Below, piece by piece: positions 1-64,000 of a stretch of 64,000 nucleotides of DNA; the stretch's first letter is position 1, and each line of letters opens with the position of its first letter. Source of the stretch: Bacillota bacterium (GTDB taxonomy: Bacteria > Bacillota_I > Bacilli_A > RFN20 > CAG-826); NCBI GenBank assembly GCA_023393065.1, contig JAEWMX010000015.1, positions 16,221 through 80,220 of the forward strand, written 5' to 3'. A program made the position numbers and the translations under genes. A model generated the notes under the pieces. It saw only the letters and a list, made by a program, of their open reading frames with translations. It was not told the DNA's origin and did not search any database.

Positions 1-123
1 GTGATATTTTAAAGAGATTAGAAGTCAAACCCGAAAAAGAAATCGAGGCTTGGTATCAATTCCGCAAAAAAGGCATTTATTCGGAATAGTGGAATGCTAT
101 TATTTATAATAAGGTAAGCGGAA

Positions 124-759
124 TTGAACGAAGAAAACAGCGTTGTTATTAGAAAACCAAAAGCACTATTAACTATAAACATCGTATTGACGGCTCTTTT
201 AGTCATTCTCGCTGGATTATTGATGTTCTTCTATCATCGTCTCATATGGACATTAACGCTCAACTTTAACATTATCTACTTTGTTTGGATCTTGTTGGCG
301 GCCTTGATTATTGGCTTGTTCATCATTTTATTGAGTATCGTGCTCGTTATAAAATCACCAAGCGACGACAAATCCTTTTTAATTCCTCCGGCTCTCGTTG
401 TTATCCTTGCTGTCGTTTCCCTATCTTTTGGCCTCATCGACAGAATGGAATATAACGAGCACTATACCTTTAGCCAGGAAAAATGGGCGAATGCCACCAA
501 CGACGAAAGAAGCGTCTACGTCGATTCATTTTTAAAAATGTACAACCTATATGCTTTTGATGATGAAATGATTGTCGAATATCTCGGTGAACCGGATATC
601 AAAGAGACAATCCAACTCGAAACATATCCGTCTCAATTCGGCGGTTATGCCTATTATTACGATTTAGGATTTGTCCGCGATTATATCGATCCGAGTTATC
701 TCGAAATCAATACTAATCAAAACGGTCTCGTCTTTCATTACGGAATATATAGTTCATAA
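124..759 (+). CDS. hypothetical membrane protein
   Basis: 211-aa ORF with several long hydrophobic segments (LLTINIVLTALLVILAGLLMFF; IIYFVWILLAALIIGLFIILLSIVLVI; ALVVILAVVSLSFGL) followed by a Tyr/Asp-rich soluble C-terminus. TTG start, so the 5' end is uncertain. No family recognised. Confidence 0.5.
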   Translation: MNEENSVVIRKPKALLTINIVLTALLVILAGLLMFFYHRLIWTLTLNFNIIYFVWILLAALIIGLFIILLSIVLVIKSPSDDKSFLIPPALVVILAVVSLSFGLIDRMEYNEHYTFSQEKWANATNDERSVYVDSFLKMYNLYAFDDEMIVEYLGEPDIKETIQLETYPSQFGGYAYYYDLGFVRDYIDPSYLEINTNQNGLVFHYGIYSS

Positions 760-771
760 GAACTAGTAAGA

Positions 772-803
772 AAAAAAGAGCGCACCAATCGATGCGCTAT
801 TTT
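772..803. terminator. bidirectional intrinsic terminator between convergent genes
   Basis: Stem AGCGCA (779-784) / TGCGCT (793-798) with an 8-nt loop, flanked by an A-run upstream and ATTTT downstream. Sits between the 124-759 (+) and 806-1408 (-) ORFs. Confidence 0.5.
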
Positions 804-805
804 CA

Positions 806-1408
806 TTATTCAGTTGGAACAGTTCGTATCTTGCGGAAGATAAACCAGAACATCGCCAGTATTTCGATTGGCACTAAAGCGATAAAGATGTACCAGATAT
901 GCGGATATAGCGGGAAAAGCGATAAATAAATCGAAAGGGTGAGACCGACCGATAAAGATGTCACAAAGGCAAAAGACAAGCGATTGTTGCCCCAGATGAG
1001 CGAGAAGACGAGCAAGACGATCGATGACGCCGGTATCGCGTAGATAAATAGCAGCCAAGTTCTAAAAGCAAGATTTGGTTCGATGAGATTAGTCAAGACA
1101 AAAGCGACGGTGGCGACGAGCCAGACGATGCCGGCGGACAATATCGAAATCAAAATCCGCGTCTTGATCGTCAAGGGCGTTCGCGGCTTGCGGCCGACGG
1201 TGAGGAAGTCATTGAGGGTCACGCCGAAAAAATCCGCCAATTGATGCAAGACATAGGCTTCGGGAAGAGATTCGGCTCTCTCCCATTTGGATATAGCCTT
1301 ATCCGAATAGTTCATCTTCTCGGCGAGCTGGAGCTGCGTCAGACCCATTTTCTTACGGTAATAGGCGATGTTATTAGCAACGATTGCTTTGAATTCGTTT
1401 TCGTTCAT
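806..1408 (-). CDS. XRE-family helix-turn-helix regulator with C-terminal multi-pass membrane domain
   Basis: N-terminal HTH_3-like sequence (MGLTQLQLAEKMNYSDKAISKWERAESLPEAYVLHQLADFFGVTLNDFL) followed by about 4 hydrophobic helices. Confidence 0.75.
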   Translation of the reverse strand: MNENEFKAIVANNIAYYRKKMGLTQLQLAEKMNYSDKAISKWERAESLPEAYVLHQLADFFGVTLNDFLTVGRKPRTPLTIKTRILISILSAGIVWLVATVAFVLTNLIEPNLAFRTWLLFIYAIPASSIVLLVFSLIWGNNRLSFAFVTSLSVGLTLSIYLSLFPLYPHIWYIFIALVPIEILAMFWFIFRKIRTVPTE

Positions 1409-1575
1409 ATCTCGTATTTTATCTTTTTCTAATGAAAAAAGAAACGATTTAATCTACTCTTCTCCCCGCGGTAGAGAGGCGATTTTTGATTCTACCCGAC
1501 CGCGTCCAAGTGTTTACTGACAATTAAGTATAAATGTTTATATTGAAAACGTAAGCAACTAGAAGGAGACCAATT

Positions 1576-2421
1576 ATGAAAATAGCCATCTCAAGCGAAA
1601 CGACCGTCGATTTAACCAAAGAACTCTTAAAAGAATATGATATTCACACCGTCCCCTTTACCATCATCATGGGTGAAGATCAAGTCGCCGATGGGGAAAT
1701 AACTCCCGAAGAAATCTTTAGTTTCCATAACCGGACCAAGATTCTTCCAAGGACGAGCGCCGTCAACGAATACCAATACGAAAATCATTTCCAGGATTTA
1801 TTAAAATCTTATGATGCGATAATACACATCTCGCTATCAAGCGCCCTAAGCGTCGCCTATACAAACGCTTCAAATGTCGCCAAGAAGTTGAATAATGTGA
1901 CGGTCATCGACTCCAAGAGCCTCTCGACCGGCATCGCCTTATTATGTCTCCACGCTCAGAAGCTCGTCAGGGCCGGCGAGAGGTTGTCGAACATTATTAA
2001 CTCCATCTATGAGCGCATCCCCTTCGTACAAGCGAGTTTTGCCCTCGAAAAAGTCGATTATCTCTATAAGGGCGGCCGCTGCTCGCTCCTTTCCTTTATC
2101 GGGGCGAACCTCTTAGGCATCAAACCTCAGATCATCGTCAAAGACGGCAAGATGATTCCCGGCCGCAAATACCGCGGCAAGATGATGCGCGTCGTCAAAC
2201 AGTACGTCGATGATACGCTTCTTTATTATGGCAATCCCGACTTAGAACAAGTGTTCATCACTTATACAACAGCGGACGATGAAATTATCGAAATGGTACA
2301 AGCCATCCTCAAAGGTCGCGGTTTCAAGCGCATCGATATTACCAGAGCCGGCGGAACGATTTCCTCGCATTGTGGCGAGAACTGCCTCGGCATTCTATAC
2401 ATAAACGACGGAGATCGCTAA
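1576..2421 (+). CDS. DegV-family fatty-acid-binding protein (FakB-like)
   Basis: 281 aa. N-terminus MKIAISSETTVDL..., and the length and overall pattern are typical of DegV/DUF194. RBS GAAGGAG 8 nt upstream. Confidence 0.85.
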   Translation: MKIAISSETTVDLTKELLKEYDIHTVPFTIIMGEDQVADGEITPEEIFSFHNRTKILPRTSAVNEYQYENHFQDLLKSYDAIIHISLSSALSVAYTNASNVAKKLNNVTVIDSKSLSTGIALLCLHAQKLVRAGERLSNIINSIYERIPFVQASFALEKVDYLYKGGRCSLLSFIGANLLGIKPQIIVKDGKMIPGRKYRGKMMRVVKQYVDDTLLYYGNPDLEQVFITYTTADDEIIEMVQAILKGRGFKRIDITRAGGTISSHCGENCLGILYINDGDR

Positions 2422-2444
2422 GTAATTGTTGATAATCAACATAA

Positions 2445-2469
2445 AAAGCGCCTAAAAAGGCGCTTTTTA
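2445..2469. terminator. bidirectional intrinsic terminator
   Basis: AAAAAGCGCC-TAAAAA-GGCGCTTTTT: GC-rich stem (2447-2452 / 2459-2464) flanked by A-run and T-run, between convergent degV-like and membrane-protein genes. Confidence 0.65.
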
Positions 2470-2485
2470 TCTTTGATAAAGTTAG

Positions 2486-2938
2486 TTATTTGCTTGGAGC
2501 GAAAGCCATCAAGCCTTCGAGGACGCCGGCGGATAAAAGCAGGACGCTCATACCGATGACGGAACCGCCGAGTTTAACGCTGTCGGGATAGTTCGGATTA
2601 ACGGCGCCGACTAAGGTTGGCATGAGTAAGAAGATGATGCCAGCGGCGACGAAGAAGACGGCGATGGCGCCCAATATTACTCTTTGGAATTTAAAAGGGA
2701 TAAAGGCCGGGATGACGAGCAGCGAGCCGACCGCCAAGAGCATAAAGGCGACGATGACGACGACCGAGGCGTTGTTCGAGCCTTGGCCCCAGACGACTTG
2801 GTAGAAGTTGCCGATGTTGCTGGCGACGCCATTGCCCGAGTAGTTCGGGACATAAAGGGCGACCGCAGCTCCTAAGGGCCAGACGATGCCGAGCAAGGCG
2901 AGGACGAGAATGTTCACAAATGGAATTAGTTTTTTCAT
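2486..2938 (-). CDS. hypothetical polytopic membrane protein
   Basis: 150-aa ORF, almost entirely hydrophobic helices (about 4 TM). No family recognised. Confidence 0.55.
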   Translation of the reverse strand: MKKLIPFVNILVLALLGIVWPLGAAVALYVPNYSGNGVASNIGNFYQVVWGQGSNNASVVVIVAFMLLAVGSLLVIPAFIPFKFQRVILGAIAVFFVAAGIIFLLMPTLVGAVNPNYPDSVKLGGSVIGMSVLLLSAGVLEGLMAFAPSK

Positions 2939-3131
2939 ATTCGAGACTCCGTTTCTAGAAAATACAAATAAATTGTATGCGAATTAATACTAAACAAACA
3001 AGCGCGAATTTTCAATAGATAGTTATTTTTAATAAATAAAAGTTTACCTTTCCCCAGCGATGTTTCAAACTTGTCGCTTTTATTAGAATGGTGTTCTACA
3101 TATAATACTTATTGTACGAAGAGGAATTCAT

Positions 3132-4157
3132 ATGAGCAAAATTCGCAACACCCTTGCTTCCCTACTGTCTGTTTTGGCCCTGGCATCGTGTGCCGGTGGT
3201 CCTGATACATTTACCTATCAAGATTACAAAAAAAGAGAATTAGACTACGTCGAAAATTTCCGCATTCTCCAGATGACGGACATACACTTTGGCCTTGCGA
3301 CTAATTTCGCCGAAGAGTGGGTCTATTTCGATAGCCTGATCAGCGAAGCCAATCCCGATTTGATGGTCTTGACCGGCGACATGTTCATGAACGCCTCGGT
3401 CGATGTCGTCAACAAGCTCTATGACTATATGGATAGCAAGGACATTCCTTGGACGGTTACCTTTGGTAATCACGACCGCCAAGGCTTTTATACGCCGCAA
3501 TTTATCGAAGGGCAAGCGACCTACGATAAGTATGATAATTGCCTCTATGTCGATCCCGATGATGATGTCAACGGACACGGCAATCACTACATTAATATCA
3601 CGACCGGAGACTTCATTGAATGGCAAGTTTTCATGCTCGATTCCGGCTCCTATCATTCGCAAGGTGCGACTTACGATTACGATGTCATCCACGAAGATCA
3701 AATCGCCTGGTATGAAGACGTCATCAACGAGACGAACGCCGACCTTATGGATGCCGTCAGACCAGCTCACAAGAAAGGTCTTGGCACCATTCCTTCGGTT
3801 GCCTTCTTTCATATTCCTCTCTATGAATATGTCGATGCTTGGGAAGCTTGGGAAGAATCGGACTTCGACGAGACGATGGGAAGCGGTGTCCTTCAAGACT
3901 CCGGCATCTGGCACGGATACTACAATTCCGGTTTCTTTCAAAAAGCCAAAGACCTTGGTTCGACCCGCGGAATGTTCGTCGGTCACGACCACACGAACAA
4001 CTTCGCGATCGAATACGAAGGCATCGTCTTGAGTTACGGCGTCAAAACCGGTCGCGGCATCTACCACGACCCGGAGATGATCGGCGGACAAGTCATCATC
4101 TTGCAAGGCGATGGAACAATCTCTATCGAGCGCCACTTTGTGGCTTATGAGGAGTAA
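3132..4157 (+). CDS. calcineurin-like metallophosphoesterase, lipoprotein
   Basis: Lipobox LALASC at the N-terminus. Metallophosphoesterase motifs DIH, GDMF, GNHD, GHDH(TNN). RBS GAGGAA upstream. Confidence 0.8.
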   Translation: MSKIRNTLASLLSVLALASCAGGPDTFTYQDYKKRELDYVENFRILQMTDIHFGLATNFAEEWVYFDSLISEANPDLMVLTGDMFMNASVDVVNKLYDYMDSKDIPWTVTFGNHDRQGFYTPQFIEGQATYDKYDNCLYVDPDDDVNGHGNHYINITTGDFIEWQVFMLDSGSYHSQGATYDYDVIHEDQIAWYEDVINETNADLMDAVRPAHKKGLGTIPSVAFFHIPLYEYVDAWEAWEESDFDETMGSGVLQDSGIWHGYYNSGFFQKAKDLGSTRGMFVGHDHTNNFAIEYEGIVLSYGVKTGRGIYHDPEMIGGQVIILQGDGTISIERHFVAYEE

Positions 4158-4162
4158 GAATC

Positions 4163-5104
4163 ATGAAAACCAAAACCTTATTTCTCGTCACTAATCTCCT
4201 CTTGTACTTCTTCGCCGGTATCAGCGCTTTCTTCTTCATCATGGTCCTCTTTACCGATGGCATTAACAACTTCCGAATGATTTTAAACTATCTTCCACTC
4301 TATCTTTCATTAATACTTCCCATCTATGCGCTTATCGCCATCAATCGCATCGCGAAAGTCGAAAGCGACAACCTCAAACTTCGTAAGATTAAAATCAACG
4401 CTTTGGTCTTCGGAAGCATCAGCGCTTTCGCTCTCATCTATGGCTTCATCAATGTCTTTGTGTCTTTTGGCGGTAACTTTCTCGCTGGCGGACCGGCTAA
4501 ATACTTTCCGCTTTCCTTCATCGTCTTAGATTTCCTCTTCGCCCTCATCGCCGGCTATATTCTCTTCGTTTTTAAAAACGAAAAGTCCACAAAAGAAACT
4601 AAGCCAAAACTTGGAGTCGGTAAAATTATCCTCGAGGACTTAAAATACGCTTTCCTTCTCTTTGCCTTGTATTTCCTCGGTACGTTTGCCTTCGGCTTTT
4701 ATAGTTTTGATCTAAGCCTCGAACACGTCGGAGGAACCCTGCCAATATATTTGCTGATGGTTATTCCATCCTTGTTTATTGTCGCTAACGAGATTATCAA
4801 AGCTTACTCTAGCGAAGAAAAACGCCCTCTTGCTCGCTTCATCCTCGGTTTGAGCGGATTAGGGCTGACGGTGGTCTTAGGGGTCTGGATGTTCATTTAC
4901 ATGTCAAGCAATCCTAACTTTGTCGTCGATGCGATGACGGCGAGCTTCCCGCTTGATTTTGCTATCTCGCTTAATCTCGGACCAGTTCTCGTCTTTGTGT
5001 TGAGTCTTATACCAGGACTTTATTTCGTCATCGGTCATCTTCTTCCTAAGTATTGCCCGCTTTGCAAGCGCAGAGCCGCTAAAAAAGCCGATACTTATAA
5101 ATAA
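4163..5104 (+). CDS. hypothetical polytopic membrane protein
   Basis: 313-aa ORF with 8 or more hydrophobic helices. Starts 6 nt after the phosphoesterase gene, so probably co-transcribed. No family recognised. Confidence 0.55.
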   Translation: MKTKTLFLVTNLLLYFFAGISAFFFIMVLFTDGINNFRMILNYLPLYLSLILPIYALIAINRIAKVESDNLKLRKIKINALVFGSISAFALIYGFINVFVSFGGNFLAGGPAKYFPLSFIVLDFLFALIAGYILFVFKNEKSTKETKPKLGVGKIILEDLKYAFLLFALYFLGTFAFGFYSFDLSLEHVGGTLPIYLLMVIPSLFIVANEIIKAYSSEEKRPLARFILGLSGLGLTVVLGVWMFIYMSSNPNFVVDAMTASFPLDFAISLNLGPVLVFVLSLIPGLYFVIGHLLPKYCPLCKRRAAKKADTYK

Positions 5105-5117
5105 GTTTGTAAATATC

Positions 5118-5146
5118 TTGCATTAATTTTTATCTCGCTTTATCAT
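5118..5146 (+). promoter_or_regulatory. candidate sigma-A promoter of the rimP-nusA-infB operon
   Basis: TTGCAT (5118-5123), 17-nt spacer, TATCAT (5141-5146). Confidence 0.45.
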
Positions 5147-5153
5147 TGACTAC

Positions 5154-5240
5154 GCGAACAGAATCGTGTTCGCTTCTGGGTGATCCCGGAACAACTCTTG
5201 AACAAAAGAGTGGCCGCAAGACCACTCTTTGTCTTCTTAA
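5154..5240 (+). promoter_or_regulatory. structured 5' leader of rimP-nusA operon with a terminator-like hairpin
   Basis: Hairpin 1: GCGAACA (5154-5160) / TGTTCGC (5167-5173). Hairpin 2: AAAGAGTGG (5205-5213) / CCACTCTTT (5222-5230), followed by GTCTTCTT (interrupted U-tract), directly before RBS AGGAGG (5241-5246). Confidence 0.4.
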
Positions 5241-5251
5241 AGGAGGTAGCT

Positions 5252-5710
5252 ATGGCTGTTAAAGATATCGTCAGTGCCCTGATCGAACCCGCGCTCAAAG
5301 TTATAGGTTACGATCTCGCCAGCGTCTCTTTCCGTAAGGAAGGGGGCAATTACGTCCTGCGCGTCGTCATCGATAAAGATGGACCCGTCAGCATGGATGA
5401 TATCGTGCGCGCTGGTGATTTAATCAGCCCGCTATTAGACGAAGCCGATCCAATTAAGACATCGTATATGCTCGATGTCACATCGCTCGGCGCCGAAAAG
5501 CCGATCAAGCTCGAAAATTTAGAGCGCTACATCGGCGAACGCGTCAATCTCAGCCTTCGCGAAGCCGTCGATAAAAAGAATGCCGTCAAAGGCGTTCTCG
5601 TAAGTCTTAATGAAGAAGACATCACGATTAAATTAGATAGCAAAAAGAAAGGAAACTTGACTATTCGCCGCGACATAGTCGCAAATGCGCGTCTAGCCAT
5701 CAAATTTTAG
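5252..5710 (+). CDS. rimP: ribosome maturation factor RimP
   Basis: Position immediately upstream of nusA. Sequence MAVKDIVSALIEPALKVIGYDL...VVIDKDGPVSMDDI is typical of RimP. ATG 5252 has a perfect AGGAGG RBS; the track ORF start at 5180 lies inside the leader. Confidence 0.85.
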   Translation: MAVKDIVSALIEPALKVIGYDLASVSFRKEGGNYVLRVVIDKDGPVSMDDIVRAGDLISPLLDEADPIKTSYMLDVTSLGAEKPIKLENLERYIGERVNLSLREAVDKKNAVKGVLVSLNEEDITIKLDSKKKGNLTIRRDIVANARLAIKF

Positions 5711-5721
5711 GAGAAAGATTT

Positions 5722-7317
5722 ATGATTAACGCAACCCAATTCTTTGAAGCCCTCGACCAATTAGAAGCGCAGAAAGGCATTTCTAAGGAAAGCATTCTCA
5801 TCGCCTTAAAAGAAGCGATGAAAAAAGCTTTGGTCAAACAACTCGGCGGCGGTGATGACGCCATCATCGACGTCATTATCGACGAGGAAACCGCCAAGAT
5901 CGAAATGTACGTGATTAAGAAAGTCGTCGCAGAAGTGACCGATGACTATCTTGAAATCAGCCTTGATGAGGCCCGCAAGTTCGACAAGAAATACAATCTC
6001 GGCGACGATTACAAAATTTATGTCAATATTCACGACCTCAGCAAGCTCTTTGCCATGACCGTCAAATCGGTTCTTCACCAAAAGCTCGCCGAAGCCGAAA
6101 AAGCCGCCCTTTATGTCACATATAAAGATAAGATTGGCGAGATGATTACCGGCGTCGTCGAAAAAGCCGACGAACGCTCCATCATCGTCAACATCGGTCG
6201 GACCTCGGTGTATCTTAGCAACCGCGAATTAATCGGCGAAGAGACCTTTAATGTCGGCGATACGATTCGCCTCTATGTCTCCGATGTCTCCTCGACGGAA
6301 AAAGGAGCCCAGATCGTCGTCACTCGTAGCGATCCTGGTTTTTTAAGACGCATCTTCGAAGAAGAAATTCACGAAATCTATGACGGAACCGTCATTATTA
6401 AGGATATCGCCCGCGAAGCCGGCACGCGCAGCAAAGTCGCGGTCTTCAGCCACGATCCCAACGTCGATCCAACCGGCGCCTGCATCGGCCACGACGGCGG
6501 ACGCGTCAAGAAGATTCTCGGCCAATTAGGCAATGCTCGCGATAAAGAAAAAATTGATATCATCCAATATCATGAAGATCCCGCGTTATACATTGTCGAA
6601 GCCTTACGCCCGGCGACCGTCGTCGGTGTTCACCTCGATAAAGAGGAGCACGCCGCTTTAGCGGTCGTCAAAGACGAACAGCTCTCGCTCGCCATCGGCC
6701 GCAAAGGGGCCAACGCCCGCTTAGCCAACCGACTAACCGGCTGGAAGATCGATATTAAAGAAGAGGCGATGGCCAAGGAAGCAAACCTCGAATACCTCAG
6801 AGTTGACGAATTGCATCAAAGACACGCCGAACAGCTCAAAGCCGAAGCTTATCAACGCTATATCGATTCGATAAAACCGACACCGAAAGATGTCGTCGTT
6901 GAAACGCCGGTGGTGGCCGAACCGGTTTCTGCCCCTGTCAGCGAACCGACACCAGCCGTTGAAGCCGCTCCTGCTGTCGTCGAACCGAAAGTCGTCGAAG
7001 AGCCGGTCAAGATTAAGATCACGACCGATCTTGAAACTTTGGAACGCGAACTCGAGAGCCAAAAAGAGAAGAACAAACAGGCCGCGCCGAAGTCCAAAAG
7101 ACCGCGGAAGATTTCCGATGACGAAGTCAAAAGCGAGAGCAAGGATGAAAAGCCCTATGTCGCTCCCGATACCGATAACAAACCCTACATGCAAATTTAT
7201 TCCGAAGAGGAATTGGCTGAACTCGAAAAAGAAGCCGCTCAACATCCCGATGAACATCTCGATGAAGAAGAGATCGATTACGACGAGTACGATGCTTATT
7301 ACGAGGATGAGGAATAG
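5722..7317 (+). CDS. nusA: transcription termination/antitermination factor NusA with a long C-terminal low-complexity extension
   Basis: N-terminal domain, S1 (GEMITGVVEKADERSIIVNIG) and two KH domains (GACIGHDGGRVKKI; LAIGRKGANARLANRLTGWKIDIK). About 185 extra C-terminal residues. Confidence 0.95.
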   Translation: MINATQFFEALDQLEAQKGISKESILIALKEAMKKALVKQLGGGDDAIIDVIIDEETAKIEMYVIKKVVAEVTDDYLEISLDEARKFDKKYNLGDDYKIYVNIHDLSKLFAMTVKSVLHQKLAEAEKAALYVTYKDKIGEMITGVVEKADERSIIVNIGRTSVYLSNRELIGEETFNVGDTIRLYVSDVSSTEKGAQIVVTRSDPGFLRRIFEEEIHEIYDGTVIIKDIAREAGTRSKVAVFSHDPNVDPTGACIGHDGGRVKKILGQLGNARDKEKIDIIQYHEDPALYIVEALRPATVVGVHLDKEEHAALAVVKDEQLSLAIGRKGANARLANRLTGWKIDIKEEAMAKEANLEYLRVDELHQRHAEQLKAEAYQRYIDSIKPTPKDVVVETPVVAEPVSAPVSEPTPAVEAAPAVVEPKVVEEPVKIKITTDLETLERELESQKEKNKQAAPKSKRPRKISDDEVKSESKDEKPYVAPDTDNKPYMQIYSEEELAELEKEAAQHPDEHLDEEEIDYDEYDAYYEDEE

Positions 7318-7355
7318 TCTCGGATTATAATAGTCATTAAAAGGAAGTGATGCGA

Positions 7356-7607
7356 ATGAAAAAGATTCCGATGCGCCGCTGTTTAGCCAGCAATCAAATG
7401 TTTCCCAAAAAGGAGCTTCTTCGCATCGTCAAAACCCCGAGCGGCGAAGTCGTCGTCGACGTGACCGGAAAGGTCAACGGTCACGGCGCCTACCTAAAGA
7501 AAGATGCTGATATTTTCGCATTAGCGAAGAAACGGCGCTTGCTCGACAAAGCTCTCGATACCCGCGTCTCTGACGAGGTTTACGATTCCCTGAACAAATA
7601 CCTATGA
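7356..7607 (+). CDS. ylxR: YlxR/DUF448 family RNA-binding protein
   Basis: RRCLASNQMFPKKELLRIV motif and the conserved position between nusA and infB. Three in-frame starts (GTG 7347, ATG 7350, ATG 7356); 7356 has the best spacing to AAGGAAG. Confidence 0.8.
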   Translation: MKKIPMRRCLASNQMFPKKELLRIVKTPSGEVVVDVTGKVNGHGAYLKKDADIFALAKKRRLLDKALDTRVSDEVYDSLNKYL

Positions 7608-7912
7608 ATAATCGTGTCAGCGGTTATTTAGGATTAGCCAACCGCGCCGGAAAAGCCTTGGTCGGCGAAGCCATCACCAAAGTTTGGTCGAAAAGAAAAA
7701 TCTATGCATTGATCATGGCAACCGATGCCGCAAGCAAGACGCAGGAGAAACTCGCCAAACTAGCCCAGCAACAAAACGTCCCAACTATTTACGCCTTTAG
7801 CAAAGCCGAACTCGGCCGCGCCTTAGGTTTTGAAGAAGTCTCGACCGTCGCCATCAGCGACAGAGGACTCGCTTCCCAGATCATTAGTGTCATAAAGGAG
7901 GATAACAAATGA
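7604..7912 (+). CDS. ylxQ: L7Ae-family RNA-binding protein YlxQ
   Basis: 102 aa, GLANRAGKALVGEAIT motif, conserved position upstream of infB. ATGA overlap with ylxR. Confidence 0.8.
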   Translation: MNNRVSGYLGLANRAGKALVGEAITKVWSKRKIYALIMATDAASKTQEKLAKLAQQQNVPTIYAFSKAELGRALGFEEVSTVAISDRGLASQIISVIKEDNK

Positions 7913-9741
7913 ACGATAGCAATAAGAAACGCCAACGGGTGGCGAACATACCCGCCGGAAACACACCGCGCAAAGGCGAAAACGCCAAAGTAAACAAGGG
8001 CGTCTTCGTGTATACGAAGTGCATGTCCGTCGGCGAACTCGCCAAACAATTGGAAGTCAATTCCTCCGACATTATCAAATATCTTTTTTTAAACGGTAAA
8101 GTCATCACTATCAATCAGACGCTTGACGATGAGGCCATCGGCACCATCTGCTTGCAGTTTGGCTTTGATTTCCGCAAGGATAAAGAGGTCAGCGAAGAAA
8201 ATTTCGAAGAGCTCGAAATCGTCGATGATCCCAAAGATTTAAAATCTCGGCCCCCGGTCGTGACCATCATGGGCCACGTCGACCACGGCAAGACGACGTT
8301 GATCGACGCCATTCGCTCCTCGCACCTCGTCGATACGGAAGTCGGTGGAATCTCGCAAGCCATCGGCGCCTATCAAAAAGATGTCAAAGGACAAAAGATT
8401 ACCTTTATCGACACTCCCGGGCACGAAGCCTTTACGGCCATGCGCTCACGGGGAGCTTCGATTACCGATATCGTCGTCTTGGTCGTCGCCGCCGATGATG
8501 GCGTCATGCCACAAACCAAAGAAGCGATAAATCACGCGCGAGCCGCGAATGTACCGATTATCGTCGCAATCAATAAAATTGATAAGCCCGGAGCCGATCC
8601 AAAGCGGGTTCGTAACGAACTCGTCGCTTTTGACATCATCCCCGAAGAATACGGCGGCAATAATATCTTCGTCGAAATATCGGCCAAAAAAGGCATCGGC
8701 ATCGATAATCTTTTAGAAAACATCTTGCTCGTCGCCGAGATGGCTGAGCTCAAGGCCAACCCAAGCCGTTACGCGCTGGGCACGGTCATCGAAGCTAACC
8801 TCGATAAAGGCGAAGGCCCGAAAGCGACCTTGCTCGTTCAAAACGGCACCCTCAGCTTTCAGGATTACGTCGTCCTCGGTTCGGCCTATGGCAAAATCAG
8901 GCGCATGACAAATGAACATAAGAAAATTCTCAAAACAGCCGGACCATCGACACCAGTCAGCATCATCGGTTTAAGCGAAGTGCCCAATGCCGGCGATTCG
9001 TTCATGGCTTTCCCGAGCGAAAAGCAAGCTCGCGACATCGCCAATAAACGCCGTTTAGCCAAAGAATCGGAAGGTCGCGGTGGCAGTTCAGCGGCATCGC
9101 TTGATGATCTATTCAATAGAATTCACGAAGGCGAAGTCGAAAACATCAATGTCATCATCAAAGCTGATACGACCGGTTCGGCCGAAGCGATTAAAGGCGC
9201 TTTGGAAAAACTCGAGACCGAAGGCGTCAAAGTCAATATTATCGCTTCGACCGCCGGAGCAATCACTGAAGGTGATATTCTTTTAGCTAGCGCTTCTCAC
9301 GCCCTGGTCTACGGCTTTAATGTGCGGCCCAACGCCTTAGTCAAAGCCAAGGCCGATGAAGAAAACGTCGAGATTCGCTTGCATCGCATCATCTACGCCC
9401 TCATCGAAGAGATGGAAGCGGCGATGCGCGGCAAATTAAAAGTCAAGATGGTTGAAAAAATTACCGGTACCGCCGAAGTGCGGGTTATTTACAAAGCCTC
9501 AAAACTCGGCACCATCGCCGGTTCATACGTCACTAGTGGAACGCTTAAAAATGGACAAGATGTCCGCTTGATTCGCGATGGCGTCGTCGTCTACGAAGGT
9601 AAGATATCGTCGATGAAACGATACAAGGACGATATCAAAGAAGCCCGCGAGGGTTATGAATGCGGCATCGTCTTAGAAAACTTTAACGACGAGAAAGAAC
9701 AAGATATCGTCGAAGGTTTTGAAATGGTGGAGAAAAAATAG
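7909..9741 (+). CDS. infB: translation initiation factor IF-2
   Basis: GTPase motifs [18 protein letters not shown]. Conserved IF-2 C-terminal domains. RBS AAGGAGG. Confidence 0.97.
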
Positions 9742-9743
9742 CT

Positions 9744-10103
9744 ATGGCTAATCGCACGGAAAGAATTCAGAGCATCATCGCCAAGAACATCTCGGAAATT
9801 TTGCAATTTGAAGTCAAGAATACAAATGTCGGCCTCGTCTCGGTGACTGAGGTTCGCGTCTCGACTGACTTTTCCTATGCGAAAGTGTATGTTAGTTTTA
9901 TCGGCGCGAAGCATCCGAAGGCTAACCTCGAAGCCTTAAACGCGGCCAAGGGTTTCGTCCGCAGTTCGCTGGCCTCCAAACTCGATATCCGCAAAGTTCC
10001 GGAAATCACCTTTATTCTCGACGATACTTTCGAAAAGCAAGATCGCATCGAGAAAATACTAAAAGAAGAAGCTGAAACACTTAATAAATTAAGGGGGAAA
10101 TAA
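9744..10103 (+). CDS. rbfA: ribosome-binding factor A
   Basis: 119 aa. RTERIQSIIAKNISEIL...VSVTEVRVSTDFSYAKVYVS is typical of RbfA. Position after infB. Confidence 0.9.
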   Translation: MANRTERIQSIIAKNISEILQFEVKNTNVGLVSVTEVRVSTDFSYAKVYVSFIGAKHPKANLEALNAAKGFVRSSLASKLDIRKVPEITFILDDTFEKQDRIEKILKEEAETLNKLRGK

Positions 10104-10104
10104 C

Positions 10105-11037
10105 ATGGTAAATGGTAGCGACATCGTCGTTCAGACCTCAGGTCTTACCAAAAAGTATGGCAGCACCGTCGCATTAAACGACGTCAGCATCACCGTCCAT
10201 CGCGGCGAAATCTATGGTTTCGTCGGCCGCAACGGGGCGGGCAAGACGACGCTCATCCGCGTCTTGACAGGAATTGCCAATCCGACATCCGGCACTTTTA
10301 CGCTTTTAGGGGCCAAGAGCAAAGCCGAACAAAAGGAGACGCGCAAGCACATCGCAGCGATGGTGGAGACGCCGGCGCTCTACATGAACATGACGGCTCA
10401 TGACAATCTGCGTACAACTCTCATTCTCAAAGGCATTAAAGATGAATCGCTGATTCGCTCGCGGCTTAAAGAAGTCGGTTTGGATGATGTCATCTCATCG
10501 AGTAAAAAAGCCAAGGATTTTTCTTTGGGCATGAAGCAGAGACTAGGTATCGCCATGGCCTTGCTCGGCGATCCCGAACTGCTCATTCTCGACGAACCGA
10601 CCAATGGTCTTGATCCCGAGGGCATTCGCGAAATGCGCGAACTACTTGTTAAAATTAACAAGGATCGCAATATTACGATGATCATCTCGAGTCACATCCT
10701 CGGCGAGCTTTCGAAGTTGGCGACGCGGTTTGGCTTTATTGATAAAGGTGTCATCATCAACGAAATCTCCGCTGATGAGCTCTTTAACAAAGTGAGCAAA
10801 TCGGTCGTCATCAAAACCGATAACAACGACCGGGCGATTGAAATTCTTGGCGAAAAATATCCATCTCGCGTCACTAAAGACGATAATGGTTCGCTTCATA
10901 TCGCCGATATTTCAAACTCGAGCGAAATCGTTAAGCTACTCGTCAAATCCGATATCAATGTCGTGCAATTCCGCGAACAGGAAAACGGCCTTGAAGACTA
11001 TTTCATCAATTTGATCGGAGGCAATCACCATGACTAG
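10105..11037 (+). CDS. ABC transporter ATP-binding protein (ABC-2 / bacitracin-lantibiotic export type)
   Basis: Walker A GRNGAGKTT, signature LSLGMKQRL, Walker B LLILDEPTNGLD. Starts 2 nt after the rbfA stop. Confidence 0.9.
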   Translation: MVNGSDIVVQTSGLTKKYGSTVALNDVSITVHRGEIYGFVGRNGAGKTTLIRVLTGIANPTSGTFTLLGAKSKAEQKETRKHIAAMVETPALYMNMTAHDNLRTTLILKGIKDESLIRSRLKEVGLDDVISSSKKAKDFSLGMKQRLGIAMALLGDPELLILDEPTNGLDPEGIREMRELLVKINKDRNITMIISSHILGELSKLATRFGFIDKGVIINEISADELFNKVSKSVVIKTDNNDRAIEILGEKYPSRVTKDDNGSLHIADISNSSEIVKLLVKSDINVVQFREQENGLEDYFINLIGGNHHD

Positions 11038-11893
11038 ATTACTGCGCCTTCAACTATTTCGCGCCCTCAAAGATAAAGGGACGATCATCTTTACGGTCAT
11101 CACCCTCGTGTTGGGCATCTTGTCGATAACCTTTAACTTCTTGTTGTCAAGGAGCATCGGCCAAGGCGGTTCAGAACTTTTTGACGACCTCTTTGCCACC
11201 TCGACGCTGATTAACTCCTCGTTCTCCCTTTCGAGCACGCCGATGGTCTTGCTCATCATCATGGGTGTGGTGCTCCTCTATAAAGAATCGGGATGGGGGA
11301 CGATTCGCAATCAAGTCGTCGCCGGCTATTCAAAGATTCAAATTTACTTTGCCAACTTCATAGCTATGGTAATCGTCTTGTTCACGATTTTATTTGCTTA
11401 CCAATTGCTGACTTTGGGCCTCGGTTATCTCTTCGGTTTCGAACTCGGAATCGAGACGGCTGCCGAAGCCGGTGTCTTCTTTAGAAAATACGCTCTTAAC
11501 TTACTTATCTTCATCACCGAAGTCGCCTTCATGACTTTTATTTCCTTGATGTTTCAAAACATTATCGCACCCGTTTTCTTAGTCGTTATTTTACCGATCT
11601 TTGTCGGAGCGATTTTGCAGACGGTAGTCCCAATCGTCGTTTTGATGAATCAGAGCAATGCCGCGCAAATTATCGGCGGCTTTGAATATGTAATCTGGTA
11701 TCAAAATACTTCGTTAAGCATCAGCGGTTTTACCTATGAGATGACGAGCGGTATCGGCGGTTTGCTCGGCGCGGCACTATATGACACGAGCACCTTAGAA
11801 TTTATTCTAAAAACCATCGGCACCAACCTCGCGCTCAATGGCATCTTCCTCGGTTTAGGAAGTTATCTATTCTCTCGTAAAGATTTAAAGTAG
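11030..11893 (+). CDS. ABC-2-type transporter permease
   Basis: 287 aa, about 6 TM helices. 8-nt overlap with the preceding ATPase gene. Confidence 0.7.
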   Translation: MTRLLRLQLFRALKDKGTIIFTVITLVLGILSITFNFLLSRSIGQGGSELFDDLFATSTLINSSFSLSSTPMVLLIIMGVVLLYKESGWGTIRNQVVAGYSKIQIYFANFIAMVIVLFTILFAYQLLTLGLGYLFGFELGIETAAEAGVFFRKYALNLLIFITEVAFMTFISLMFQNIIAPVFLVVILPIFVGAILQTVVPIVVLMNQSNAAQIIGGFEYVIWYQNTSLSISGFTYEMTSGIGGLLGAALYDTSTLEFILKTIGTNLALNGIFLGLGSYLFSRKDLK

Positions 11894-11894
11894 A

Positions 11895-13088
11895 TTACTT
11901 ATCGCGTTTTAAAATCATCTGATAGTGGGGGATGTTGGCGTCGAGATAGACGTCTCCCACTTTTTTAAAGCCCAATTTTTCATAGAAGCCGAGCGCTTGA
12001 ACTTGCGCCCCTAAGATAAATGTCAAAGGGTTGGTTTTGCTTAATAGCCTTTCCATTAAAAACGCCAATGCTTTTTTGCTATAACCGAAGCCGCGATATT
12101 CTTTAATCGTCGCTATTCGCGAGAGATGGACGAGCCGCTCTTCTTCAAAGGAATAGCGCATCGTGGCGATCGGCGTTTTGCCTTTATAGACGAGGATATG
12201 CTCTTGGCCTTCGTCGCTCCCGTCAAATTCATCTTGTGGTGGAACATTTTGTTCAATTAGAAAAACAGCGGTGCGAATCTTAGCCATCACCAGCGCATCT
12301 TGTTTAGTTATCACCGGTTTAATCGATAGATCGGTTTCCGGTATTTTATAGAAGGTCTCCTTACCCCAAACATCCTCTTGTTCATAGTTATATAACATCG
12401 TCAGAAAGTTTTCTTTGGCATCGGGATACTGCCCATATATCGCTTTCAGCAAATTCTTAATGTCTTCTCGCGTCGTTAAGCCGTCGCTCGGACAAGGGCT
12501 GCTCATGACCGGTAATCGCTCTTCTCTAGCTGTTTTTTCGATCTCGGATTCACGGCACAAGATGAGTGGTCGAATAAAATCGATATCGGCATTTTGAAGG
12601 TGCATCTTCGGAGAGAAAGTAGCGATTCGACCCCCATATAATTCATTCATGAAGAGGGTTTCGATCGCGTCTTCGGCGTGATGGGCAAAAGCGACTTTTT
12701 GATAGCCGAGTTGCTTTGCCACTTTATTGATGGCCGCCTTCTTCATCCGCGAGCATATCGAGCAAGGGAGATGGTGGCCTTCTTTCGTGTGTTTTTGCAA
12801 AATGGGATACACCGTCTTGGCATCGGCGATATGTAACTCCATCCCTAAAGATTGAACATATTTTTCAATCGCAGAAGCATCAAAGTTAGGAAATCCGAGG
12901 TCGAGCATCACCGGCTGAATCTCAAAATCGCACTGCGCGAATTTACGGTAGAGATGCAAGGCGTATAAAAGGACGAGCGAATCTTTGCCACCTGAAACCC
13001 CGATGACGATTTTATCGCCGGGATTTATGAGCGAAAAACGCATGTCGGCATTGCGGATACAAGCTAAGATTTTTCTGATGGCGCGCAT
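11895..13088 (-). CDS. TtcA/TilS-like PP-loop ATPase (tRNA thiolation family) fused to a C-terminal GNAT acetyltransferase domain
   Basis: PP-loop SGGKDS (aa 32-37), CSICSR and SPCPS cysteines as in TtcA-type Fe-S thiolases. The C-terminal ~140 aa carry a GNAT acetyl-CoA motif (YRGFGYSKKAL ... FYEKLGFKKVG). Confidence 0.8.
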   Translation of the reverse strand: MRAIRKILACIRNADMRFSLINPGDKIVIGVSGGKDSLVLLYALHLYRKFAQCDFEIQPVMLDLGFPNFDASAIEKYVQSLGMELHIADAKTVYPILQKHTKEGHHLPCSICSRMKKAAINKVAKQLGYQKVAFAHHAEDAIETLFMNELYGGRIATFSPKMHLQNADIDFIRPLILCRESEIEKTAREERLPVMSSPCPSDGLTTREDIKNLLKAIYGQYPDAKENFLTMLYNYEQEDVWGKETFYKIPETDLSIKPVITKQDALVMAKIRTAVFLIEQNVPPQDEFDGSDEGQEHILVYKGKTPIATMRYSFEEERLVHLSRIATIKEYRGFGYSKKALAFLMERLLSKTNPLTFILGAQVQALGFYEKLGFKKVGDVYLDANIPHYQMILKRDK

Positions 13089-13120
13089 TTCTTTTACCTA
13101 AGTAACTAAGTTAGATTATA

Positions 13121-13993
13121 ATGTTTAGCATGGAAAGTGTTAAACAAAAAAGCGGAATCCTTTTGCTCGATAAAACAATCGGCCCAACTTCGCGGCAAGT
13201 TGTTAACGGCGTCTCGTCGTTTTTAAAAACCAAAAAAGTCGGACATGTCGGCACGCTTGATCCTTTTGCCTCCGGCTTATTGATTTTAACCGTGAACCAA
13301 GCGACGAAAATCGGCGCTTACCTCGAAGTCCTCGATAAGACCTATGTCGCCAAGATTAAACTCGGCGAAAAAACCGATACCGGTGATTTGACCGGTCAGG
13401 TCATCGCCTCTGAGAAAGTAGCAAAAAACCTCGGTTCTGCGAAAATTAATGACGTTTTACAATCATTTTTAGGCAAAAGGACGCAAATCCCACCGATGTT
13501 TAGCGCCTTAAAACGCGAGGGAAAGCCTCTTTATAAATACGCTCGTGATGGCATCGAAGTAGAGCGCAAACCGCGCAATATCGAAATCTTTGACATCCAT
13601 TTGATAAGCTATGAAAATGATATCGTCGAGTTTCAATCTCGCGTCAGCAAAGGCACCTATATCAGGACTTTGGGAGAGGAAATTGCGGTGGCTCTCGGCA
13701 CCCTCGGACACCTCGTCTCTTTGCGGCGGACGGCCATCGGAAACTTCAAAATCGAAGACGCGATCCCGCTTGAAGATGTCAATTTCGATCAGCTCATTCC
13801 GATGCGAAAAGCCTTGTCGCACCTTCCTAGTATCGAAGTTGATGACCTAGTGGCCATCGATATTAAAAACGGCCGCTCTCTCAAATTGAACATCGACGAC
13901 AACTTGGTCTTGCTTATTTGCAAAGATCAGGCGCTTGCCTTGTATGAAAAGCGCGACGATGGTTTATACTATTCGCGTAGAGGATTATTCTAA
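13121..13993 (+). CDS. truB: tRNA pseudouridine(55) synthase TruB
   Basis: GILLLDKTIGPTS, HVGTLDPFASGLL (catalytic Asp motif). Alternative start ATG 13130. No SD before either ATG, and a TATAAT box (13117-13122) overlaps the first ATG. Confidence 0.9.
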   Translation: MFSMESVKQKSGILLLDKTIGPTSRQVVNGVSSFLKTKKVGHVGTLDPFASGLLILTVNQATKIGAYLEVLDKTYVAKIKLGEKTDTGDLTGQVIASEKVAKNLGSAKINDVLQSFLGKRTQIPPMFSALKREGKPLYKYARDGIEVERKPRNIEIFDIHLISYENDIVEFQSRVSKGTYIRTLGEEIAVALGTLGHLVSLRRTAIGNFKIEDAIPLEDVNFDQLIPMRKALSHLPSIEVDDLVAIDIKNGRSLKLNIDDNLVLLICKDQALALYEKRDDGLYYSRRGLF

Positions 13994-14887
13994 TTGAAAA
14001 CAATCTTGCTCGACTTAGTAAATATCACGCCGTTTGATGAGCCGATCAGCATCTGCCTCGGCAATTTTGACGGCGTCCACATCGGCCATCAGCAAGTCAT
14101 TAAAAAAGCTGTTCTCGATAGCGGGATGGAAGTCGCGGTCTTAACTTTTGACGCCCCCTTGGGCAGCGTCATCGATGGGCGCAAAGCCAAGCATGTCTTG
14201 ACCTCGGTCAGCGATCGCTTTCGCATCATTCACCGCCTCGGCGCGGATTATATGCTCGTTCTCCATCTCGACGCTAGTTTATTGGAGATGTCAGCCTTTG
14301 ATTTCATTGAAAATATTTTGAAGAAGCTCAATGTCAAAAAAGTCTTCGCCGGCGAAGATTATCGCTTTGGCAAAAATCAGAGCGGCGATCTCGCTTTGCT
14401 CAGCGCGCATTTCGAGGTGACGGCCCTTCCCCTTTTGGATGTCGAACACCACAAAGTTTCGACGAGTCAAATCATCGATTTATTAAAACAAGGTAAGGTG
14501 ACCAAGGCCAACGAGCTACTCGGTCGCCACTATCAGATGCACGGGACGATAAGCGAAGGTTTGCACAACGGTCAGACGATTGGCTTTCCGACGGCCAATC
14601 TCAAACCCAGCGCCCCGTATGTCATTCCCAAATTCGGCGTTTATAAAACCGTTTGTTACATCGATGGTTTTCCTCATCTATCGCTCACCAATGTCGGCAT
14701 CCATCCAACCATACAGCAACTTGATATGCCGTCGATCGAAGTTCATATTCCCAATTACGAAGGTAACGATTACGGCAAGACGATGTATCTCGAATTCATC
14801 AGTTTCTTAAGGCCGGAAAAACATTTTTCTTCCCTCGAGGAATTAAAAGCCCAAATCGCCCTCGACATCACTTCGATCAAGTCGTAA
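13994..14887 (+). CDS. ribF: bifunctional riboflavin kinase / FAD synthetase
   Basis: GNFDGVHIGHQ nucleotidyltransferase motif near the N-terminus. C-terminal riboflavin kinase motifs (GFPTANL; PEKHFSSLEELKAQI). TTG start directly after the truB stop. Confidence 0.9.
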   Translation: MKTILLDLVNITPFDEPISICLGNFDGVHIGHQQVIKKAVLDSGMEVAVLTFDAPLGSVIDGRKAKHVLTSVSDRFRIIHRLGADYMLVLHLDASLLEMSAFDFIENILKKLNVKKVFAGEDYRFGKNQSGDLALLSAHFEVTALPLLDVEHHKVSTSQIIDLLKQGKVTKANELLGRHYQMHGTISEGLHNGQTIGFPTANLKPSAPYVIPKFGVYKTVCYIDGFPHLSLTNVGIHPTIQQLDMPSIEVHIPNYEGNDYGKTMYLEFISFLRPEKHFSSLEELKAQIALDITSIKS

Positions 14888-14899
14888 AAGAAATAATAT

Positions 14900-14928
14900 T
14901 TGCATTCCCATTTTATAAACTATATATT
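14900..14928 (+). promoter_or_regulatory. candidate sigma-A promoter of rpsO
   Basis: TTGCAT (14900-14905), 17-nt spacer, TATATT (14923-14928). Confidence 0.5.
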
Positions 14929-15010
14929 TATATAAGCGACTTGATCGATGCCTGGTGAGTCTCCGACGCTAAGCGCTGATCAAGCTAAGTATAAAGAAGG
15001 AGGAAAAGAC

Positions 15011-15280
15011 ATGGCTCTATCAAAAGAAAGAGTGGCCGAACTAGTTAAGGAATATGGCAAAAACGCCAACGATTCCGGTTCACCGGCCGTTCAAATCGCC
15101 TTATTGACCGAGCAGATTATCAATCTGACCGCTCATTTAAAGGCCAACAAAAAAGACCATCACTCGCGCCGCGGCTTACTCATCGCCGTCGGCAAGCGCA
15201 GAAGTCTGCTCGATTACCTAAATCGCACAGATCGCGACGCCTACATCAAACTGATCGCAAGTCTCGGCATTCGCAAGTAA
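15011..15280 (+). CDS. rpsO: 30S ribosomal protein S15
   Basis: 89 aa. [16 protein letters not shown]...[16 protein letters not shown] is typical of S15. RBS GAAGGAGG upstream of ATG 15011; the track ORF start at 14948 lies in the leader. Confidence 0.95.
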
Positions 15281-15293
15281 GAGACAAGCGTGA

Positions 15294-15322
15294 TAAACCG
15301 CGAATAAAATCGCGGTTTTTCT
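15294..15322 (+). terminator. intrinsic terminator after rpsO
   Basis: AAACCGCG-AATAAAAT-CGCGGTTT followed by TTTCTTTG. Confidence 0.7.
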
Positions 15323-15397
15323 TTGTTTATTCATATTACTTTCTAATATGATGTGTTATAATTACTAACTGTTAAATGAAATGAGGAAATAGAAAAC

Positions 15398-17581
15398 ATG
15401 AAGAGAACATTCGAATTAGAATTCGAAGGCCGAAAGCTCGCCGTTGAAGTCGGCGAACTGGCCAAACAAGCTGACGGCGCCGTGCTCGTCCGCTATGGCG
15501 ATACCGTCGTCCTATCGACCGCCGTCGCCAGCAAAGAACCAAAGGACAGCGATTTCTTTCCGCTGACCATCGGTTATGAAGAAAAACAATATGCCGTCGG
15601 AAAAATCCCGGGCTCCTTTCTAAGAAGAGAAGGCCGCCCCAGCGAACACGCGACGTTGACCGCTCGTTTAATCGACCGTCCGATTCGCCCGATGTTTGCC
15701 GAAGGCTTCCGCAATGAAGTGCAAGTCGTCAACACCGTCTTAAGCGTCGATTTAGACAACACGCCGGAAATGTCGGCGATGTTAGGCTCGTCGCTTGCTT
15801 TATCGATTAGCGATATTCCGTTTGACGGTCCGATCGCCGGCGTCCAAGTCGGACGCGTCGATGGCGAGTTTATCATCAACCCCAACATCGAACAGAGCGA
15901 AAAGTCGGATATTCACCTTTCCGTCGCCGGCACCAAAGAAGCGATCAACATGGTCGAATCCGGAGCCGCTGAAGTTAGCGAAGACGACATGCTCGAAGCT
16001 TTGATGTTCGGCCATCGCGCCATCGTCAAGTTGTGCGAATTCCAAGAAAAAGTCATGGCCGAAGTCGGTGCCCCCAAGCGCGAAATCGTCCTCTACCACG
16101 TCAGCGAAGAAATTGAAAATGATATTAAAGATCGAGCTGAGCAACGCTTGATTAAAGCTATCTCAATCTTCGACAAGCTCGAAAGACAAAACGCCATCGA
16201 CGATATTCAAAAAGAAGTTATCAGCGATTACGAAAACCGCAAGTACGATACGGAAAAAGAAGCCAAGACGACCGTCTCGATGGTTAAAGAAGTGCTCGAA
16301 ACCATCGTCGCCAACGAAGTCAGACGCTTGATTACCGAAGATAAAATCCGCCCCGACGGCCGCAAAGTCGACGAAATTCGTCCGCTCAGCGCCCAAGTCG
16401 ATCTCTTGCCGAGAACACACGGATCAGGTCTATTTACCAGAGGTCAAACTCAAGTTTTGTCGGTGACGACTCTCGGCTCCTTAAAAGACGAGCAAATCAT
16501 CGATAATTTAACAGCTGAAGACACGCGAAGATTCATGCACCATTATAACTTCCCACCTTATTCGGTTGGCGAAGTCGGTCGCATGGGCAATCCCGGCCGT
16601 CGCGAAATCGGTCATGGGGCTTTAGGCGAAAGAGCTCTCTCTTATGTCATACCAAACGAAGAAGAATTCCCTTATAGCATTCGCGTCGTCAGCGAAGTCT
16701 TAGAATCCAACGGTTCATCATCGCAAGCCAGCATCTGCGCCGGCTGCATGTCTTTGATGGCCGCCGGCGTCCCGATCAAGGCGATGGTCAGCGGCATCGC
16801 CATGGGCCTCGTCACTTCCGGACCGCTCGATGGTAAACATCCTTATACGATTCTCACCGATATTCAAGGTCTCGAAGATCACTTCGGAGACATGGACTTT
16901 AAAGTCGCTGGAACCGAAAAAGGCATTACCGCTTTGCAGATGGATATCAAAATTCGCGGCATCACCCGCGATGTCTTAAAAGAAGCGTTGGCCGAAGCTC
17001 ACAAAGCTCGCGCCGTCGTGCGCCACGCGATGGAACAAGCCATCACCGAGCCACGCCCAGAAGTCGGTAAGTACGCCCCTAAACTCGATAAGATGAGAAT
17101 CGACATCGACAAGATTCGCGATGTCATCGGCACCGGCGGTAAAGTCATCAACGATATCATCGCAAAATGCGATGACGTCAAGATCGATATCGACGATGAC
17201 GGATTTGTCGTCATCTACCACATGAACAGCGAATCGATCAACAAAGCCAAGCAGATGATCGAAGATATCGTCCGCGTCGCTAAAATCGGCGAAACTTTTG
17301 AAGGGACCGTGACCCGTGTCGAAGACTACGGAGCCTTCGTCAACTTATTTGGCAATGTCGATGGTCTCTGCCATGTCTCGCGCCTCGGTTGGAGCTATGT
17401 CGCCAACGCCAGCGATGTCGTCAAAGTCGGTCAAAAACTCAAAGTTGTCGTCACCGAGATCGATGACCACGGAAAAGTCAAAGTGTCGCACCGCGAGTTT
17501 ACTGAAAAACCGGAGAACTATGTCGAACGTCCGGAACGCCCGGCCTTCAACAAAGGCGGCAAAAAACCTTTCCGTAAATAA
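15398..17581 (+). CDS. pnp: polyribonucleotide nucleotidyltransferase (PNPase)
   Basis: 727 aa. Two RNase PH domains, KH ([11 protein letters not shown]) and S1 ([20 protein letters not shown]) domains. Classic rpsO-pnp synteny. Confidence 0.97.
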
Positions 17582-17618
17582 CAAGACACTAAAGTCTTGC
17601 CTATATAGAGGTATATAG

Positions 17619-19064
17619 ATGATTGATGTAATTATAATCGGTGCCGGCGTCATCGGTGCTTTGACGGCTCGAGAATTAGCTAAATACCAGCTAAAAGTTC
17701 TCGTCGTCGATAAAGAAAACGATGTCGGCAACGAAACGACGATGGCCAATTCCGCCATCGTCCATTCCGGATACGATCCGTTACCTGGCACTCTCAAGGC
17801 GCGCTTCAACGTCGCCGGAAATGCTATGTTTGACGAATTGGCGGAAGATTTGGATTTTCATTTCGGACGGGTCGGAAGCTTAACTCTCGCTTTAAGCGAA
17901 GAGCAGATTCCCGTCCTTTTAAACTTGCGCAAACAAGCGCGTTTAAACGGCGTCGAGGTTCAACTTTTGACGCCTGAAGAAGCCCTGGCGATGGAACCGC
18001 ATCTCAATCCGGAAGTAAAAGGCGTTTTATATGCCGAATCAGCGGGCATCGTCGATCCATTTAATCTGACGGCTCACGCCATGGAAAATGCCGTCGATAA
18101 CGGCGTCGAACTCCATTTAAATGAAACGGTCATCGCCATCGAATCAAAGAGCGAGAATCAAACTTATGTCGTGAAAACGGATAAGCATTCTTATGAGTGC
18201 AAAATAGTCATTAACTGCGCCGGCGTCTTCGCCGATCAAATTGCGCAGATGGTCGGCACTCCCGATTTTACTATTCGCCCTCGCAAGGGAGAGTATCTGA
18301 TACTTGATCACTACACCGCGGATTTAGTTAATTCGACGATTTTTCCCCTTCCGACTGCGAAAGGCAAAGGTGTCCTTGTCTCACCGACGACTAGCGGCAA
18401 CTACATCATCGGACCAAGCAGCGAATTCGTCGCTGAAAAAGATGATCTAGCAACGGATAAAATGACGATTGACTATGTCAAACAATCAGCTTTAAACCTC
18501 GTTCCTTCGATTCCTTTTGGCGAAGCTATTCGCGCCTTTTCTGGTTTACGAGCCTCATGTGATCGCGGTGACTTCATCGTCGAGGAGATGAATGGCCACG
18601 AAGGTTTTATCAATGTCGCCGGCATCGATTCGCCGGGACTAGCCTCTTCGCCGGCGATCGCTAAATTCGTTGTCGAAGAATTGGTGAGCAAACATCTATC
18701 GCTTGCTGAAAATCCTAATTTTAATCCGCGAATCAAACCGTATATCAATCTCAAAACCCTTTCCTTTGAAGAAAAAAACGAGTTGATCAAAAACAATCCG
18801 CGCCTCGGACAAATTATTTGCAACTGCGAGAAGATTTCACTCGGTGAACTCGATGATCTGATGGCGCGTTCGATTCCGCCGAGGACTATCAAGGCCATTA
18901 AAAAAAGGACAAGAGCGGGCTTTGGCAAGTGCCAAGGGGGCTTTTGCCAACCGGCCATCGTCAAGTATTTAGCCGAGTTCTACAATGTCGATTTAACCGA
19001 TATTCTATATGATAAGGGCGGTTCGAATATCGTCAAGTGTTCCACTAAGGAGTGCAAATTATGA
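17619..19064 (+). CDS. FAD-dependent glycerol-3-phosphate dehydrogenase/oxidase-like protein with C-terminal BFD-like [2Fe-2S] motif
   Basis: N-terminal dinucleotide-binding motif DVIIIGAGVIGA. DAO-family length. C-terminal Cys pattern CNCEKISLGE...GKCQGGFC. Confidence 0.8.
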   Translation: MIDVIIIGAGVIGALTARELAKYQLKVLVVDKENDVGNETTMANSAIVHSGYDPLPGTLKARFNVAGNAMFDELAEDLDFHFGRVGSLTLALSEEQIPVLLNLRKQARLNGVEVQLLTPEEALAMEPHLNPEVKGVLYAESAGIVDPFNLTAHAMENAVDNGVELHLNETVIAIESKSENQTYVVKTDKHSYECKIVINCAGVFADQIAQMVGTPDFTIRPRKGEYLILDHYTADLVNSTIFPLPTAKGKGVLVSPTTSGNYIIGPSSEFVAEKDDLATDKMTIDYVKQSALNLVPSIPFGEAIRAFSGLRASCDRGDFIVEEMNGHEGFINVAGIDSPGLASSPAIAKFVVEELVSKHLSLAENPNFNPRIKPYINLKTLSFEEKNELIKNNPRLGQIICNCEKISLGELDDLMARSIPPRTIKAIKKRTRAGFGKCQGGFCQPAIVKYLAEFYNVDLTDILYDKGGSNIVKCSTKECKL

Positions 19065-20317
19065 TCGAGCGCGATTTAGTGATTATCGGCGGTGGTTCGG
19101 CCGGTATGGCCGCTGCTATCGCGGCTTATGACGCTGGTCTCACCGATATTCTCATCGTCGAAAAAGGAAAGCACCTCGGCGGCATTTTAAATCAGTGCAT
19201 CCACAATGGCTTTGGACTCGAAGAGTTCAAAGAGCAGCTGACTGGTCCCGAGTTCATGACGCGCTTGGCCGTCGAAGTCGAAAAGCGAAAGATCGATATT
19301 CGCTTTCAATCAAATGTCTTAGATCTTACAAAAAACAAAGTCGTCACTTATTCTAATGCCGATGAAGGGTTCGTCAAAGTTCAGGCAAAGGCCGTCATCA
19401 TGGCCACCGGCTGTTATGAAAGAAGCGCCGGCGCGATTCAAATTCCCGGCGACCGCCCGAGCGGCATCATCACGGCCGGCACCGCTCAGCTCTATCTCAA
19501 CGAGATGGGAGCCTTGGTCGGCAAGCGCATCTTCATTCTCGGCAGCGGCGATATCGGTTTAATCATGGCGAGGCGGCTGACCCTTGAGGGAGCAACTGTC
19601 CTCGGCGTCAGCGAAATCATGCCTTATAGCAACGGCCTCAACCACAATATGGTCCAATGCTTACATGACTTCGATATTCCCCTCTACCTCTCGCATACCG
19701 TCACTAAAACCTATGGAAAAAGTCGCCTAGAAAAAATCGAAATCTCACAAGTCGATGAGAAGTTTAATCCGATTCCCGGAACAGAAAAGGAATTTGCCGT
19801 CGATACCCTCCTCCTTTCCATCGGATTGATACCGAGTAACGATTTGTTAAAGAAATTAGGCTTACCTGTCTCTCGCTCTAAAGGGGCGATCGTCGATGAG
19901 CATTACATGACCGACATCCCCGGCATCTTCAGCACCGGCAATGTCCTTCACGTTCACGATTTGGCCGACTTTGTCACTGCCGAATCGCGCTCATGTGGAA
20001 AAGGCGCGGCTGCCTATGTCGCCGGTCAGTGGGACCTCAACGCTCCGTCGTTTTCCTTAAATCCTGGTAAAAACATCTTATATGTCGTTCCTCATCGCGT
20101 TCGCCTCACTAACCTCGACGAGCATTTGACGATTAAATTCCGCGTCAACAAACCGCTTAAAAACCAAGTTTTGACTTTTACTTTTAATGGCGAAGTCATC
20201 AAAAAGATCGTCAAGCCATTCATCATTCCTAGCGAGATGCAAAAAGTCCGCCTGCCCAAAGATCTCTTTAATCGCCAAGATGGCGAACTAATCGTCTCGT
20301 CGGAGGATCGCCCATGA
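19061..20317 (+). CDS. NAD(P)/FAD-dependent pyridine-nucleotide oxidoreductase (partner of the G3P dehydrogenase-like protein)
   Basis: Two Rossmann motifs (DLVIIGGGSAGMAAA; IFILGSGDIGLIMA). ATG 19061 has a TAAGGAG RBS and an ATGA overlap with the upstream stop. Confidence 0.8.
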   Translation: MIERDLVIIGGGSAGMAAAIAAYDAGLTDILIVEKGKHLGGILNQCIHNGFGLEEFKEQLTGPEFMTRLAVEVEKRKIDIRFQSNVLDLTKNKVVTYSNADEGFVKVQAKAVIMATGCYERSAGAIQIPGDRPSGIITAGTAQLYLNEMGALVGKRIFILGSGDIGLIMARRLTLEGATVLGVSEIMPYSNGLNHNMVQCLHDFDIPLYLSHTVTKTYGKSRLEKIEISQVDEKFNPIPGTEKEFAVDTLLLSIGLIPSNDLLKKLGLPVSRSKGAIVDEHYMTDIPGIFSTGNVLHVHDLADFVTAESRSCGKGAAAYVAGQWDLNAPSFSLNPGKNILYVVPHRVRLTNLDEHLTIKFRVNKPLKNQVLTFTFNGEVIKKIVKPFIIPSEMQKVRLPKDLFNRQDGELIVSSEDRP

Positions 20318-20658
20318 AAGATTTAATATGTATTTTGTGCCCTCGCGGCTGCCGCTTGCAGGTCGATGATGATCTCAATGTGACCGGCAACTTTTGTCCG
20401 CGCGGCATCATCTACGCCAAGACGGAGATGACGAATCCGACGCGCGCTATCACCTCAACGGTTAAGATTAAAGCCAAGGATGCCGTGCGTCTCAGCGTCA
20501 AGACCGCCCAACCGGTGCCAAAGGCAAAAATGTTTGATTGTATGCGAGAACTTGATAAAGTAATGGTAGAAGCACCAATTCATATTGGTGATGTGATAGT
20601 TCATAATATTTGCGAAACGGGCGTCGATGTCGTCGCCACAAAAAATATCGAGGAGTAA
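20314..20658 (+). CDS. DUF1667-family small Cys-rich protein
   Basis: 114 aa, CILCPRGC ... GNFCPRG motifs. 4-nt overlap with the upstream gene. Typical third member of this module. Confidence 0.75.
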   Translation: MKDLICILCPRGCRLQVDDDLNVTGNFCPRGIIYAKTEMTNPTRAITSTVKIKAKDAVRLSVKTAQPVPKAKMFDCMRELDKVMVEAPIHIGDVIVHNICETGVDVVATKNIEE

Positions 20659-20661
20659 ATT

Positions 20662-21198
20662 ATGAAAGTTTTAATTGCCAGCGACATTCACGGTTCTTTG
20701 TTTTACACCGAAGAGCTTGAGCGCATCATCGAAAGCGAAAAACCATCCATCATCTGCCTCTTAGGCGATTTTCTCTACTCCGGTCCGCGCAATCCCATCC
20801 GCGAGGACTACAATCCGAAAGCGGTGGTCGAGATTCTCAATCGCCACGCCGAGCAAATCGTCGCCGTGCGCGGCAATTGCGATTCCGATATCGATGTCGA
20901 AGTTTTGAAGTTTCCGCTTCCAAAGCACAACGAAGTGGTCGTCAATAATCGCCGCTTGGTCTTAACCCATGGCGATGACATGGATTTGACGAAGCTGAAT
21001 CTACGTAAAGGCGACATCTTGCTCTACGGACACTTTCATCGTCCGCAGCTGGCTTGGTCAGACGGCATCTTAGTCCTCAATCCCGGATCGCTTACTTTCC
21101 CCAAGGACGATTACCCGCACACTTACATGGTCCTCGATGAAAAAGAAGTGCAACTGCGCGATTTAGCGGGGCGCATCTTAGAAGTTAAAAGCATATAG
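20662..21198 (+). CDS. YfcE/MJ0936-family metallophosphoesterase
   Basis: 178 aa. Motifs DIHG, GDF, GNCD, THGD, GHFH. Confidence 0.8.
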   Translation: MKVLIASDIHGSLFYTEELERIIESEKPSIICLLGDFLYSGPRNPIREDYNPKAVVEILNRHAEQIVAVRGNCDSDIDVEVLKFPLPKHNEVVVNNRRLVLTHGDDMDLTKLNLRKGDILLYGHFHRPQLAWSDGILVLNPGSLTFPKDDYPHTYMVLDEKEVQLRDLAGRILEVKSI

Positions 21199-21210
21199 GA
21201 AATATAAATA

Positions 21211-22887
21211 ATGGAAGATAAAATCAAAGTATTTGCCTTAGGTGGCCTCGACGAAGATGGCAAAAATTTGCAAGTCGTCGAAATTAACAACGACATTTTC
21301 GTCATCGAATGCGGCATTCGCTTTCCGGATAAGACGACGCCGGGAATTGACTATGTCATCCCTGATTTCGACTATCTAAAAAAGAATCGAGAGCGAGTCA
21401 AAGCCTACATCTTGACTCACGGTCACGATGATGAGATAGGAGCTTTGCCCTACATTCACAAAATCGTCCCGGCTCCCATCTACGGAAGCGATGTCACCTT
21501 AGTCATGGTCCGCTCCTTTTTCGACCACATTCGCTTTGATGCATCCAAGCTTGATTTGCACGCCGTCAAACCGACGAGTGACGTCGTCATCGCCGGCCGC
21601 GTCTTTCATTTTTTCCATACCGCTCACAACATCGCCGAATCGATGGGAGTGGCTATCGAAACAACGCTTGGTAATGTCGTTTTCACCGGCGATTACGTCG
21701 TCGAAAATAACGCCTCGGAAAACTATCTTCACGACATGAATGCCATCGCCCGCATCGCCGAAAAAGAGACGGTGTTATTGATGACCGAATCAAACTATGC
21801 GGATCGCCTCGGATACACCGCTCCCAAGTATAAGATCACTCCGCTTCTATCATCGTTTATCGAAGAGGTCAAAGGTCGGCTTTTCATCGCCCTCTTCTCA
21901 CGAAACATCTATAATATAGATGAAATAATTAATCTCGCTGTTAAAATGCGCAAAAAAATCGCCTTTTATGACAGTGAGACGGCCGACATTTTTAAAGACA
22001 TGCAGAAGGTCAATCAGCTGATGATTCCGAAGTATAATTTCGTCAGCATCGAAGACATTAACCGCGTCCGCGCCAGCGAGACAATCGTCCTCATGTGCGG
22101 CTTTGGCGATCGCCTCTTTAAAAAGATTGCGACCCTGGCTAACGGCCTTCAAGAAGATCGCCGCATCGTCTTGACGCCCGATGACACTTTCGTCGTCGCC
22201 GCGCCAGCTAGCCCGAACGTCGAAGCCATCGCTACGGCGGCGATCGACGACCTCTATCGCAGCGGCGTCAAAGTCAAGGCTTTAGGCAAGAAAGACATTC
22301 TCAAAATGCACGCTTCTGAGGAAGATATCAAGATGGTCGTCGCCACTTTGAAACCGAAGTATTACCTGCCGGTGAAAGGCAGTTATCGCCACCTTCTAGC
22401 GAACGCTCAACTCGTGCTGGGCATGGGCCTTAAATTATCGCATAAAAATGTGTTTGTCCTCGATAATGGCATGGTTCTTCAAATCACCAAAGAGCGAGCG
22501 CAAATCCTCTCCGAAAAAGTCAAAGTCGGCGATCTCTTAATCGACGGCAAAGGCATCGGCGATGTCGAAGGCGGCGTCATCAACGAGCGGCAGCAACTAA
22601 GCGATGACGGTGTCGTCGTCCTCGGTGTCACCGTCTCGAAAAGCAAGCGCCAAGTCGTCGCCGGACCCGATGTGCAAATGCGCGGTTTCGTCTTTTTAAA
22701 AGACGCCGACACAATTTTAAAGGAAGTCACGAAGATTTTCTTAAGCGCCGTTAACGACGGATTAAACAAGGCGAACTATCGCATTTCCGAAATTCAAAAT
22801 ACCGCGAGCGAGGCGATTATTCGCTACGTCCGCCGGGCTAACGGCAAAAATCCGATGGTCTTGCCGTTAATCATCGAAATTGACTAG
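21211..22887 (+). CDS. rnj: ribonuclease J
   Basis: 558 aa. Metallo-beta-lactamase motif THGHDDEIGALP, beta-CASP region, conserved N-terminus KVFALGGLDEDGKN. Confidence 0.93.
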   Translation: MEDKIKVFALGGLDEDGKNLQVVEINNDIFVIECGIRFPDKTTPGIDYVIPDFDYLKKNRERVKAYILTHGHDDEIGALPYIHKIVPAPIYGSDVTLVMVRSFFDHIRFDASKLDLHAVKPTSDVVIAGRVFHFFHTAHNIAESMGVAIETTLGNVVFTGDYVVENNASENYLHDMNAIARIAEKETVLLMTESNYADRLGYTAPKYKITPLLSSFIEEVKGRLFIALFSRNIYNIDEIINLAVKMRKKIAFYDSETADIFKDMQKVNQLMIPKYNFVSIEDINRVRASETIVLMCGFGDRLFKKIATLANGLQEDRRIVLTPDDTFVVAAPASPNVEAIATAAIDDLYRSGVKVKALGKKDILKMHASEEDIKMVVATLKPKYYLPVKGSYRHLLANAQLVLGMGLKLSHKNVFVLDNGMVLQITKERAQILSEKVKVGDLLIDGKGIGDVEGGVINERQQLSDDGVVVLGVTVSKSKRQVVAGPDVQMRGFVFLKDADTILKEVTKIFLSAVNDGLNKANYRISEIQNTASEAIIRYVRRANGKNPMVLPLIIEID

Positions 22888-22890
22888 ATT

Positions 22891-22909
22891 AAGCATTAAT
22901 GCTTGTTTT
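22891..22909 (+). terminator. weak terminator-like hairpin after rnj
   Basis: AAGCA-TTAA-TGCTT followed by GTTTTG. Short stem. Confidence 0.35.
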
Positions 22910-22949
22910 GACCAATAAATTCTTTAATTCTTTTTGACGCGCCAGTATA

Positions 22950-25652
22950 ATGACTTGTATAAAACTCATGAAAAACGCCCGTGAGATTCAACCCATCAAC
23001 AAGGAATCGATGCTCGGTGTCATCGGTCTGATGATCGCTCTTGTCGCCGTCATCGCCATTTTGTCACCCCTTCCGGAAGCCACGCGCTGGATCACGATCG
23101 GTTCAGCCTATGCCTTTGGTCAAATCGGCTTCTGGATTTTTTATATCTCCCTATTTGTCTTCGGCATCTACTTGATGTTCAAGCGCAAGCTGATGAAAAT
23201 TCGCTTCGACATCACGATGGCTGGCATCATCGTTTTCTTATTCGCCTTTTTGACATTCTTCACCATCGTTTTCGTCGAGGAGACAAACGAGATGAAACTC
23301 GACACTTTCTATTCCGTTTTTCAAAGCAATATCCAATCGGTCATCTTAAACCCCGGCAGCATGCCTTATAGCGTCGAGACCGGTGGTGGTTTCATCGGTT
23401 TTCTTCTAACCGCCCTTTTTAATTACGCGACACACATCGGCGCCATCGTCATCAGCGTCGTTTTTCTCATCGTCGGCCTCGGCTTAATTTTGAACCGCCA
23501 AGTCAAGAAGGTGTACCTGGCGATTAAAGACGTTCGTCTAAAAGCCAGAGCCAAAAGAGCCTACTTTCAAGCCGTGAAGAAAGAAAAGCCCGATAAATTC
23601 GATGATATTGAGTTCAAAGAACCCATCAAAACGGAAGAAGAAAAACCTCTCGAAAAAGAAGTTCCGGTCATCAAGCAGGAACGCCAGCTATATAATACTC
23701 CGCGTCTCGAGCCAAAGTCTGAACCTCTACCCTCGACCAAACACGAGCCGGTTCTAGAAGTCAAGCCAACACCAAAATTTGAACCGCGAAGCGATGCCAA
23801 ACCAGTCGTTCAGCCGTCGACGACCCAGGCTCTGCCGCCTTATCGTCCCGGCCACGGCGATGTCGCCTTTCAAGTTAAATCTTTCAGCGCCAATCAAGGT
23901 CTTCGCAAAGCGAAGTTTTATCTCGATGGCGAACAACCATCACAGGAGCCTCCGGCGGCGTATGAAGCGGTCATCAATACGAATCCGATTCCGGAGAGCA
24001 AACCCGTTTTCGAGCCGCTTATCGAACATCCGATCATCGCTCCAAAGGAAGAATCTTTAGATGTTAAGAAGCCGGAACTCGAACCGAAAGTAAAACCTTC
24101 CGACAAACCAAAAGTTGAAGAAATAAGTAAGCCAGAAGTCAAGATTCGCGAATATACGATGCCTTCACTTGATTTGCTCGACAATCACGAGTCCGAAGAA
24201 GATTTGATGAAAAATGAAGAATCGACAGCTTCGCGCACCGAATTGATCAATACGATTTTCGAAGACTTAAATATCGGGGCTAAAGTCGTCGGGCACACCA
24301 TTGGACCATCGGTCACCCGCTACGATATTCAGATGGATCGCAACGTCTCGGTTTCTTCGATGGCGCGTTATATCAATGATATATCGATTCGTCTCGGCGG
24401 CGTCGCAACGCGCTTTGAAGCCCTCGTTATCGGCAAAGCGACATCGGGTCTAGAAATTCCCAACGAATACCGGACGAATGTCGGCTTAAAAGAAGCTTTG
24501 ATTAAAATGCCGACTGGCGGCCGCTTCAATCGCGATATTCCTTTTGGCAAGAATATATCGGGCGAACTCATTTACGCTAATCTCGCCGACCTACCCCATA
24601 TGTTGGTGGCTGGCAGCACCGGCAGCGGCAAATCGATTTTCGTCCATTCCGTCTTGATGTCGCTCATCATGCGCAATCGCCCTGACGAGCTCAAGTTAAT
24701 GGTCGTCGATCCCAAGCGCGTCGAACTTACAAATTATGCTGATATTCCGCATTTAATCTGCCCGATTATCACCGATAGCCGCAAAGCCAAAGTCGCCTTT
24801 TTTAAACTCGTCGACGAAATGGAAAGACGCTATGGCGTATTTCAGGAATCGCGCGTCAGCAAAATTTCGCAATATAACGATTATGCCAAAAATAATGGCT
24901 TACCTCTAATGCCTTATATCGTCGTCGTCGTCGATGAATACGCCGATTTGAGCGACACGTGCCGCGACATTCACGAACCCGTCGTCCGCATCGCTCAAAA
25001 AGCCCGAGCGGCAGGCATGCATCTAATTATCTCGACGCAGCGGCCGACGGCCGATGTCGTCAATCCTCGCATCAAGACCAATTTACCAGCTCACGTCGCT
25101 TTGATGATGTCGAACTTTACCGATTCAACGACAATTCTCGGCGAATCGGGTGCCGAAAAACTCCTCGGTAACGGCGACATGCTCGTCGAATGCGCGAGCA
25201 TTTCACGGACGAGTAAGCCGCGCCTGCAAGGTTGCTTTGTCGATCTTGTCGAAATCAACCGCGTCGCTGATTTTATCAAAGCTCAATGGCCGGTCGAATA
25301 CGATCCTAATTTTCTCGATCTCGAAGAGAAGGTGGAGGAATTTAAAGCGCCGAGCGGAGAAGATATCGTCGCTAACAAGGCGACGCGCGAGATGGCTGAG
25401 GAAGAATTATACGCTCAGCTCGTCGAGGATATCATGCTTCGCGAATACACTTCGATCAGCTACATCACTCGCACTTATGGCGTCGGTTTTCCAAAAGCCG
25501 GTCGCCTCTTTGCCCGTTTGCAGCGCGATGGCATCGTCGCGACGGAGAACGACGCCTCCAAAGGCTGTAAAGTTTTAATTCACGATGCCAACTTCAATGC
25601 CCCGAGCATTAATCCCGGTTCGACGGAACTGGTAGTAGAGGAGGAAGACTAA
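22950..25652 (+). CDS. ftsK: DNA translocase FtsK/SpoIIIE
   Basis: N-terminal 4-5 TM helices, long Pro/Glu/Lys linker, motor domain with Walker A GSTGSGKS and Walker B VVVDEYADL, C-terminal gamma winged helix. Alternative start ATG 22968. Confidence 0.93.
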   Translation: MTCIKLMKNAREIQPINKESMLGVIGLMIALVAVIAILSPLPEATRWITIGSAYAFGQIGFWIFYISLFVFGIYLMFKRKLMKIRFDITMAGIIVFLFAFLTFFTIVFVEETNEMKLDTFYSVFQSNIQSVILNPGSMPYSVETGGGFIGFLLTALFNYATHIGAIVISVVFLIVGLGLILNRQVKKVYLAIKDVRLKARAKRAYFQAVKKEKPDKFDDIEFKEPIKTEEEKPLEKEVPVIKQERQLYNTPRLEPKSEPLPSTKHEPVLEVKPTPKFEPRSDAKPVVQPSTTQALPPYRPGHGDVAFQVKSFSANQGLRKAKFYLDGEQPSQEPPAAYEAVINTNPIPESKPVFEPLIEHPIIAPKEESLDVKKPELEPKVKPSDKPKVEEISKPEVKIREYTMPSLDLLDNHESEEDLMKNEESTASRTELINTIFEDLNIGAKVVGHTIGPSVTRYDIQMDRNVSVSSMARYINDISIRLGGVATRFEALVIGKATSGLEIPNEYRTNVGLKEALIKMPTGGRFNRDIPFGKNISGELIYANLADLPHMLVAGSTGSGKSIFVHSVLMSLIMRNRPDELKLMVVDPKRVELTNYADIPHLICPIITDSRKAKVAFFKLVDEMERRYGVFQESRVSKISQYNDYAKNNGLPLMPYIVVVVDEYADLSDTCRDIHEPVVRIAQKARAAGMHLIISTQRPTADVVNPRIKTNLPAHVALMMSNFTDSTTILGESGAEKLLGNGDMLVECASISRTSKPRLQGCFVDLVEINRVADFIKAQWPVEYDPNFLDLEEKVEEFKAPSGEDIVANKATREMAEEELYAQLVEDIMLREYTSISYITRTYGVGFPKAGRLFARLQRDGIVATENDASKGCKVLIHDANFNAPSINPGSTELVVEEED

Positions 25653-25653
25653 G

Positions 25654-25971
25654 ATGGGAATTGGTGTCGATATCGTCGACATGCGACGCATTAAAGACGT
25701 CGAGCGTTTCGCTGAAGGTGTATTGAGCGTTAAAGAGTTGGCCCTCTTTGCCAGCAAGCAAGATAAGCTCTCGTTCGTGGCCGGTCGCTTTGCCGCTAAA
25801 GAGGCGTTTATGAAGGCATTAGGTCAAGGTCTTGATAAAATCCCCTTAAAAGCGATTGAAGTTCTCTATCGCGGCCCTAATCAGGCCCCTTATGTTTTAT
25901 ATAACAATGTCGAGTACGATGTTTCCATCGCCCACGATGGCGATTATGCCGTCGCCACCGCCTGCATATGA
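25654..25971 (+). CDS. acpS: holo-[acyl-carrier-protein] synthase
   Basis: 105 aa. GIGVDIVDMRRI ... RFAAKEAFMKALG ... SIAHDGDYAVA are typical AcpS motifs. Confidence 0.85.
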   Translation: MGIGVDIVDMRRIKDVERFAEGVLSVKELALFASKQDKLSFVAGRFAAKEAFMKALGQGLDKIPLKAIEVLYRGPNQAPYVLYNNVEYDVSIAHDGDYAVATACI

Positions 25972-28109
25972 TGAAGCGCGTCGTCAAAGCCAAACTCGTC
26001 TCGAAGACGCAGATCAAGGTCGATGTCTTTCCCCTTTCCAATCTTGAACATGTGGCCTTTGATTTTTTAATCGACGAGCAAAAAGTCGCGACCCTTAATA
26101 TCGCCAAGCGCGTCAAAAACATTCACGAACACTATTTTATTCTCGACCTATCGCAAGAAATTGTTCTCGGATGCGATTACAAATTGTACTGTTATGAACT
26201 CGGTTTTTTAAATGTCGATATCTCTCATCTAGCCCAGAGCGAAGATTTTGATGATCTATATGCCTATGATGGCGATGATTTAGGCTCGACGTATAGCCTT
26301 CTTTCGACGAGCTTTGCCCTTTGGGCACCGCTTGCTTCTAAAGTGCGAATAAAATATTTATATAAAAAGAATTGGTGCTATGTCGATATGGAGCGGACCT
26401 CGCGCGGTGTTTATCGCGCGACAATCAAGGGCAATCTCGACGGCCTTCCTTACTTATATGAAGTGACAAATAGCGGCGAGGCGATTGAAGTTAGCGATCC
26501 CTACGCCAAGTTATCGCTACAAAACAACAAAGCTTCGGTCGTCGCCAATCCCAAAAAGTACCAGATGGCGATGAATGGGCAATACTTGCCGAAATTTGAC
26601 AAATACACGGAAGCGGTGGTGTATGAGGCTCACGTTCGCGATATGACGATCGACGAAAACACCAATATCGTCCGCAAAGGCACTTTTTTAGGCCTCATCG
26701 AACGCAATCGCAAAACCAAAGGTGGCAATCCGGCCGGTTTTGATTATATCAAAATGTTAGGCGTCACCCACCTGCAGCTTTTGCCGATCTTTGACTATGC
26801 GACGGTCGACGAAGAACATCCCGATACAACTTACAACTGGGGTTATGATCCGGCTCAATACTTTGTTCCGGAAGGCAGCTACGCCTCAAAACCCGCAGAT
26901 CCCTATTCGCGCCTCATCGATTTAAAAAAGATGGTCGCCGCTTTTCATAAAGAAGGCATCCGCATCGTCATGGATACCGTCTTCAACCACGTCTACCACC
27001 ATTCGACATCGGTTTTTGAGCGCGTCGTCCCCAACTATTTTTTCCGGCGCGAAGCTAACGGCGAAATCGCCCAGCGTTCTTTTTGCGGAAACGATGTCGC
27101 CAGCGAGCGAGCGATGGCCCGCAAGCTGATTGTCGACGCTTGCGTTTACTATGTAAAAGAATTCGATGTCGATGGTTTCCGCTTTGATATCATGGGCTTA
27201 ATCGATCTTGAGACGATGCAGATTGTCAAAGAAAAAGTTAAAGCGCTAAAACCCGATTTCATCATCTACGGCGAAGGTTGGCAGATGGGCGACGAAAGCA
27301 CCCAAAATTTCCCGATGGCTTCGTTTACGAACGCCATGGAAATGGAAGGTATAGGTTTTTTTAACGACTGGTATCGCGACATCGTCCGCGGCAAGACGAG
27401 CGACCACGATCAGAAACCGCGCGGATACCTTCTTAATTCGAGCGGTCATCGCGATGGTTTTAAGTATTGTTATCTCGGCTCTTCGTTTGAACATTACATC
27501 ACGCGACGGTTCATCGACCCCCAACAATCGATCAATTACATCGAATGCCACGACAACGGGACGATTTACGACAAGCTCGAAGTCGCCATGCCTGAAGAAA
27601 GTCACGAGGCGCACCTGGAGCGCATCAAGATGATTAACGCGGTCGTTATAGCATCATTTGGCGTTCCCTTTATTCACATGGGTCAGGAAATCGGCCTCAC
27701 CAAAAAGAACTGGCAAAACACCTATAAGGCCGGAGACGACTTAAACAAAATGGATTACGCCATTTTAGATGAGCGATTTGAACTGGCCCGCTATGTTTCC
27801 GACGCCATCAAACTGCGCCGTCAACTCGCTTTCTTTCAAGAGTGCGATTTAGCTAAAATAGAACAGATTGTGACCTTTGAAGACCTCGAGCATAACGCTT
27901 TGAAGATTTCTTATGATTTAAGCTCATATGACGAGGGTTTCAAAGACTTCCTCATCTTTCTAAATCCGAGTCAAGAAACGATCTATTACGACCTCGACGA
28001 GTACCACCAAATTCTCTTTGCCAGCGGAGGAAATGTCTTGTCGAGCAAGACCTTTGTCAAGCACGTCATGATTAAGGCACGCTCATTTCTTATTTTAATA
28101 TTAAAATAA
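25968..28109 (+). CDS. pulA: type I pullulanase (GH13), apparently cytoplasmic
   Basis: YNWGYDP signature of type I pullulanases. GH13 regions DTVFNHV, GFRFDIMG, YGEGW, YIECHDN. No signal peptide. Confidence 0.9.
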   Translation: MMKRVVKAKLVSKTQIKVDVFPLSNLEHVAFDFLIDEQKVATLNIAKRVKNIHEHYFILDLSQEIVLGCDYKLYCYELGFLNVDISHLAQSEDFDDLYAYDGDDLGSTYSLLSTSFALWAPLASKVRIKYLYKKNWCYVDMERTSRGVYRATIKGNLDGLPYLYEVTNSGEAIEVSDPYAKLSLQNNKASVVANPKKYQMAMNGQYLPKFDKYTEAVVYEAHVRDMTIDENTNIVRKGTFLGLIERNRKTKGGNPAGFDYIKMLGVTHLQLLPIFDYATVDEEHPDTTYNWGYDPAQYFVPEGSYASKPADPYSRLIDLKKMVAAFHKEGIRIVMDTVFNHVYHHSTSVFERVVPNYFFRREANGEIAQRSFCGNDVASERAMARKLIVDACVYYVKEFDVDGFRFDIMGLIDLETMQIVKEKVKALKPDFIIYGEGWQMGDESTQNFPMASFTNAMEMEGIGFFNDWYRDIVRGKTSDHDQKPRGYLLNSSGHRDGFKYCYLGSSFEHYITRRFIDPQQSINYIECHDNGTIYDKLEVAMPEESHEAHLERIKMINAVVIASFGVPFIHMGQEIGLTKKNWQNTYKAGDDLNKMDYAILDERFELARYVSDAIKLRRQLAFFQECDLAKIEQIVTFEDLEHNALKISYDLSSYDEGFKDFLIFLNPSQETIYYDLDEYHQILFASGGNVLSSKTFVKHVMIKARSFLILILK

Positions 28110-28168
28110 AAGATGAGAAAATAATGTGTTGACCGCCCCTTAAAATAAAGGCGGAGGTACACGTTACT

Positions 28169-28456
28169 ATGATTTCAGATGTCTTTCTTACCGGTCGTCT
28201 CAGCGAGGCGATCAACGAGACGATTCGCTTGGTCGAAATCGACCGCATGATTCCCGAACATGGCAAGTTCGTCATCGACAAAATTCCCGTTCTTTACTGG
28301 AGCAAGGAACCAAGATCCAACTTCATGAAGCTCACGAGCGGAAGCCTTGTCGTCATTCGTGGACGCATTCAAATCGAAGCGACGGTCGGCCTGGTTATCG
28401 TCGCTGAACAACTTGCAATTTTGGGTCAAAATCGCTTAAATGAATTAAGGGGCTAA
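28169..28456 (+). CDS. small OB-fold, SSB-like protein lacking an acidic C-terminal tail
   Basis: 95 aa. VFLTGRLSE ... IPVLYWSKEPRSNFMKLTSGSLVVIRGRIQ ... LVIVAEQLAILG parallels the SSB pattern (VvLvGRL ... i.cv.W.k.Ae...yl.KGs.v.veGRlq ... ev.ae.v.fL). Confidence 0.45.
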   Translation: MISDVFLTGRLSEAINETIRLVEIDRMIPEHGKFVIDKIPVLYWSKEPRSNFMKLTSGSLVVIRGRIQIEATVGLVIVAEQLAILGQNRLNELRG

Positions 28457-28459
28457 ATT

Positions 28460-29233
28460 ATGTTCAAGTACGTACGATTAATCCTAGTTTGCGGACCGCG
28501 CATCGTGTGGTCCTATTTTGCATGGATGATCAAGTACGCGCGACATCCCGAGCGCTACCCTTTAGAAAAGCGGTATGCGCGCATTCGAAGCCTCGTCTTA
28601 TTCGTCTTTAAGCACTTTCATCTCGATGTCCATGTCGAAGGCGAAGCCAATCTGCTCGCTCTCGGCGAGCCCTTTGTCATTTACGCAAATCACTATTCCT
28701 ATTTTGACCCTTTACTCCTGATCGCCATTTCGAAGCGCCCCTTGACTTTCGTCTCGAAAAAAGAAGCTAACAAGTTTCCTTTTATCGGCAAAGTCGTCAA
28801 AGCTCTTGAAGGCATCGCCATCGATCGCAGCGATTTAAGATCGCAGTTAGTCATGATCGATAACGCGGTACACATGATTGAAAAGGGAAGAAATATGGCT
28901 ATCTTTCCCGAAGGGACGAGAAACCGCAATCCCGAACTCACCCTCGGCGAGTTTAAACCCGGAGCCCTCAAATTATCCTATCGCACGGGCGCACCTATCT
29001 TGCCGTGTGCGATTTATGGCACATCCCGTCCTCTTAGTTCAAAGAGCCACCTCAAAGTCTATCCGCTTTGGGTTCGCTTCTTCTCACCCCTAAGCAAAGA
29101 TGAATTCTTGCAGTACAACACGACTTATCTCGCTCCGAAAATGCAAAGCGATATTCAAGCGGAGATTTTCGATTCGATGATGAAACAAGATAAAATTTAT
29201 CTTGAAGCTCTCCAAACCTCAAAAAAGAAATAA
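28460..29233 (+). CDS. plsC: 1-acyl-sn-glycerol-3-phosphate acyltransferase
   Basis: Acyltransferase motifs NHYSYFDP (HX4D) and FPEGTRN. Confidence 0.85.
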   Translation: MFKYVRLILVCGPRIVWSYFAWMIKYARHPERYPLEKRYARIRSLVLFVFKHFHLDVHVEGEANLLALGEPFVIYANHYSYFDPLLLIAISKRPLTFVSKKEANKFPFIGKVVKALEGIAIDRSDLRSQLVMIDNAVHMIEKGRNMAIFPEGTRNRNPELTLGEFKPGALKLSYRTGAPILPCAIYGTSRPLSSKSHLKVYPLWVRFFSPLSKDEFLQYNTTYLAPKMQSDIQAEIFDSMMKQDKIYLEALQTSKKK

Positions 29234-29235
29234 GT

Positions 29236-30522
29236 TTATGTTCTTCTTCTCAAGCCTTTCGGATAAAGATTTTTAAGCGTGCCGTCAACGGCGCGGACAA
29301 AACCGACACTTAAGCCTTGGTAGGAAACGATATGATAGCCGGGTGCGGCTCGGCTATCTAGCGTCTCGCCAGCTCGATACTTGCCGAATGATACCTCGTC
29401 TAGCTCGATGCTATTAACATTATTTGAATACGTGGCAAGATGATGGTTGGGTTTTGGATACTTGCCAATTTCATCAAAGCAGCGAACTCCGTAGCGAAGG
29501 ACATTGAGCTTTTTGACATCAAAAGGAATAGATAGCGAATAAAGCGTTTCTTTAATCGCGATATCGTGTCGATTCTCGAGTCCGAAGCGCTTTATGAGAT
29601 CGGCGTGTTGACCGCGATGTGATGGAATAGTTGCGATTCTTTTGATTGCTGTTCCCGGTTTTTTAATGATCGCCACAAAGTGCCCTTCGCCTTCAAAAGA
29701 AGAAGGCAAGAAATAAACCGGACCATCGAGATGGGTGCTTGGATAGAGGCCCTTTTCAACCGATAATGGCGACAAGTAAGCGTCGCTATCAGACAGCAAA
29801 GCAGCGACGACATCCTCATTTTCTTCTTTGCTAAATGAACAAGTCGAGTAGGCCATGACTCCTCCTGGTCTGAGCATCAAATAAGCGAGATGGAGGAGCG
29901 AAACTTGAGTTTTCTGACAGGCGATAACTTTGTTATAAGACCAGTCCTTCATCATTCTTTCATCCTTGCGAAACATGCCTGAGCCGCTGCACGGGGCATC
30001 GAGAATTATCTTATCGAAAGATTCAAGATATGACGAATAAACACTAGAAAAATCATTGTTGGTCACGACGATGTTGCCAAGGCCGAGGCGTTCGACATTG
30101 CTTGATAGAACAAGAGCTCGAGAATGCGATATGTCATTGGCGAGAACTAGTCCCTTTTCGCCGGTGCGAAGGCTGGCCTGCAGCGCCTTGCCGCCGGGAG
30201 CGGCGCACATATCCAGAACTATTTCCCCCGGTTTGATGTCCAGAAAAGAGACGATGCTCATCGCCGAAGGCTCCTGCAGATAGTAAACTCCTAAATCGTG
30301 ATAGAACAACTTGCCAAAATCATATTCTTCGCGATTGTACAAAAAACCGTTATTCACAAATGGATGAGATGTTATGCGAGGAAAACGTGAATTAAATTCA
30401 CGAATGCCGATTTTATTCGTATTGAGCAATAATCCATGAGTTAGCTTCTCATCGAGCGAGGCGAGGATTTTATCAGCCACATCTCGCGGAAAATTCGCGT
30501 AGAGATTCGTTTGAAAATCCAT
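29236..30522 (-). CDS. RsmB/RsmF-family rRNA (cytosine-C5) methyltransferase
   Basis: NOL1/NOP2/Sun motifs: DMCAAPGGK (SAM binding), DAPCSGSGM and YSTCS (catalytic Cys). C-terminal PUA-like extension as in RsmF/YebU. Confidence 0.85.
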   Translation of the reverse strand: MDFQTNLYANFPRDVADKILASLDEKLTHGLLLNTNKIGIREFNSRFPRITSHPFVNNGFLYNREEYDFGKLFYHDLGVYYLQEPSAMSIVSFLDIKPGEIVLDMCAAPGGKALQASLRTGEKGLVLANDISHSRALVLSSNVERLGLGNIVVTNNDFSSVYSSYLESFDKIILDAPCSGSGMFRKDERMMKDWSYNKVIACQKTQVSLLHLAYLMLRPGGVMAYSTCSFSKEENEDVVAALLSDSDAYLSPLSVEKGLYPSTHLDGPVYFLPSSFEGEGHFVAIIKKPGTAIKRIATIPSHRGQHADLIKRFGLENRHDIAIKETLYSLSIPFDVKKLNVLRYGVRCFDEIGKYPKPNHHLATYSNNVNSIELDEVSFGKYRAGETLDSRAAPGYHIVSYQGLSVGFVRAVDGTLKNLYPKGLRRRT

Positions 30523-30605
30523 GGTTTTAGTTTAACAAAGGCACCAGTAAAAAGATATTAAAACATATCTTTAACATGTTATACTAAATAGCGAGGTAAA
30601 TACTT

Positions 30606-31907
30606 ATGAGAATGGTCGACATCATCGTTAAAAAAAGAGATGGCAAAATTTTGACGAAAGAAGAAATTTCTTTTTTTGTTAAGGGTTATGTCAATGGCTC
30701 GATACCCGATTATCAAGTGAGCGCGCTGGCGATGGCCATCGTCTTTCGCGGCATGAGCAAAGAAGAAATCACGGTTTTAACCGAACTGATGATGCACAGC
30801 GGTGATATTATCGATCTCAGCTCGATCAAAGGCGTTAAAGCCGATAAGCACTCGACGGGCGGAGTCGGAGATAAGACGAGCTTGGTCCTTGGACCGATGG
30901 TCGCGGCTTGCGGCGTCAAGGTCGCAAAGATGAGCGGCCGCGGACTCGGCCATACCGGAGGCACTCTCGACAAGATGGAAGCTATTCCCGGAATGAAAAT
31001 CGCCATTCCTGAAGCGCAATTCATGCGCCAAGTCAACGAAGTTGGCTTAGCCATCGTCGGACAGACCGGACATTTGGTACCGGCCGACAAAAAATTATAT
31101 TCTCTCCGCGATGTGACGGGAACTGTCGAATCGATTCCTCTGATCGCCTCCTCGGTCATGTCGAAGAAACTCGCTAGCGGCAGCGACACGATTTTGCTCG
31201 ATGTCAAGTTCGGTAGCGGCGCCTTTATGAAAGATTTAGCGAGTGCTCGCGAGCTAGCGAGGACGATGGTCGATATCGGCGATGGTCTAAACCGCGATAC
31301 CAGAGCTATCCTCACCGATATGGAACAGCCCTTAGGACTTGCTGTCGGCAACGCTTTAGAAGTCAAAGAAGCAATTGCGACTCTGCACGGCAAAGGACCT
31401 CGTGATCTGATTGAATTGTGCCTTGAAGCCGGTTCGATCATGCTCGAGCAAGCCAAAGTCGTCGACGATCTCAAGAAAGGTCGAAAACTTCTTGAAAAAG
31501 CCATCACTGACGGCTCGGCTTTTAATAAATTAAAAGAGATGGTCAAAGCTCAAGGCGGTGATGTCTCTTATATCGACAACCCCGAGAAGTTCCCGCTTTC
31601 CAAATATGTCGTCGAAATTCGCTCGGAAGACGAAGGCTATGTCAAACGGATCGAAGCCCTCGAAATCGGCGAATCAGCCATGCGCTTAGGAGCCGGTCGC
31701 GAGACTTATGATGATGTCATCGACATGTCCGCCGGTATCGTTCTGGCGAAGAAAGTCGGCGACTTCGTTAAAGTAGGCGATATCTTGTGCGTCGTCCATA
31801 CCAACAAAGACGATTTCGCGGCGATCTTAGAAGATATTCGCCATTCCTTCATATTATCAAAAGAAAAATTAAGCCCTCTTCCCATCGTTCACGATTACAT
31901 TCGATAA
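30606..31907 (+). CDS. pdp: pyrimidine-nucleoside phosphorylase
   Basis: 433 aa. MRMVDIIVKKRDG, KHSTGGVGDKTS, SGRGLGHTGGTLDK motifs. Confidence 0.93.
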   Translation: MRMVDIIVKKRDGKILTKEEISFFVKGYVNGSIPDYQVSALAMAIVFRGMSKEEITVLTELMMHSGDIIDLSSIKGVKADKHSTGGVGDKTSLVLGPMVAACGVKVAKMSGRGLGHTGGTLDKMEAIPGMKIAIPEAQFMRQVNEVGLAIVGQTGHLVPADKKLYSLRDVTGTVESIPLIASSVMSKKLASGSDTILLDVKFGSGAFMKDLASARELARTMVDIGDGLNRDTRAILTDMEQPLGLAVGNALEVKEAIATLHGKGPRDLIELCLEAGSIMLEQAKVVDDLKKGRKLLEKAITDGSAFNKLKEMVKAQGGDVSYIDNPEKFPLSKYVVEIRSEDEGYVKRIEALEIGESAMRLGAGRETYDDVIDMSAGIVLAKKVGDFVKVGDILCVVHTNKDDFAAILEDIRHSFILSKEKLSPLPIVHDYIR

Positions 31908-31913
31908 ACTTTT

Positions 31914-32363
31914 ATGCGCATCGTCTTACAAAACGTCTTAGAAAGCCACCTTTCGATTGCTAATCGCCTCTTTTGTTCAATCAATAAAGGCTATGTCCTG
32001 CTCGTCGGTTTTACGGAGGGCGATGACGAGGAGCTCGCTAGCAAGATGGCTGAACGCCTAATCAAGATGCGCGTCTTTCAAGACGAGCTCGGTAAGACCA
32101 ATCTTTCGATCGTCGACATCGAAGGTTCGATCTTAGCGGTCCCTCAATTCACTTTATACGCCGATTTAAGCGGTGGTCGGCGGCCTTCTTTTACGAAGGC
32201 TCTCGCCCCGCAAGAAGCGAGTCGTCTCTTCGATTTTTTTGTCAATTCTTTAAAAGATCTATATCCGGATGTCTGCCAAGGTGTTTTCGGGGCCGACATG
32301 CAAGTCAATTTGACTAATGACGGACCTTTTACTCTGATTCTCGACTCAAAGGATTTGTTTTAG
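31914..32363 (+). CDS. dtd: D-aminoacyl-tRNA deacylase
   Basis: 149 aa. MRIVLQNV..., SQFTLYADL.GRRPSF and NDGPFT(L) motifs. Confidence 0.92.
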   Translation: MRIVLQNVLESHLSIANRLFCSINKGYVLLVGFTEGDDEELASKMAERLIKMRVFQDELGKTNLSIVDIEGSILAVPQFTLYADLSGGRRPSFTKALAPQEASRLFDFFVNSLKDLYPDVCQGVFGADMQVNLTNDGPFTLILDSKDLF

Positions 32364-33503
32364 ATGGCAAAAACGCGGGTTATGCTCGGTCTTTCCGGCG
32401 GTGTCGACTCGGCGGTGGCAGCTTATTTGCTCAAAGAGCAAGGCTACGAAGTCATCGCTTGTTTTATGCGCAACTGGGATGCGATGGCCAACAACGATTT
32501 TCTCGGCAATCCGACCGCAGGCGACGCGCAGTGCCCGCAAGAGAAGGATTACGATGATGCCCTCAGCGTCGCTAAAGCGCTTGATATTCCTCTCCTTCGC
32601 ATCGACTTTGTCAAAGAGTATTGGAACGATGTCTTTACCTACTTTTTAAAAGAATACGAAGCCGGGCGGACTCCCAATCCCGATGTCTTCTGCAACAAAT
32701 TCATTAAATTTTCGGCTTTCTATCAGTTTGCCGTGCAAAATGATTGCTCGCTCATCGCCATGGGCCACTACGCCAAACGCGTGGAGATAGACGGACATTT
32801 CTATCTCGCCAAAGCCAAGGATCTAAATAAAGATCAGACCTACTTTCTTTCACAGCTTAGCGAAGACCAGATCAAAGCCTGCCTTTTCCCTTTGGGCGCA
32901 TTGACCAAAGAAGAAGTGAGAGATATCGCCAAGAAGTTAAATTTAGGAGTCGCCACCAAAAAGGATTCGACCGGCATCTGCTTTATCGGCGAACGCCATT
33001 TTAAAGAGTTCTTACATAACTATCTTCCCGCCCAGCAAGGCGATATCGTTGATATATCAACGGGGCAAAAATTTGGTACGCATTCCGGAGCGATGTACTA
33101 CACGATCGGCCAACATCGCGGACTCGGTATCGGCGGTATCGCCCACCAGGAAGCCGAAGGTTGGTTCGTCGTCCGAAAAGACGTCTCAAAAAACATCGTC
33201 TACGTCGCGAGCGGAAGTGAAAACGCGGCTCTTTTTTCCGATTATTGCCTCGTCACTAACCTCAATGTGTATGAGGGCTATGATTTAGATAAGAAACATT
33301 TGAAGGCGAAATTCCGCTATCGTTCCGTTGATGTTGATGTCGATCTCGAAAAAATTGACAAAGATACATTAAAAGTAACATATAGAAATAAACAAAAAGC
33401 CATCGCGACAGGCCAAGCGGCTGTCTTCTACGATGGCTCTTTAATGGTCGGCGGCGGTTTGATAAGCGAAGTCTATCGCGACAACAAACGCATCGATAAA
33501 TAA
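32364..33503 (+). CDS. mnmA: tRNA 2-thiouridine(34) synthase MnmA
   Basis: PP-loop LSGGVDSAV, catalytic Cys regions (NPDVFCNKFIKF; DSTGICFIGE). Confidence 0.95.
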   Translation: MAKTRVMLGLSGGVDSAVAAYLLKEQGYEVIACFMRNWDAMANNDFLGNPTAGDAQCPQEKDYDDALSVAKALDIPLLRIDFVKEYWNDVFTYFLKEYEAGRTPNPDVFCNKFIKFSAFYQFAVQNDCSLIAMGHYAKRVEIDGHFYLAKAKDLNKDQTYFLSQLSEDQIKACLFPLGALTKEEVRDIAKKLNLGVATKKDSTGICFIGERHFKEFLHNYLPAQQGDIVDISTGQKFGTHSGAMYYTIGQHRGLGIGGIAHQEAEGWFVVRKDVSKNIVYVASGSENAALFSDYCLVTNLNVYEGYDLDKKHLKAKFRYRSVDVDVDLEKIDKDTLKVTYRNKQKAIATGQAAVFYDGSLMVGGGLISEVYRDNKRIDK

Positions 33504-33504
33504 A

Positions 33505-34305
33505 TTATTTATTTAAAATCATGGTATCCGGCAGGACATCGCCAGTTTTTTCGCTGAATTTCTTGATTAGTTCTTCGACGGTCAACTGCTCTTTTTCCTT
33601 ATCGCGGCAATCGAAGATAATCTTGCCATCCGCCATCATGATCAAGCGGTTGCCATAGCGGATCGCATCGCGCATGTTGTGCGTGACCATGATAGTCGTC
33701 AGATGAGCTTTTCTAACGATATCATCAGTGATGCGCATGACGATTTTGGCTGTTTCCGGATCGAGGGCGGCGGTGTGCTCGTCGAGGAGGAGGAGGCGCG
33801 GATGATTCATCGTCGCCATCGTTAAAGTGATTGATTGACGCTGGCCGCCGGAAAGATTTTTCATCCGTTCGGACAGTCGCGTTTCGAGACCTAGACCTAG
33901 GGGGGCCAAGAGTTCTTCAAAATGCTTTTTCTGCTTTTTTTGTAGGCCCCACGCTAGACCGGTTGGCTGACCGCGGTGGTTGGCTAAAAACATATTTTCT
34001 TCAACCATCATATCGCCGATTGTGCCAATCATCGGGTCTTGAAAAACGCGACCGATAAAGCGCGAGCGAACATGGTTTTTCAAAGTGACGATATTTTGTC
34101 CATCGAGGATAATTTGTCCTTCGTCTGGTTCATAGGAACCAGCAATGAGATTTAATAATGTCGATTTACCCGAACCGTTCGAACCGATAATCGTGATGAA
34201 ATCACCATCCTCGATTCTCAGATTTAAATGGTCGATGGCGTGCTTCTTATTGCTTTCCTGCCCGTCGAGGATGAAGGTCTTGTCAAGGTTGATGATGTCA
34301 AGCAT
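33505..34305 (-). CDS. ABC importer ATP-binding protein (putative Trp/Tyr transport system family)
   Basis: Walker A GSNGSGKST, signature LSGGQRQ, Walker B LLLLDEHTAALD. Last gene of the SBP-permease-ATPase operon. Confidence 0.9.
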   Translation of the reverse strand: MLDIINLDKTFILDGQESNKKHAIDHLNLRIEDGDFITIIGSNGSGKSTLLNLIAGSYEPDEGQIILDGQNIVTLKNHVRSRFIGRVFQDPMIGTIGDMMVEENMFLANHRGQPTGLAWGLQKKQKKHFEELLAPLGLGLETRLSERMKNLSGGQRQSITLTMATMNHPRLLLLDEHTAALDPETAKIVMRITDDIVRKAHLTTIMVTHNMRDAIRYGNRLIMMADGKIIFDCRDKEKEQLTVEELIKKFSEKTGDVLPDTMILNK

Positions 34306-35254
34306 TGGCCTTCCTCCGCGCTTTAATTTTCTTTTTCATATTCGCATAGTTCTTTTTAAATAGAGGTATGCACAAAATGAGGATGAATAGAATGGCCTGA
34401 ATGAGCTTTAAATAGCCATTGTCGTTTAACAGGCGCATCGCTAGATTAATGACTAGTTGATAGGCGAATGAGCCGACGAAGACACCGAGTAAAGAAACGG
34501 CGAAGTTCGTTTTTTTAAAGAGCATGATGGCTTCGCCGAGAAGAATACTCGCCAAAGCTATGACGATTGTCCCTTGCCCAAATGTTGAATTCGAGGTGAG
34601 CATGAATTGCGAGAAGAGTGAGCCGCTCATGGCCACGATGGAGTTGCTGATCACAAGACCGAGAATGACGCGGCTATCAGTGTTGATGCCTTGCGCGCGA
34701 CTCATAATCTTATTTTTACCGGTGGCCCTGATCGTAATGCCCAGCTTGGTTCCAAAAAACCAATAGAGGACGGCGATGACGACTCCGATGACGATGATGC
34801 TGGCGACGATATAGCCCCATTCGCCAATGAGACTGCGAAAGAAGGAGAAGATCGTCGTCATGTTCAAGACGGTCACCGAACCGACAAAATCACCGGGGCG
34901 GCTATAGCTTTGCAATGAATTCGTAATGCCGTTAAGCAGTTGGGCAAGCGGCACGCACATCACCATCGTGATAATCCCGGCCAGAAGCGAAGGAATCTTG
35001 AGTTTGGTGTGTAATACACCAGTTAATAAACCCATGACTCCTCCGACTAAAAAGGCGATAAAGACGGCGATGACCGGCGGGACTTTTAAGACGATCATCA
35101 AAACGGTGATCGCTCCGCCGAGGGGAAAGACGCCTTCGGCACCCAAATCGGCGATATCTAAAACGCGATAGGCGATGTAGACACCGATGCCTAATAAGGC
35201 ATAGATGAGACCTAAATTCAGCGAGTTAGTTAAGATGTTGTAAAAGATAATCAT
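34298..35254 (-). CDS. ABC importer permease (same system)
   Basis: 318 aa, about 8-9 TM helices. 8-nt overlap with the ATPase gene and 9 nt after the SBP gene. Confidence 0.85.
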   Translation of the reverse strand: MIIFYNILTNSLNLGLIYALLGIGVYIAYRVLDIADLGAEGVFPLGGAITVLMIVLKVPPVIAVFIAFLVGGVMGLLTGVLHTKLKIPSLLAGIITMVMCVPLAQLLNGITNSLQSYSRPGDFVGSVTVLNMTTIFSFFRSLIGEWGYIVASIIVIGVVIAVLYWFFGTKLGITIRATGKNKIMSRAQGINTDSRVILGLVISNSIVAMSGSLFSQFMLTSNSTFGQGTIVIALASILLGEAIMLFKKTNFAVSLLGVFVGSFAYQLVINLAMRLLNDNGYLKLIQAILFILILCIPLFKKNYANMKKKIKARRKANA

Positions 35255-35262
35255 TTTTCCTA

Positions 35263-36231
35263 TTAATTATCGATGATTTCGTCAGCTTCCTCAAGTAGTT
35301 CTGTCGGGAAAGTTAGACCGATTCCTTCAGCGTTATCGACGTGGAGGATAAGCGGCATATCTTCGACGCGGCGAACCGGCAATTCAGCGATGCTTTTTCC
35401 GCCGAGAAACTCAACGGCCATTTCACCGGTGATGCGGCCAAGATCGAAGTAATTGATGCTAAGGGTTGCGACGGCTCCTAATTCGAGGCAAGCTTCTTCG
35501 CCAGCGATAATCGGAATGTCAGCGGCATCGGCCTTTTCTTTGACCGTCGAGTAGGCACTCACTAAAGTGGAGTCGGTCGGAGTGTATAGTCCTTCGATGC
35601 CAGCTTCGATGAGCGTGTCCATCGCCGCGGCGACTTGGTTCGTCTCGGTAAAAGTTTCAAAGACGAAATCGAGACCGAATTCGGTAGCGGCCGCAGCTGC
35701 AAGATCTTTCTGAACGACGGAGTTGGTTTCGGTCGAGCAGTAGATCATGCCAATTTTTTCAATGCCGAGACCTAATTTCGTGAATAGTTCGACTTGTTCG
35801 CGGACCGGATTCATGTCGCTGGTGCCGGTAATGTTGTTATCCGGGGCGTCATCATCGCTCATCAAACCCGAGAAGACGGGATCGGTGACGGCGGTGAAAA
35901 AGATCGGCACATCATTTCCTTTGATAGCACGAGCGGATAAAAGGCCGCTGGCGGCCGGAGTGGCGATACCTAAGACGAGATCGCTTTCACCGATGAGAGT
36001 GAGTGAAGAAGAGGCGACGAGGCTGCCATCCGCATTGGCATCCTTGACATTCAACTTATAGTTGATTCCGGCATCGTCGAGAGCTTTGACAAACCCTGAT
36101 TGAGCGTCATTGAGGGGGGCGATGTTGACGAATTTGAGAATTCCGATTTGCACGACATCGCTTTTACAAGCGGTGACGGCGATCATCGAAGTGGCCGCGA
36201 GGGCGGCGAGTAGTAGGCGTTTGACTTTCAT
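35263..36231 (-). CDS. ABC importer substrate-binding lipoprotein (ABC_sub_bind/PF04392-like)
   Basis: Lipobox AVTAC. Family-typical blocks IGILKFVNIAPLNDAQSGFVKAL, DLVLGIATPAA, PIFFTAVTDPV, NITGTSD, IGMIYCSTETNS, GLYTPTDSTLVSA, ATLSINYFDLGRITGEMA. RBS AAAGGAG. Confidence 0.88.
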   Translation of the reverse strand: MKVKRLLLAALAATSMIAVTACKSDVVQIGILKFVNIAPLNDAQSGFVKALDDAGINYKLNVKDANADGSLVASSSLTLIGESDLVLGIATPAASGLLSARAIKGNDVPIFFTAVTDPVFSGLMSDDDAPDNNITGTSDMNPVREQVELFTKLGLGIEKIGMIYCSTETNSVVQKDLAAAAATEFGLDFVFETFTETNQVAAAMDTLIEAGIEGLYTPTDSTLVSAYSTVKEKADAADIPIIAGEEACLELGAVATLSINYFDLGRITGEMAVEFLGGKSIAELPVRRVEDMPLILHVDNAEGIGLTFPTELLEEADEIIDN

Positions 36232-36247
36232 TTTGTTCTCCTTTATG

Positions 36248-36278
36248 AAATAAAACTCAGGTGGTGGTCACCTGAGTT
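36248..36278 (-). terminator. intrinsic terminator inside the 5' leader of the ABC importer operon
   Basis: Minus strand: AACUCAGGUG (36278-36269) / CACCUGAGUU (36263-36254), 10 bp, loop ACCAC, followed by UUAUUU. Ends just upstream of the SBP RBS (36244-36238). Confidence 0.7.
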
Positions 36279-36368
36279 CATGAAGGTAATGACTTTGCCA
36301 GGTGTCCGCGATCGCTCGTCTTCCACCTGCTATTATCACTGATAATACTTAACGGGATTGGAAAACGA
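36254..36368 (-). promoter_or_regulatory. alternative-helix attenuator switch (P1/P2/P3/P4)
   Basis: P1: 36368-36359 with 36325-36316 (10 bp). P2: 36329-36324 with 36304-36299. P3: 36304-36298 with 36275-36269. P4 is the terminator. Adjacent helices share nucleotides and are mutually exclusive. CAGGUG and CACCUG each occur twice in alternating order. Confidence 0.55.
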
Positions 36369-36441
36369 TTCCTAAGTAATAATAGTAATAATAGGAAAAA
36401 TAGGACTTCTGGAGCGTTAAATTGTGATTTGCGGTTTTCAT
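36349..36441 (-). CDS. candidate Tyr-rich leader peptide (30 aa: MKTANHNLTLQKSYFSYYYYYYLGIVFQSR)
   Basis: Minus-strand ATG 36441-36439 to TAA 36351-36349. Six consecutive Tyr codons TAT TAT TAC TAT TAT TAC (36393-36376). Lies between a TATAAT box and the leader terminator. SD weak and distant (GGGA, 15 nt upstream). Confidence 0.55.
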   Translation of the reverse strand: MKTANHNLTLQKSYFSYYYYYYLGIVFQSR

Positions 36442-36474
36442 AATTGTGACAACAGGTCCCTTTTTATGAATTGA

Positions 36475-36503
36475 ATTATATCGGGATTCCCTTATTAAGA
36501 AAA
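36475..36503 (-). promoter_or_regulatory. candidate promoter of the ABC importer leader
   Basis: Minus strand: TATAAT (36480-36475) with a weak -35 TTTTCT (36503-36498), 17-nt spacer. Confidence 0.35.
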
Positions 36504-36535
36504 GAGAAAACGCAAATATTTTTCGTCTAAATCAT

Positions 36536-36563
36536 TTGAAGTGTTGCTTAAATATGGTATATT
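36536..36563 (+). promoter_or_regulatory. candidate sigma-A promoter of the alaS T-box leader
   Basis: TTGAAG (36536-36541), 16-nt spacer, extended -10 TGgTATATT (36555-36563). Confidence 0.6.
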
Positions 36564-36569
36564 TACTAC

Positions 36570-36721
36570 ATTCAATAGAGGAACTAAGCTTAGCAGCGTG
36601 CCACTCCTCTGAAGCGGCTAATCCCCGCCGTCGGCTGCGTTAAAGCCCAATTGAGTGCATTATCAGTAATGAATAAGGATGGTACCGCGAGTTAATCGTT
36701 CCTTAGGGACGATTTTTATTT
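36570..36721 (+). promoter_or_regulatory. T-box leader (Ala) upstream of alaS
   Basis: T-box sequence AAGGAUGGUACCGCGAG (36675-36692; one mismatch to GGGUGGUACCGCG). Terminator AAUCGUUCC-UUA-GGGACGAUU plus UUUAUUU (36694-36721). Adjacent Ala codons GCG GCU after GAA at 36614-36619 are the candidate specifier. Confidence 0.85.
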
Positions 36722-36738
36722 GGCAAGAGGAACAGACC

Positions 36739-39348
36739 ATGAAAACAATGACCGGCAATGAAATTCGCAAGACTTGGATAAGTTTTTTTGAAGCGCGCGG
36801 GCACAAGCTCGAAAAAGGCGCTTCGCTCATTCCTTACAAGGATCCGACACTCTTGTGGATCAACTCTGGTGTCGCGGGACTTAAAAAGTATTTTGACGGG
36901 TCGGAGATGCCCCCTTCACGACGCATCGTCAACGTCCAAAAGTCAATTCGGACAAACGACATCGAAAATGTCGGATATACTGCTCGCCATCACACTTTCT
37001 TTGAGATGCTCGGCAATTTTTCAATCGGCGATTACTTTCGTCAAGAAATGCTGCCATGGGCATTTGAAATCCTGACTTCCGAGAAGTATTTCGCCATGCC
37101 TAAAGACAAATTGTATTTTACGTATTTACCGACTGATTTGGAGACGCGGGACCTGTGGCTGAAGTGCGGGGTTAGCGCCGATCACTTAATTCCTCTCGAA
37201 GACAATTTCTGGCAGATCGGCGAAGGTCCGTGCGGACCTAACACCGAAGTCTTCTTTGATCGCGGAGAAAAATACGATGTCAAGAAACAAGGTGTCAGCT
37301 TATTGGCTAATAACCTCGAAAACGATCGCTACATCGAAATTTGGGGCATCGTCTTTTCACAGTATAATGCCGTTGATGGCGTCAAGCGCGAAGACTATAA
37401 GGAGCTCCCTAGTAAAAATATTGATACAGGCGCGGGCCTTGAGCGCATCGCGTGCGTCCTGCAAGAGACGCCGACCAACTTTGAAACCGACTTATTCTAT
37501 CCCCTGATTCAAGAGACCGCAAAAATTGCGAGTGAACCATATCAGGACAAGAATCTGACAGCTTACCGCGTCATCGCCGATCACATTCGCACGGTCGTCT
37601 TTGCCCTCTCCGACGGCGAACCCTTCTCCAACGAAGGGCGAGGCTATGTCTTACGCCGCGTCTTGAGGCGGGCGATGCGCTTCGGCCGTAAGATCGGAAT
37701 CGACAAACCTTTCTTATTTACTTTGGTGCCAACTGTCATCGAGATCATGAAAGATTTCTATCCCGACCTCGTCAAGCGCCAAGACTATGTCGAAAGGAGC
37801 ATCAGAGCCGAAGAAGAGAAATTCTTAAAGACCCTCAAGGGTGGCGAAGCTATGCTTCGTGATATGCTGGTCAGCAAGTCGCTACTCAGTGGACAAGAAG
37901 CCTTTCGCCTCTATGATACTTTTGGCTTTCCGGTCGAATTGACTGTCGAAATCGCTCAGGAAAGCGGAGTTAAAGTCGACCTCAAAGGTTTCGAATTTGA
38001 AATGAACAAACAAAAAGAGAGAGCCCGCCAAGCCCGCAGCGATGCCGGAAGCATGGGCCAGCAGCACCAAGACTTGCTTAAATTCGTCGCAAAAAGCGAT
38101 TTTAGTTATGAAGAGGGCGATCTCGATGCTAAGGTTATCGGCCTTTTTGCAGATGGCGAGGCGGTTGAGGAGCTAAATGGCGAAGGCGAAGTCGTTTTCG
38201 ACATCACAAATTTCTATGCCGAAAGCGGTGGTCAAATCGGCGATCAAGGCACTATTTATAATAATGATTGCGAAGCTCGCGTCCTCAACACGCGCAAAGC
38301 TCCAAATAAACAGCATCTGCACGAAATCAATATCAGTTACGGAACGATGCGCCTCGGTGATGAATTCAGATTGCAAATCGATCATCAACGCCGTCACTTG
38401 ACGATGCGCAATCACTCAGCGACCCACCTCTTGCACAGCGTCTTGGTCAATGTGCTTGGCAGTCATATAACCCAGCAGGGATCATATGTTTCTGACGAGT
38501 ATCTCCGATTTGATTTTTCTCATTATGCCAAAATTAGCGATGAACAGATTCTGACGATCGAAAAACAAGTTAATGAACTAATTGCCGCTTCACTCAACGC
38601 GAGAGTTCGCGTCTTGCCGATCAAAGAAGCGGAAAAGACCGGCGCCAAAGCCTTTTTCAGTGAAAAATACGGCGATGAGGTACGCGTAGTCGCCTTTGGT
38701 GATATATCGCAGGAATTCTGCGGTGGAACTCATGTTCACAATAGCGAGGAGATTGGTCTCTTCGTCATCGAATCCGAAGAGTCAATCGCCGCTGGCGTGC
38801 GACGCATTCAAGCTCGTACTTCAATCGGAGCCTACCACCTTTTAAAGCGTCGCGAAAACATATTGCATAAGGCACAAGTCCTTGTTGGAGCCGGTTCGAT
38901 TTACGAAGTCGACGACCGTCTCAAAGCGATTCTTAATCACGAACAAGATTTAAGGCGAGAAAATGAAAAACTAACAGAAAAAATCGTCAGCATCACCTCC
39001 GAATCCCTCCGTCACTCAGCGTCGGTTTTTGGAGGCTATCACATCATCTTCAAACACTTACCCGGATTAGCGCGCGACGTTCTCACCAAAGTCGGCGACA
39101 ACCTCAAAGTCCATTACCAGGATTATGTCATCGTCTTAGCGGGAGGCGGTCAAGATAACATCGCTCTCGTCGCTTTTGTCGGCGGCCAAGCTTTGAAAGA
39201 TGGCATCAAAGCCGGAGACATCATCAAAGAAGTGAGCAAACAAGTCGGCGGCTCGGGTGGTGGACGTCCGGAGATGGCGCAGGGACAAGGCAGGAATTTA
39301 AGCGCTTTGCATGGAGCTTTTGATTATATCAAAGAAAGTCTCAAATGA
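36739..39348 (+). CDS. alaS: alanine--tRNA ligase
   Basis: 869 aa from ATG 36739 (RBS AGAGG). Class II motifs, editing-domain HSATHLL and CGGTH, C-terminal DHHA1 GGSGGGRPEMAQG. The track start at 36679 would read through the T-box terminator. Confidence 0.97.
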   Translation: MKTMTGNEIRKTWISFFEARGHKLEKGASLIPYKDPTLLWINSGVAGLKKYFDGSEMPPSRRIVNVQKSIRTNDIENVGYTARHHTFFEMLGNFSIGDYFRQEMLPWAFEILTSEKYFAMPKDKLYFTYLPTDLETRDLWLKCGVSADHLIPLEDNFWQIGEGPCGPNTEVFFDRGEKYDVKKQGVSLLANNLENDRYIEIWGIVFSQYNAVDGVKREDYKELPSKNIDTGAGLERIACVLQETPTNFETDLFYPLIQETAKIASEPYQDKNLTAYRVIADHIRTVVFALSDGEPFSNEGRGYVLRRVLRRAMRFGRKIGIDKPFLFTLVPTVIEIMKDFYPDLVKRQDYVERSIRAEEEKFLKTLKGGEAMLRDMLVSKSLLSGQEAFRLYDTFGFPVELTVEIAQESGVKVDLKGFEFEMNKQKERARQARSDAGSMGQQHQDLLKFVAKSDFSYEEGDLDAKVIGLFADGEAVEELNGEGEVVFDITNFYAESGGQIGDQGTIYNNDCEARVLNTRKAPNKQHLHEINISYGTMRLGDEFRLQIDHQRRHLTMRNHSATHLLHSVLVNVLGSHITQQGSYVSDEYLRFDFSHYAKISDEQILTIEKQVNELIAASLNARVRVLPIKEAEKTGAKAFFSEKYGDEVRVVAFGDISQEFCGGTHVHNSEEIGLFVIESEESIAAGVRRIQARTSIGAYHLLKRRENILHKAQVLVGAGSIYEVDDRLKAILNHEQDLRRENEKLTEKIVSITSESLRHSASVFGGYHIIFKHLPGLARDVLTKVGDNLKVHYQDYVIVLAGGGQDNIALVAFVGGQALKDGIKAGDIIKEVSKQVGGSGGGRPEMAQGQGRNLSALHGAFDYIKESLK

Positions 39349-39797
39349 AGAAGATTATCGCTTTAGATCTCGGCACTAAAACCCTTGGCATCGCGATTAC
39401 CGACGGTCTTTTAATCGCCGCGCACGGCTATGAAAATTTCGCTTTTGAAGAAGGCAATTATAAAAAAGCCCGACAGCACATCTTAGATATATTAGATAAA
39501 GAAGGTGTCGAAGAGCTTGCGATCGGCCTTCCTCTTCACATGTCGGGAGCGACCTCGGCGCGCTCCGAATCGGCGCTGCGCTTTCGCGACGACCTGCTGA
39601 GCGAGCGCCCTGCTCTCAAGATTGCGATGGTCGATGAGCGAATGACGAGCATCATCGCCAACAAGCGCCTGTTAGAAGCCGATTTATCAAGAAGCAAACG
39701 CAAGGCGGTCATCGACAAGATGTCGGCCGTCGTCATACTCGAATCATATTTGCAAATGAGGGACCAACCATGGATGAACAAGACAAAAAACTCGTAA
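39345..39797 (+). CDS. ruvX: Holliday-junction resolvase-like / pre-16S rRNA nuclease YqgF (RuvX)
   Basis: IIALDLGTKTLGIAITD N-terminus. Conserved position after alaS. 4-nt overlap with alaS. Confidence 0.88.
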   Translation: MKKIIALDLGTKTLGIAITDGLLIAAHGYENFAFEEGNYKKARQHILDILDKEGVEELAIGLPLHMSGATSARSESALRFRDDLLSERPALKIAMVDERMTSIIANKRLLEADLSRSKRKAVIDKMSAVVILESYLQMRDQPWMNKTKNS

Positions 39798-40027
39798 TTG
39801 AAGACGAAGACGGCAAGCGCTATGAGCGCGAGATTCTCTTCACCTACCAAAATCCGGAAAACCACAAAAAATACGTCTTCTTTTTCGATCCCAAAGCTAA
39901 AGATGACGAAGTCCAGGTTTTGCGCTATGCCGACGATGGCACGCTCGAAGAAGTCGATAGCGACGAAGAATATCAAGAATTAGAGGAAGTCTTTAATTCT
40001 TATCAAGCCGACGAAGAAGAAAAATAG
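39770..40027 (+). CDS. DUF1292-family protein (YrzB-like)
   Basis: 85 aa, acidic. DEDGKRYEREILFTY...KKYVFF pattern. Conserved position after ruvX. Confidence 0.8.
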   Translation: MDEQDKKLVIEDEDGKRYEREILFTYQNPENHKKYVFFFDPKAKDDEVQVLRYADDGTLEEVDSDEEYQELEEVFNSYQADEEEK

Positions 40028-40137
40028 TTGCATTATTTTGATGATTCTATTTATATAGAAAAGCAGCGTAATTTTTATTGTAGCAATCTACTGATGATGT
40101 TGTTATAATCTAATTCGCTGAAAAAGAGGAAACAATT

Positions 40138-40614
40138 ATGGTAGACAACAAACTCATTTTGACCAAAGATGGCGTCAAGAAGCTCAAAGAAGAACTCCGC
40201 CACCTCATCGACGTTGAACGCCCTGAAGTCATCGAACAGCTGACTTTTGCCCGCTCGCAAGGTGATTTAAGTGAAAACGCCGACTACGATGCGGCTCGCA
40301 GCCGTCAGTCCGAAGTCGAAGGACGCATCAAACAAATCGAAGATATTTTAGCGACCGCTAAGATTATCGAAGATAAGCCGAAAAACACAAAATGCGTGAC
40401 GATTGGCTCCAAAGTTCATATTCGCGACTTAGGTCTAAATGTCGAAAAAGCCTATACGATCGTCGGCACCGTCGAAGCTGATCCCTTCGCTAATCGCATC
40501 TCCAATGATTCGCTTTTGGGAAGCGCCCTCGTCGGCAAGCAAGTCGGCGACATGGTCACCGTCAAGACGGCTCGCCCTTACGAAGTTGAAATTCTTCGCA
40601 TTGAAAACGCCTAA
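40138..40614 (+). CDS. greA: transcription elongation factor GreA
   Basis: 158 aa. LTKDGVKKLKEELRHL, ARSQGDLSENADYDAA motifs. RBS AAGAGGAAA. Confidence 0.95.
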   Translation: MVDNKLILTKDGVKKLKEELRHLIDVERPEVIEQLTFARSQGDLSENADYDAARSRQSEVEGRIKQIEDILATAKIIEDKPKNTKCVTIGSKVHIRDLGLNVEKAYTIVGTVEADPFANRISNDSLLGSALVGKQVGDMVTVKTARPYEVEILRIENA

Positions 40615-40638
40615 TAAGAACACTTACAAGCAATGAAG

Positions 40639-40661
40639 CGGAAGGAAACTTCCGTTTTTTT
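40639..40661 (+). terminator. intrinsic terminator after greA
   Basis: CGGAAG-GAAA-CTTCCG followed by TTTTTTTG. Confidence 0.75.
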
Positions 40662-40715
40662 GTTTGTTTGCATATCTAATGACTTCCGCCCTTATAAATC
40701 GGTAGGAGGATTTTT

Positions 40716-41243
40716 ATGATCAAAATCATTATTGGCGTCATCGTCGCCGCGATCATCTTAATTGTCATCTTACAAAGCATCGACCCCGATGTCGGTGCCA
40801 ACATCACCAATACGGCCGAAGTCTATGAGATGCTAACCGTTTCCGTTTCGGGAGAAATCGTTAAACCCGGCACCTACATCCTCGAGCTCGATACGACGCT
40901 TGCCGATCTCGTCGAAGCGGCTTCGGGCGTGACGAGCAACGCTGATGAATTGGCTTTCGATTTAAGTTACTTGCTCGAGAATAACCAATCTTTTTACATC
41001 GCTCCGAAATACGATATGAGCGATGTGTGCGCGATCGAGCCAATTAACAAAGTTAATATTAACGCAGACAGCAAAGAAACGCTGATGACTGTCAACGGTT
41101 TTGGCTCAGCCATTTCCGACGCCGTCATCGCCTACCGCGCCGATCGCGAATTCAAGCGCATCGAAGATATCAAAAATGTCTCGGGCATCGGTAACGCCAC
41201 CTTCGAAAAAATCAAAAACTACATAACGATTCGCTCGTCATGA
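40716..41243 (+). CDS. comEA: competence protein ComEA (DNA receptor)
   Basis: N-terminal TM helix, SLBB-like region (VSVSGEIVKPGTYIL), C-terminal helix-hairpin-helix (NINADSKETLMTVNGFG...IKNVSGIGNATFEKI). Confidence 0.8.
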   Translation: MIKIIIGVIVAAIILIVILQSIDPDVGANITNTAEVYEMLTVSVSGEIVKPGTYILELDTTLADLVEAASGVTSNADELAFDLSYLLENNQSFYIAPKYDMSDVCAIEPINKVNINADSKETLMTVNGFGSAISDAVIAYRADREFKRIEDIKNVSGIGNATFEKIKNYITIRSS

Positions 41244-43258
41244 TCGCGTTTCTTCTTATGGCGAGTCTTGTGCTCGGACTATGGCTGGTAAAACTACCTT
41301 GGCTAGCGTCCTCGCTCCTCGTGTTGCTCGCTGGTGCGTTTGCTATTCATCGCTTTAGAAAGCGAGGTCTGATCGTCCTCATAACCTGCCTCGCCATCGG
41401 TTGGGCAATTACGAATCTCGATTCCATATCTCCTAAAGAGACCGAAACATATCGCGGATTTGTCGTTTCGAGCAAAGAGAATTATTTTATCTTGCAAAGC
41501 GGCATTCACAAGTTTTATGTCCAAGAAAGAGAAAACGACCGCGAATTGGGTGATGTTCTTGAAATCGCCGGTGATTTACAGGAGATATCATTTGCGACAT
41601 ACGAAAGCCAATTTGACTTCAATTCATATCTTAAAGACAAAGGCGTTTTCTACGAATTAAAGTCGCATAATATCACAGTTGTCTTCGCTAATCCGCTCCG
41701 TATAAACAAGCGGAAAGACGAATTCTTAAAGCCCTTTGACGAGACGAGTCGCAACGCCATTGACGCCCTCCTTTTTTCTCGGCGAAATTACGATGCCGAA
41801 ATCGTCAAAAGCGCCTCGTCGATGAACATCGTATTTCTCTTTTCGATGTGCGGTGTCTACCTGCGCTTATTGATGGTGGCTCTCGAGTATTTCTTAAGGC
41901 TTAAATTATCAGATAAAGTCGCGCGCATCGCAACTTTTGTTTTTGCCATGCCCTTCTATCTCTTGAGTTTTGAAAAGTTGGCTATTCACCGCCTTATATT
42001 TTGTTATGGCGGTCGCCTAGTCAACGATTTTTTTCTTAGTAAGAAAATATCGTATTTATCGCTCATTTCGATTGTTGGAATCATTTTTATTGCAATTGAT
42101 TTTCACAACGCCTATCAGATGGCTTATCTTCTCGGTTTTGGCCTCTCGATTCTCATTATTTTTCTTCGAACCGCACTCCGCGTATTTCATCGTAAAACAA
42201 GAAGCTTGATGATGGGAATTTTTATCTTCGCATTTCTCATCCCCATCCACTTAGGACTGAGTTATGAATTGCATCTTTTCCAAATCGTCATTCAATATGT
42301 CACCATGCCGCTTAACACCGTTTTCTTTTTTGTGTCGGCCTTTTCTTTTTTCACGTGGCCGATGGTCAATGTCTTATCGTTTATGGCCAATATTTTAACA
42401 TCAACATACGCGCTTCTAAGCAAAATCGATATCGTCCTCATCGTCGGCGAACCAAACCTCATCTTCTATTTTCTTTACTACGGATTGTATTTTTATCTTC
42501 CTTACCTTCTTGAAAGCTCTCGCAAAAGGGATGCGAAAAATGTGGCGGTCATCCTCGCTTCGGGCCTCGTCTTTTCCGCGATACCGGTTCAAAATTATGT
42601 CCAGCAAGCTATCCATTTCATCAATGTCGGACAAGGCGATGCCATTTTGATACAGTCACACGGCCACAATGCTTTAATTGATACGGGCGGTAGTTTGCTT
42701 TTCGACATGGCTGAAGAAACGCTAATTCCTTTCTTTAAAATGAAAGAAATATATAAGCTTGACTATTTAATCACGACTCACGATGACTTTGATCACAGCG
42801 GCGCGGCCACCTCGCTCATCGCTAATTTTCGCGTTGAGCAGACAATCGATAAGGCAACTTCTTTTCCGCTTTCGCTCGGCGATCTCGTCATCGAAAATCT
42901 CAACAGCATTTATGGGAGTGATGCAAACGACAATTCCTTAGTTCTTACCTTCTTGCTTTTAAATAAAAGATGGCTCTTGATGGGAGATGCTTCAAAAGCG
43001 GTGGAAGAAAGGCTAATCGAGAAATTTCCAAATCTCGACACCGATTACTTAAAGATCGGTCATCACGGCTCTAATTCATCGACAGGCGAAAAGTTTATCA
43101 GAAAGGTTTCCCCAAGCGAGGCCATCATCTCGGTCGGGCGACATAATTACTACGGTCACCCGCATCAAGAAGTTATCGCTTTGCTCAACCGTTACGGGGT
43201 GAGGATAAGACGCACGGACCTCGAAGGCACGATTTCATACTCATCGGCTCTGTTTTGA
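41240..43258 (+). CDS. comEC: DNA internalization competence protein ComEC/Rec2
   Basis: 672 aa. Polytopic membrane core plus a C-terminal metallo-beta-lactamase domain (FINVGQGDAILIQ; TTHDDFDHSGA; KIGHHGS). Overlaps comEA by 4 nt. Confidence 0.88.
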   Translation: MIAFLLMASLVLGLWLVKLPWLASSLLVLLAGAFAIHRFRKRGLIVLITCLAIGWAITNLDSISPKETETYRGFVVSSKENYFILQSGIHKFYVQERENDRELGDVLEIAGDLQEISFATYESQFDFNSYLKDKGVFYELKSHNITVVFANPLRINKRKDEFLKPFDETSRNAIDALLFSRRNYDAEIVKSASSMNIVFLFSMCGVYLRLLMVALEYFLRLKLSDKVARIATFVFAMPFYLLSFEKLAIHRLIFCYGGRLVNDFFLSKKISYLSLISIVGIIFIAIDFHNAYQMAYLLGFGLSILIIFLRTALRVFHRKTRSLMMGIFIFAFLIPIHLGLSYELHLFQIVIQYVTMPLNTVFFFVSAFSFFTWPMVNVLSFMANILTSTYALLSKIDIVLIVGEPNLIFYFLYYGLYFYLPYLLESSRKRDAKNVAVILASGLVFSAIPVQNYVQQAIHFINVGQGDAILIQSHGHNALIDTGGSLLFDMAEETLIPFFKMKEIYKLDYLITTHDDFDHSGAATSLIANFRVEQTIDKATSFPLSLGDLVIENLNSIYGSDANDNSLVLTFLLLNKRWLLMGDASKAVEERLIEKFPNLDTDYLKIGHHGSNSSTGEKFIRKVSPSEAIISVGRHNYYGHPHQEVIALLNRYGVRIRRTDLEGTISYSSALF

Positions 43259-44238
43259 TATATAATCAAATTACGATGATTTTTCTTATCGCCGGCTCGC
43301 AGACGCCAATTCTAAAAAAACAGTTAAGCCGCCTGCTCGATGAGCGCCTTTTAACTGTTGATGACTTCAACTGTTCGCGCCTTGATGGACGCGATGTTTT
43401 AGCTCAAGATATCGCCTATGAAGCGAGCGCGCTGCCAATCGGGGCGACTCGCAAAGCCGTCGTCATCGAAAATCCCTATTTTCTCTTGAAAGAAAAAGGC
43501 AAGAACAAGATCGACAAAGATCAAAAGTATCAACCCCTTATTGAGATAATTAAAGAGCCAAGCGAAGACATCGACCTCGTCTTCGTCTTAGACAGCGCTG
43601 ATTTCGATGAGAAAAGCGAAGTCCTCAAAGCCATTCGCCAGCACGGCGAGATGACGATTATCCCCGAGCTAGACGCCAGCAAGTGGTTTGAATATGGAAA
43701 ATCGTATTTTCGCGCTCAGAAATCTAGCATCGATAATGATGCTCTGCGCGAACTCATCGAACGTGTCAACGGCGACTTAAACACATTTATTAATGAATCC
43801 AACAAGCTGATGCTATATAAGAATCACATCAATCTCATCGATGTGACGCTGATGGTCGCTAAACCCCTTGAAAATAATATTTTCGCCATGACAAAGGCTT
43901 TATTTCGCGGCGACAAAGCGGCGGCCTTAGACATCTTTTCTGATCTTCGCACGAACAATGTCGAACCGATCACCCTCGTGTCGATGCTCGCCAATCAATT
44001 TCGCTTGATGAGCCAAATTCGCTATCTCGAATCCCAAGGTCATTCTTTAGCGAGTATCGCCAAGGAGCTCCAAATGCCGGATTTTCGCATTCGCATGTCC
44101 CTTCAGGATTCTAAAAAACTATCTCGCTACGCTATTACCCGCAGCCTTGATACTTTGTATCAATTGGATTTCAATATAAAAAGCGGTCTCGTCGACCGCT
44201 TTTATGCTTTTGAACTTTTTATCCTTAATTTTGCTTAA
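43255..44238 (+). CDS. holA: DNA polymerase III subunit delta
   Basis: 327 aa. Conserved comEC-holA / rpsT synteny and delta-like N-terminus (IFLIAGSQTPILKKQ). Alternative start ATG 43276. Confidence 0.8.
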   Translation: MIYNQITMIFLIAGSQTPILKKQLSRLLDERLLTVDDFNCSRLDGRDVLAQDIAYEASALPIGATRKAVVIENPYFLLKEKGKNKIDKDQKYQPLIEIIKEPSEDIDLVFVLDSADFDEKSEVLKAIRQHGEMTIIPELDASKWFEYGKSYFRAQKSSIDNDALRELIERVNGDLNTFINESNKLMLYKNHINLIDVTLMVAKPLENNIFAMTKALFRGDKAAALDIFSDLRTNNVEPITLVSMLANQFRLMSQIRYLESQGHSLASIAKELQMPDFRIRMSLQDSKKLSRYAITRSLDTLYQLDFNIKSGLVDRFYAFELFILNFA

Positions 44239-44501
44239 GCTTTTAACGCATTAAACGCTGACTGAACATGACTCTTTTGACGAGCGCCGGCATTTTTGTG
44301 AATGACCTTTTTGCTGACGGCTTGATCAATTAAAGAGATGCTCTTGGCGAGTTCTTCACTAGCTTTTGTGACATCTTTGGCGTCGACCGCGGCTTTGAAC
44401 TTCTTGACTTGAGTTCTGACTTTGCTGCGAAAAGCTTGATTGCGAATACGCGCCTTTTCGTTCGTGCCGATGCGCTTGATTTGTGATTTAATTTGTGCCA
44501 T
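44235..44501 (-). CDS. rpsT: 30S ribosomal protein S20
   Basis: 88 aa. MAQIKSQIKRIGTNEKARIRNQAFRSKVRT is typical of S20. Its stop overlaps the holA stop (convergent). Confidence 0.93.
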   Translation of the reverse strand: MAQIKSQIKRIGTNEKARIRNQAFRSKVRTQVKKFKAAVDAKDVTKASEELAKSISLIDQAVSKKVIHKNAGARQKSHVQSAFNALKA

Positions 44502-44564
44502 TTTATTTCCTCTTAACCTTTAAAACTATATCAAATAGATTTTGCGAAGACAATATAAATATTG

Positions 44565-46571
44565 TTATTTGCTCTTTTTGCCGCGGTATGTCAAGACCAT
44601 CTCCGCGAAGTCGTTGACGCAGACGAGCAAGCCATATTTCTCCTCAGCGATTTTGATGCCAAAGCAATCTTCGATTTCACCGACGAGTTGAACATAACTC
44701 ATCGAGTCTCCGCCTAACTCATTGACCCAATGCTCGCTGTCTCCGACTTTGAATGTCGGAAGGAGGAGGACCTTAGAGAAAATTTCGCGGACCGATTTGA
44801 CGATTGGTTCGACGACGCTCGATTCAAAACCCTCGAAGGATTTGACGGTTTTCTTCTCATTCATGTCGAAGAAGAATTCCGGTTTTTGTTTTAACAAGTC
44901 TTTGACTTGAAAACGGCGAACTTTTAGATTGTTCGAGATCGGTAGTTTATCCTTGATGACGAAGACGTCTTGGACGCGCTTTTCGTTTGATAAGCCGACA
45001 TTAATCTCTTGCACTTTGTCTTTTAACAGTCCGAATTCTTCTGTCGAGATTTCGTTATCGACTTCGAGAATCAAGGTGATCGTCTCGTCTGACGATTTGC
45101 CTTTGCGAATGCCGACGACACACGTGTTGCTGACATGGGGAATCGATTTGAAGTACGATTCGATTTCATCGGGGTAGACATTTTCGCCGTTGGCATTGAT
45201 GATGATGTCTTTGATGCGGCCCTTGACATAATAATTGCCGCTTCCATCGCGAAACACGATGTCGCCGCTTCTTAGAAAGCCATCTTCGAGATCGGGAGTC
45301 TTTTCGACGCCGCCGACTATTTCGCGGACGTGCGTTATATTAGATTTGATGAGCAACTCACCGAGATTGGCGCCCGTCGTCTTCTCATCGGTCGGATCAA
45401 TCTTGTAGGTGACGCCTTCGAGAGGGCGGCCGATCGAACCTTTGAGGCGATTTTCGACTTTTGGCGACAATTCGACGCTCGTGACGCCGACTTCGGTCAT
45501 GCCATAGCCGTTATATAAGGGATAGCCGATGCCGTTGATGATATTCATCGTCTTTTCGGAGATGTATCCTCCGCCGGAGATGCAGTATTTGACTTTCGAG
45601 CCAAAGACATTCTTCTGGACGGCCGCCAAAGCGATCGGCGTCGCGGCAAGACCAGCTTCAAAAGCAGATATTTTGTGTGTGTTGTAGGCGATCATGCGAT
45701 CGAGTAAAGCGGCTTTTTTCGGTCCTTCAAGGGCGACTTTGCGCACGATGTTTTGGGCGAGTGAATCCCAAAAGAGGGGCACACAGTAGATGTGGGTGGC
45801 GCTTAACCGCTGAGCCGTCGACAAGACTTCAGCTGGCGACAAACTCTTGATAAAAACAATGTTTTTGCCGAAGAATGTGTACCATAAAAAGACGGCGACA
45901 AAGCCGAAGATGTGGTGGAATGGGACAAGCGCCATAATATTGATAGGACCCGGATGCATGATCTCTTTCGTCGTTTCCGGCATGCCGTAAGCGGCATATA
46001 TTTGATGGCAGAGGTTATTGCCGTTAAAGACCATCATCTTCGCTTCGCCGGTCGTTCCGCTCGAGCAGAAGATGACTTCGTTGGCCCACGTTTCGGCAAA
46101 CTTATAGTTTGCTTCTTTCTCTTCGATTTCGCTCGTTGTATAGCGAGGGACGCTATATTCGTTAATCTCATCGCAGACGATCGCTTTCGCGTTCGCTTGC
46201 TTCAAAAGGAGATCGGTATTGGCCTTGGGCAGGCGGGCATCGATTAGCAAAACGCGGTATCCGCAACTTAAAAGGGCCCAGAACATGTGAATCCACATCG
46301 GTGAGTTTTTCATCTTGAGAGCGACGATTTCTTTTTTGGTGATGCCGGCGAGGACGATATCGAGCTTCGAGGCTAATTTAAAGGTGATAGTGCGATATGT
46401 CTCATAGTTGTAACGGACGATGCGATTTTTGTCATCGATGTACGAGATAGCCGTGTCGTTCCGGTGTTTGTCGATCGCCATTAAAAAAATATCTTGCATC
46501 GTTCTCGCGGTCTTTAACAAATCGGCTACCGAGGCAAAATATCGTTTTATTTTATTGTAATCAGAATACAT
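44565..46571 (-). CDS. AMP-dependent adenylating enzyme (FadD/FAAL-like) fused to a C-terminal phosphopantetheine carrier domain
   Basis: ANL motifs SSGTTGEAK, GYGMTE, SGDIV, GRIKDIIINANGENVYPDEIE. C-terminal carrier motif LGGDSMSYVQL (Ser623, codon at 44705-44703). Strong RBS AAAGGAG. Confidence 0.8.
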   Translation of the reverse strand: MYSDYNKIKRYFASVADLLKTARTMQDIFLMAIDKHRNDTAISYIDDKNRIVRYNYETYRTITFKLASKLDIVLAGITKKEIVALKMKNSPMWIHMFWALLSCGYRVLLIDARLPKANTDLLLKQANAKAIVCDEINEYSVPRYTTSEIEEKEANYKFAETWANEVIFCSSGTTGEAKMMVFNGNNLCHQIYAAYGMPETTKEIMHPGPINIMALVPFHHIFGFVAVFLWYTFFGKNIVFIKSLSPAEVLSTAQRLSATHIYCVPLFWDSLAQNIVRKVALEGPKKAALLDRMIAYNTHKISAFEAGLAATPIALAAVQKNVFGSKVKYCISGGGYISEKTMNIINGIGYPLYNGYGMTEVGVTSVELSPKVENRLKGSIGRPLEGVTYKIDPTDEKTTGANLGELLIKSNITHVREIVGGVEKTPDLEDGFLRSGDIVFRDGSGNYYVKGRIKDIIINANGENVYPDEIESYFKSIPHVSNTCVVGIRKGKSSDETITLILEVDNEISTEEFGLLKDKVQEINVGLSNEKRVQDVFVIKDKLPISNNLKVRRFQVKDLLKQKPEFFFDMNEKKTVKSFEGFESSVVEPIVKSVREIFSKVLLLPTFKVGDSEHWVNELGGDSMSYVQLVGEIEDCFGIKIAEEKYGLLVCVNDFAEMVLTYRGKKSK

Positions 46572-46632
46572 TGTTTATGCTCCTTTCGCATACAACACAA
46601 TCTATTCTAAAAGAATTGTAAATTAAAGTATA

Positions 46633-47133
46633 CTACTTTATGATTTTGACACCCGGCGGAACATCGGCCCGGACGACGGCATTGACACCGATTTTGGCGT
46701 TATCGCCTATTGTTATATTACCTAATACTTTGGCACCTGCGCCGATGACGACATTATTGCCAATCGTCGGATGGCGCTTGACTTTCTTTGAGGAGACGCC
46801 TCCTAAAGTGACTTGGTGATAAAGTGTTACATTGTCACCGATGATTGTCGTTTCGCCGATGACGACACCCGAGCCGTGGTCGATAAACAAATTGCGACCG
46901 ATAGTTGCGGCCGGATGAATTTCAATGCCGGTTCGGCACTTGACCAGGCACATAATCCACTCGCCGAGAAACTTGAAGTGAAGTTTAGTCCAAAACCAGT
47001 GGGCGATGCGATAGTAGCGAAGGGCGATGACCGAAGGATATAGAAAAAAGATCTGAAAATTATTTCTAGCGGCGGGATCGCGCCGCTTAATCGAAGCATA
47101 ATAGCCTTCTGGTTTTTCTTTTTTAGTCTTCAT
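46633..47133 (-). CDS. cysE: serine O-acetyltransferase (short form)
   Basis: Hexapeptide-repeat region [44 protein letters not shown] and RDPAARN motif. ATG 47133 chosen (SD-like AGGTG upstream); the track GTG 47160 is an alternative. Overlaps the cysK 3' end. Confidence 0.85.
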
Positions 47134-48016
47134 AGGCACCTGTCGAGATGTACTTGGCACCCCCGTCGGGAGCCACTGTTAGTATAACAGCATTTTTAAC
47201 TTCGCTAGAAACTATTTCGCTAGCTAAAATGGCGGCGGCGCTCGAAATGCCGAGAAAGAGGCCTTGGCGGGCTAATTGCCTGGCTTTTTTGACGGCGTCG
47301 GCACTGGCGATTGAGATGATGCGGTCGACTTCTTTGGTTTCAAGAAGCGGGGGAACGAAACCGGCGCCGATTCCTTGAATCTTATGCGGTCCTTTGGGAA
47401 AGCCTTGAAGGACGCGAGATTCTTCGGGTTCAACAGCGATGATATGCAAATTGGGATAAAATTTGCGAATGATGCGAGCTAATCCGGTTAGGGTACCGCC
47501 CGTGCCAACACCGAGCACGAGATAATCTAGCTTCGGAAAATCTCTGAGTATTTCTTCGGCGGTCGTCTTCATGTGCGCTTCAGGATTAGCGCGATTGCGG
47601 AATTGGTCGATGTAGACATAGCCTTCCTGCTCTAATTCTTTAGCTTTGGCGATAGCGCCTGACATGCCGAGAGTTGCTGGGGTTAAAATAATATGCGTAC
47701 CATAGGCACGGAAGAGATCGACGCGCTCTTTAGACATGTTTTCGGGCATGATGGCGGTAAAGGAAATGCCTTTGCTGGCCAAGACGAAGGAAAGGCCGAT
47801 GCCAGTATTTCCGGAAGTAGCTTCGACGACTTTGCTCTCGCTATTTAAAAGACCGCGTTCAAGCAGGTCGTCGACCATGCTGAGGGCGATGCGATCTTTG
47901 ACCGAACCGCCTGGGTTAAACATCTCTAATTTTACATATAGTTTGTTATGGTTTATCGACGGCAATTGCAGGTGTGGAGTATTGCCGATTAATTCGGTGA
48001 TATGATTGTAAATCAT
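47123..48016 (-). CDS. cysK: cysteine synthase A (O-acetylserine sulfhydrylase)
   Basis: PLP-lysine motif [29 protein letters not shown] loops. Confidence 0.93.
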
Positions 48017-48094
48017 TGTTTAGGTCCCCTTTGTTGTCTATAATAATATATTAGTTGATTTAGCAAGACAAACGAAACGATATGAGGTGCGTTC

Positions 48095-49030
48095 ATGAAG
48101 AAAAAGGATTATCGATTAATATTTATGGGAACGCCCGATATCGCCGCGATCGTCTTTCAGGACATGATTGAAGACGGCTATCGCTTTGTCGGTCTCATCG
48201 CCCAAAGCGATTCGCCGATCGGACGAAAAAATGTGCTGACCAAGGTTCCGACTAAGGTCGTGGCCGAAAAATATGGCATCCCCGTCTATCAACCAGAAAA
48301 AATTCGCCTCGATTATGAATTCGTCAAAGATTTAAAGCCGGATTTAATTGTCACTTTCGCATATGGGCAAATCATCCCACAGGGGTTGCTTGATATTCCG
48401 CGTTTCGGGTGTCTGAACTTACATGGTTCAATCCTTCCCAAGTATCGCGGCGCCGCCCCGATTCAAAGGGCCATCATGGAAGGCGAGACAAATACGGGGA
48501 TCACGCTGATGGAAATGATCGATAAGATGGATGCTGGAAAAATGTTTGCTAAAGCATATGTTGATATTCTACCTGATGATAATTATTCGACTTTATCGTT
48601 TAAAATGGCTCGGGCCGCTTCTTTTTTAGCTCGCGAAAAAATACCTCTTTACCTGATTGGCAAATTGCCAGGCGAAGTGCAAGATGAAAGTTTGGTGACC
48701 TTCGCTAATAAGATCAAACCTGAAGATGAAAAACTCGACATCAACCTTCCCGTCGCGCGAATGATTAATCACATTCGGGCTCTAAGCGAAACTCCAGGAG
48801 CTTTTCTCTTGCTCAATGACCAAAAATTGAAAATATACAAAGCCGTCTACCACTCTTCAGACATCAGCGGCCCCCTCGGCGTCGTCGTCTCCTTAAAAGG
48901 CGGCATCATCGTCCAGCTTTGCGATGGGCAAATCGCCTTGCTCGACATTCAACTCGAAGGCCGCAAACGCCTCTTTTACAAAGATTTTATCAACGGCCAG
49001 AAAAATCTCCTCGGGACAACTTTAATCTAA
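48095..49030 (+). CDS. fmt: methionyl-tRNA formyltransferase
   Basis: IFMGTPDIAA N-terminus, LNLHGSILPKYRGAAPIQRAI motif (HxSLLPxxRG). Confidence 0.93.
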   Translation: MKKKDYRLIFMGTPDIAAIVFQDMIEDGYRFVGLIAQSDSPIGRKNVLTKVPTKVVAEKYGIPVYQPEKIRLDYEFVKDLKPDLIVTFAYGQIIPQGLLDIPRFGCLNLHGSILPKYRGAAPIQRAIMEGETNTGITLMEMIDKMDAGKMFAKAYVDILPDDNYSTLSFKMARAASFLAREKIPLYLIGKLPGEVQDESLVTFANKIKPEDEKLDINLPVARMINHIRALSETPGAFLLLNDQKLKIYKAVYHSSDISGPLGVVVSLKGGIIVQLCDGQIALLDIQLEGRKRLFYKDFINGQKNLLGTTLI

Positions 49031-49031
49031 T

Positions 49032-51371
49032 ATGGATAATCGCCTAAAGCTTTCGGTCCATCAACTTGTTGATTTTGTTCTTCGCACTGGCGACATCGAC
49101 AACCGCATCTTTAATCGCAGCTCGATGAGCGAAGGAACGCGAATTCACGCTTTCTATCAGAGTAAACAAGATAAGAACTACTTATCCGAATATTTGCTCG
49201 GGGGAACTTTCTACGCAAGCGGATACACCGTATTTCTCGAGGGACGAGCCGATGGCATCATCGTCACCGGCGATTTTGCAATTATCGACGAAATCAAGTC
49301 GACCGTCGTCGAACTCGAAGACTATCACACTTCGCAAGAAGCATGGCACGTCGGTCAAGCCCAGTGCTATGCCTTGATGTATGCCATGGAGAAAAATCTC
49401 GAAAGCGTCGGCGTGCGCCTTACTTATATCCATCAGACCAAAGATGATAAAATGGTCAAAAACTATGTTTTTACCCGTGCCGAACTCGAAGCAAAAATCA
49501 TCTCTTATCTCGAATCATATCTTTCTTTTTATAGCACAATCGTCCGCCGTATCGAAAAGCGCAACGAGACGGCTGGAACCCTCAACTTCCCCTTTTTGAA
49601 CTTTCGCAAAGGTCAAAGGGAGTTGGCAAAGTATGCCTATGGCATCGCCAAAAGCGGCGGTACCTTGTTCGCCGAAGCTCCGACCGGCATCGGTAAGACG
49701 ATTTCGACGCTTTATCCTTTCGTCCGTTCCTTTAGCGATGGCGTAAACGAAAAGATTTTTTACCTCACGGCTAAGAATTCCGGAAAAGAGGCGGCGTGGC
49801 AAGCTGTCGAACTGATGAAATCAAAAGGCGTTGAATTAAGCGAAGTGGTCGTGACCGCCAAAGATAAAATATGCTTTTGTCCAGGCAAAGCCTGCAATCC
49901 CGACGAATGCCCGTTTGCCAAAGATTACTACACCAAGATTCGCGATGTATTGACAAAATCGCTGGCCCGCTACGATGCTTTTGATCCCGCAAGGGTCAGC
50001 CGAATCGCCGCCGCCCATCATATTTGTCCTTTTGAACTGCAACTTGATATCTCCTTATATGTCGACATCATAATCTGCGACTATAATTACCTTTTTGATC
50101 CACTCGTCTATTTCCGGCGCTATTTTGATAACGATGCCTCTCGCATGCTCGCTTTAGTCGACGAGGCTCATAATCTCGTCGATCGCGGACGCGACATGTA
50201 CAGCGCCTCAATTGATTCGCTGGCTTTTGAAAAAGCTCGCAAAGCCGTTCGCAAACTCGAGCACAAGAAGATGAAAAACGCCGTTAATCGCATCGCCAAG
50301 TTATTTAAGGGACTGAAAGAATCAAGTCCTAGGGGCGAGACGATTATCGAAAACTTTGAGGCCAAGACAATTCGCGCTCTCGAAGCTTATTTATTGGCCG
50401 CTCAAGATGTCAATCGCAATCATCATTCGTATGTCGATGAAGACTTTCGCCAGTTTTTTCTCGACATCAATCGCTTCTTAAAAATACTAGAGTTCATCGA
50501 TGATAGTTTCACTCTTTATGTCACCAACACTAACGATAAAATCGTTAAGATAAGTATTTTTTGTCTCGATCCGAGCCGTCATCTCGCGCGAAGCCTGGCC
50601 CAAGTCAAAGGTCGTATCCTCTTCTCGGCGACCTTATCGCCTCATGACTATTACGTCGATGTGACCGGCGGTCGAAAGGAAGATCCAGTCTTGCTTCTAC
50701 CATCGCCTTTTGACGCGAATAATCTCCTCTTGATGATCGCACCGACCGTATCGGTCAAGTACAAAAACCGCGCCGAGACATATCGAGTGGTCGCCCAATA
50801 CATCGAAAATTTCGTATCCCACAAGACGGGGAACTATTTGATATACGCTCCGAGCCACGCTTATCTAGCCGAGTTGGTCGAAATTTTAAATATCCCAGTT
50901 GAATGCGATGTCTTTATCCAAAATCGCGAGATGGATGATCTCGACAAGGAAAAATTCTTGGAAAATTTCGTTCTGAATCCGACCAAGACGACGATCGGAA
51001 TCGTCGTGGTGGGCGGGGTATTCGGCGAAGGTATCGACTTAGTCGATGATCGTTTGATCGGTGTCGCGGTCATCGGCGTCGGCTTGCCGCAAATCTGCTT
51101 TGAGCGCGATTTGATTCGCGACTATTTTAATAAGCGCGGTCAGCAAGGTTATGAATACGCTTATGTCAATCCGGGCATGAATCGCGTCATGCAGGCGGTG
51201 GGTCGCGTCATTCGCAGCGAAAAAGACCGCGGCATGGCCCTTTTGATCGACGACCGCTTTCTCAACTCTCGTTATCGCGATCTCTTCAAACACGAATGGT
51301 CGCATTACGATGTCGTGATATCACCGGACGATATGGCGGAGAGCATCTCATCTTTTTGGAAAAAAGCATGA
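49032..51371 (+). CDS. RecB-like PD-(D/E)XK nuclease domain fused to an XPD/DinG-family Fe-S DNA helicase
   Basis: N-terminal nuclease motifs GRADGI (D74), IDEIKS (D86/E87/K89), QAQCY (Q109..Y113). Helicase Walker A AEAPTGIGKT, Cys cluster C281/C283/C288/C293/C332, DEAH box VDEAHNL, motif VI QAVGRVIRS. Confidence 0.85.
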   Translation: MDNRLKLSVHQLVDFVLRTGDIDNRIFNRSSMSEGTRIHAFYQSKQDKNYLSEYLLGGTFYASGYTVFLEGRADGIIVTGDFAIIDEIKSTVVELEDYHTSQEAWHVGQAQCYALMYAMEKNLESVGVRLTYIHQTKDDKMVKNYVFTRAELEAKIISYLESYLSFYSTIVRRIEKRNETAGTLNFPFLNFRKGQRELAKYAYGIAKSGGTLFAEAPTGIGKTISTLYPFVRSFSDGVNEKIFYLTAKNSGKEAAWQAVELMKSKGVELSEVVVTAKDKICFCPGKACNPDECPFAKDYYTKIRDVLTKSLARYDAFDPARVSRIAAAHHICPFELQLDISLYVDIIICDYNYLFDPLVYFRRYFDNDASRMLALVDEAHNLVDRGRDMYSASIDSLAFEKARKAVRKLEHKKMKNAVNRIAKLFKGLKESSPRGETIIENFEAKTIRALEAYLLAAQDVNRNHHSYVDEDFRQFFLDINRFLKILEFIDDSFTLYVTNTNDKIVKISIFCLDPSRHLARSLAQVKGRILFSATLSPHDYYVDVTGGRKEDPVLLLPSPFDANNLLLMIAPTVSVKYKNRAETYRVVAQYIENFVSHKTGNYLIYAPSHAYLAELVEILNIPVECDVFIQNREMDDLDKEKFLENFVLNPTKTTIGIVVVGGVFGEGIDLVDDRLIGVAVIGVGLPQICFERDLIRDYFNKRGQQGYEYAYVNPGMNRVMQAVGRVIRSEKDRGMALLIDDRFLNSRYRDLFKHEWSHYDVVISPDDMAESISSFWKKA

Positions 51372-51412
51372 AGTTTTATAACTTCTTGCTATAATATTTC
51401 GGAAGAGAAAAT

Positions 51413-53221
51413 ATGACCTACGATCAAAGCCGCATTCGCAACTTCTCCATCATCGCTCACATCGACCACGGGAAATCAACCCTCGCCGATCGCATTTTAG
51501 AATTGACGAACACGATTGAGAAGCGCCAGATGAAAGAGCAGTTGCTCGACAATATGGATCTCGAACGCGAACGCGGCATCACCATTAAACTCAATGCTGT
51601 TTCACTAAAATACAAAGCCGATGACGGCATCACCTACGATTTCAACCTCATCGACACTCCCGGGCATGTCGACTTCACATACGAAGTATCGCGCTCGCTG
51701 GCCGCTTGCGAAGGCTGCCTTTTAATCGTCGATGCGACACAAGGCGTTGAAGCGCAGACGCTCGCTAATGTCTACCTCGCGGTCGATAACGATTTGACGA
51801 TCGTGCCGGTCATCAACAAAATTGATCTCCCTAGCGCGATGCCAGAGGTCGCCCTTGATGAAATCAAAAATCGCATCGGCATTCCGGTTGAAGAAGCGCT
51901 TTTGATCTCGGCCAAAACCGGTCAGGGCATCAAGAGTGTTCTCGAAGCTATCGTCAAATACATACCGGCTCCATCGGGAGATATCAACGCCCCTTTGCAA
52001 GCCCTCATTTTCGATTCTTATTACGATTCTTATCGCGGCGTCATCGCACTCGTGCGCATCAAAAACGGACAAGTTAAAATCGGGGACCGCATTCGTTTAA
52101 TGTCAACTGAAAAAGAGTATCTGGTGACCGAGGTCGGCTACCATGCTCCCCACGAGGTCAAAAGTGAAAAACTCATGACCGGACAAGTCGGTTATATCGC
52201 CGCCCAAATTAAAGATATCAAAGATATATTCCCTGGCGATACCATCACTTTGGTCGATCGACCAGCTCGCGAAGCCCTACCCGGTTATCGGCGCATCAAC
52301 TCGATGGTGTTCTGCGGTTTATATCCCGTCGACAGCAAGATGTATCTCGATTTGAAGGACGCTTTAGAAAAGCTTGCGCTAAACGATTCATCGCTTGTTT
52401 TTGAACCGGAGACATCACAAGCTTTAGGCTTTGGCTTTCGCTGCGGCTTCCTCGGACTCCTCCATATGGATGTCGTCCAAGAACGGCTCGAGCGCGAATA
52501 TGGCCTAAATCTCATTTTAACGGCCCCTAGCGTCGTCTATCGCATCAATTTGACCGATGGCTCGACCATCACTCTCGATAACCCGTCCAAGCTCCCGGAG
52601 CCGACTTTGATCGAATCGATTGAAGAGCCGTATGTCAAAGCGGCGATCATGACTCCGAAAGAATACATCGGTCCAATTATGGAACTCTGCCAAGAAAAGC
52701 GCGGCATCTATGTCGATCTTGAATATTTCGATGACACGCGCATGATATTAAATTACGAGCTGCCGCTTCTTGAAATTATTTATAATTTCTTTGATAAGCT
52801 AAAAAGCTACACGCGCGGTTACGCATCATTTGATTACAATCTCAGCGACTACAAAGCGTCCAAATTAGTGAAGATGGATATTTTGCTCAACGGCAATGTC
52901 GTCGATGCTTTATCGAGTATTATCCATCGCGATTCGGCCTACAATCGCGGCAACTCGATTGTCAGAAAGCTCAAAGGTATCATTCCTCGCCAGCAATTCG
53001 AAATTCCCGTCCAGGCGGCCATCAACGGCAAAGTGATCGCTCGCGCCGATGTCAAGGCGGTTCGCAAAGACGTCTTAGCTAAGTGCTACGGTGGTGATAT
53101 CAGCCGTAAGCGCAAGCTTCTCGATAAGCAAAAAGAAGGCAAGAAACGCATGAAGACAATCGGTAGCGTCGAGGTCCCTCAGGAAGCGTTTATGACGATA
53201 TTATCTATAGATGACGATTAA
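51413..53221 (+). CDS. lepA: elongation factor 4 (LepA)
   Basis: [33 protein letters not shown]. Conserved LepA C-terminal domain. Confidence 0.97.
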
Positions 53222-53257
53222 TTTAGCATAAGTTTAGTATTTTTTTAGTTTATTTTC

Positions 53258-53285
53258 TTGACACATTTTTTGTCTTGCTTATAAG
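53258..53285 (+). promoter_or_regulatory. candidate sigma-A promoter of the Fic-like gene
   Basis: TTGACA (53258-53263), 16-nt spacer, TATAAG (53280-53285). Confidence 0.5.
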
Positions 53286-53305
53286 ATAGAGATGAGGACA
53301 ATAAT

Positions 53306-54691
53306 ATGGCAAATTCAGATCTATCCATTCGCTTCACTGACGAGAGCTATTCGACACGCACTGATGTCATGCGCGCCCTAAATACAAGTTTGATCGATTC
53401 TATCTGGCGCAATATCGAAGAGTACCGGAGTCGGTTCAGCCGTATTTTATCTCTTAGAGATATCGCAAAGCGTCCCTTTCGCGTGACCTTCACGCCTAAT
53501 ATCACCGATAAAATAACGAACCTCGAGCGTAAATTTGCCCGAGCCATGAGCCAGTTCAGCCAACTCGATCGCAATGATTTGGAAAGAATATCTATCCAAA
53601 GGGAGAGCTATCGCAAAATTCTCGCATATTTTGCTCAGAAGAATAATATTTTGGCCACCGATGTCGATATCATGGCTATCATCACAAATCAGAATTTTAA
53701 TTCTGCGCATCAAAGCCTCGTCGATTATTACAAAACTTTAAGGCACTTTGAAGAGTATCATCACGATCCCATCGACGATAACTTTCTCGCCGATTTTCTA
53801 GCGCGCATTAAAGGTCAAGACGAACTCGTCAGCTTCTATCGAGAAAAAGATTTTACTAGGCCGCTTCAAACCGTCATCGGCAAAGAATATGACTTTGCTC
53901 CGGCCGCGACCATCGAATTCTTGATGAACGACCTATTTGATTTTATCAATAACAGCGAAATCAGCTTCATCGTCAAATTGGTGGCCGCCTATTATTTTAT
54001 CGACTATGTCAAACCATTTGACAATCACAACGAAGAAGTTGCCGCCGTCTTGGTGAAGAGCATTTTAGCCCACAATGATATCGGAGATGTCAGCGCCTTC
54101 TTGCCAATTGAAGCCCTTTTTGCCTTGCGAAATGAAAATTTTCGCAAAATCTTTCTCGAAGTGCAAAAGACCAATGATTTGACCTATGCTCTCCTAGCGA
54201 TTATCGATGTCCTCGTCGGCGAGATTCAGAATTTTTTGGATTTGATCACCCAAGTCAAGATGACTGAAGTTAAAAAAGAGTTCCGCTCCCTCGGCAGCGA
54301 AGGGCCTGTCGCCAAAGCTGTCAACGAACCAAAAGCTGAACCAAAACCGGTCATCAAACAAGACGCGGTGGTTTCATTTCCAAAAGTTGAAAAAGAGCGG
54401 CTATCCGAGGTCGGCGCCATGACACAACCCATCGAACTTCCAAAGGAAGAGGATGTGCGAAGCGTTATTAAAAACCTCTTGGAATCAAATCCGCTTCTGC
54501 GGCCGAAGCAGGCCGAGTTCTACGCTCGCCATCGCACGGTTGGAAAATACTATACGATCGCCATGTATAAAAAAGAGATGGATGTCGTCTATGAAACGGC
54601 GAGAACTTCAATGGACAATTTAGCCCAACTCGGTTATTATCGTCGTGAGAATATCAAAAACAAGTTCGTCTACACACCAATAAAAAAATAA
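53306..54691 (+). CDS. Fic-domain-like protein with degenerate active-site motif and C-terminal winged-helix-like region
   Basis: 461 aa. The segment LVAAYYFIDYVKPFDNHNEEVAAVLVKSIL (motif at 54011-54046) sits where Fic proteins carry ..H.F..IHPFxDGNGRxxR; the His, Gly-Asn-Gly and Arg residues are replaced. The ORF itself is well supported; the family call is tentative. Confidence 0.5.
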   Translation: MANSDLSIRFTDESYSTRTDVMRALNTSLIDSIWRNIEEYRSRFSRILSLRDIAKRPFRVTFTPNITDKITNLERKFARAMSQFSQLDRNDLERISIQRESYRKILAYFAQKNNILATDVDIMAIITNQNFNSAHQSLVDYYKTLRHFEEYHHDPIDDNFLADFLARIKGQDELVSFYREKDFTRPLQTVIGKEYDFAPAATIEFLMNDLFDFINNSEISFIVKLVAAYYFIDYVKPFDNHNEEVAAVLVKSILAHNDIGDVSAFLPIEALFALRNENFRKIFLEVQKTNDLTYALLAIIDVLVGEIQNFLDLITQVKMTEVKKEFRSLGSEGPVAKAVNEPKAEPKPVIKQDAVVSFPKVEKERLSEVGAMTQPIELPKEEDVRSVIKNLLESNPLLRPKQAEFYARHRTVGKYYTIAMYKKEMDVVYETARTSMDNLAQLGYYRRENIKNKFVYTPIKK

Positions 54692-54706
54692 ATTGAGGCC
54701 CCAACC

Positions 54707-54994
54707 ATGAAACAATTACTGAACATCTTAGCATCATCCGGATGGGAAACTCCGGTCATCCTCTTTTCTCTACTCGGCTTTTTTGGACTCGTCGTCCTCG
54801 GCGTCATCTTCGCTAAGAAGCACATCAAAGGCCTACAAAGTAAAGACGATCAGCCCATCGACGAAGAAAAAGCTATCGAAGAAGAGCTCAAACGCGTGCT
54901 TGAACCGATTGAAGATGAAAAAATTCAAGAGGAGATGGCTAAAGCCACCCATGAAAAAGACCTCGGCTCAAACGAAGACAAACCCCAAGATTGA
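54707..54994 (+). CDS. small single-pass membrane protein with acidic C-terminal tail
   Basis: 95 aa. One TM (PVILFSLLGFFGLVVLGVIFA) followed by a Glu/Lys/Asp-rich tail. No family recognised. Confidence 0.5.
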   Translation: MKQLLNILASSGWETPVILFSLLGFFGLVVLGVIFAKKHIKGLQSKDDQPIDEEKAIEEELKRVLEPIEDEKIQEEMAKATHEKDLGSNEDKPQD

Positions 54995-56072
54995 TTCTTT
55001 ATACATCCACATTCCATTTTGCCATCATCTATGTCATTACTGCGACTTTCCCAAGATGCTGTACGACGAGAAAATGGCTTTTTCATATCTTGAGCATCTC
55101 TTTCAAGAGTTAGATTCACATCGCATCAATCAAGTCAAAACAATTTATGTCGGTGGTGGTACGCCGAGCGCTTTGAGCGATTCGCTGTTTGAAAGATTGT
55201 TGCAAAGGCTCCGTCCCCTCCTTGCCGATGGAGGCGAATTTAGCATCGAGGCAAATGTCGAGAGTTTGAGCGATCAGAAACTCTTGATGATGAAAAGCTA
55301 CGGCGTCAATCGCCTCTCGATTGGCGTCCAATCGACCGACGACGATATCTTGGCTAGCCTCAATCGCAAACACAGTTATGAAGATGTCAAAAGAGTGGTG
55401 GCAAGGGCTCGTCAAACCGGCTTTGATAATATAAATCTCGACTTGATTTTCGGTATTCATTCGCAAAGCGAAAGAACTCTAAAAAAAGACTTAAAAAGGA
55501 TTTTGGCACTCAAGCCCGAACACCTCTCGCTCTACTCGTTGACCGTCCACCCCGGCACCATCTTTTTCTTGCGCGGAGTCAAAGAGCAAGGCGAAGATGA
55601 TTCGCGAAAGCACTATGACCTGATCATTAAAAACCTTCGGAAAAGCGGTTATGTCCGCTACGAAGTATCGAATTTCGCAAAACCCGGATTTTCGTCTCGA
55701 CACAATCAGACATATTGGCAAAATCGCGAATACTATGGAGTCGGTCTTGGCGCCTCGGGTTTTGTTCATGGCGTTCGCTACGACAATACGAGAAGTCTAA
55801 CTAAGTACCTCGCCGGACAATATCGTCAAAGCGAAGAAATAATCGCAAAAGACGAAGACGAAAAATACTACTGGATGCTCAACTTGCGACTCGCATCCGG
55901 CTTCTTGATAAGCGACTATGTTCAAAGATATGGACGAGAATTGCTCGAAACGAGGTTGGTCGCACTCAACGATGCGATAAAAAGTGGGCTTCTGATAAAA
56001 AATAGTGATCGAATTTACCTTTCTGACGATGGAATGATGATTTTAGATCGTATTTTGCTTACAATATTATAG
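54951..56072 (+). CDS. hemW: radical SAM heme chaperone HemW (HemN-like, oxygen-independent coproporphyrinogen oxidase family)
   Basis: LYIHIPFCHHLCHYCDF (CxxxCxxC) starts 15 residues after ATG 54951. GGGTPS motif. lepA...hemW-hrcA synteny. The track start 54783 adds a basic, low-complexity N-terminus overlapping the previous gene. Confidence 0.88.
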   Translation: MKKTSAQTKTNPKIDSLYIHIPFCHHLCHYCDFPKMLYDEKMAFSYLEHLFQELDSHRINQVKTIYVGGGTPSALSDSLFERLLQRLRPLLADGGEFSIEANVESLSDQKLLMMKSYGVNRLSIGVQSTDDDILASLNRKHSYEDVKRVVARARQTGFDNINLDLIFGIHSQSERTLKKDLKRILALKPEHLSLYSLTVHPGTIFFLRGVKEQGEDDSRKHYDLIIKNLRKSGYVRYEVSNFAKPGFSSRHNQTYWQNREYYGVGLGASGFVHGVRYDNTRSLTKYLAGQYRQSEEIIAKDEDEKYYWMLNLRLASGFLISDYVQRYGRELLETRLVALNDAIKSGLLIKNSDRIYLSDDGMMILDRILLTIL

Positions 56073-56074
56073 TT

Positions 56075-56497
56075 ATGGAAATCGCCCGCTACGAAAAACG
56101 CATCTTCGCCTATCTCATCGATCTCGTCTTAGCGGTCGCCCCATCTTGTGCGGCGGCTATCGTGATGTATATCTATCTGCCACCGAATTTTGATATACCG
56201 CTGTATTTTTATGCTCTCGGTGTGGAAATCGCTTCTTACCTCCTCTTTATCATCTTCACTTTCTTCTTCATACTAATCTCTAAAGGTTATACCTTTGGTT
56301 CTCTTATTATGGGCATCAAAATCATCCATCCCAACCGCATACCTCTCACGGCCCGCGATGCCTTTTTAAGAGGGGCGACAATCGGCGTTTTGCCGATGGT
56401 GCTCGTCAATGCCATATATATGATTTCGGTCCACACTGAACGCACAATTTTCGATCGCATCACCGAAACTGTCGTCGTCGATTATCGGCATCGCTAG
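56075..56497 (+). CDS. RDD-family membrane protein
   Basis: 140 aa. RIFAYLIDLVLA N-terminus, 3 TM helices, pattern typical of the RDD domain. Confidence 0.75.
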   Translation: MEIARYEKRIFAYLIDLVLAVAPSCAAAIVMYIYLPPNFDIPLYFYALGVEIASYLLFIIFTFFFILISKGYTFGSLIMGIKIIHPNRIPLTARDAFLRGATIGVLPMVLVNAIYMISVHTERTIFDRITETVVVDYRHR

Positions 56498-56515
56498 TTG
56501 ATGTATCGGCTTACT

Positions 56516-56536
56516 AACCACATTTATGTGGTTTTT
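56516..56536 (+). terminator. intrinsic terminator upstream of the hrcA promoter
   Basis: AACCACA-TTTA-TGTGGTT followed by TTTTC. Confidence 0.65.
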
Positions 56537-56551
56537 CTTATGCCAATTTTT

Positions 56552-56579
56552 TTAGCACTTACTACTTGACAGTGCCAAA
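56552..56579 (+). promoter_or_regulatory. degenerate CIRCE-like inverted repeat overlapping the hrcA -35 box
   Basis: TTAGCACTT-N10-AGTGCCAAA. The left arm is near-consensus; the right arm has mismatches and the spacer is 10 nt instead of 9. Confidence 0.4.
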
Positions 56580-56593
56580 AGAGTCTATATAAT
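56566..56593 (+). promoter_or_regulatory. sigma-A promoter of the hrcA-grpE-dnaK-dnaJ operon
   Basis: TTGACA (56566-56571), 16-nt spacer, TATAAT (56588-56593). Confidence 0.65.
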
Positions 56594-56597
56594 ATAG

Positions 56598-56624
56598 TTA
56601 GCACTCAGCCAACAAAAGTGCTAA
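56598..56624 (+). promoter_or_regulatory. CIRCE operator (HrcA binding site)
   Basis: TTAGCACTC-AGCCAACAA-AAGTGCTAA versus consensus TTAGCACTC-N9-GAGTGCTAA (one mismatch). Located between the -10 box and the hrcA RBS. Confidence 0.9.
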
Positions 56625-56638
56625 ACAAGGAAACGAAA

Positions 56639-57697
56639 ATGAATCGCCGCGATAAAATACTCAAATTAATTGTCGATCACTTCATCAAGACGGCCCAACC
56701 CGTCGGAAGTCAAACCCTGCTTGATGAATATCATTTAGACTATTCTTCGGCGACCATTCGCAATGAGATGAACGCTCTTGAAATCGATGGCTTCATCGAA
56801 AAGACTCACACTTCTAGCGGACGCGTTCCTTCAAGCAAAGGATATCGCTATTATGTCGATAATCTTCGCGAGGCTTCCATCGACGAAGAAATCAAACATC
56901 GCATCCAGACGGTTTTAGATCACAAGGTCCAATCGGCCGAAGAAGTTATTAAAGAATCCTGCGAGATTTTATCTCATATGACCAATCTCGTCAGCGTCGT
57001 TCTCGGGCCGAACGCCCAGGAAGAAAAGCTGGTCAATCTACAAATTATTCCCATCGGGGATCGTTCGGCGACCGCCGTCTTTGTCACCGATACCGGTTAT
57101 GTTGAAAACAAAACCTTTAATGTCGGGGAGAAAATTAAGCTCGAAGACGTCCAATCATGCGTCAAACTGCTCAATGATCGCCTCGCCGGCACGCCGATCT
57201 CGGAGCTGGTCGGCAAAATGCAGGCCATCAAACCCTTAATCAGCGATTTAATCGTCGGTCACGACATTTTATATCAAGCGATGCTCGAGACCTTCCTGCG
57301 CTTTGCATCTGATCGTCTCAGCATGTACGGCCGCGATCACCTGCTCGATCAACCGGAATATTCAAAGGATATTAACAAGCTGAAAAAAATAATGCAGATG
57401 CTCAATTCGCCGGATATGCTTCGCGACATCGCTGAGCAAGGCGAGAAGCCGATGAATATTCGCATCGGCCAAGACGATAACGAACTCGAAGACGTCGCCG
57501 TCGTCTCGGCAAAAGTCAAAGTCCCCGGTCAAAAAGAAGGCAGCATCGCCATCGTCGGCCCGCGGCGCATGGACTACGAGAAAGTAATTAACTATCTCGA
57601 ATACGTCGTCAAATCGATCGAAGAGCACTTCGAAGAGCACGAAAAAGAAGAAATATCAACAGTCAAGGAGGAAGACGAAAAGTGGAAAAAGAATTAA
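56639..57697 (+). CDS. hrcA: heat-inducible transcription repressor HrcA
   Basis: MNRRDKILKLIVDHFIKTAQPVGSQTLL (winged-helix N-terminus typical of HrcA). ATG 56639 preceded by AAGGAAA. First gene of the dnaK operon. Confidence 0.93.
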   Translation: MNRRDKILKLIVDHFIKTAQPVGSQTLLDEYHLDYSSATIRNEMNALEIDGFIEKTHTSSGRVPSSKGYRYYVDNLREASIDEEIKHRIQTVLDHKVQSAEEVIKESCEILSHMTNLVSVVLGPNAQEEKLVNLQIIPIGDRSATAVFVTDTGYVENKTFNVGEKIKLEDVQSCVKLLNDRLAGTPISELVGKMQAIKPLISDLIVGHDILYQAMLETFLRFASDRLSMYGRDHLLDQPEYSKDINKLKKIMQMLNSPDMLRDIAEQGEKPMNIRIGQDDNELEDVAVVSAKVKVPGQKEGSIAIVGPRRMDYEKVINYLEYVVKSIEEHFEEHEKEEISTVKEEDEKWKKN

Positions 57698-58308
57698 AAC
57701 CAGAAAACAAGAAAGAAATGCCAAGCGAAGAGGAAGGCAAAGAAAAGGAGCGGCGTTCATTTCGCCACAAGTTAGAAGTTAAAGATGCCGAAATCGAAAA
57801 ATGGAAAGCCGACGCCAATCATTGGAAAAATGAATACTATCGCGGTTATGCGGATACGCAAAACCTCAGAAAAGCTCTCGAACGCGAGCTGAGCGAAGGC
57901 CTCAAATACCGCGCCGAAGGATTCGTCGCCGAACTCCTTCCCATTCTCGATGGCTTCTACTTCGCATTAGCGACAGAACCGGCGAATCCGGAAATCAAAA
58001 ACTATCTGGTCGGTTTCCAATACATCTATCAGAATTTGCTCGCCGTCTTAGATAAAGAAGGCGTCAAAGAAATCGCCCCGAAAGAAGGAGATGCCTTCGA
58101 TGTTCGCACCATGCATGCCGTGGAAGCCGAAGAGCGAGACGGTCAGCCCAATCTCGTCGTTCGCGTGCTTAACAAAGGCTACAAATTAAAAGATCGCCTC
58201 ATCCGTCCAGCAAATGTCATCGTCAGCAAGGCAAAAGCCAAAGCTGCTGAAATCAATAAAGAAGACGGAGCCACAATTACGGAAGATAGCGCCAAGAAAG
58301 ACGCTTAA
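57682..58308 (+). CDS. grpE: nucleotide exchange factor GrpE
   Basis: Coiled-coil N-terminus, YRAEGFVAELLPILDGF and PNLVVRVLNKGYKLKDRLIRPANV motifs. GTG start 10 nt after AAGGAGG; overlaps the hrcA end. Confidence 0.92.
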   Translation: MEKELKPENKKEMPSEEEGKEKERRSFRHKLEVKDAEIEKWKADANHWKNEYYRGYADTQNLRKALERELSEGLKYRAEGFVAELLPILDGFYFALATEPANPEIKNYLVGFQYIYQNLLAVLDKEGVKEIAPKEGDAFDVRTMHAVEAEERDGQPNLVVRVLNKGYKLKDRLIRPANVIVSKAKAKAAEINKEDGATITEDSAKKDA

Positions 58309-58314
58309 ATATAG

Positions 58315-60165
<1,851 letters not shown>

Positions 60166-60185
60166 TTAATCGACTACATTCACGA

Positions 60186-60210
60186 GCGTGGGGGCTAAAT
60201 GCCCCTTCGC
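60186..60210 (+). terminator. hairpin / partial terminator between dnaK and dnaJ
   Basis: GGGGC-TAAAT-GCCCC (60191-60205), followed by TTCGCTTTG. Poor U-tract, so probably an attenuating or processing hairpin. Confidence 0.35.
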
Positions 60211-60230
60211 TTTGCTAGTAAAGGAGACTT

Positions 60231-61367
60231 ATGGCTACGAAACGCGACTACTACGAAGTACTCGGTCTCAGCAAGAGCGCGAGTAAAGATGAAATCAAAT
60301 CCGCCTATCGTCGCTTGGCTAAAAAATATCATCCCGACATCAACAAAGAAGCGGGGGCCGAAGCCAAGTTTAAGGAAGTCCAAGAAGCTTACGATATCCT
60401 CTATGACGATAATAAGCGGGCGACATATGACCAATTTGGTCATGCCGCTTTTGAGCAAGGCACTTCGAGTGGCGGTAATCCCTTCTCCGGAGCTGGTTTC
60501 TCCGGGGCGGGTTTCGGCGACATCAATCTCGGCGATATCTTCAACTCGTTCATGGGTGGTGGGACGCGGCAGCGCGTCGATCCCAACGCTCCGCGGCGCG
60601 GCGATGACAACTTGATGCGAATTCGCATCGACTTCATGGACGCGATCAATGGTCGCAAATACTCAATCCCGATCACTTATGACGAGACGTGTTCAACATG
60701 CGGCGGAAGCGGCGCGCAAAGCGCAAAAGACATCCACACTTGTTCAAACTGTCACGGCAAAGGCTATGTCCGCACGCAACAGCGCACTCTATTTGGCATC
60801 ATGGAAGGCCAGACGACTTGTCAAGTATGCGGTGGAAGCGGCAAGATTATCGACAACAAATGCTCAACTTGCGGTGGCAAAGGATATAACCACGTCAAGC
60901 GCGATATCGACGTCAATGTTCCCGCCGGCATCAACTCCGGACAGCAAATTCGTGTTCAAGGGCGAGGGGGAAGAGGCCATAATGGCGGTCCTAACGGCGA
61001 TCTATTCATCGAAATCAATGTCAATCCCCACCCACATTTCAAGCGCGATGGGAATAATATTCACATCACCATTCCCGTCAGTTTCGTCGACGCGGCTTTA
61101 GGAACGAATATCGAAGTGCCAACCGTCTATGGCGATGTCGAAGTCAAAATCCCGGCCGGAACGCAACCCGATAACATCTTGAAGTTAAAAGGCAAAGGCA
61201 TCAAAGATATGCGAAGCGGAACGCCGGGCGACGAATTCATTCATCTCGATATCAAGACGCCGAAAAATCTCAGCCGAAAACAAAAGGAGCTATTGGAAAA
61301 CTATCGCTCGTTTGAAGCCGATGGCGAAAATGTCTTTCAGAAATTCCGCAAGAGTTTTCGAAAATAG
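60231..61367 (+). CDS. dnaJ: molecular chaperone DnaJ
   Basis: J domain (DYYEVLGLSKSASKDEIKSAYRRLAKKYHPD), G/F region, four CxxCxGxG zinc-finger repeats. Confidence 0.97.
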   Translation: MATKRDYYEVLGLSKSASKDEIKSAYRRLAKKYHPDINKEAGAEAKFKEVQEAYDILYDDNKRATYDQFGHAAFEQGTSSGGNPFSGAGFSGAGFGDINLGDIFNSFMGGGTRQRVDPNAPRRGDDNLMRIRIDFMDAINGRKYSIPITYDETCSTCGGSGAQSAKDIHTCSNCHGKGYVRTQQRTLFGIMEGQTTCQVCGGSGKIIDNKCSTCGGKGYNHVKRDIDVNVPAGINSGQQIRVQGRGGRGHNGGPNGDLFIEINVNPHPHFKRDGNNIHITIPVSFVDAALGTNIEVPTVYGDVEVKIPAGTQPDNILKLKGKGIKDMRSGTPGDEFIHLDIKTPKNLSRKQKELLENYRSFEADGENVFQKFRKSFRK

Positions 61368-61386
61368 TAATTAGTATCGATAAACA

Positions 61387-61411
61387 AGAGGCTCAAATGA
61401 GTCTCTTTTTC
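61387..61411 (+). terminator. intrinsic terminator after dnaJ
   Basis: AGAGGCTC-AAAT-GAGTCTCT (one G-U) followed by TTTTC. Confidence 0.65.
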
Positions 61412-61463
61412 ATAGAAAATATCTTTTGTTATGCTAATATATTGATGATTGTGAGGTAATTTA

Positions 61464-61922
61464 ATGAACAAATACATGAGAATGGCCATCAGCGAAGCCC
61501 GCAAAGGCATCCGCAGTGGTCACGGCGGACCGTTTGGCAGCGTCATCGTCAAAGACGGCGTCGTGGTCGCCAAAGGCCACAACCAAGTCATAAAAAATCA
61601 AGATCCGACTTGCCATGGCGAGATGATGGCAATTCACAAAGCGTGCAAGAAGCTTGGAACCTTTGATTTAAACGGCTGCGAGCTCTACACGACGGCCGAA
61701 CCGTGCCCGATGTGTTTAGGTGCTATTCTATGGGCCAATATTTCCAAGGTCTACTTCGGCTGCAACATCGTCGATACCGAGAAGATCGGCTTTCGCGACA
61801 AAGTTTTTTACGAAATAAACGAATCCGGTAAAAAAGATGAGATCGTCATCGAGCTCGATCGCAAACAATGTTTAAAATTATTCGAAGAATACCAAAACAT
61901 CCAAGACAAGCAACATTATTGA
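61464..61922 (+). CDS. CDA-fold nucleobase deaminase, guanine deaminase (GuaD)-like
   Basis: 152 aa. Zinc motifs HGEMMAI and PCPMCLGAI. Overall resemblance to the short Bacillus-type guanine deaminase. Followed by a nucleobase permease. Confidence 0.75.
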   Translation: MNKYMRMAISEARKGIRSGHGGPFGSVIVKDGVVVAKGHNQVIKNQDPTCHGEMMAIHKACKKLGTFDLNGCELYTTAEPCPMCLGAILWANISKVYFGCNIVDTEKIGFRDKVFYEINESGKKDEIVIELDRKQCLKLFEEYQNIQDKQHY

Positions 61923-61923
61923 T

Positions 61924-63354
61924 ATGAAGAGATTATTTGCCTCGATTTCGGCGATGTTTACAAATCCCAAAACCGAACATCTTTACAGTGTAAACGGGCG
62001 CGTGCCGCTACTTAAAGCCATTCCTTTTGGCTTGCAGCATGTCCTTTCGATGTTTGTCGCCAACATCACCCCCGTCATCATCGTCTTTGGCCTTTTTGGC
62101 GATCCTGAATTGACCGCTCAAGCTGTGCGAGGCGCCATATTTATGGCGGGAATAGGGACTATTATTCAAGTTTTGGTCGGTTCCAAACTCCCGGTTGTCG
62201 TCGGCACTTCTTTCACCTTTGTCAGCGCCTTGGTCGCCATCGGAAATCCCGGCTCGATTTTCGGCGCCTTAATCGTCGGAGGACTCGTCATCCTCGTCCT
62301 TGGCATCTTTGCCAAATATTGGCGAAGATGGATTAAGCCAGTCGTCCCTGCCGCCGTCGTCTTGGCCATAGGCTTATCGCTTTTGTCAGTTGGAAGCGCC
62401 CAATTTTTTGGCGGATCCAATTATTTGTCACAAGTTATAAGCGGCACGGCCAGCAATAGCCTTTTATGGCAGTACGCTCTCGTCGCTTTCATTACTCTCG
62501 CGACCGCGGTGGCCTGGAATATCTTTGTTAAAGGCGTCTGGAAAAACCTCGCCATTTTGGTGGCGATGGCCGTCGGTTACATCGTCGCTTTGTTCTTTCC
62601 GGGCATGATTAACTTAAGTCTGATCGGCAGCGGTGGCATCATCGCCCTTCCGCGATTCATCGATTTTTCCTCAATCCGCTTTGAGCTGGTGCCGATTCTC
62701 ATCGTCACGATTTCCTACATCGCCTCTTCTGTCGAATGCATCGGCGATACGACGACCTTAGCTCGCATGGGCTTGGGCCGCGACCCGAATGACCGCGAGA
62801 TATCAGGCGCCATCACCACGGATGCCGCCAACAGCGTTGTCGGCGCCCTGTTCGGCTCAATGCCGTTGACGACCTTCTCACAAAATGTCGGCATCGTCGC
62901 CCAGACCAAAGTCGTCAATCGCTACACGATATTTATCGGCGCTCTCTTTTTGGTGATTGCCAGTTTATTTCCGCCGATCGCGAATCTCCTCATCACGATT
63001 CCGGAGCCGGTCCTCGGCGGGTGCATGCTCATTCTCTTCGGCTCAATCGCCGTCATCGGCATGCAAATGGTCGCCGAAATCGGATTCGACGCGAAGACGA
63101 TTCTCGTGTTATCAATCTCTTTATCCCTCGGGTTCGGCATCACTCTCGTCAGCGATTTCTACACGGTGCTCAACACTTTCGGGCTCGAGTATTTGTCGGT
63201 TATCTTCGCCAGCCCCATCCTTAACATGTTTGTCATCTCTATGCTCCTTAGCTACATCATTCCCGAAAAGAAGAAAAAAATTGCCTGTGTTCCTCTACAA
63301 GAAACGCCAGAAGCAACCAGCGCCGAGCAATCAAATTTACCAACCGATAAATAA
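61924..63354 (+). CDS. NCS2-family nucleobase (xanthine/uracil-type) permease
   Basis: 476 aa, about 12-14 TM helices. N-terminal LLKAIPFGLQHVLSMFVANITP is typical of xanthine/uracil permeases. Starts 2 nt after the deaminase gene. Confidence 0.88.
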   Translation: MKRLFASISAMFTNPKTEHLYSVNGRVPLLKAIPFGLQHVLSMFVANITPVIIVFGLFGDPELTAQAVRGAIFMAGIGTIIQVLVGSKLPVVVGTSFTFVSALVAIGNPGSIFGALIVGGLVILVLGIFAKYWRRWIKPVVPAAVVLAIGLSLLSVGSAQFFGGSNYLSQVISGTASNSLLWQYALVAFITLATAVAWNIFVKGVWKNLAILVAMAVGYIVALFFPGMINLSLIGSGGIIALPRFIDFSSIRFELVPILIVTISYIASSVECIGDTTTLARMGLGRDPNDREISGAITTDAANSVVGALFGSMPLTTFSQNVGIVAQTKVVNRYTIFIGALFLVIASLFPPIANLLITIPEPVLGGCMLILFGSIAVIGMQMVAEIGFDAKTILVLSISLSLGFGITLVSDFYTVLNTFGLEYLSVIFASPILNMFVISMLLSYIIPEKKKKIACVPLQETPEATSAEQSNLPTDK

Positions 63355-63369
63355 TTTCTTCGAGCGATT

Positions 63370-63403
63370 AAAGCAATTTCTCATGTAGAGATTGCTTTTC
63401 TTT
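63370..63403 (+). terminator. intrinsic terminator after the permease gene
   Basis: AAAGCAATTTC (63370-63380) / GAGATTGCTTT (63388-63398), 11 bp incl. one G-U, 7-nt loop, followed by TCTTT. Confidence 0.7.
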
Positions 63404-63429
63404 TAGCACTCTCGCTTGACAAGTGCTAA
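63403..63429 (+). promoter_or_regulatory. CIRCE operator upstream of clpB
   Basis: TTAGCACTC-TCGCTTGAC-AAGTGCTAA (one mismatch to consensus, 9-nt spacer). Confidence 0.9.
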
Positions 63430-63443
63430 ATATATATTATAAT
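63416..63443 (+). promoter_or_regulatory. sigma-A promoter of clpB, -35 embedded in the CIRCE spacer
   Basis: TTGACA (63416-63421), 16-nt spacer, TATAAT (63438-63443). Confidence 0.65.
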
Positions 63444-63482
63444 ATTAATGCTTAATAATTTATTATTAAAGGAGTTGATAAT

Positions 63483-64000
63483 ATGGAAGGACCAATTGAT
63501 TACAGCAAAGATCCAGAGGTGTTGCAGAAGTTCGGGCGACTAATTACCAAAGACGCCCGCGAAGGAAAAATCGATCCCGTCATCGGCCGCGATGAAGAGA
63601 TTCGCAAAATTATTCAAATCCTCTCTCGCAAAACGAAAAATAACGTCATTATGCTCGGAGAGCCCGGCGTCGGCAAGACCGCCATTTTAGAAGGCCTTGC
63701 TCAGCGAATCGTCAAAGCCGATGTTCCCACCTCATTAAAAGATAAGGACGTCTATGAACTTGACATGGGGGCCTTGGTGGCGGGCGCTAAATATCGCGGC
63801 GAATTTGAAGAGCGCCTCAAAGCCGTTTTAAACAAAATTAAGGAAGCTGAAGGAAAAATCATCCTTTTCATCGATGAAATTCACCTGATCGTCGGTGCCG
63901 GTCGCGCCGATGGCGCTCTCGATGCTTCGAACATGCTCAAGCCGATGTTGGCCCGCGGCGAAATCGATTGTATCGGGGCCACGACTTTAAATGAATATCG
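63483..64000 (+). CDS. clpB: ATP-dependent chaperone ClpB, 5' partial (runs off the window), lacking the canonical N-terminal domain
   Basis: ATG 63483 after [59 protein letters not shown] (NBD1 Walker A) begins about 25 residues from the start. Walker B ILFIDEIH. Confidence 0.93.

Follow-up and report, generated by a model that had tools for sequence, protein, structure and literature searches.

Leader-peptide attenuation of transcription has been described or predicted for genes responding to Trp, His, Phe, Leu, Thr, Ile/Val and Cys. In the his operon attenuator of Salmonella and E. coli, the leader hisL contains seven His codons and the leader RNA is divided into segments A-F. Aromatic amino acids are represented by the pheA and pheST leaders of E. 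coli (pheL and pheM) and by aroR of Corynebacterium glutamicum, which are Phe-responsive, act on biosynthesis or tRNA-synthetase targets and lack a Tyr run, whereas the locus described here concerns uptake. AroR (Neshat et al. 2014) has one Tyr codon, within Phe-Tyr-Phe, and, according to the summary in PMC11802643, is reported to be unresponsive to tyrosine availability. Our search of the literature for a Tyr-run leader peptide found no description, the nearest case being AroR.

Classical leader-peptide attenuation also occurs in Bacilli, where it is able to replace T-boxes. Examples are the His leader of a hisS paralog and hisZ in bacilli (Naville & Gautheret 2010, PMC2965389) and the Leu-rich attenuator peptide of S. 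aureus ilv-leu (PMC5794164), which differ from the present case in their amino acids (His, Leu) and in their targets. The uORFC-13-1 motif upstream of aroF in Acholeplasma is a predicted uORF (Brewer et al. 2021, PMC8632094) that shares with the present locus a uORF combined with an intrinsic terminator, a wall-less or reduced Bacilli-related lineage, an aromatic link and recognition by comparative analysis only, but has Phe codons (a U-run) and a DAHP synthase gene in place of Tyr codons and a transporter; the Rfam search of the present locus gave no match. The transporter itself belongs to the same family (PF04392, PF02653 and an ATPase) as trpXYZ of Streptococcus suis, which is T-box-controlled (PMC9382623), and the C. 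difficile CD0873 system. Uptake by trpXYZ is likewise induced when the cognate tRNA is uncharged, but the sensor there is a tRNA-binding T-box, whereas here it would be a ribosome translating a run of Tyr codons.

The locus lies on the minus strand of a 64,000-nucleotide stretch of DNA (the window) from an uncultured member of the Bacilli. Judging from sequence comparison and modelled folds, we consider it likely that a ribosome-mediated (leader-peptide) transcription attenuator sensing charged tRNA-Tyr controls a tyrosine ABC importer at this locus. Its promoter, leader ORF and operon are as follows.

36475..36480, minus strand, -10 promoter box TATAAT (read from the sequence)
36349..36441, minus strand, leader ORF of 30 codons plus TAA, encoding MKTANHNLTLQKSYFSYYYYYYLGIVFQSR (ORF list and sequence)
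36376..36393, minus strand, six consecutive Tyr codons TAT TAT TAC TAT TAT TAC, the proposed sensor (sequence)
33505..36244, minus strand, regulated operon (Pfam scan)
36244-36238, minus strand, RBS AAAGGAG of the binding-protein gene (sequence)
36231-35263, minus strand, substrate-binding lipoprotein gene (PF04392), ATG at 36231 (Pfam scan)
35254-34298, minus strand, permease gene (PF02653) (Pfam scan)
34305-33505, minus strand, ATPase gene (PF00005) (Pfam scan)

The TATAAT box and the AAAGGAG sequence are both present where a preliminary description of this DNA had placed them. TATAAT is followed after 7-8 nt by CATAAAA in all seven orthologous upstream regions that were read through (the window, L002-L006 and L009), and transcription would start approximately 7 nt downstream of TATAAT, near 36468-36472, directly before the conserved CAUAAAA. 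A convincing -35 hexamer was not found, which explains why this promoter is absent from the promoter-scan output. The divergent alaS gene, 100 nt from the leader on the plus strand, has a recognisable T-box (43.1 bits with the T-box model RF00230). The same search, recommended in the preliminary description as a check for a T-box or known riboswitch, recovered this alaS element and matched zero Rfam families on the minus strand of the leader, either at the gathering score or at E <= 10.

The binding protein matches the PDB entries 3LFT, 6HNI and 3LKV, which are a Trp binder, the Tyr binder CD0873 and a Phe binder, respectively. When aligned to 6HNI, 3LFT and 3LKV, its Glu245 and Tyr261 coincide with Glu263 and Tyr279 of CD0873, and this Glu/Tyr pocket signature is found in 25 of the 25 clade members that cover those positions. 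In CD0873 of C. difficile, Glu263 hydrogen-bonds the Tyr hydroxyl and is replaced by Ala in the Phe and Trp binders, the position of Tyr279 is occupied by Gln in the Trp binder, and the two residues together make the protein tyrosine-specific (PMC6816091). The assignment to aromatic amino-acid import, which had originally been made by analogy with T-box-controlled relatives, can be refined on these predicted pocket residues, from which the importer can be called Tyr-type.

The leader ORF begins with ATG at 36441 and specifies 30 amino acids, including 7 Tyr and 2 Phe, and the six Tyr codons occupy 36393-36376, all as first described. A run of at least five Tyr codons has no second instance in the 64 kb window and was produced by none of 100 dinucleotide shuffles. 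To assess conservation, we compared 24 orthologous loci with enough upstream DNA, from uncultured Bacilli with binding proteins 66-91% identical; these relatives, all from metagenome-assembled genomes (MAGs) or metagenomic contigs, yielded 17 different leaders, encoding 13 different peptides. A search of genome contigs with the binding protein returned three close MAG relatives and no others. All 24 loci have the leader ORF in the frame and at the position seen in the window, and the Tyr run and stop-codon position, whose conservation had been suggested as a check, are conserved as well, with the exception that a 1-nt deletion in L018-L020 shifts the leader stop codon 6 nt downstream and worsens the proposed geometry.

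Within the peptide, the F-S-YYYYYY core is invariant, with YYYYCY in L146 as the sole variant, whereas the residues towards both ends change freely. The 17 distinct leaders have no in-frame stop codon (the other two frames have 49 and 17), the distance from the ATG to the Tyr run is 48 or 51 nt in every one of them, and variable sites are evenly spread over the three codon positions of the ORF (9/9/12). L002 differs from the window at four sites in the ORF, all synonymous, and the untranslated stretch directly 5' of the ATG is scrambled. Taken at sequence level, the pattern fits an ORF that would need to be read, with its peptide sequence free of selection. Of the six Tyr codons, five are invariant at every position, the third included, and the sixth is TAC or TAT; pairing of the RNA in helix A (below) could explain the invariant third positions as well as coding does. 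The diverged orthologs L004, L005, L006 and L009 have a Shine-Dalgarno sequence (GAGG or AGGA) 6-8 nt 5' of the ATG, and the window and several close relatives have none at normal spacing, only AAAGGGA 15-19 nt upstream. The weak and distant Shine-Dalgarno noted in the preliminary description is therefore correct for the window, but is peculiar to its subclade.

The leader RNA from 36470 to 36232 has a predicted folding energy of -61 kcal/mol, compared to -42.2 +/- 4.3 kcal/mol for 200 shuffles (z = -4.4). The pairings considered are listed in the order in which they are transcribed.

36397..36465, minus strand, helix P0 (MFE fold)
36330..36394, minus strand, hairpin A:B (MFE fold and RNAalifold consensus)
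36316..36368, minus strand, P1 (B:C), UCGUUUUCCA at 36368-36359 with UGGAAGACGA at 36325-36316 (pairing check)
36331..36347, minus strand, local hairpin UAUUAUC (36347-36341), loop AGU, GAUAAUA (36337-36331) (constrained folds)
36299..36329, minus strand, P2 (C:D, anti-antiterminator), CAGGUG at 36329-36324 with CACCUG at 36304-36299
36269..36304, minus strand, P3 (D:E, antiterminator), CACCUGG at 36304-36298 with UCAGGUG at 36275-36269
36246..36279, minus strand, P4 (E:F, intrinsic terminator), 36279-36269 with 36263-36253 plus a U-rich tail (terminator scan)

All of the four helices originally proposed, P1-P4, pair as described. The preliminary layout missed helix A and P0, and their inclusion turns the four-helix arrangement into a chain of six segments. 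P0 surrounds the leader start codon and the N-terminal codons, with AAAA (36465-36462) and GGGACCUG (36460-36453) on its 5' side and CAG (36411-36409), GUCCU (36406-36402) and UUUU (36400-36397), the codons directly before the Tyr run, on its 3' side. An equivalent is present in the MFE structure of most of the 17 leaders, in short form only in L002, L003, L141, L142 and the window, which form a set of close relatives. Its sequence differs in L005 (AAAAUAAUUUUG:CAAAAUUAUUUU) and L006, where the cognate duplexes reach -9.1 kcal/mol compared to -1.0 to -4.0 kcal/mol for non-cognate combinations. RNAalifold also paired UUUUCCU, before the Tyr run, with the Shine-Dalgarno of the binding-protein gene, which is probably an artefact of two complementary low-complexity strings that are both conserved.

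In hairpin A:B, the outer helix A joins the Tyr codons, CUAUUAUUACU (36394-36384), to AGUGAUAAUAG (36340-36330), and the inner pairs are ACUUAG (36377-36372) with UUAAGU (36352-36347, stop codon included) and GGAA with UUCC. Helix A has 94% of cells paired over the 17 leaders, with one-sided changes only. Its 3' strand has an alternative partner in the local hairpin at 36331..36347, which forms within the loop of P1 when the read-through pairing is adopted.

P1 (-10.4 kcal/mol) has as its 5' strand leader codons 25-28, and in nearly all lineages this strand maps precisely to the final codons ahead of the stop. Three of its ten pairs show compensatory double changes (UA<->GC, UA<->CG and CG<->UA), and when P1 and P3 were scored together 96% of cells were paired, compared to 31-48% in slid controls, with a covariation score reached by none of 500 shuffles. 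P2 (-8.5 kcal/mol) encloses a small inner hairpin. P3 (-7.3 kcal/mol) has 99% of cells paired and one-sided changes only (G-U<->A-U and U-A<->U-G). An independent terminator scan described P4 as an 11-bp GC-rich stem with a 5-nt loop followed by TATTTCAT; its 3' strand ends in UUU and then UAUUUCAU, its stability is -16.5 kcal/mol, and across all orthologs the stem is conserved and the loop variable. The preliminary suggestion to look for compensatory changes in P1-P4 was borne out for P1 only: no double compensatory changes were found in P2, P3 or P4 across the leaders, which show conservation and one-sided changes, and every change in these helices and in helix A preserves pairing. RNAalifold independently returned the combination A+P2+P4.

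The alternative states depend on shared strands. UCAGGUG belongs to both P3 and P4 and CACCUG to both P2 and P3, as had been claimed. The claimed overlap of the P1 3' strand and the P2 5' strand amounts to only 2 nt in the window and is full in the diverged L005 and L006; since only 2 nt are shared, a pseudoknot holding P1 and P2 together is, strictly, conceivable in the window's clade. The elements of an attenuator recognised here comprise a short leader ORF equipped with a start codon and a ribosome-binding site (the latter weak and distant in the window), a cluster of regulatory codons within that ORF in the form of the six Tyr codons, mutually exclusive antiterminator pairings that reach into the ORF, and a predicted intrinsic terminator, P4, between the ORF and the first structural gene.

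We infer translation of the leader ORF, ribosome stalling at the Tyr codons and a response of termination to tyrosine. In the proposed mechanism, the first 230 nt of the transcript would comprise the 30-codon ORF together with six segments that pair in a chain: segment A is formed by the Tyr codons, B by the final ORF codons and the stop-codon region, C by CAGGUGGAAGACGA, D by CACCUGG, E by UCAGGUG, and F by CACCUGAGUU with the U-tract. When tyrosine is plentiful, the ribosome would reach the UAA and cover B, C would pair with D (P2) once D has been made, and E would remain free to pair with F (P4), stopping RNA polymerase ahead of the transporter genes. At low levels of charged tRNA-Tyr, a ribosome halted at the first Tyr codons would melt hairpin A:B and leave B uncovered to pair with C (P1), freeing D to capture E (P3) before F is transcribed; polymerase would then read into the binding-protein, permease and ATPase genes, yielding more importer. 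With no ribosome on the Tyr codons, hairpin A:B would sequester the P1 5' strand, and in the absence of translation A:B, C:D and E:F would form together and give termination. The his attenuator resembles this scheme in having a short leader ORF with a long single-codon run and six pairing segments, in forming A:B, C:D and E:F when unstalled or untranslated and B:C and D:E upon stalling in the codon run, and in producing transcription termination ahead of the first structural gene. It differs in serving His and a biosynthetic operon in Enterobacteria rather than Tyr and an importer in uncultured Bacilli; the two show no sequence similarity, and the 5' helix P0 is an extra feature here.

Staged folds of the 17 distinct leaders, in which the ribosome footprint was masked, provide equilibrium calculations for what is a kinetic process. 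When the ribosome was placed at Tyr codon 2 to represent a stall, P1+P3 formed in 16 of 17 leaders (all except L009) in a transcript ending before the terminator 3' strand. When it was placed at the stop codon or left out, P2 was in the MFE structure of 17/17 leaders at the point where CACCUG emerges; with the ribosome at the stop codon, P2 was kept in 10/17 and P3 was still the MFE structure of the truncated transcript in 7/17. At full length almost every state has the terminator as its MFE structure, and the switch must therefore be kinetic. The modelled folds do not separate the two states cleanly; the constrained-folding check suggested at the outset behaved as predicted in most leaders. 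The central idea of the preliminary description, that ribosome position chooses between P1+P3 (read-through) and P2+P4 (termination), gains support from conservation, P1 covariation, these folds and the lack of an Rfam match.

A second lineage, L147-L149, has a binding protein 39% identical to that of the window and also of Glu/Tyr type. Its leader ORF, MLFKFYAYYYYYFSNGN followed by a stop codon, is unrelated in sequence to the window leader; it is preceded by an AGGAGG Shine-Dalgarno and followed by a hairpin and T-run, and its Tyr codons pair with a AAUAAUAAG segment directly past the stop codon, so that an AUAAUA-type strand beyond the stop codon is the partner of the Tyr codons in both lineages. 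Cultured homologs in the plasmid collection yielded no Tyr leader; among them, a Subdoligranulum homolog has a T-box upstream (79 bits) and an E. gallinarum homolog the Rfam element sRNA_2410. A KYYYYM sequence upstream of a Paenibacillus homolog was judged a chance occurrence, with no Shine-Dalgarno, no terminator and a binding protein without the Glu signature. Four distant homologs were present in IMG/VR; upstream DNA could be read for two of them, and in both the leader is short and lacks a Tyr ORF. A scan of metagenome DNA with the pattern TTYNNN(TAY)6 gave no plausible leader among the matches listed (at least 120), which were TAT/TAC microsatellites, mostly from eukaryote-rich samples; the pattern was too loose. 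We see an evenly balanced case for Tyr-run leaders being a recurrent, unannotated attenuator class that has arisen or been retained in several unrelated lineages, specifically ahead of Tyr-type PF04392 ABC importers, and replaces the Tyr/Trp T-boxes of other lineages.

Four other explanations were weighed. In a translation-independent RNA switch, the UAUUAUUAC repeat would act as a helix A strand or as a site for a protein or small ligand, and the ORF would be a by-product of AU-rich conserved sequence. Such a switch would accommodate the nucleotide invariance of five of the six Tyr codons (the sixth being only TAC or TAT) and their pairing with a conserved downstream strand, as well as the lack of a well-placed Shine-Dalgarno in the window leader, and the N-terminal part of the ORF could be open by chance with a probability of 0.16-0.49 per sequence. 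Nevertheless, we consider it unlikely, because the ATG is held at a fixed in-frame distance in 17/17 leaders with no stops in frame compared to 49 and 17 in the other frames, proper Shine-Dalgarno sequences occur in the four most diverged lineages, and the P1 5' strand coincides with the final pre-stop codons in almost every lineage. Furthermore, the unrelated L147 leader also codes for a Tyr run, behind a strong AGGAGG, and no Rfam family matches. Alternatively, the leader could respond through general translation coupling to ribosome availability or global starvation, not specifically to tyrosine, since any slowing of the leading ribosome before B would favour P1+P3 equally. However, invariance within the peptide is confined to the six-Tyr-codon run, the transporter pocket is Tyr-type, and a second lineage has independently joined a Tyr run to the same type of transporter, making this reading decidedly unlikely.

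The predominance of the terminator at equilibrium in nearly every state would also be expected if the terminator were an insulator, constitutive or leaky, separating the divergently oriented alaS and ABC promoters, in which case the ORF and the alternative pairings would be non-regulatory. A constitutive terminator directly 5' of the only visible RBS of the operon would, however, silence it; in addition, conservation of the 230-nt leader as a whole greatly exceeds that of the inter-helix spacers, and the compensatory changes in P1 and the conserved duplicated CAGGUG/CACCUG motifs would need another explanation. We regard an insulator as very improbable. Control of homologous transporters by T-boxes, as in S. 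suis trpXYZ and the Subdoligranulum homolog, gives some reason to consider a diverged T-box or other known riboswitch, but a search that finds the alaS T-box yields no minus-strand match with a threshold as loose as E <= 10, and the leader has neither the T-box sequence nor Stem I features, so this explanation is extremely improbable.

Attenuation by a leader peptide is itself a well known type of mechanism; what is new here is its predicted tyrosine, importer and Bacilli version. This attenuator would fill the tyrosine gap in Bacilli, where T-boxes usually serve, and would do so next to a T-box-controlled alaS. For uncultured organisms it provides an annotation handle, namely a short ORF with at least four Tyr codons upstream of a Glu/Tyr-type PF04392 gene. 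The element would be a compact tyrosine-responsive device for synthetic biology and a clean system for ribosome stalling at Tyr codons. Finally, the leader supports import of tyrosine by an otherwise uncharacterised ABC system, in agreement with the pocket residues of its binding protein.

The region that separates the divergent alaS gene from the ABC operon carries on its minus strand the -10 box, the reading frame with its six Tyr codons and the RBS that had been claimed from the sequence alone in the preliminary description, all of which stood on re-reading:

36480-36475, minus strand: -10 box TATAAT
36441 (ATG) to 36351-36349 (TAA), minus strand: leader ORF of 30 codons, MKTANHNLTLQKSYFSYYYYYYLGIVFQSR, from the sequence and the ORF listing
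36393-36376, minus strand: six consecutive Tyr codons
6 nt 5' of the ATG of the first structural gene, minus strand: RBS AAAGGAG

Runs of at least five Tyr codons occur only here in the 64 kb window, and none arose in 100 shuffles. A pairing check confirmed every pairing proposed for helices P1-P4, and P4, put forward as an intrinsic terminator, was also recovered by an independent terminator scan (11-bp stem, 5-nt loop, U-rich tail downstream). The fold of the leader as a whole is more stable than that of shuffled sequence by 4.4 standard deviations.

The binding proteins of this clade come from uncultured Bacilli and are 66-91% identical to that of the window, the next relatives reaching at most 41%. 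Of 26 orthologous loci retrieved, 24 had enough upstream DNA, yielding 17 distinct leaders (alignment A1) and 13 distinct peptides; the gene order alaS - leader - binding protein - permease - ATPase - mnmA - dtd is common to all loci that are long enough. The comparison with orthologs proposed earlier bore out both the ORF, found in 24/24 loci, and the Tyr run: an F-S-YYYYYY core is constant between variable ends (13-14 N-terminal and 6-10 C-terminal residues; e.g., MKTANHNLTLQKS, MKSIKNKSTFAKC, MLSLQKNIHNIKQN and MNLKQKNMINKLES), with YYYYCY at locus L146 as the sole exception. There the fifth Tyr codon reads TGT in place of TAT (L146 196-213, a single Logan contig), a change that may occur naturally or may have arisen in assembly. 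The caveat on the Shine-Dalgarno sequence of the leader, weak and distant, applies to the subclade of the window, whose own leader has a poor one, but not for the more diverged orthologs, in which GAGGAG, GAGG, GAGGA or AGGAAG lies 6-8 nt before the ATG.

The switch had been described as having four helices, and although P1-P4 are all present, two further helices had been overlooked:

36394-36384 (Tyr codons 1-3) with 36340-36330, minus strand: helix A, CUAUUAUUACU with AGUGAUAAUAG, from folds and the alignment
36397-36465, minus strand: helix P0, transcript 5' end CAUAAAAGG... with the codons directly before the Tyr run, from MFE folds

The hairpin of helix A, whose inner pairs include ACUUAG:UUAAGU across the stop codon, surrounds the P1 5' strand and pairs part of it. 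With helix A the leader becomes a chain of six segments, A:B, B:C (P1), C:D (P2), D:E (P3) and E:F (P4), in which A is the Tyr codons and B the last ORF codons and stop region, and RNAalifold on A1 returned A + P2 + P4, the termination conformer. P0 encloses the leader start codon, is in the MFE fold of most of the 17 leaders (in a short form only in five close relatives of the window) and shows covariation when L005 and L006, the two most diverged leaders, are set against the main clade; possible roles are stabilization of the 5' end, a gate on leader translation, or keeping UUUUUCC off the P1 3' strand. In 17/17 leaders RNAalifold also joined the UUUUCCU that directly precedes the Tyr run to AGGAGAA, the Shine-Dalgarno of the binding-protein gene (A1 columns 79-85 with 246-252; window ~36399-36393 with 36243-36237). 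This pairing is probably artefactual, both strings being conserved and complementary; an anti-Shine-Dalgarno role is possible.

Compensatory changes, sought in all four original helices, were found in P1 but not in P2, P3 or P4. The P1 5' strand is leader codons 25-28, and three of its ten pairs show double changes (UA<->GC, UA<->CG and CG<->UA, the last in five sequences). P2, P3 and P4 are built from two copies each of CAGGUG and CACCUG that are nearly invariant; the few substitutions affect one strand and preserve the pairs (G-U<->A-U, U-A<->U-G), and no double compensation occurs among the 17 aligned leaders, which is expected where each strand fits two partners, yet is weaker evidence. 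P1 and P2 had been said to share nucleotides. The overlap is just 2 nt in the window and small throughout its clade, but in L005 and L006 P1 takes a new form, GCGUUUAUUUGA(A):(U)UCAGGUAAACGC, and its 3' strand holds the entire P2 5' strand, so that there the two helices are strictly exclusive.

When the nucleotides under the ribosome were masked and transcripts of growing length were folded for the 17 leaders, P2 was in the MFE just past the first CACCUG in 17/17 with the ribosome at the stop codon or absent, whereas a stall at Tyr codon 2 already put P1 in place of P2 in nine of them. Just before the terminator 3' strand, the stalled state gave P1+P3 as the MFE in 16/17 (L009 is the exception); with the ribosome at the stop codon P2 was kept in 10 leaders and P3 was thermodynamically preferred in seven. 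Equilibrium folding follows the two alternative states proposed earlier in most leaders but fails to keep them apart in some orthologs. In full-length transcripts the terminator is in the MFE of nearly every state (window energies in kcal/mol: A -7.3, P1 -10.4, P2 -8.5, P3 -7.3, P4 -16.5); therefore, the decision must be kinetic, as it is in all classical attenuators. P3 would block the terminator only when CACCUG is still free as UCAGGUG emerges. The geometry fits such a model, since the P1 5' strand is free with the ribosome on Tyr codons 1-4 and covered with the ribosome at UAA.

Taken by computation alone, and in hosts that are uncultured, the leader is in our judgment likely a tyrosine-sensing leader-peptide attenuator; four other explanations share the remainder. 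One is an RNA switch that works independently of translation. The constant nucleotides of the Tyr codons could be due to helix A as readily as to coding. On the side of translation, the 17 leaders contain no stop in the leader frame, as opposed to 49 and 17 in the alternative frames, the distance from the ATG to the Tyr run is 48 nt in 15 sequences and 51 nt in two, and variable ORF sites are spread evenly over codon positions (9/9/12), as would be expected of a leader peptide that is read but whose sequence is immaterial. Between L002 and the window all four ORF differences are synonymous, and the stretch directly 5' of the ATG is scrambled. In L018-L020 a 1-nt deletion 3' of the Tyr run creates a new C-terminus, LGSFSVCAKS, and moves the stop 6 nt farther downstream while P1 pairing is retained, which shows from sequence comparison that the constrained part there is the RNA, not the peptide. 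A general translation sensor, responding to translation as such, is another of the four; the residues of the downstream transporter bear on the choice of tyrosine and are considered below.

A terminator without regulatory function is the third; P1 and P3 jointly have 96% of cells paired over the 17 leaders, as against 31-48% with the 3' partner slid, and none of 500 column shuffles reached their covariation score. As for the possibility that the leader belongs, unrecognized, to a known RNA family, the Rfam search called for earlier gave no match on the leader strand, either at the gathering threshold or at E <= 10. Across the entire window, the sole Rfam match at E <= 1e-3 is a T-box leader with a shortened Stem I 5' of alaS (36535-36706, plus strand; 43.1 bits, E = 2e-8), divergent from the Tyr leader, with starts ~60 nt apart; it is missed at the default threshold because the T-box gathering score is 93. 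The mechanical alaS ORF (36679-39348, plus strand) starts inside the terminator of this T-box (stem 36694-36714) and its Pfam domain begins only at residue 28, so the true start is probably some tens of nucleotides downstream of 36679.

The operon preceded by the putative attenuator encodes a PF04392 substrate-binding lipoprotein, a PF02653 permease and an ABC ATPase. The binding protein matches three solved structures, the Trp binder 3LFT, the Tyr binder 6HNI (CD0873 of C. difficile) and the Phe binder 3LKV (ligands after Bradshaw et al., PMC6816091). In CD0873, Glu263 hydrogen-bonds the phenol hydroxyl and confers Tyr specificity (Ala in Phe and Trp binders), and Tyr279 excludes tryptophan (Gln in the Trp binder) (PMC6816091). 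In the window protein the residues at these two positions are Glu245 and Tyr261 (HMMER alignment), and the pair is common to 25/25 clade members covering both positions. The Trp/Tyr import put forward earlier for this family is thereby narrowed to predicted import of tyrosine, a line of evidence independent of the leader, which makes a Tyr-codon sensor physiologically sensible. The genes dtd (D-Tyr-tRNA deacylase) and mnmA (31914-33503, plus strand) run convergently toward the operon at its 3' end, an arrangement kept in all orthologous loci of sufficient length; the presence of dtd near a tyrosine importer may be coincidence.

An outgroup binding protein (39% identical, also Glu/Tyr-type; three contigs, L147-L149, identical in the leader region) is preceded by a leader unrelated in sequence. 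Its ORF (L147 2300-2353; ATG TTA TTT AAG TTT TAC GCT TAT TAT TAT TAC TAC TTT AGC AAC GGC AAC TGA) encodes MLFKFYAYYYYYFSNGN, has an AGGAGG Shine-Dalgarno 7 nt upstream and is followed by a long hairpin and T-run 5' of the RBS of the binding-protein gene; in the MFE its Tyr codons pair with the AAUAAUAAG strand directly 3' of the stop codon, as in the window leader. Rfam returned nothing for this leader, and the upstream neighbor of the operon is AlaX-like (tRNA_SAD domain). This leader supports the tyrosine-attenuator interpretation and suggests that Tyr leaders form a wider class, the second case being one sequence. The class is not universal: no Tyr leader lies upstream of the cultured homologs of the plasmid collection, one of which has a T-box and one the Rfam sRNA_2410, or of two IMG/VR homologs whose upstream DNA could be read. 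In Enterococcus gallinarum, RF02863 (Enterococcus sRNA 2410) matches before a PF04392 binding-protein gene (L151 357-545, plus strand; 89.5 bits), and this "sRNA" may be a cis-acting leader of the transporter family.

The nearest system in architecture is the his attenuator of Enterobacteria, which follows the same six-segment A-F chain logic, and the E. coli pheA and pheST leaders, alike in mode of action, are among the nearest in kind. That no Tyr leader-peptide attenuator was known to have been described for this transporter family agrees with our full-text literature searches, which found no Tyr-run leader peptide. For C. glutamicum AroR (Phe-Tyr-Phe) a Phe response and no Tyr response are reported (PMC11802643); other cases are a predicted Phe uORF 5' of aroF in Acholeplasma (PMC8632094), His leader peptides in place of T-boxes in bacilli (PMC2965389) and a Leu-rich attenuator in S. 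aureus (PMC5794164). From all of these the Tyr leader differs in its amino acid, its importer target and the T-box-controlled alaS next door. The homologous transporter trpXYZ of S. suis is T-box controlled (PMC9382623), the same physiological logic as a Tyr-codon sensor here. Thus, leader-peptide attenuation is a known mechanism, and what differs is its use of tyrosine, its importer target and its setting beside a T-box-controlled alaS.
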